The notes below the pieces were generated by a model. The model was not told the origin of the DNA. It was given only the letters and a program-made list of their open reading frames with translations, and searched no databases. From Rhodospirillales bacterium (GTDB lineage Bacteria > Pseudomonadota > Alphaproteobacteria > Bin95): a stretch of DNA of 19,501 nucleotides. Positions 1 to 19,501 of the stretch are shown here, one piece after another. The stretch covers positions 1-19,501 of the forward strand of contig JAYQLI010000029.1 in NCBI GenBank assembly GCA_038143065.1, given 5' to 3'. The translations under genes and the position numbers were made by a program. Each line of letters begins with the position of its first letter. The stretch's first letter is position 1.

Positions 1-402
1 TCATGTATCCAGATACCTTTTCTTAAGCTGCCCAACCGCTTGGTGGGATATGCCAAACTTCTCACCAATGGTGCGCAGTTTTACGCCATCCTCACACATT
101 AGCAGAATGGCCAATTTGCGCTTATCCATCGGAAACTTCTTGGCTGCACGTTTAAGAACGGCACACACAGTAGATTGATTTAATCCCATCTGTTTGGCGA
201 TCTGCTTTTGAGGCACACCATCGACGTACAATTTCGCTGCCAAGACCATACGACGTTTCGCCTCTTTCATGCCGCGATTGCTTTCCTCTGCACGATGCTC
301 TTGGTATTTGCCCCACTTACGTTCTGCTGCCTTACGATCCATTGCCGCCTGGTTGCGGTATGCCTCAACGAGTGCGTCAGTCTCTTGAGTTTGCATTGCC
401 AT
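1..402 (-). CDS. Double helix-turn-helix DNA-binding protein (sigma70 region 4-like HTHs)
   Basis: 133 aa with two HTH-like segments (VPQKQIAKQMGLNQSTVCAVLKRA; VKLRTIGEKFGISHQAVGQLKKR); its ATG overlaps the upstream TAA (TAATG). Confidence 0.75.
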   Translation of the reverse strand: MAMQTQETDALVEAYRNQAAMDRKAAERKWGKYQEHRAEESNRGMKEAKRRMVLAAKLYVDGVPQKQIAKQMGLNQSTVCAVLKRAAKKFPMDKRKLAILLMCEDGVKLRTIGEKFGISHQAVGQLKKRYLDT

Positions 403-575
403 TAAACTGGTACTCCTGTAATTTCTGGGTTTTGTTTTTTATGCTCGATAACCCGATCCAGATAAGCTTTAATTTCCTTAAGGCCATCTGTTTTCGGCAT
501 GTTAGGATTGGCGATGTGCGCGTTACACAGATTTACTGCCATCTGAAGATACTTTAGTTCTTGATTGTCCGTCAT
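402..575 (-). CDS. Hypothetical protein, 57 aa (MTDNQELKYLQMAVNLCNAHIANPNMPKTDGLKEIKAYLDRVIEHKKQNPEITGVPV)
   Basis: Read by hand, below the ORF track cutoff; GGAG upstream; TAATG coupling to the next gene. Confidence 0.65.
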   Translation of the reverse strand: MTDNQELKYLQMAVNLCNAHIANPNMPKTDGLKEIKAYLDRVIEHKKQNPEITGVPV

Positions 576-696
576 TTTGCCTGTTTCTCCAATTTGCTGC
601 GTATTGATCTAACCAACATACCGCGCAGATATGTTTTACGTCTTTTTCTATTACGGTAGCTTCTGCACCGCACTGCTCACACGGTTTCTTAATCAT
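523..696 (-). CDS. Small zinc-finger protein (CEQC...CAVC)
   Basis: Start moved to ATG at 696 (ATGA overlap with the stop of 693..923); two CxxC pairs; the 3' end overlaps the next gene and may be affected by an error. Confidence 0.55.
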   Translation of the reverse strand: MIKKPCEQCGAEATVIEKDVKHICAVCWLDQYAANWRNRQNDGQSRTKVSSDGSKSV

Positions 697-923
697 GCCA
701 ACTGATCCCCTACATGGCAACAAAACCAAGGCGTTTCGCCATTCATGTTGTGCCGATTAGGTATAACCTCAATCTCCCATGTTTGCCCTGCTTCTATGCC
801 AAACATGCGCGTCATACGTTGGGTAATGACCGCCTGACCTAAACCGTCAGTGCGGGTCGCGAAAGCTGTATTATTCCACACTCGATGGATCACAACTTGT
901 ACTTTTTCTGTTTGCTGTTTCAT
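693..923 (-). CDS. Hypothetical protein, 76 aa, beta-rich (possibly OB-fold-like)
   Basis: Purine-rich RBS (GGAAGGAAG) upstream; first gene of the leftward operon. Confidence 0.65.
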   Translation of the reverse strand: MKQQTEKVQVVIHRVWNNTAFATRTDGLGQAVITQRMTRMFGIEAGQTWEIEVIPNRHNMNGETPWFCCHVGDQLA

Positions 924-950
924 ATCTTCCTTCCGTTTAAGAATACATCA

Positions 951-992
951 TTTCTAATTTAGCGGTTGACAGCTTGTCAATCATATTATTAT
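951..992. promoter_or_regulatory. Divergent promoter/operator with palindrome TTGACA-GCT-TGTCAA (966-980)
   Basis: Consensus -35 hexamer on both strands; candidate -10 boxes TATTAT (987-992, + strand, 15-bp spacer) and TAGAAA (956-951, - strand, 18-bp spacer); lies between divergent operons. Confidence 0.6.
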
Positions 993-1019
993 CACAGTGA
1001 TATCTTTTTGGAGGTAGAA

Positions 1020-1187
1020 ATGGAAACTACACAATTATTAGTTCGAATACGTCCAGAGGTGCATGAGGCACTGAAGGTACAGAAAGAACGATCACGCATG
1101 AGTAAGGCAGTTATAGTTGAAAACGCCTTGCGTGATTATTTAGCAAAACAAGGCATCCAAGTGGAGCAACCGAAAGCAGATGGTTAA
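1020..1187 (+). CDS. Ribbon-helix-helix (Arc/CopG-like) transcriptional regulator
   Basis: GGAGG RBS then ATG at 1020; METTQLLVRIRPEVHEALKVQKERSRMSKAVIVENALRDYL fits the strand-helix-helix pattern. Confidence 0.8.
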   Translation: METTQLLVRIRPEVHEALKVQKERSRMSKAVIVENALRDYLAKQGIQVEQPKADG

Positions 1188-1569
1188 CGGACGAAACAAA
1201 GGGGCAGCCTGGGAACGCACTGTAGCAAAGATGTTATTCGATGAACTGGGTGTCGAATTCTCAAGGGACCTTCGGCAGTATCAGCAGTCTGACCTTGGCG
1301 ATTTAATATGCGACGATCCAACCTTTCCGTTTGTGTTGGAATTAAAACGCTACGCCAAAGGTTATACCTATCAACAGGCATGGTGGGATCAGGTCGTCAA
1401 AGCAGCAGACGCAGCGCGGAAAGAACCCGTGCTGATCTATAAATTTGACCATAGGCCCATCTACGTCGTCATGCGTTTGCCGTTCCTAATGCAAGAAGAA
1501 AGCTATGATAATGAACGTGTCATTCTGACCTGGAGTGGCTTTATACAGATCGCAAGGAGACTTGAGTGA
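1180..1569 (+). CDS. Holliday junction resolvase, Hjc-like PD-(D/E)XK
   Basis: N-terminal NGRNKGAAWER, followed by GDL and ELKR catalytic motifs and the WWDQ...PVLIYK pattern typical of phage resolvases. Confidence 0.8.
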   Translation: MVNGRNKGAAWERTVAKMLFDELGVEFSRDLRQYQQSDLGDLICDDPTFPFVLELKRYAKGYTYQQAWWDQVVKAADAARKEPVLIYKFDHRPIYVVMRLPFLMQEESYDNERVILTWSGFIQIARRLE

Positions 1570-2360
1570 TCCGCACAGATTTAACCAATGAACAATATCA
1601 CGCACATCACGCGCTAAGTTCATCAGATGTAAAGGCAGCCGCAAAATCATTGGCGCATTGGAAAGGCGAAGAGCGTAAAGCGTCAGTTGCACTTGATATT
1701 GGCACGGGGTTTCACGAAATGACGTTGGAACCTGAGTTGCGCGGGCGTATCATACGCGGCCCAGAAACACGGCGCGGTGCAGCCTGGAAGGAAGCCAAAG
1801 CCGAAGCAGATAAAACAGGGCAGCTTCTCCTAACACAAGGCGATTATGACTTATGTAATGCAATGTCAGAAAGTGCATTACGCAATCCAACAATCGCCAA
1901 ACAAGTGTACGACGATGATGCGCACATTGAAGAAAGCATTTTTGTCACATGCCCAATAACAAATCTGGAGCTGCGTTGTCGGCCAGATTTATACAACCCA
2001 ACAAACGGCGTTGTGCTTGACTTAAAAAGCACCACAGATGCATCGCCGGATCGAGGCGGGTTTGAAAAGCATATATTCTCGTTCAAGTACGATTTGCAGG
2101 GTGCTTTTTATAAGTACTGTCTTGAATTAGAAAATATCACTGTGTCATACTTTGTACTTGCCGCAGTGGAAAAGACGGCACCTTATGCGTCATGTTGTCA
2201 TGTCCTATCTGGTGAGGTGCTAGATCATGCGCATCGCAGAATGATGAAAATTCTGCATCGCATCAAACAGGCTAAAGAAGAAGGGGTCTACCCAACCGAT
2301 TGGCCAAAATTTAACATGGTCCACCTACCAGAGTGGATGAAACTGCTAGAGGAAGAATAA
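1566..2360 (+). CDS. RecE/exonuclease VIII-like PD-(D/E)XK nuclease (DUF3799-like)
   Basis: YHAH..LSSSDVK, IGTGFHEMTLEP, EESIF, LRCRPD, DLKST, YDLQGAFY and AVEK motifs. Confidence 0.85.
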   Translation: MIRTDLTNEQYHAHHALSSSDVKAAAKSLAHWKGEERKASVALDIGTGFHEMTLEPELRGRIIRGPETRRGAAWKEAKAEADKTGQLLLTQGDYDLCNAMSESALRNPTIAKQVYDDDAHIEESIFVTCPITNLELRCRPDLYNPTNGVVLDLKSTTDASPDRGGFEKHIFSFKYDLQGAFYKYCLELENITVSYFVLAAVEKTAPYASCCHVLSGEVLDHAHRRMMKILHRIKQAKEEGVYPTDWPKFNMVHLPEWMKLLEEE

Positions 2361-2361
2361 T

Positions 2362-2968
2362 ATGCAGCACATAATGAATAATGTAGAAGCCTTGTGGCCT
2401 CGCATTAATACAACGTACAAATTTGACAGCCAAGAAAGCAAATCTGTCAGATGTGACCCAAAAAGACCCAGCAGCGGCATATGAGATGTCATTCCGTATG
2501 ACTGCGGATCAGGCAAAGGAACTTTGGGGCAAGATGGTTGAAGCTTATAACTTGAAGAAACAAGCAGGTTGGCCAGATGTACCAAACAATCCGCTTAAAG
2601 AGGACGAAGGTTGCTACATCGGCAAGGCAAAGCTGAAGGGTAACTACAATGGAGAATTAACAAAAGGCGTTGCGCAGTTCGATAGTGGTGGAAATAAGTT
2701 GTCAGACGATTTTATGCTTACAACAGGCAGTAAGATAAACGTGGCAATCACCTTTGTACCGTACAACATGCGTGAGGCAGGTGTCTCAATGCGTCTACGC
2801 GCTGTTCAGGTTGTGGAGTACAAAGAAATGGAAGATGCCAATCCATTCGGTGCAGTAAACGGTTTTACAGCGCAGAAGGAAGACGATCCATTTGGTTTGC
2901 CGCCTACGCAATCTGAGGCACCAAAAGCACCATTTGATCCAGACATCGGGGACGAGATTCCATTCTAG
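2362..2968 (+). CDS. Single-stranded DNA-binding protein (T7 gp2.5-like), with one apparent frameshift at the A-run near 2460
   Basis: ATG 2362 gives MQHIMNNVEALWPRINTTYKFD..., which joins ORF 2423..2968; GSKINV, GVSMRLRAVQV motifs and acidic DEIPF C-terminus. Confidence 0.8.
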
Positions 2969-2977
2969 TAAAACAAG

Positions 2978-3012
2978 GAAACCCCTGAGCCTACCACAAA
3001 CTCAGGGGTTTC
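2978..3012. terminator. 12-bp stem hairpin between ssb and primase
   Basis: GAAACCCCTGAG (2978-2989) / CTCAGGGGTTTC (3001-3012) perfect inverted repeat with an 11-nt loop; U-tail is weak. Confidence 0.5.
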
Positions 3013-3041
3013 ATACAATAACGAGCTAGAGGAGCAGTTAC

Positions 3042-5142
3042 ATGCCAAACATACATGATGTTGTAGGGAAAAGTAAATATCCCACAGCATATTGGTCTGA
3101 GTGGGGCCACATTATAAGAATTCAATACAACTTACGAGACATATCAGGGGAATATCATGGGCCATGCCCAAATTGCGGCGGTCATGAAAAGAAAGACGCA
3201 GATCGGTTCTGGATCAAAGAGGAAAATAGTGAGGTTAAAGTATTCTGTCGCAAAGGATGCGATTTCCGCGACTTGGTGGATCGCATGCGAGAAGACGGAT
3301 GTTGGCCAAAACCTGAACCAGTAAAAACCTATAGAAAAGCCCGCAAAGAACCCATTTCCTGTGGTGCAAGGTCATCCATACTTGGAAAACAAGAAGGTCC
3401 CGATTTCCAACGCGAAGATCAATGGTGACATATTAGAAATACCTATCATTGACGTATCAGGTAAAACAATTGGTTGCCAAAAGATCGATGCCAAAGGCGG
3501 CAAGAAGTTTACGCATGGGATGAAGCAAGCGGGCGCATTTTCCGTCGTAGGGGGCAAGCTTGGAGATCGAGCATTTATCACGGAGGGTTGGGCAGACGCA
3601 GTCACGGTGCATCTCGCTGTAGGAGAGGCTGTAATATTCGGCCTAAACGCCAATAACCTACCGAAGGCCATCGATGCCATATTGGAGAAAAAGCCTGATC
3701 TAAAGATCGTCATAGCAGCCGACAACGATAAGTCCGGCATGAAGGCGGTAGAACAAGCGCGGGAAAAGCACGACGTAGATTTCAGAATTCCTACGGGGGA
3801 GCATAAAGACTTCAATGAGCTTTACCTCGCAGAGGGCCTCGATGCTGTCGTAGATGCGCTGAATAGAAAACCCGCTGAGATCGTCGCAGAACAAGCAAAA
3901 GCACCCGTAGAACAGCCGCAAGGCGATTTTGTCACGGATGCAAAAGGAAGGGTCGTATTCAATCACCACAATGTGCAAGAGGTGCTGAAGACGTTTGACG
4001 ATTGGGATGGCGTGTTTGCCTTCGATGAATTTGCCCAACGCAAGATGGTCATGAAGCCCATACCTGGTACGTCAGGCAACCCTACAATGTTCAAGCCGCG
4101 CGAAATACGCGACAGCGACTATATCGACGTGCTGAGTTGGTTCAATCGTAATGGCTTCCCCAGTGCCGCCAAAAACACAATTATCGACTGCGTGGATACC
4201 GTATGTATGCTTGGTGTCATATCGCCAGTAAAACACTGGTTGGAAAGCTTGGCCGTTGAAGATGAAGATGATGACATACTAGAAGATTGGGCATTCCGTT
4301 ACCTAGATGCGCAGACAGAAACGCACGAAGAAAAAGAGTATGTGCGTCAGGTTACGTCTAAGTGGCTGATATCGGCTGCTGCGCGGGCAATAGACCCAGG
4401 TTGCAAGTGTGATGCCGTACTGATCCTTGAAGGCTATCAGGGGGCAGGTAAATCAACTGCACTGCGCGTATTATCTGGCGATGATTGGTTTGGCGATGCA
4501 TTGCCACCTATGCATACCAAGGACGCATCAGATTACATCAGAGGTAAATGGATCGTCGAACTGGCTGAACTGTCCAATGTCAATAAAGCTGAAGTAGAGA
4601 TTGTCAAAGCTTTCGTCAGTCGCAGTGAAGAGCGATTCCGTCCAGCTTATGGTCGAAGTGAAATAACCTATCCGCGACAATGCGTCTTTGCAGGTACAAC
4701 AAATAAATCAGACTACCTGCGTGACGAAACTGGCAACAGACGCTTTTGGCCAATTAAGGTTGGACGCAAGATCGACACCAAAAAGCTACGCGAAGATCGG
4801 GAGCAGCTCTGGGCGCATGCCGTGATGGCGTACAAAAACGGTGAGCAATGGTGGCTGTCAGGTATGGCAGAAGAAATGGCCCGTAAAGAGCAGGACAAGC
4901 GTCTGGCAGTCGATGAGTGGTTTGGCATGGTGGAAAACTACTGTGAAAACAAAACCGACGTATCAATAACGCAGATCGCTACCGATGCCATTGGCTTGGA
5001 GATTAAAGGGATCAGCCGCGCAGAGCAAAACAGAATAACAGCCATACTAGCGACGTTAGGCTTCTATCGTAATGGCAAATTTTCATCGGGGGATAAGAGG
5101 AACCAATCGAGATTTAGCAAGGGAGAAGAATATGCTGTTTGA
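3042..5142 (+). CDS. Primase-helicase (Zn ribbon + TOPRIM + VirE/VapE NTPase), with an apparent frameshift near 3360
   Basis: GPCPNCGG..DRF..FCRKGC zinc ribbon; ITEGWADA, AADND, DFNE TOPRIM motifs; GYQGAGKST Walker A; WIVELAEL and GTTN..YLRDETGNRRFWP VirE motifs. Confidence 0.9.
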
Positions 5143-6093
5143 GAGACATGTGACAGCGGAACGCGACACAAAGCAAGGCGTTGTGTATTACAAGGGTGAG
5201 CCAATCCATCCAAAGGTCATTGATGAGGTAGATGAGACAAAGCCTGATGAGGTGAAGATGCGAGAACTGCTCGATCAAGCCTTAGAGGATCGGGATAACC
5301 TGGTTAATGTGCATGACTTCAAGGTCGTTCCCGTGCGTAGAAGTGAAAAGGGCGCACTGCCGCATTTCCGCGTAAATGATCCTAATTATCAGGATAAACT
5401 GTTTGCGTTGGGTGTCACCCTGCACGACAGGTTCCGCGATTTGATGTACGACAAACTGCAAAGCGAAGGCAACGATTGGTTTCGCTCGTCAGTTTCATTT
5501 GATGGCATGGATAAATTTCAGTATGGGTCGTGCGATAAAGAAACCATGCTGGAAGGTTACAGACCGGACATCACAGTTTCGCATAAGGACGCATCCGTGA
5601 AGGGAAAGATTGCGCTAGAGGTCATCAATACTAGCCCGCCGTCAGAGGGTAAGAAAGAAGCCTTAAGTGAAGCAAACCACATCATACTGCGCCTGAATAT
5701 TAAAGCTTATGCTGAGAGCTGCGCGTTAGATGGGTTTAACCCAACGGACAATGAAATAGAGCAATTCATATTAGCGAAAAGGTTTCGCCTACCCAGAACT
5801 GCAGATCGCAGTATGTTGCAGTCTGTGGTGCTTGTATGGACTGATCTGATCGCTGCGCAAGAAAAATACGCGCCTATATGCAGCGTCAGGATCGGCTTTG
5901 GTATGAAGATTATGCGCGTGAAAAACGACTTCAGATTTTGCGTGAAAAGGCGATTATGCACCAGTGTGGATCGTGTGAATTCAAATATCCATGCCCCTAT
6001 GCATACTCGCCTAAATGCGGCCCTGGATACACGTTTTTGAAAGCGTCTGACCGTGCGTCTGACAATGCGTCTGACCGTGATTTTCGGGGGTAA
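5132..6093 (+). CDS. PD-(D/E)XK-type nuclease (CoiA-like) with a Cys-rich C-terminus; probable frameshift near 5875
   Basis: ATG 5132 after GGGAG; YRPDITV...IALEVINTSPPSEGK motif; likely continues into ORF 5878..6093 (CGSC..CP..C). Confidence 0.55.
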
Positions 6094-6290
6094 AATTTGC
6101 AACCCCCTGAAGTGCGTCTGAAGTGCGTCTATGAGTCTGACTTTATAACGTAACTTTCTAGGTATATATAAGTATATGATATATAAGGGTTATTCAGGGT
6201 GGGTTGCAGGGATATTATTGTTAGACGCATTTATGGAGGGTATATATAATGATCCGTAAAGTATGTAAGGAAGTCAGACGCACAGACGCA
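6043..6290. repeat. Candidate replication origin: convergent TGCGTCTGA iterons around an AT-rich core
   Basis: Forward copies at 6043, 6054, 6066, 6113, 6124 and 6132 (degenerate); inverted copies at 6221, 6274 and 6282; AT-rich sequence at 6141-6260. Confidence 0.7.
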
Positions 6291-6304
6291 TTTGGTGGTT
6301 TAAG

Positions 6305-7129
6305 ATGAAAAATGACATGTATAAATTACCTGATGGGGAAGTCTTGATTAGCTTCTCTGGTGGCAGAACATCCGGCTATATGCTGCATCAGATTTTAGAA
6401 GCAAATGGTGACCTGCCAGATCGGTGCAAAGTGATCTTCGCCAACACCGGACGCGAAATGCCAGAGACACTCGATTTTGTGCAAGAGTGTTCGCAGCGTT
6501 GGGCAGTGCCAATCACTTGGCTTGAATATCGACGCTACGACAACAAGGTTGCGTTTGAGGAAGTCAGCCACAACAGCGCGTCACGCAATGGTGAGCCATT
6601 TGAGGCTTTGCTATACAAACCATATTTGCCAAACGCTGTCGCTAGATTTTGCACTGCTGAATTGAAAGTGCGCACAATTAAGCGTTACCTGGTGAAACAA
6701 GGATGGAAGCACTGGTGGTCAACTGTAGGCATTCGCGCTGATGAAAAGCGTAGGATTAAGACGGGTCCGACAAAAGATCGTTGGGACTTCTGGTATCCAC
6801 TAAATGACGCGGGTGCGACGAAAGCGACAGTGATGGCATTTTGGCGGCAGCAAGATTTTGACCTGCGTCTTTTCGGGCCTAACGGTGTTACACCAAAGGG
6901 AAACTGTGACGGATGCTTTCTGAAATCAGAGGCAACACTGGCAGCAATGTGGCGTGAACATCCAGACCGCATGCAGTGGTGGGCCAACATGGAAGAGCGG
7001 ATCGGTGGAACCTTTCACAAGAATAGAAGTTACACTGAGCTTGGCGATTTTGTGGAACGTCAAGGTGATTGGATTTTTGATGATGAGGCATTTTTATGCC
7101 AAGCGGATGATGGAGAATGTACGGGATGA
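6305..7129 (+). CDS. Phosphoadenosine phosphosulfate (PAPS) reductase family / PP-loop protein
   Basis: ISFSGGRTSG PP-loop, FANTGRE, RFCTAELK, GIRADE, YPL and GNCDGCFLK motifs. Confidence 0.9.
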   Translation: MKNDMYKLPDGEVLISFSGGRTSGYMLHQILEANGDLPDRCKVIFANTGREMPETLDFVQECSQRWAVPITWLEYRRYDNKVAFEEVSHNSASRNGEPFEALLYKPYLPNAVARFCTAELKVRTIKRYLVKQGWKHWWSTVGIRADEKRRIKTGPTKDRWDFWYPLNDAGATKATVMAFWRQQDFDLRLFGPNGVTPKGNCDGCFLKSEATLAAMWREHPDRMQWWANMEERIGGTFHKNRSYTELGDFVERQGDWIFDDEAFLCQADDGECTG

Positions 7130-7375
7130 GTTCACACAGCCTAAAATCAAAACGCAGACACCCTGATGCAAAGCAGGGAAACATTTCAGGTATCGCATGT
7201 AACATTTGAGATATGCGATCACCCTGAGTATGGCGTTACCTTTGCATTAATTGCTGGAGATGCTATCACTGCAAAAGATCGTCGGCCATTGTTTAGCGGC
7301 CACATCACAAAGGGCATGTCAGAGGAACTAAGGGAGCTTGCCTTTCGCATTAGGCAGCTTGAAAAGAAATTATGA
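7126..7375 (+). CDS. Hypothetical phage protein (probable start 7126, frameshift near 7170)
   Basis: ATGA overlap gives MSSHSLKSKRRHPDA..., which joins ORF 7166..7375. Confidence 0.6.
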
Positions 7376-7542
7376 TAGAACCAAACAAAACACGTTGGGC
7401 AGTGCATGAGCAAGATGATGTGCTGCGCATCTGGTACAACGGTGAACTTGTTGGTGAAGTTGAGGGTAAGGAATTTGCTTATCTGATCTTAGAATTAGCA
7501 AAACATCTGCGAGAACGATTGGCAAAGAAGATCGATCCATGA
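7372..7542 (+). CDS. Hypothetical protein, 56 aa (MIEPNKTRWAVHEQDDVLRIWYNGELVGEVEGKEFAYLILELAKHLRERLAKKIDP)
   Basis: Read by hand; ATGA coupling with the previous stop. Confidence 0.65.
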   Translation: MIEPNKTRWAVHEQDDVLRIWYNGELVGEVEGKEFAYLILELAKHLRERLAKKIDP

Positions 7543-7548
7543 TACAAT
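7519..7548 (+). promoter_or_regulatory. sigma70-type promoter for the candidate sRNA
   Basis: TTGGCA (7519-7524), 18-bp spacer, TACAAT (7543-7548) with an extended -10 TG. Confidence 0.6.
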
Positions 7549-7553
7549 TCGCG

Positions 7554-7651
7554 TGAGGTAAACATCCATCTCCTCCCTGATATGGACTTATACTCCCACT
7601 TGTCTCGATTTACCTCAAACTGGCCCTGCGCTTTGCGTGGGGCATTTTTTT
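7554..7651 (+). ncRNA. Candidate ~97-nt small RNA with anti-Shine-Dalgarno motifs
   Basis: Outer stem TGAGGTAAA/TTTACCTCA; inner hairpin TCCAT/ATGGA presenting CTCCTCCC; second CTCCCA motif; intrinsic terminator at the 3' end. Confidence 0.6.
7623..7651 (+). terminator. Rho-independent terminator
   Basis: GCCCTGCGC-TTT-GCGTGGGGC stem (two G-U pairs) followed by ATTTTTTT. Confidence 0.8.
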
Positions 7652-7662
7652 GGTGTAAGCTT

Positions 7663-7708
7663 GGGGTGAGCTTTTCCACTACAGGGGGTGAGCTTTTCCA
7701 TCGGAGGG
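7663..7708 (+). repeat. Two copies of the TGAGCTTTTCCATCGGAGGGG repeat (first copy degenerate)
   Basis: 7667-7688 tgagcttttccactacaggggg; 7689-7708 tgagcttttccatcggaggg, which supplies the GGAGG RBS for ATG 7714. Confidence 0.9.
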
Positions 7709-7713
7709 TGCCT

Positions 7714-8412
7714 ATGCGCATGTCAATCAAGTCAAACGCGCCTGAGCTGCAAAAGGCCTGGACGCACTGGTCAATAAACAGATGCCATTTGCGATATCCT
7801 TGGCGACTAACATGAGCATTCAGCGATCCCGTGATGAACACCTTCGCTTGGAATACCGCAAGTTTTTTGAGATGCGCAACAAAGCTTGGTTCAATCAGGT
7901 GCATTCGATCCGAAACAGCACGGCGCAGCATGTTCGCAGAACAGGTGTTGCACTGGCCGCTATTCAAAGATCGAGCTTGCCATCTCCGCCAGGGACCAGA
8001 AAGAAATCGGTCCAACGCGCGGCATTCTCAGATTTTATGGAGCAGCACGTTAATGGTGGTATAAAAATGGCTGTTGGTGGTGCAAATAATGTTGCGATCC
8101 CCATCACTGGAAACGTAACGCGTCGTAAAGGTGGCGCAAAGGCGGGTGCTGTAAATAAAGCATTTAGACCGAAAACCGTTATGGGATCCGGTAAAGGTTC
8201 CGTAATTGAGAGCAAGGGCAAAGAAGCTTCTTGTGCGCAAAGTTGGGCGCGGTGGCAAGCGTACTCAGGTTTTGTATACCTTAAAACGCGCGGTACAGAT
8301 CAAAGGCGGGTACAATCCTGAACGCGCCGTTCGACGCGGCATGAACCAATTTTTCCAACCTATGATGAAACGTGCATTGATCCGCGCATTGAAAACCGCA
8401 AAGTTGCGCTGA
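7714..8412 (+). CDS. Basic tail-completion/neck protein, lambda gpZ (minor tail Z)-like; two apparent frameshifts
   Basis: MRMSIKSNAPELQK..LDALVNKQMPFAISLATN joins 7782..8321 and then 8206..8412; Lys/Arg-rich; QMPFA..A.N start and ...RALIRALKTAKLR end resemble gpZ-like proteins. Confidence 0.6.
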
Positions 8413-8496
8413 ACTTTTCCATCGGAGGGGTGAACTTTTCCATCGGAGGGGGTCTGAGCTTTTCCATCGGAGGGGTGAGCTTTTCCATCGGAGGGG
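8410..8496 (+). repeat. Tandem array of four 21-bp units TGA(A/G)CTTTTCCATCGGAGGGG
   Basis: Units at 8410, 8431, 8455 and 8476; the TGA of the first unit is the stop codon of the upstream gene. Confidence 0.95.
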
Positions 8497-8524
8497 TATT
8501 GCGTGCAAATTGACGCGGATCGCG

Positions 8525-8598
8525 TGCAAAATTGCGCAAAAAACGCGTTAAAATAAACGTCAAAAAAGCTTTGCATTGATATCAAATAGCTATATATT
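8525..8598 (+). promoter_or_regulatory. sigma70-like promoter with upstream phased A-tracts
   Basis: A-tracts at 8528, 8538, 8550 and 8562; TTGCAT (8571-8576), 16-bp spacer, TATATT (8593-8598). Confidence 0.55.
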
Positions 8599-8630
8599 TA
8601 AGGGGCAAACGCTAATCGAAAGGTAAAAAA

Positions 8631-8726
8631 ATGATTCGCAATATGTTGGAATTTTTCGCGGTAATTTTGTTTACAATCGCGATATTTTACGCGCCAAAAC
8701 TTATTCAGATTTTGGGGTCGCTATAA
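8631..8726 (+). CDS. 31-aa hydrophobic (single-TM) peptide MIRNMLEFFAVILFTIAIFYAPKLIQILGSL
   Basis: GAAAGGTA leader upstream; TAATG coupling to the next gene. Confidence 0.6.
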   Translation: MIRNMLEFFAVILFTIAIFYAPKLIQILGSL

Positions 8727-8929
8727 TGAATTATGAAACAATGGCCGCAATTGATGCATATAAAGAAGAGTTTTATTATTTTGCATATGAGGGTGAACAA
8801 GGTTCATTCATTGATTTGGCGCGTGAATTATTCATTGAAGACAATGGCGAAAAAGAAGCGCAAAAAATAGCATGGCAATATGTTTGCGGATATTTTGCCG
8901 CAATAAAACGTGAACTAAACGAAAGGTAA
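8726..8929 (+). CDS. Hypothetical acidic protein, 67 aa
   Basis: Translationally coupled ORF within the operon. Confidence 0.7.
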   Translation: MNYETMAAIDAYKEEFYYFAYEGEQGSFIDLARELFIEDNGEKEAQKIAWQYVCGYFAAIKRELNER

Positions 8930-8933
8930 GACA

Positions 8934-9287
8934 ATGAATAGAGTAGCAATAGAATTCCATGATTTTGACAATATGGATTTATTCCAGGCAATTTATGGGG
9001 TCGCGTCAATCAATGGATTTGATGATGTTTCTTGGCATAATGACGCGATGCCATGCATGGAAAGAGTATTTCAATTTGAGACAAAACCGAATGTAACGGT
9101 AAAAATTTGGATTGATTGGAAAAATCCTAATTATTCCGATTTTGCCGAATTACGAGAGTCGGGACAATGGAAACAAATTGCCATTGATGAACTAAACGAA
9201 AGAGACGATTCAATGTATTGTTTCCATTTTGACAGCGCAATTGATGCAATTCTGCATTTGCGCAATGTGATCAATAAATACGAATAA
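8934..9287 (+). CDS. Hypothetical acidic protein, 117 aa (DDVSWHNDAMPC motif)
   Basis: GAAAGGTAAGACAATG leader; Asp/Glu/Trp-rich. Confidence 0.75.
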   Translation: MNRVAIEFHDFDNMDLFQAIYGVASINGFDDVSWHNDAMPCMERVFQFETKPNVTVKIWIDWKNPNYSDFAELRESGQWKQIAIDELNERDDSMYCFHFDSAIDAILHLRNVINKYE

Positions 9288-9317
9288 ATCTAAACGCTAA
9301 ACGAAAGGTACAAGACA

Positions 9318-10070
9318 ATGGAAAATAAAGCTTACAATTTCGCGGGTAAATTAATTCGCGCGGGCGGTGATGCAAAGACAATCAAGGGACAAGACAAGGG
9401 ATATTTCACCGCTATCATGTATATGACACCCCATATAACAATGGGGCAAAATCTATGCCCTATGGCCGAAACCGCGGGATGTTTAAAGGGATGTTTAAAC
9501 ACTGCTGGACGTGGTCAAATGAATAGCGTTCAAGAAGCGCGACAAAGAAAAGCTGAATTCTTTGTCGCGGATCGCGATGCATTTATGGCAATGCTATATG
9601 ATGATATCCGTCGTTTTATTAACTATTGCCTAAAGAAAGATTTGAAACCGTGCATCCGTTTGAACGGGACAACGGATATCCGATGGGAAAACATTTGCTA
9701 TAAGAAGCACACAATTTTTGAATTGTTTCCCGACGTGCAATTCTATGATTACACAAAAATAGCTAATCGCAGAAACATCCCGAATAACTATCATTTAACG
9801 TTTAGTTATTCGGCCGCAAATCCAATCTATGCGCGCCAAGTAAAAATTGCGTTGGACAATGGAATGAATATGGCCGTCGTGTTTCGTGACAAAGACACAA
9901 TACCAGGCGAATTCATGGGGCGGCCAACGGTTGATGGTGATAAGAATGATTTGCGGTTTCTTGATCCGCAACATTGCATTGTTGCATTGTATGCCAAGGG
10001 GCAAGCGAAACGTGATCAATCCGGTTTTGTTGTTGATGCAATGCCATTGTATGCAATTGCTGCTGAATAA
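9318..10070 (+). CDS. Phage Gp88-like protein (putative Fe-S, radical-SAM-like fold)
   Basis: NLCPMAETAGCLKGCLNTAGRG Cys cluster, IRLNGTTDIRWE, VQFYDYTK, YHLTFSYS, VDGDKNDLRFLD and VALYAKG motifs. Confidence 0.75.
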   Translation: MENKAYNFAGKLIRAGGDAKTIKGQDKGYFTAIMYMTPHITMGQNLCPMAETAGCLKGCLNTAGRGQMNSVQEARQRKAEFFVADRDAFMAMLYDDIRRFINYCLKKDLKPCIRLNGTTDIRWENICYKKHTIFELFPDVQFYDYTKIANRRNIPNNYHLTFSYSAANPIYARQVKIALDNGMNMAVVFRDKDTIPGEFMGRPTVDGDKNDLRFLDPQHCIVALYAKGQAKRDQSGFVVDAMPLYAIAAE

Positions 10071-10087
10071 ATGAAAGGTAAAAGACA

Positions 10088-10352
10088 ATGACAGATAAAG
10101 CTTTAGAAATAGAGACAAAACAAATTGATCGCAGCATATGATGCCACAATTCAAGTTGATTGGCTTATTGGGATTGGTGGCTATATGGAAAAAAAAAGAT
10201 TGGGTTTTATTGGTTTTTATCATGCATATGACGAAAGCATAAATGTTTTTCGTTCACGAGTTTTAAAAGCATATGACGCAATCAATAAAGCTTATGAAAT
10301 TGGCCCGATGGTGAAATACAATCATCAATCACATTTGCAGAAACCGACGTGA
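10088..10352 (+). CDS. Hypothetical protein (start 10088, probable frameshift near 10120)
   Basis: GAAAGGTAAAAGACAATG leader, then MTDKALEIETK..., joining ORF 10125..10352. Confidence 0.55.
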
Positions 10353-10359
10353 ATATGTA

Positions 10360-10443
10360 ATGAGTGAAAAGATATTTAACGCGATTGTTTTAGCAATCAT
10401 GGCAATACTAGGTTTAATACATGAATTGATTGGGACGTTATAA
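10360..10443 (+). CDS. 27-aa hydrophobic peptide MSEKIFNAIVLAIMAILGLIHELIGTL
   Basis: Read by hand; TM-like segment; stop codon lies inside the terminator hairpin. Confidence 0.5.
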   Translation: MSEKIFNAIVLAIMAILGLIHELIGTL

Positions 10444-10458
10444 CGTCCCTTTCTTTTT
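10432..10458 (+). terminator. Rho-independent terminator closing the AT-rich operon
   Basis: Perfect palindrome GGGACGTTATAACGTCCC followed by TTTCTTTTT. Confidence 0.8.
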
Positions 10459-10553
10459 GTCTTTCGCGCGGTTTATCCGCGTTTTTTTGTGCCTTTCTGT
10501 CATTGTATACCAAACCTGGCAATTGTTCTCGATTGTACTGAATTAATACAATG

Positions 10554-10612
10554 GCATACAATTGCGGGTCCTTTGCATACAATTGCCCTGCGGGTACGCG
10601 CGAGGCGCGATT
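10554..10612 (+). other. cos packaging site (cosQ/cosN-like)
   Basis: CGGGTCCTTT containing the lambda cosQ heptamer GGGTCCT (10566-10572); GC-rich GCGGGTACGCGCGAGGCGCG downstream; located directly upstream of the small terminase. Confidence 0.7.
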
Positions 10613-10659
10613 CATTTCTAGTGGTAGGGGTTATATAAGGGGTGACGCTAGATGTAGTC

Positions 10660-10689
10660 TTGTCAGGCCACACATGCTATTGTTATGAT
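10660..10689 (+). promoter_or_regulatory. Candidate promoter for packaging/structural genes
   Basis: TTGTCA, 18-bp spacer, TATGAT with an extended -10 TG. Confidence 0.45.
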
Positions 10690-10714
10690 ATCTTCGCACT
10701 AGAAGGGGCGAAAA

Positions 10715-11179
10715 ATGGCATCTCAGAGCGAAATATCGTCAAAACTTGGAATAAATGTCGCAACATTTAAGGATTTTGTGGCGCGTGGCATCATCGAAGA
10801 GCGAGATCGAGGTCAGTATACCTTAGAAGAATGCGCAAAGCAGTATCTAAATCACCTTCGCGAGATTGCAGCCGGACGTATGACTACTGATGGTCTTAAT
10901 CTTGCCGACGAAAGAGCGAGGTTGGCTAAGGAGCAGGCTGATGCCAAAGAGATGGAAAACATGGTAGAGCGCGGTGAGCTGCTCTATATGGATGATGTTA
11001 TCAAAGACTTTGAGGATCAGTTGATGAACTGTAAGACAAAGCTTTTGGCGACACCAACGAAGATCGCTGCTGAAGTATTCGCATCCCGTGATGTGCAAGA
11101 AGTTCAGGAACTTATGGAAGAAGCAATTAAGGACGCATTAAGTGAATTGGTCGGATACCGTCAGAAAGACGCAGCGTAA
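10715..11179 (+). CDS. terS: Terminase small subunit (lambda Nu1-like)
   Basis: N-terminal winged HTH, coiled-coil ERARLAKEQADAKEMEN..RGEL; position upstream of GpA. Confidence 0.85.
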   Translation: MASQSEISSKLGINVATFKDFVARGIIEERDRGQYTLEECAKQYLNHLREIAAGRMTTDGLNLADERARLAKEQADAKEMENMVERGELLYMDDVIKDFEDQLMNCKTKLLATPTKIAAEVFASRDVQEVQELMEEAIKDALSELVGYRQKDAA

Positions 11180-12987
11180 GAAATTTCAGCAGCGTTTACA
11201 GCAGGCGATGCGTCGTGCGCTGAAGCCACCACCTAAATTGAGCGTGTCGGAATGGGCTGACCAGTATCGCCAATTGTCGTCGGAAAGTTCTGCTGAAGCG
11301 GGTAAATGGTCCACGCGTCGTGCTGAATATCAACGTGGCATGATGGATGCTGTCAGCGACCCGAAGATAGAGACTGTTGTCTTGATGACTGCCGCGCAGA
11401 TCGGGAAGACTGAGTTGATCAATAATGTGGTTGGTTTTCATTCATCAGGACCCTGCTCCGATGTTGATTGTGCAGCCAACCTTAGAGATGGCACAAACTT
11501 GGTCAAAGGACCGCTTGGCTCCGGCGATCAGAGATACCCCTGTTTTGCATCAGAAGGTTGGCGATCCTCGATCCCGTGATGGCGGCAACACGACTTTGCA
11601 TAAAGTATTCCCTGGTGGACATGTTACAGCGGCGGGTTCGAACAGTCCTGTCTCACTGGCATCTCGACCATGTCGCCTAATCCTGTGCGATGAGGTTGAT
11701 AGGTATCCTCTTTCGGCGGGGTCGGAGGGTGATCCAGTTTCACTTGCGCGTAAACGTGCGACGACGTTCTGGAATAGAAAGATTGTTTTGGTGAGTACGC
11801 CAACTGAGAAAGGTGCATCTCGGATTGAGCAAGCTTACGACGAAAGTGATCAACGTAAGTTCCACGTTGAATGCCATGATTGCAAAGAGTGGCAGGTTTT
11901 ACAGTGGTCTAACGTAAAATGGTCGAATAGCGATCCACGCACTGCTGAATACACATGTGAGCATTGTGGATCGTGTTGGAGTGATGCGGATCGATATAAG
12001 GCGATAAGGTACGGTGAATGGCGAAAAACGGCAGATGGCGATGGAAAGACAGCAGGTTTTCACCTTTCCGCGCTTTATTCTCCTTGGACATCATTAGAAG
12101 AAATCGTGAGAGACTTCATCGCATCAAAGCGCGATCCCATGCGACTAAAGACGTGGGTAAACACGACACTCGGCGAAACATGGGAAGATCAAGGCGAGAC
12201 ACTTGATGAATACGATCTTATGTCGCGGCGTGAAGATCATGGCGATGAACTGCCTGAAGATGTGCTTGTTTTGACTGCTGGAGTGGATATTCAGGATGAT
12301 CGTGCGGCTGTTGAGATCGTAGGTTGGGCCGAGGAGAGCGCAGCTATAGTCTGTTTTACGATGAATTCTATGGTGACCCATCTACTAAGGATTTCTGGAA
12401 CGTACTCGATACGACGTTATTACAATCGTTCAAACATCCGTTATCTGGCGATATGGTGATTAGATCGACCTGTGTGGACAGTGGCGGTCACTACACGCAA
12501 CAGGTTTATAATTACTGTAAGACCAGGGCGGGACGCAGGATATTCGCGATTAAGGGTGTTGGTGGTGAAGGTAAACCAATCATTGGACGGCCAACCAAGA
12601 ATAACATTGGTAAGATTAATCTATTCCCTGTCGGTACAGATACAGCAAAAGAGCTTATATTTGCTCGATTACGGATCAAAGACTTTGGACCGGGATTTTG
12701 CCACTTTTCGTCGCAGAATTCTGACGAATATTTCCGCATGCTGACCTCAGAAAAGAAGGTAACGCGTTATTTTAAAGGCCGTCCAAAGCGTGAGTGGATT
12801 AAGATCTGGCAGCGAAATGAGGCTTTAGACTGTCGCGTATACGCAACCGCAAAGATTTAGCCTTCTGAACATAAATCTAGATGTTGTTGCAAAACATGCA
12901 CAAAATAGGGTACAATCGGACCAAATGCAGCCAAAACGTCGCCCTGCTTTGCCTCGGCGTAATTCGTTCGTTCATGGGTATAAATAA
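11142..12987 (+). CDS. terL: Terminase large subunit (lambda GpA family), three apparent frameshifts
   Basis: PPPKLSVSEWAD, AQIGKTE Walker A, CDEVDRY Walker B, VSTPT, Zn-binding Cys pairs, TAGVDIQDDR, VDSGG, IFAIKG and RNEALDCRVYA motifs; spans ORFs 11142..11579, 11425..12459, 12324..12860 and a tail ending at TAA 12987. Confidence 0.95.
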
Positions 12988-12989
12988 AT

Positions 12990-13579
12990 ATGGCTAATCT
13001 TTTTGACGCTGCGAATGCTCCTGAAGGAGAACCAACTGAGATTGTTGTTGGTGACTTTATCCAATGGAAGAAAGCATTAATAGCTCAGGATTACCCAACA
13101 GCCACGCACTCTGCTGAATATGTCGCTCGATTACTGGCGGTGGTTCGAATGAGATTAAGTTGGCTGCCACTGAGACTAACGGTTACTATCTCTTCACTGT
13201 AGACAGCACGACATCGGCAGAATTTGCTGTAGGTCGCTATCACTGGCAGCTTGAGATTACGCAAACGTCATCCGGCAATAGATTGGTTGTTGAGCGTGGT
13301 GAATTCGAGGCGATCCCCGACTTAGACGTAAATCAGTCTGATCCACGCAGTCATGCAGAAAAGATGGTGCCATTGATTGAGACTGTGATGGAAGCGAAGG
13401 CCGCAGGCGGTGATGTTTCATCATACAGCATCAACGGGCGTTCCGCTAACAAGATGACCTATGCTGAATTGATAGAGGCTAGGGATTACTACAAGGCAGA
13501 GCTGAATCGACATCGTCGGGAAGAACTAATTAAGCGCGGCAAAGCAAGCTCAAACACAGTCAAGGTGAGGTTTATTTGA
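12990..13579 (+). CDS. Head-tail adaptor (gpW-like C-terminus with N-terminal extension), frameshift near 13130
   Basis: SSYSINGRSANKMTYAELIEARDYY and terminal KVRF motifs; position between terL and portal. Confidence 0.75.
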
Positions 13580-15069
13580 TGGGGATTTTTTAGATTTATT
13601 CACCCGACAGAAGAAACAGCCTCGCCAACGTAACTACGCTGCTGCCGCCAAAGGGCGGCTTTTCGCTGATTTTATCGGGTCTAATCGGAGTGCTGACAGT
13701 GAAATCCGTTGGGCTATTCGTGATATTAGAAATTGCAGTCGTGATCTTGAGCGAAATAATGAATACTTCCGTCGTTATCTTCAGCTTCTTCGCACTAATG
13801 TCGTAGGAGAAGGTGGTTTTAACCTACAGATCAAAGCAAGAAACCCAGACAATAGCTTAGATCGTCCAGGCGCAAACATTGTTGAGGGTGCATGGAAAGA
13901 GTTTTCACGCATTGGTGGATGTACTGTTGATGGCCGGATGTCGATGATTGATCTGTGTAATCACGTCATTACGGGTATGGCGCGTGATGGAGAAGTGTTT
14001 CTTCAGGTCGTAAAGGGTAACTATTTACGCCACGGGATTGCCGTTCAGATCATTGAGCCAGATCGCGTTGACGAAGAGAAGAATGAGTTAGCACCAAACG
14101 GCAACCAAATTCGTATGGGTGTTGAGCTAGACAATCGCACTAAGCGTCCTATCGCTTATCATGTGCTGACATATCACAAAGGTGATTATGATTATATGTT
14201 ACCTCAGAATGAGCGGAAGTATGAGGTAATTCCTGCCGATGAGATGATGCACATCTATCGTGTTGAGCGGGCAGGTCAAACGCGCGGTGTGCCTTGGTCA
14301 GCCGCCGCTCTCTCGTCCCTGAAGATGCTCCACGGGTATCGAGAGGCTGAATTGGTCGCCGCGCGTACCGCTGCTGCGAAGATGGGCTTCTTCACATCTC
14401 CAGCGGGTGACGGATTTACCGCTGACGGATTTGATGATGAGGATAACACGGTTCCAATCTTTGATGCGGAAGCTGGATCGTTCCATCAATTGCCAGCGGG
14501 TGTATCTTTCCAAGCATTTGATCCTACACACCCAACCTCTGCATTTGCTGACTTTGAGAAGGCAATTTTGCGTGGGATCGCGGGTGGATTAGGTGTTAGC
14601 TATACCTCACTGGCTAACGACCTTGAGGGGACGAGTTATTCATCGATCCGTCAGGGGCGCCCTCGAAGAGCGTGACTTCTATAAAACCATGCATCGCTTC
14701 ATGATTGATCACTTCCTTGATCCGTTTTACCGTATGTGGCTTGAGCATGTTATCAACTTTAACTTCATTCCAATTTCTGGTGGCCAGAAGTTTAATAAGT
14801 TTAGCATGGATGTTTCATGGCGTGGTCGCGGTTTCCAGTGGGTTGATCCACTGAAAGAGATCAATGCTGCTGTTGTCGGATTGCAGAATGGTATCCTTAG
14901 CCACTCTGACATTGCCGCCAACTATGGTCGTGATGCTGAAGAGACGTTTGCACAGATTGAGCGTGATCAAGAGACAGCAGCTCAGTTCGGCTTAAACATG
15001 GCCTATCAACCGTTTGGCGATAAGCTTCCAGTTCCAGCGGAGGGCGAAGATGTCGAACAAGCCGACTAG
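13579..15069 (+). CDS. Portal protein, lambda family (frameshifts at the T-run near 13590 and near 14655)
   Basis: SRDLERNNEY..NVVG, RDGEVF, IRMGVELD, GQTRGVPW, SYSSIRQG and WVDPLKE motifs. Confidence 0.93.
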
Positions 15070-17494
15070 CGGAATGAAGACAGAGGCGCAGCGTGGCCTC
15101 GATTGGCGTAAGGAATTTGGTCGCGGCGGCACCGAAGTAGGCATTGCCCGTGCGCGTGACATCGTCAACGGTAAGAATTTATCAGATGATACAGTGAAGC
15201 GGATGTATTCATTCTTCAGCCGTCATGAAGTTGACAAGAAGGCTGAAGGTTTTCGCCCTGGAGAAGAGGGCTTCCCGTCAAACGGCAGGATCGCCTGGGC
15301 TTTGTGGGGCGGTGACAGCGGTTACTCATTTAGCCGTAAAATTGCAGAACGTCTGAAGAAAGAGGATCGCACTATGCAAGATATGGATGAATCTGATACT
15401 ATATCCCCAGATATTGAGGATGAAACAATGACTGATGAAGTTCGTGCGGAACCTGATGAACTAAGCGTTGGCGACTTTGTGAGCTGGGATAGTTCAGGCG
15501 GTGAAGCCTATGGCAAGATCGAACGGATTGAACGTGACGGTTCTATCGACGTTCCAGATAGTGATTTTACGATCAACGGTGATGCAGATGATCCTGCTGC
15601 GTTGATTGAAGTATATCGCGAAGGCGAGGACGGTTATGAGGCTTCTGGTCGCATGGCTGGTCACCGTTTTTCTACGCTGACTAAAACAGCGGAGCGCGGA
15701 TACAAAGATAATGAAGAGATGCGTTTTGCCCGTGATGAAATGAAAACACGCGGCATGATGTTCGACTCAAAGGTAATCGACGAAGAAAAGCGCACGGTTC
15801 AAATCGCTGTATCCAGTGAAGAACCAGTTGAGCGTAGCTTCGGCACTGAAATTTTAGATCACAATGAACGCAGCATTGACCTTAGCTTTGCGCGTTCAGG
15901 CACTATGCCATTGTTGTTGGATCACGATCCGCGTCAACAGATTGGTGTAGTTGAAGATGTTCGCCTCGATGGCTCGGCACGCCGTTTGCGTGCGACGGTT
16001 CGTTTCGGAAGAAATGGGCTTGCCAAAGATGTGTTCGAGGATGTTGTTGATGGTATCAGACGCAACATCTCTGTTGGCTACCAAGTCAACTCAATGGTCG
16101 AGGACAAGACGGGTAGCTACCGTGTTGATAATTGGCTACCAATGGAGGTATCCGTTGTCGGAATCCCAGCAGACAGATCAGTCGGCGTGGGACGCTCTGC
16201 AACAGATGCGCCACCCGCACAACCCAAACCTGAAACTCTTATTAAGGAGCCTACTATGACTGATGAAGTTCAAGTAGACGTAGAGGCGGTACGCGCAGAA
16301 GCAGCACGTTCCGCAGCTAAAGACACTGCCGAAATGTATCGCCTAGCAGCAAAGCACAACAAACGCGATATGGCAGACGAAGCGGTTGCAAATGGCCGTT
16401 CACTAGCGGAATTCCGTGGTGAATTGCTAGAAGCAATCGGAAACCAGCCACTAGATACACAAGAGATTGGCCTAACAAAGAAAGAAGTTCGTAACTTCTC
16501 TTTGATGAAAGCAATCCGTGCAATGGCGAACCCAACAGACCGTAATGCACAAGCGGAAGCAGCATTCGAGTTTGAAGCAGCACAAGAAGCAGCGAAACGT
16601 GCTGGCGCAGACCCACAAGGTCTATACATGCCACACGACGTTCTACGTTCTTGGAACCAGCGTGATCTGAACACATCAGACGACAGCGCAATGGTTGCAG
16701 AAGCGTATCGCGGCGGTGACTTCATTGACGTACTACGCAACGCATCATCAGTGATGCAAGCTGGCGCGACAATGTTGACAGGTCTATCAGGCGACGTAAA
16801 AATCCCTAAGAAGACAGCGGCTTCAACAGGTGCTTGGATCGCAACTGAAGGTGGCGCATCCACTGAGAGCGAACCAACATTCGGTCAGGTCACAATGTCA
16901 CCAAAAACAGTTGGTGCATTCACTGACATCACACGCTTGATGATGATGCAATCTTCACTAGACATCGAAAACCTAGTTCGTGCTGACCTTTCAGCAGGTA
17001 TCGCACTAGCAATCGATAGTGGCGCATTGTCAGGGTCAGGTTCATCTGGTCAGCCAACAGGTATTTCGAATACTTCAGGCATCAACGCACCAACATCTTT
17101 CGCAGCAGCTAACCCAACATTCGCAGAAGTAGTTGCGATGGAAACAGCAGTTGCAGAAGATAACGCGCTATTGGGCAACCTAGCGTACATCTTGCCAGCA
17201 AGCATGGCAGGCGCGTTGAAAACAACAGCAAAAGACGCTGGCTCAGGCCAGTTCGTTTTAACTGGTGGTGAGATGAACGGATACCGTGCAATCGTATCTA
17301 ACCAAGTCACAGCAGGCGACCTATACTTCGGTAACTTCGCAGACTGCTTGATTGGTATGTACGGTGGCTTGGACATCACAGTTGATCCATACACTGCATC
17401 TACATCAGGCACAGTGCGCATCGTAGCGTTGCAAACTATGGACGTAGCAGTACGTCACGCAGTTAGCTTCGCATACAACAACGACGGCGCATAA
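15050..17494 (+). CDS. Fused prohead protease-major capsid protein (HK97 fold) with two extra N-terminal domains
   Basis: ATG 15050 after GGAGGG; protease motifs PLLLDHD, RNISVGY, EVSVVGIPAD; capsid motifs IPKKT..WIATEG, TMSPKTVG, QPTGI, FGNFAD, D.AVRH. Confidence 0.93.
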   Translation: MSNKPTSGMKTEAQRGLDWRKEFGRGGTEVGIARARDIVNGKNLSDDTVKRMYSFFSRHEVDKKAEGFRPGEEGFPSNGRIAWALWGGDSGYSFSRKIAERLKKEDRTMQDMDESDTISPDIEDETMTDEVRAEPDELSVGDFVSWDSSGGEAYGKIERIERDGSIDVPDSDFTINGDADDPAALIEVYREGEDGYEASGRMAGHRFSTLTKTAERGYKDNEEMRFARDEMKTRGMMFDSKVIDEEKRTVQIAVSSEEPVERSFGTEILDHNERSIDLSFARSGTMPLLLDHDPRQQIGVVEDVRLDGSARRLRATVRFGRNGLAKDVFEDVVDGIRRNISVGYQVNSMVEDKTGSYRVDNWLPMEVSVVGIPADRSVGVGRSATDAPPAQPKPETLIKEPTMTDEVQVDVEAVRAEAARSAAKDTAEMYRLAAKHNKRDMADEAVANGRSLAEFRGELLEAIGNQPLDTQEIGLTKKEVRNFSLMKAIRAMANPTDRNAQAEAAFEFEAAQEAAKRAGADPQGLYMPHDVLRSWNQRDLNTSDDSAMVAEAYRGGDFIDVLRNASSVMQAGATMLTGLSGDVKIPKKTAASTGAWIATEGGASTESEPTFGQVTMSPKTVGAFTDITRLMMMQSSLDIENLVRADLSAGIALAIDSGALSGSGSSGQPTGISNTSGINAPTSFAAANPTFAEVVAMETAVAEDNALLGNLAYILPASMAGALKTTAKDAGSGQFVLTGGEMNGYRAIVSNQVTAGDLYFGNFADCLIGMYGGLDITVDPYTASTSGTVRIVALQTMDVAVRHAVSFAYNNDGA

Positions 17495-17503
17495 TGCTAA
17501 CGT

Positions 17504-17522
17504 GGGGCGGCCTTGCCGCCCC
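17504..17522 (+). terminator. GC-rich hairpin after the capsid gene
   Basis: GGGGCGGC-CTT-GCCGCCCC followed by a pyrimidine run. Confidence 0.55.
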
Positions 17523-17541
17523 CTCTTCTGAGGGGTCAAAA

Positions 17542-17735
17542 ATGAAGTACATCATTCTAAAATCATGTGTCGCAGCGGGCGCATCGTAAAGGCTGGCGAG
17601 ATTGTTGAGCTAGGAGCAGATGAAGCGGCTTCGTTGACGGCCTATGGGCGAGTTGCCGTGGCACCAGAGGCAAAGCCTACTGCTGCTTCGACAGATCGCG
17701 CTGCAAAGCCTAAATCAACACGGGCGAAGAAATGA
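17542..17735 (+). CDS. Small head-associated protein (frameshift near 17585)
   Basis: MKYIILKSCVAAGAS..KAGEIVELGADEAASLTAYGRV...KSTRAKK; GAGGGG RBS; typical post-capsid position. Confidence 0.6.
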
Positions 17736-17905
17736 AGATTAAGTTAATCAAAGATGCAATCATTCACGGCATTCCGTCAAAAGCTGACAGGGTTCATGAG
17801 GTGATTGATAACGTAGCGCAGAAATTAATCAATCGAGGTTATGCCATTCTAGATGATGGTGAGCCTGAAGTAGAACAGGAAGAAGCTGACAATGGCGATT
17901 ACCAC
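17732..17905 (+). CDS. Small head-associated protein (3' end uncertain)
   Basis: MKIKLIKDAIIHG...AQKLINRGYA, similar in pattern to the previous gene; the ORF track fuses it to the next gene, probably through indel errors. Confidence 0.55.
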
Positions 17906-18207
17906 TGGCGAATGACTTGTCATTCATGTTCAGCACTGATGATTTTGCCACTACGGTCACATATCGCCGCAAGCCAGGTTTGGGCGATAGTTCTATTGAT
18001 GGGATATTTTGATAACGAGACAGTTCCGGTTGATGCAGGGGGCATGGCCTTAGTTCATCAGGAGCAGCCTCGATTAACGTGTAAGACAACTGACGTTCCT
18101 TACATCGCAGAAGATGATTACTTCATCATTAATACTGTTGAATATAGAGTTGTGGCTTGGGTTCATGACGGCACTGGCGTAACAACTATACATTTGAAAA
18201 ACAGTAA
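17892..18207 (+). CDS. Head-tail joining protein (lambda gpFII-like), frameshifted
   Basis: PLANDLSFMFSTDDFATTVTY...FDNETVPVDAG...HDGTGVTTIHL; TAATG coupling with the next gene. Confidence 0.7.
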
Positions 18208-18650
18208 TGGCGCACGTTAGACGACAGATTAGAGATAAGGTTGCGTCGATACTTCGAACAAACGTGAGTTTGGTTAAGAAGCGCGTTTATACTACACGGG
18301 TTCACCCACTTAATGAAGAAAATTTGCCTGCTATAAGCGTTTATACAGGTTCGGAATTGGTCCAACGGCTAAATGCTGGTGTGACTGATGTATCTAGGGA
18401 CTTAACATTAGACATTGATATTTATGTGCGAGAGACGCGTAATTTTGATGATGATGTTGATGCTATCGCTGTTCAAATTGAAGAGGCTTTGGCAGATAAT
18501 TTCACCCTAGATGGTTTGGTCAAATATTCTGTTCTAACATCTACAGAAATTAGATTTGACGGTGAGGCTGACCAAATTCTTGGTGTGGCTAAGATGACAT
18601 ACTCTATCAGATATGTTACAGCATTAAATGATGTAGAAGCAGCCAAATAG
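18207..18650 (+). CDS. Tail terminator protein (lambda gpU-like)
   Basis: HVRRQIRD, RVHPL..LPAISVY, DAIAVQIEEAL motifs; synteny. Confidence 0.75.
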   Translation: MAHVRRQIRDKVASILRTNVSLVKKRVYTTRVHPLNEENLPAISVYTGSELVQRLNAGVTDVSRDLTLDIDIYVRETRNFDDDVDAIAVQIEEALADNFTLDGLVKYSVLTSTEIRFDGEADQILGVAKMTYSIRYVTALNDVEAAK

Positions 18651-18662
18651 AAGGAGAACACT

Positions 18663-19069
18663 ATGGCTACTTATTTCGGATCGGACGGGAGCTGCAAGGT
18701 GGTCACTTCTGGTGGCTCTCCTGCTTCTTTGGGTGAACTATTAAGCTGGTCACTAACAATGACAGCCGACACAGTTGACTCAACTACTATGGGGCGACAC
18801 AAACCGCACATACGTTGCCGGATTGGCAACAGGTACAGCAAGCCTATCACTTTACTGGGACCCAGATGACGCAGCTCAGTCTGACCTAGTGCAGCGTGAT
18901 AGCGTTGACGCTGAATTCTACGGTGAAGGTGAAACATCTGGCGATACAAAGTACACTGGTACTTTCATCGTCACATCGGTTGCGCGTGGCTCTACACATG
19001 ATGGTTTAGCGACCCTCGAAGTAGAAATGCAGCTTACTGGTGCGCTTACCGCGAGGTGCGGTTGCCTAA
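18663..19069 (+). CDS. Major tail tube protein (frameshifted)
   Basis: AAGGAG RBS; GELLSWSLTMTADTVDSTTMG-DTNRTYVAGL...YTGTFIVTS...LTGAL. Confidence 0.8.
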
Positions 19070-19408
19070 TGTCTATTACGTCAAAGATTGAGCGGGTTTC
19101 TGGCGAATATAAGACAATGGAAGTCCCTGAGTGGGTGGTCGATGGCAAAGCCACTCAAAATATTCTATACAAATTTGACGGTTGGCGAGAGTAAGAAAAT
19201 CGCCAAGCGTCACCCTAACTTCATGGAAAATATCACCGATTCAGAGGTGCAAGTCTTTATCATCATCAGAAGGCTATGGATGAAAAAGGCGATGCATTGT
19301 TTGATATTGGAGATAAGAACTGGTTTGACAAAGAAGACCCTCTTCTCATTCAGCGTATTGTCGCGCCAATGATTGTTAGTCAGTCTGTGGAGGAGCAGGA
19401 AAAACTAA
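19069..19408 (+). CDS. Tail assembly chaperone (gpG-like), frameshifted by probable errors
   Basis: MSITSKIER..EVPEW..KPLKIFYTNLTVGE..KAMDEKGDALFD..SVEEQEK; follows the tail tube gene. Confidence 0.7.
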
Positions 19409-19501
19409 GGGACGACCCATTCAGAATGAATGTAATTACCCTGGCAGAGAAATTAGGCAAAACGATAGCTGAGATTGATCAAATGCCAATGAGTGAGTAC
19501 A
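19398..19501 (+). CDS. gpT-like extension of the tail chaperone (partial), reached by a probable programmed -1 frameshift
   Basis: GGAAAAAC slippery-like site, then LRDDPFRMNVITLAEKLGKTIAEIDQMPMSEY. Confidence 0.6.

Follow-up and report, generated by a model that had tools for sequence, protein, structure and literature searches.

A candidate moron-like accessory cassette at the cohesive end of a CRP-822-type siphophage, headed by a putative recognition array

Directly to the left of the genome end of a CRP-822-type, cos-packaging siphophage lies an AT-rich block of small genes that is bordered on its other side by four tandem repeats, which raises the question of what kind of segment this is and what the array at its head does. 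The phage DNA analysed here (19,501 nucleotides, hereafter the window) belongs to a 4.63-Mb assembly of a Rhodospirillales bacterium, and the remaining phage genome is absent from that assembly. The segment is proposed to be a hypervariable, moron-like accessory cassette between a gene termed X and cos, with the array as a putative protein-recognition, probably transcriptional, element, a reading to which we give an about even chance. Its parts differ in strength: the anatomy, cassette plus cos, is very probably right, and the role of the array as a putative protein-binding transcriptional element is tentative.

The genome end was mapped in silico from assembled contigs of four sequencing runs. 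In the metagenomic run X2, one contig ends exactly at position 10605 and another exactly at 10593, and the resulting 13-nt overlap is the expectation for filled-in 5′ overhangs. Whole IMG/VR contigs L217 and L222 begin at the base homologous to 10593. These ends indicate a 13-nt cos cut at 10593-10605 (cohesive end GGTACGCGCGAGG), about 110 nt upstream of terS, so that the original prediction of an end near 10596 was right within 3 nt. The sequence block CTGCGGGTACGCGCGAGGC recurs unchanged in CRP-811 and is also conserved in CRP-701, 406, 831 and L022. Repeats are present on both sides of the end, and the direct and inverted copies of ATACAATKGC on its left (10500-10590) are candidate terminase-recognition repeats. 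On its right, the terS leader (10606-10714, forward strand) contains a conserved TTTCTAG block and a promoter-like TTGTCA-18-TATGAT (10660-10689). The leader is followed on the same strand by terS (10715-11179; phrog_57, E 5e-25) and a gpA-type terL (11142-12860; PF05876, E 5.2e-13) that is split over three frames in the assembly and is 70-80% identical to the TerL of CRP-701. A gpA-family terL with an adjacent terS, together with fixed short cohesive ends seen in silico, is consistent with lambda gpA-like packaging. If the polarity is also lambda-like, the cassette would be packaged last and ejected first. In its lifestyle the phage is not lambdoid: the family is reported in PMC12629253 to be lytic, with almost all members lacking an integrase.

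Between the array and this end, the anticipated AT-rich segment of about 2.1 kb was confirmed in its GC content, its array and its cos. GC is 0.345-0.41 in windows of 8401-10600 compared with 0.44-0.53 in the flanks, and 0.38 for the whole cassette compared with 0.47 and 0.48. The segment had also been described as a self-contained transcription unit; the six ORFs next to cos stand, and the promoter and terminators are consensus matches only. A-runs spaced about 11 bp apart (8528-8567) precede TTTGCA-17-TATATT (8570-8598), together forming a promoter-like region at 8528-8598 on the forward strand. The scan finds 8 promoter-like sites against a shuffle mean of 8.7, and since such sites are no commoner than in shuffles, the cassette promoter call is made at consensus level. 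The terminator calls are likewise consensus matches with a frequency as in shuffles, including two hairpins with T-runs at 10432-10449 and 10466-10482 (region 10432-10492, forward strand).

The cassette is made up of six small ORFs on the forward strand (8631-10443), and a recurring ribosome-binding linker (AACGAAAGGTAAnACA-ATG type) stands in front of four of them. The first (8631-8726) encodes a 31-aa hydrophobic protein, and other cassettes also have small proteins beginning MIR..L. The second (8726-8929) encodes a 67-aa protein with homologues at 56-60% identity in the cassettes of L236 and L237; it is missing in some close relatives, which skip 8724-8933 in runs X5 and X7. The third (8934-9287) encodes a 117-aa protein without a family match. 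The fourth (9318-10070) encodes a 250-aa protein of the GP88 family (PF17338, phrog_1617), the only cassette gene in the window with a family assignment, and its match to PF17338 is full-length (residues 18-240; E 5.9e-48; 164 bits against a cut-off of 24.4). The AlphaFold model of GP88 (pLDDT 85) has no significant match among solved structures, hhalign gives a probability of 0.14 for its relationship to the phrog_2554 protein, and a literature search on GP88/PF17338 returned nothing relevant, only unrelated progranulin papers. The fifth gene (10089-10352) has the conserved linker at its ATG and a frame change near 10125, and it is missing in close relatives that skip 10042-10359 in runs X2 and X5. 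The last (10360-10443) encodes a 27-aa hydrophobic protein, and similarly short last genes are found in L236, L237, CRP-811 and L022. An NCBIfam search with seven proteins gave no matches, and a protein Atlas search gave viral hypothetical clusters and DUF7227 only. The anti-defence role originally proposed for the cassette found no evidence here, the sole family-assigned gene being GP88, which has no informative fold match.

The main array (8410-8497, forward strand) consists of four units TGA(A/G)CTTTTCCATCGGAGGGG and is reported by Tandem Repeats Finder with a period of 21, 4.0 copies, 90% matches and a score of 135. Exact copies of the 17-nt core CTTTTCCATCGGAGGGG start at 8414, 8435, 8459 and 8480 (span 8414-8496), with start-to-start distances of 21, 24 and 21. 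A motif scan adds a fifth copy with 1 mismatch at 7693, and at 3 mismatches or fewer there are 6 core matches against 0.02 expected from 200 shuffles. Within the whole assembly, the core motif is confined to the phage contig. Two more 21-bp phased repeats of a second type, with GCGTGCAAA(A)T, occupy 8491-8532 on the same strand. X is itself preceded by a small array (7650-7709, forward strand; degenerate unit 7666-7687, near-perfect unit 7688-7709), which follows a terminator-like sequence at 7623-7643, and such a small array is likewise found in CRP-811, L068, L074 and L218.

Gene X itself (7715-8412, forward strand) is the last gene of the early/replication arm and the left neighbour of the cassette, and the first unit of the main array includes its TGA stop. 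X is a homologue of phrog_1924, a 'minor tail protein' by annotation only; it reads in three frames in the window (7715-7815, 7782-8321 and 8206-8412), and the X proteins of relatives match phrog_1924 with E values of 5e-37 and 9e-45. Structure prediction for X gave a pLDDT of 41, too low for use, and a search for loci related to the X of CRP-811 found none. The identity of X proteins is merely 32-41% between lineages with identical array units.

Comparison with related genomes places the array with the cassette. As foreseen, array, variable cassette and cos/terS co-occur and gene content varies: all seven CRP-822-type loci in which both the array and terS are visible have a variable insert of 1.5-2.5 kb between X and terS. 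Four array-less loci are either empty between X and terS (CRP-701, 406) or hold an HNH gene (CRP-831) or a ParB-methylase (L231); nothing is inserted in CRP-822, and CRP-823 carries HNH alone. The array is found in one of the six isolates examined, CRP-811, and not in CRP-701, 406, 822, 823 or 831, a split indicating that relatives manage without array and cassette. The arrays of CRP-811 have two units each and were missed by a first blastn search with the window array, which matched CRP-6 only. Two hallmarks of morons are seen, namely presence or absence between similar genomes and, in the window, a base composition unlike the flanks; lower cassette GC holds in four of six array-bearing loci, not in every one. 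Close relatives also drop single cassette genes, with breakpoints at the ribosome-binding linkers.

The same motif occurs in a second phage family. Written as WTTTCC-N3-G-N2-GGGG (16 nt, 2-13 copies per array), it also stands at the head of a cassette in CRP-6-type phages (33 loci), at 2.4-5.1 kb upstream of terS. At least 120 array loci were found, and 77 were analysed. In 34 of the 77, terS follows the array at +2.2 to +5.1 kb with the same orientation, and it lies elsewhere in none; terS is visible in 12 of the 14 loci having at least 5.5 kb of downstream sequence. In the loci analysed, the motif is always on the terS strand and always at the head of such a cassette. The unit is conserved far better than the proteins nearby. 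Unit spacing over 94 arrays ranges from 17 to 27 bp with a mode of 21, and this breadth indicates that cooperative phased binding is not required. The 3-nt linker between the conserved blocks varies (ATC, ACT, ACC, CAC).

The cassettes of CRP-822-type and CRP-6-type phages draw on a common gene pool that includes GP88, the phrog_2554 protein and small membrane proteins, and no gene was found in every cassette among the 77 loci. GP88 is present in 15 of these and a phrog_2554-like gene in 12, never both in one, and 14 of the 34 loci that show terS contain neither. Arrays lie upstream of cassette promoter-like sites in both families. A tblastx comparison of CRP-811 with CRP-6 revealed a tail module in common, which is also present in the array-less CRP-701; beyond it, there were weak segments only (<50 bits) and no common trans factor. 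A blastn search of a CRP-6-type array against 50,697 phage records gave no match, and a 15-mer scan of genome contigs gave single, chance-level matches only, among the 119 matches listed. Outside the phage contig, the assembly holds 5 loose motif matches compared with 14 for a reversed control, and 5 compared with 7 at 3 mismatches, hence no enrichment and no visible regulon. A search of 37 genomes from the family to which the assembly belongs yielded another small phage-like contig (G029) and a single chromosomal match that looks like chance. With only 37 species genomes of that family in the set, the assembly is perhaps not that of the host; a DnaA-box cluster scan did not find a clear oriC near the GC-skew minimum of contig C35. 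The word 'repeat' occurs 0 times in the main texts of PMC12629253 and PMC6918029, where no mention of the motif was found, and a literature search on roseophage repeats returned nothing relevant.

These observations can be accommodated by a model in which the cassette is swapped by recombination at the last-packaged genome end. Single genes would be gained or lost at the conserved ribosome-binding linkers, the whole block would be present or absent between X and cos, and the genes would be drawn from the pool common to many related phages and CRP-6-type phages. Each unit of the array would be recognized independently by the same sequence-specific DNA-binding factor, which is probably not encoded by the cassette; no array-binding factor was identified in the analysis. 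The array would most likely control or insulate transcription where the early arm meets the cassette and the late arm. In the CRP-6 record, TTGACC-17-TAGAGT, a consensus-level promoter match on the opposite (leftward) strand, overlaps array unit 1. The array may also be a homology patch for cassette exchange, as it is conserved in two phage families. That it is a recombination linker only, read by no trans-acting factor and kept alike by exchange among co-infecting phages, is unlikely. The common array and gene pool in two families that also have a common tail module would fit such a linker, as would the exonuclease VIII-like, gp2.5-like and RusA genes carried by the phage; however, the spacers between units diverge and the cores stay fixed, which points to selection on the core rather than copying of whole blocks.

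Other functions of the array have to be weighed against the transcriptional one. An RNA element, in which each unit folds as CUUUUCC-loop-GGAGGGG, hides a Shine-Dalgarno-like sequence and acts in the leader or 3′ UTR of X, would explain why the two conserved blocks are complementary when G-U pairs are allowed and why the 3-nt linker varies. The array RNA has a predicted fold of -43.3 kcal/mol (z -2.9) that 0 of 200 shuffles equal, and the last unit of the small array provides the ribosome-binding site of X (GGAGGG, 6 nt 5′ of the ATG at 7715). Over 388 units, however, the A within GGAGGGG is unconstrained (A 45%, G 27%, T 24%, C 4%) and shows no compensating change, the array lies upstream of promoter-like sites in CRP-6-type phages, and an Rfam search of 7400-10900 gave two weak matches only, far under the gathering score. 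We consider this reading very unlikely. An accessory replication origin, with iterons or DnaA boxes beside AT-rich DNA and the phage-specific second repeats as initiator sites, would be in keeping with the layout of the window, where 17-bp units recur about every two helical turns and A-rich DNA comes next, and with the different phage-specific repeat sets 3′ of CRP-6-type arrays. X is flanked by arrays much as the rep gene of P1 or F is flanked by repeats. The origin is nonetheless improbable: close relatives replicate without the array, the wider set shows no phased spacing, array presence follows the cassette and not the replication genes, and no linked initiator co-varies with the array, X occurring in genomes without it and CRP-6 having it without X.

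Two further proposals start from the free DNA end. Tandem Chi-like units could form a barrier to AddAB/RecBCD entering at the free right cos end, in which case the cos-to-array stretch would be resected and then repaired by recombination, and so become hypervariable. Many units contain CTGGTGG or CTGGAGG, which are similar to the E. coli and H. influenzae Chi sequences; an enzyme that starts from cos would meet all units from the 3′ side, the function would be independent of spacing, and the hypervariable stretch lies exactly between genome end and array. We nevertheless consider it unlikely, given that 7- and 8-mers taken from the unit show neither over-representation nor unusual skew on the 2.86-Mb contig of the assembly, which may not be the host (CTGGTGG 338:211, observed/expected 0.97; ATCGGAGG 22:37), that the conserved 16-nt unit includes a TTTCC block not needed by Chi, and that the left end is unguarded, with no unit in the opposite orientation. 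In a T5-like first-step transfer, the cassette would enter first, transfer would pause at the array, and anti-defence proteins of the cassette would release the pause. The cos-proximal position at the right end and the conservation of the array beside varying genes agree with this, and the first 9 nt of the unit, TTTTCCAYY, may be likened to a relaxed DnaA box. A preprint that offers an in-silico hypothesis (10.1101/866236) gives a similar picture of the T5 iss region, in which repeats and DnaA boxes are conserved and an adjacent coding stretch of about 3 kb is poorly conserved. T5-like entry is very unlikely even so: five of six isolates lack the supposed stop signal, no pause-releasing gene is common to all cassettes, GP88 offers no informative fold, and long terminal repeats are absent. 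A second, small array sits upstream of X, and in CRP-6-type phages the array, 2.4-5.1 kb from terS, occupies a divergent intergenic region, where in the CRP-6 record a consensus-level promoter match overlaps its first unit. More generally, the array could act as a checkpoint for phage DNA that is entering the cell or has a free end, and the cassette could be a phage 'leading region' that enters first. A host protein, for example membrane-associated DnaA, would bind the units, or the host end-resection nuclease would read them, and transfer or degradation would halt at the border of the essential genome. We consider this quite unlikely; if true, it would bring T5-like two-step logic to small cos siphophages of two abundant marine families.

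The preferred reading, a moron-like cassette with a recognition array, has its closest parallel in the morons and variable right-end genes of lambdoid and HK97-like phages, reportedly described by Juhala et al. in 2000 and by Hendrix. Like morons, the cassette is an extra unit, putatively with its own promoter and terminator, that differs in base composition, is present or absent between close relatives, and is located between the early-right arm and cos. Unlike morons, it is multi-gene and shuffled gene by gene at conserved ribosome-binding linkers, its family is reported as lytic, and the array at its head is common to a second phage family. T4-like hyperplastic regions are similar in that short conserved intergenic sequences precede many small genes and that genes are gained and lost one by one, but their junctions are promoters and stem-loops, whereas those of the cassette are ribosome-binding linkers and the region is bracketed by array and cos. 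The iteron clusters of P1 oriR/incA and F ori2 share 17-22-bp tandem direct repeats in one orientation beside A-rich DNA; the array differs in having no linked initiator gene, in being dispensable in relatives and in its unphased spacing across the wider set. The anti-defence 'leading regions' of conjugative plasmids are comparable as variable small genes on DNA inferred to enter first, but no known anti-defence gene was found in the cassette, whose entry order is itself inferred. The T5 first-step-transfer region, as described in 10.1101/866236, resembles the segment in its terminal position, its conserved non-coding repeats beside poorly conserved small genes and its box-like motifs; it differs in its long terminal repeats, in that the array is missing from most isolates of the present family, and in that no conserved A1/A2-like pair was seen in the cassettes.

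CRP-822-type and CRP-6-type phages are reported to be widespread in the ocean (PMC12629253, PMC6918029). Both marine families have a slot just upstream of the terminase genes where small genes are swapped, marked by one 16-nt motif that is conserved better than any neighbouring protein. To find out what reads this motif would be to identify a regulator or host enzyme shared by many infections with marine phages, and the motif offers a handle for finding accessory, and possibly counter-defence, genes in viromes. The CRP-811 isolate, reported as not purified, has the whole arrangement, which is therefore open to bench testing.

The segment between 8410 and 10612 is best explained as a moron-like cassette, shuffled by recombination and lying at the right, cos-proximal end of a phage genome. 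At its head would be a conserved, multi-copy recognition element that CRP-6-type phages also carry. The elements named in the original prediction (array, AT-rich operon, promoter, and terminators) are all present in the sequence. The array contains four units with an identical 17-nt core, at 8414, 8435, 8459, and 8480, with a Tandem Repeats Finder score of 135 and six unit matches observed against 0.02 expected by chance. A second motif, GCGTGCAAA(A)T, occurs twice at 8491–8532. A promoter-like site, TTTGCA-17-TATATT (8570–8598), is preceded by A-runs spaced approximately 11 bp apart and followed on its 3′ side by six ORFs, four of which lie behind the repeated linker AACGAAAGGTAAnACA-ATG, and two terminator-like hairpins end the unit. 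The promoter and terminator assignments are at consensus level only, as scans return no more sites than are found in shuffled sequences. The proposed AT-richness holds for this segment of the window, where GC drops to 0.345–0.41 compared with 0.44–0.53 in the flanks, but not as a general trait, since cassette GC is below that of the flanks in four of six array-bearing loci and above it in L022 and CRP-811.

The window comprises all 19,501 bp of the contig carrying this segment (C29), which is one of 52 in the assembly and is without host flanks. Its gene order begins on the left with a minus-strand HTH protein, followed by RusA, an exonuclease VIII-like nuclease, a gp2.5-like SSB, a primase/helicase, a PAPS-reductase-like protein, small ORFs, and then the segment, to the right of which lie terS, a gpA-type terL, and a protease-capsid fusion. 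Between a 322-aa ORF and the PAPS-reductase-like gene, 6043–6130 contains short tandem repeats, with three copies of GCGTCTGACCGT and two of CTGAAGTGCGT. The terS and terL DNA is approximately 70% identical to that of the seven Roseobacter phages that define the CRP-822-type family (CRP-406, 701, 811, 821, 822, 823, and 831), which the main text of PMC12629253 describes as lytic siphoviruses, almost all without an integrase. Consequently, C29 represents a co-assembled phage, probably lytic, rather than a lambdoid prophage. The remainder of the phage (about a third, comprising tail and lysis genes) was not found in the 52-contig assembly. The bacterium of the assembly may differ from the phage host, with the contig perhaps merely binned with it, as its family holds only 37 species genomes in the database used. 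Single-base frame breaks spread terL (11142–12860), gene X (7715–8412), and a cassette gene (10089–10352) each over two to three frames, and all three metagenome runs covering position 12331 have one extra A there, which points to either an error-prone assembly or a decaying copy.

A genome end had been predicted near 10596, and contig ends place it there. In metagenome run X2, which contains a relative approximately 94% identical to the window, one contig stops exactly at 10605 while another, from the opposite side, stops exactly at 10593. The resulting 13-nt overlap, GGTACGCGCGAGG, is as expected for filled-in 5′ cohesive ends, unlike a graph-branch overlap of approximately 30 nt. Two unrelated whole IMG/VR contigs (L217 and L222) start at the base homologous to 10593. 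CRP-811 has exactly the same block around this end (CTGCGGGTACGCGCGAGGC), and CRP-701, 406, 831, and L022 retain it in recognisable form, approximately 110 nt before terS. Taken together, the contig ends, the L217 and L222 starts, and the conserved block establish cos at 10593–10605 as far as sequence data allow. Only if packaging proceeds from cos towards terS, by analogy with lambda, would the cassette be the last DNA to be packaged and the first to be ejected. Within 10500–10590, just left of the cohesive end, ATACAATKGC occurs three times in direct and several times in inverted orientation; at the equivalent position, CRP-811 and L022 carry repeats of the CGCCCCG type. Such repeats, which vary with lineage, are candidate sites for recognition by terminase.

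The array starts at the TGA stop of X, a phrog_1924 homologue for which 'minor tail protein' is an annotation only, in every CRP-822-type locus having an array. One or two extra units lie just before the X start codon in the window, CRP-811, L068, L218, and L074. Sixteen loci with X and downstream sequence contain the array, and in all seven that also have terS in view, 1.5–2.5 kb separate X from terS. Among array-less loci spanning X to terS, there is no insert in CRP-701, 406, and 822, an HNH endonuclease only in CRP-831 and 823, and a ParB-methylase in L231; this comparison covered six of the seven CRP isolates (CRP-406, 701, 811, 822, 823, and 831). The expected co-occurrence of array, variable cassette, and cos/terS was thus borne out in seven of seven loci, with array-less loci lacking such a cassette. 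The isolate CRP-811 shows the whole arrangement: X has two units on each side, and a promoter-like site, a phrog_2554 gene, genes for small membrane proteins, a terminator, and cos follow in that order.

All-against-all BLAST of cassette ORFs reveals a pool of recurring genes, none of them universal among cassettes. GP88 is found in the window, L218, L074, and L237; a 315-aa phrog_2554 protein in L022, L230, L232, CRP-811, and L039; homologues of the 67-aa window protein in L236 and L237; and a short hydrophobic last gene in the window, L236, L237, CRP-811, and L022. Proteins of 61 and 73 aa also recur between loci, and most cassette genes follow a AAaCAAGGAAAcAaaC-ATG-type linker. In relatives with 93–95% identity to the window, precisely one gene is missing, the skipped stretch being 8724–8933 in runs X5 and X7 and 10042–10359 in X2 and X5. 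The window GP88 matches PF17338 (E 5.9e-48), a family whose very numerous members are unnamed proteins (of 8,000 candidates scored, 7,993 had E ≤ 1e-5). Its structure model is confident (pLDDT 85, pTM 0.84), with only an insignificant best match among solved structures (barrel-type hydrolases, E 5.8e-3, TM 0.24), and a sequence search found no solved relative. No family was found for the other five window products, and an anti-defence role for the cassette is neither supported nor excluded by these results. Across 77 loci, no cassette has both GP88 (15 loci) and a phrog_2554-like Cys-rich protein (12 loci), and profile comparison reveals no similarity between the two (hhalign probability 0.14). 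The two may be alternative cargoes that serve an equivalent function.

The array is also found in a second family. In Roseobacter phage CRP-6, five units precede about ten copies of a second repeat, GTGACATTTTTGCAAC. Next come genes for a membrane protein and for a GP88 homologue (32% identity, E 2e-37), two small genes, a 685-bp non-coding stretch, and likely terS and terL. Contig L067 runs across the CRP-6 record start, which is therefore arbitrary, so that the array separates divergent operons rather than marking a mapped end. A looser tandem pattern identified at least 120 IMG/VR contigs, of which 77 were analysed: CRP-6-type early genes lie upstream on the opposite strand in 48, X lies upstream in four, and nine have no marker. 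In 34 of the 77 loci (33 of CRP-6 type) terS is on the same strand, 2.2 to 5.1 kb downstream, and in none is it elsewhere; where the downstream sequence extends to 5.5 kb or more (14 loci), it is present in 12, the other two being L241 (different context) and L242 (no marker). Both GP88 and the phrog_2554-like gene are missing from 14 of the 34 terS-containing loci. Lineage-specific second repeat sets (GTTCCTGATTCGTTC, GTGACATTTTTGCAAC, TACGAAAGGNTAGGT, TATGCGATGG, and others) directly follow the array in CRP-6-type loci such as L251, L264, L244, and L300. A third context (L241, L266, L271, L279, L289, and L296), with two units TCATTTTCCCACGAKGGGGGG, has a layout different from both families, with ThyX in four of six loci and a DNA polymerase in L241, on the opposite strand 4–10 kb downstream. 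Outside the cassette, the only sizeable similarity between CRP-811 (17.2–23.3 kb) and CRP-6 (18.6–24.6 kb) is a distal-tail and tape-measure module with 40–66% amino-acid identity, indicating that the families are mosaically related. This module does not track the array, as array-less CRP-701 shares it too, though more weakly. The main text of the two family papers (PMC12629253, PMC6918029) does not mention a cross-family array, and the word 'repeat' occurs zero times.

The 94 distinct arrays contain 388 units, with 2–13 copies per array and a broad spacing of 17–27 bp (mode 21). The pattern used for their collection itself fixes several positions; the free ones within the unit, WTTTCC-N3-G-N2-GGGG, read as follows: position 7 is A in 84% of units, positions 8 and 9 are C or T, position 11 is G in 69%, and position 12 is A, G, T, or C in 45, 27, 24, and 4%. 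The cores are constant while inter-unit spacers and neighbouring proteins diverge, X being only 32–41% identical between lineages with identical units, which points to the unit being a recognition site. Unit 1 of the CRP-6 array is spanned by an opposite-strand consensus match (TTGACC-17-TAGAGT), suggesting that the array is linked to early-promoter control. The most economical role, advanced tentatively, is that of a transcriptional operator or insulator. As RNA, the TTTTCC and GGAGGGG blocks are complementary and the array folds well (z −2.9), but the free variation of position 12 and the location of arrays upstream of promoter-like sites in both families speak against an RNA hairpin, the least probable role. 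Scarcely more probable is the T5-like injection stop first proposed, given the relatives without an array, the lack of a conserved release gene among cassettes, the extra array upstream of X, and the array position in CRP-6-type phages.

It is also unlikely that the array acts as an accessory replication origin, and a pure recombination linker is given similarly little credence. An exonuclease barrier is equally doubtful: k-mers taken from the units show neither the abundance nor the strand skew of Chi on the 2.86-Mb contig of the accompanying bacterial assembly, which is weak evidence as the host is perhaps another organism. With the same proviso, the motif is not enriched in that assembly. 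No arrays were found in the chromosomes of related bacterial genomes. Contig C35 (G000) has a GC-skew minimum at approximately 1.99 Mb and a maximum at approximately 0.58 Mb, and its most polarised G-rich octamers, GGGGAGGG (37:4), GGGAAGGG (43:7), and AGGGTAGG (30:2), resemble FtsK-orienting sequences.
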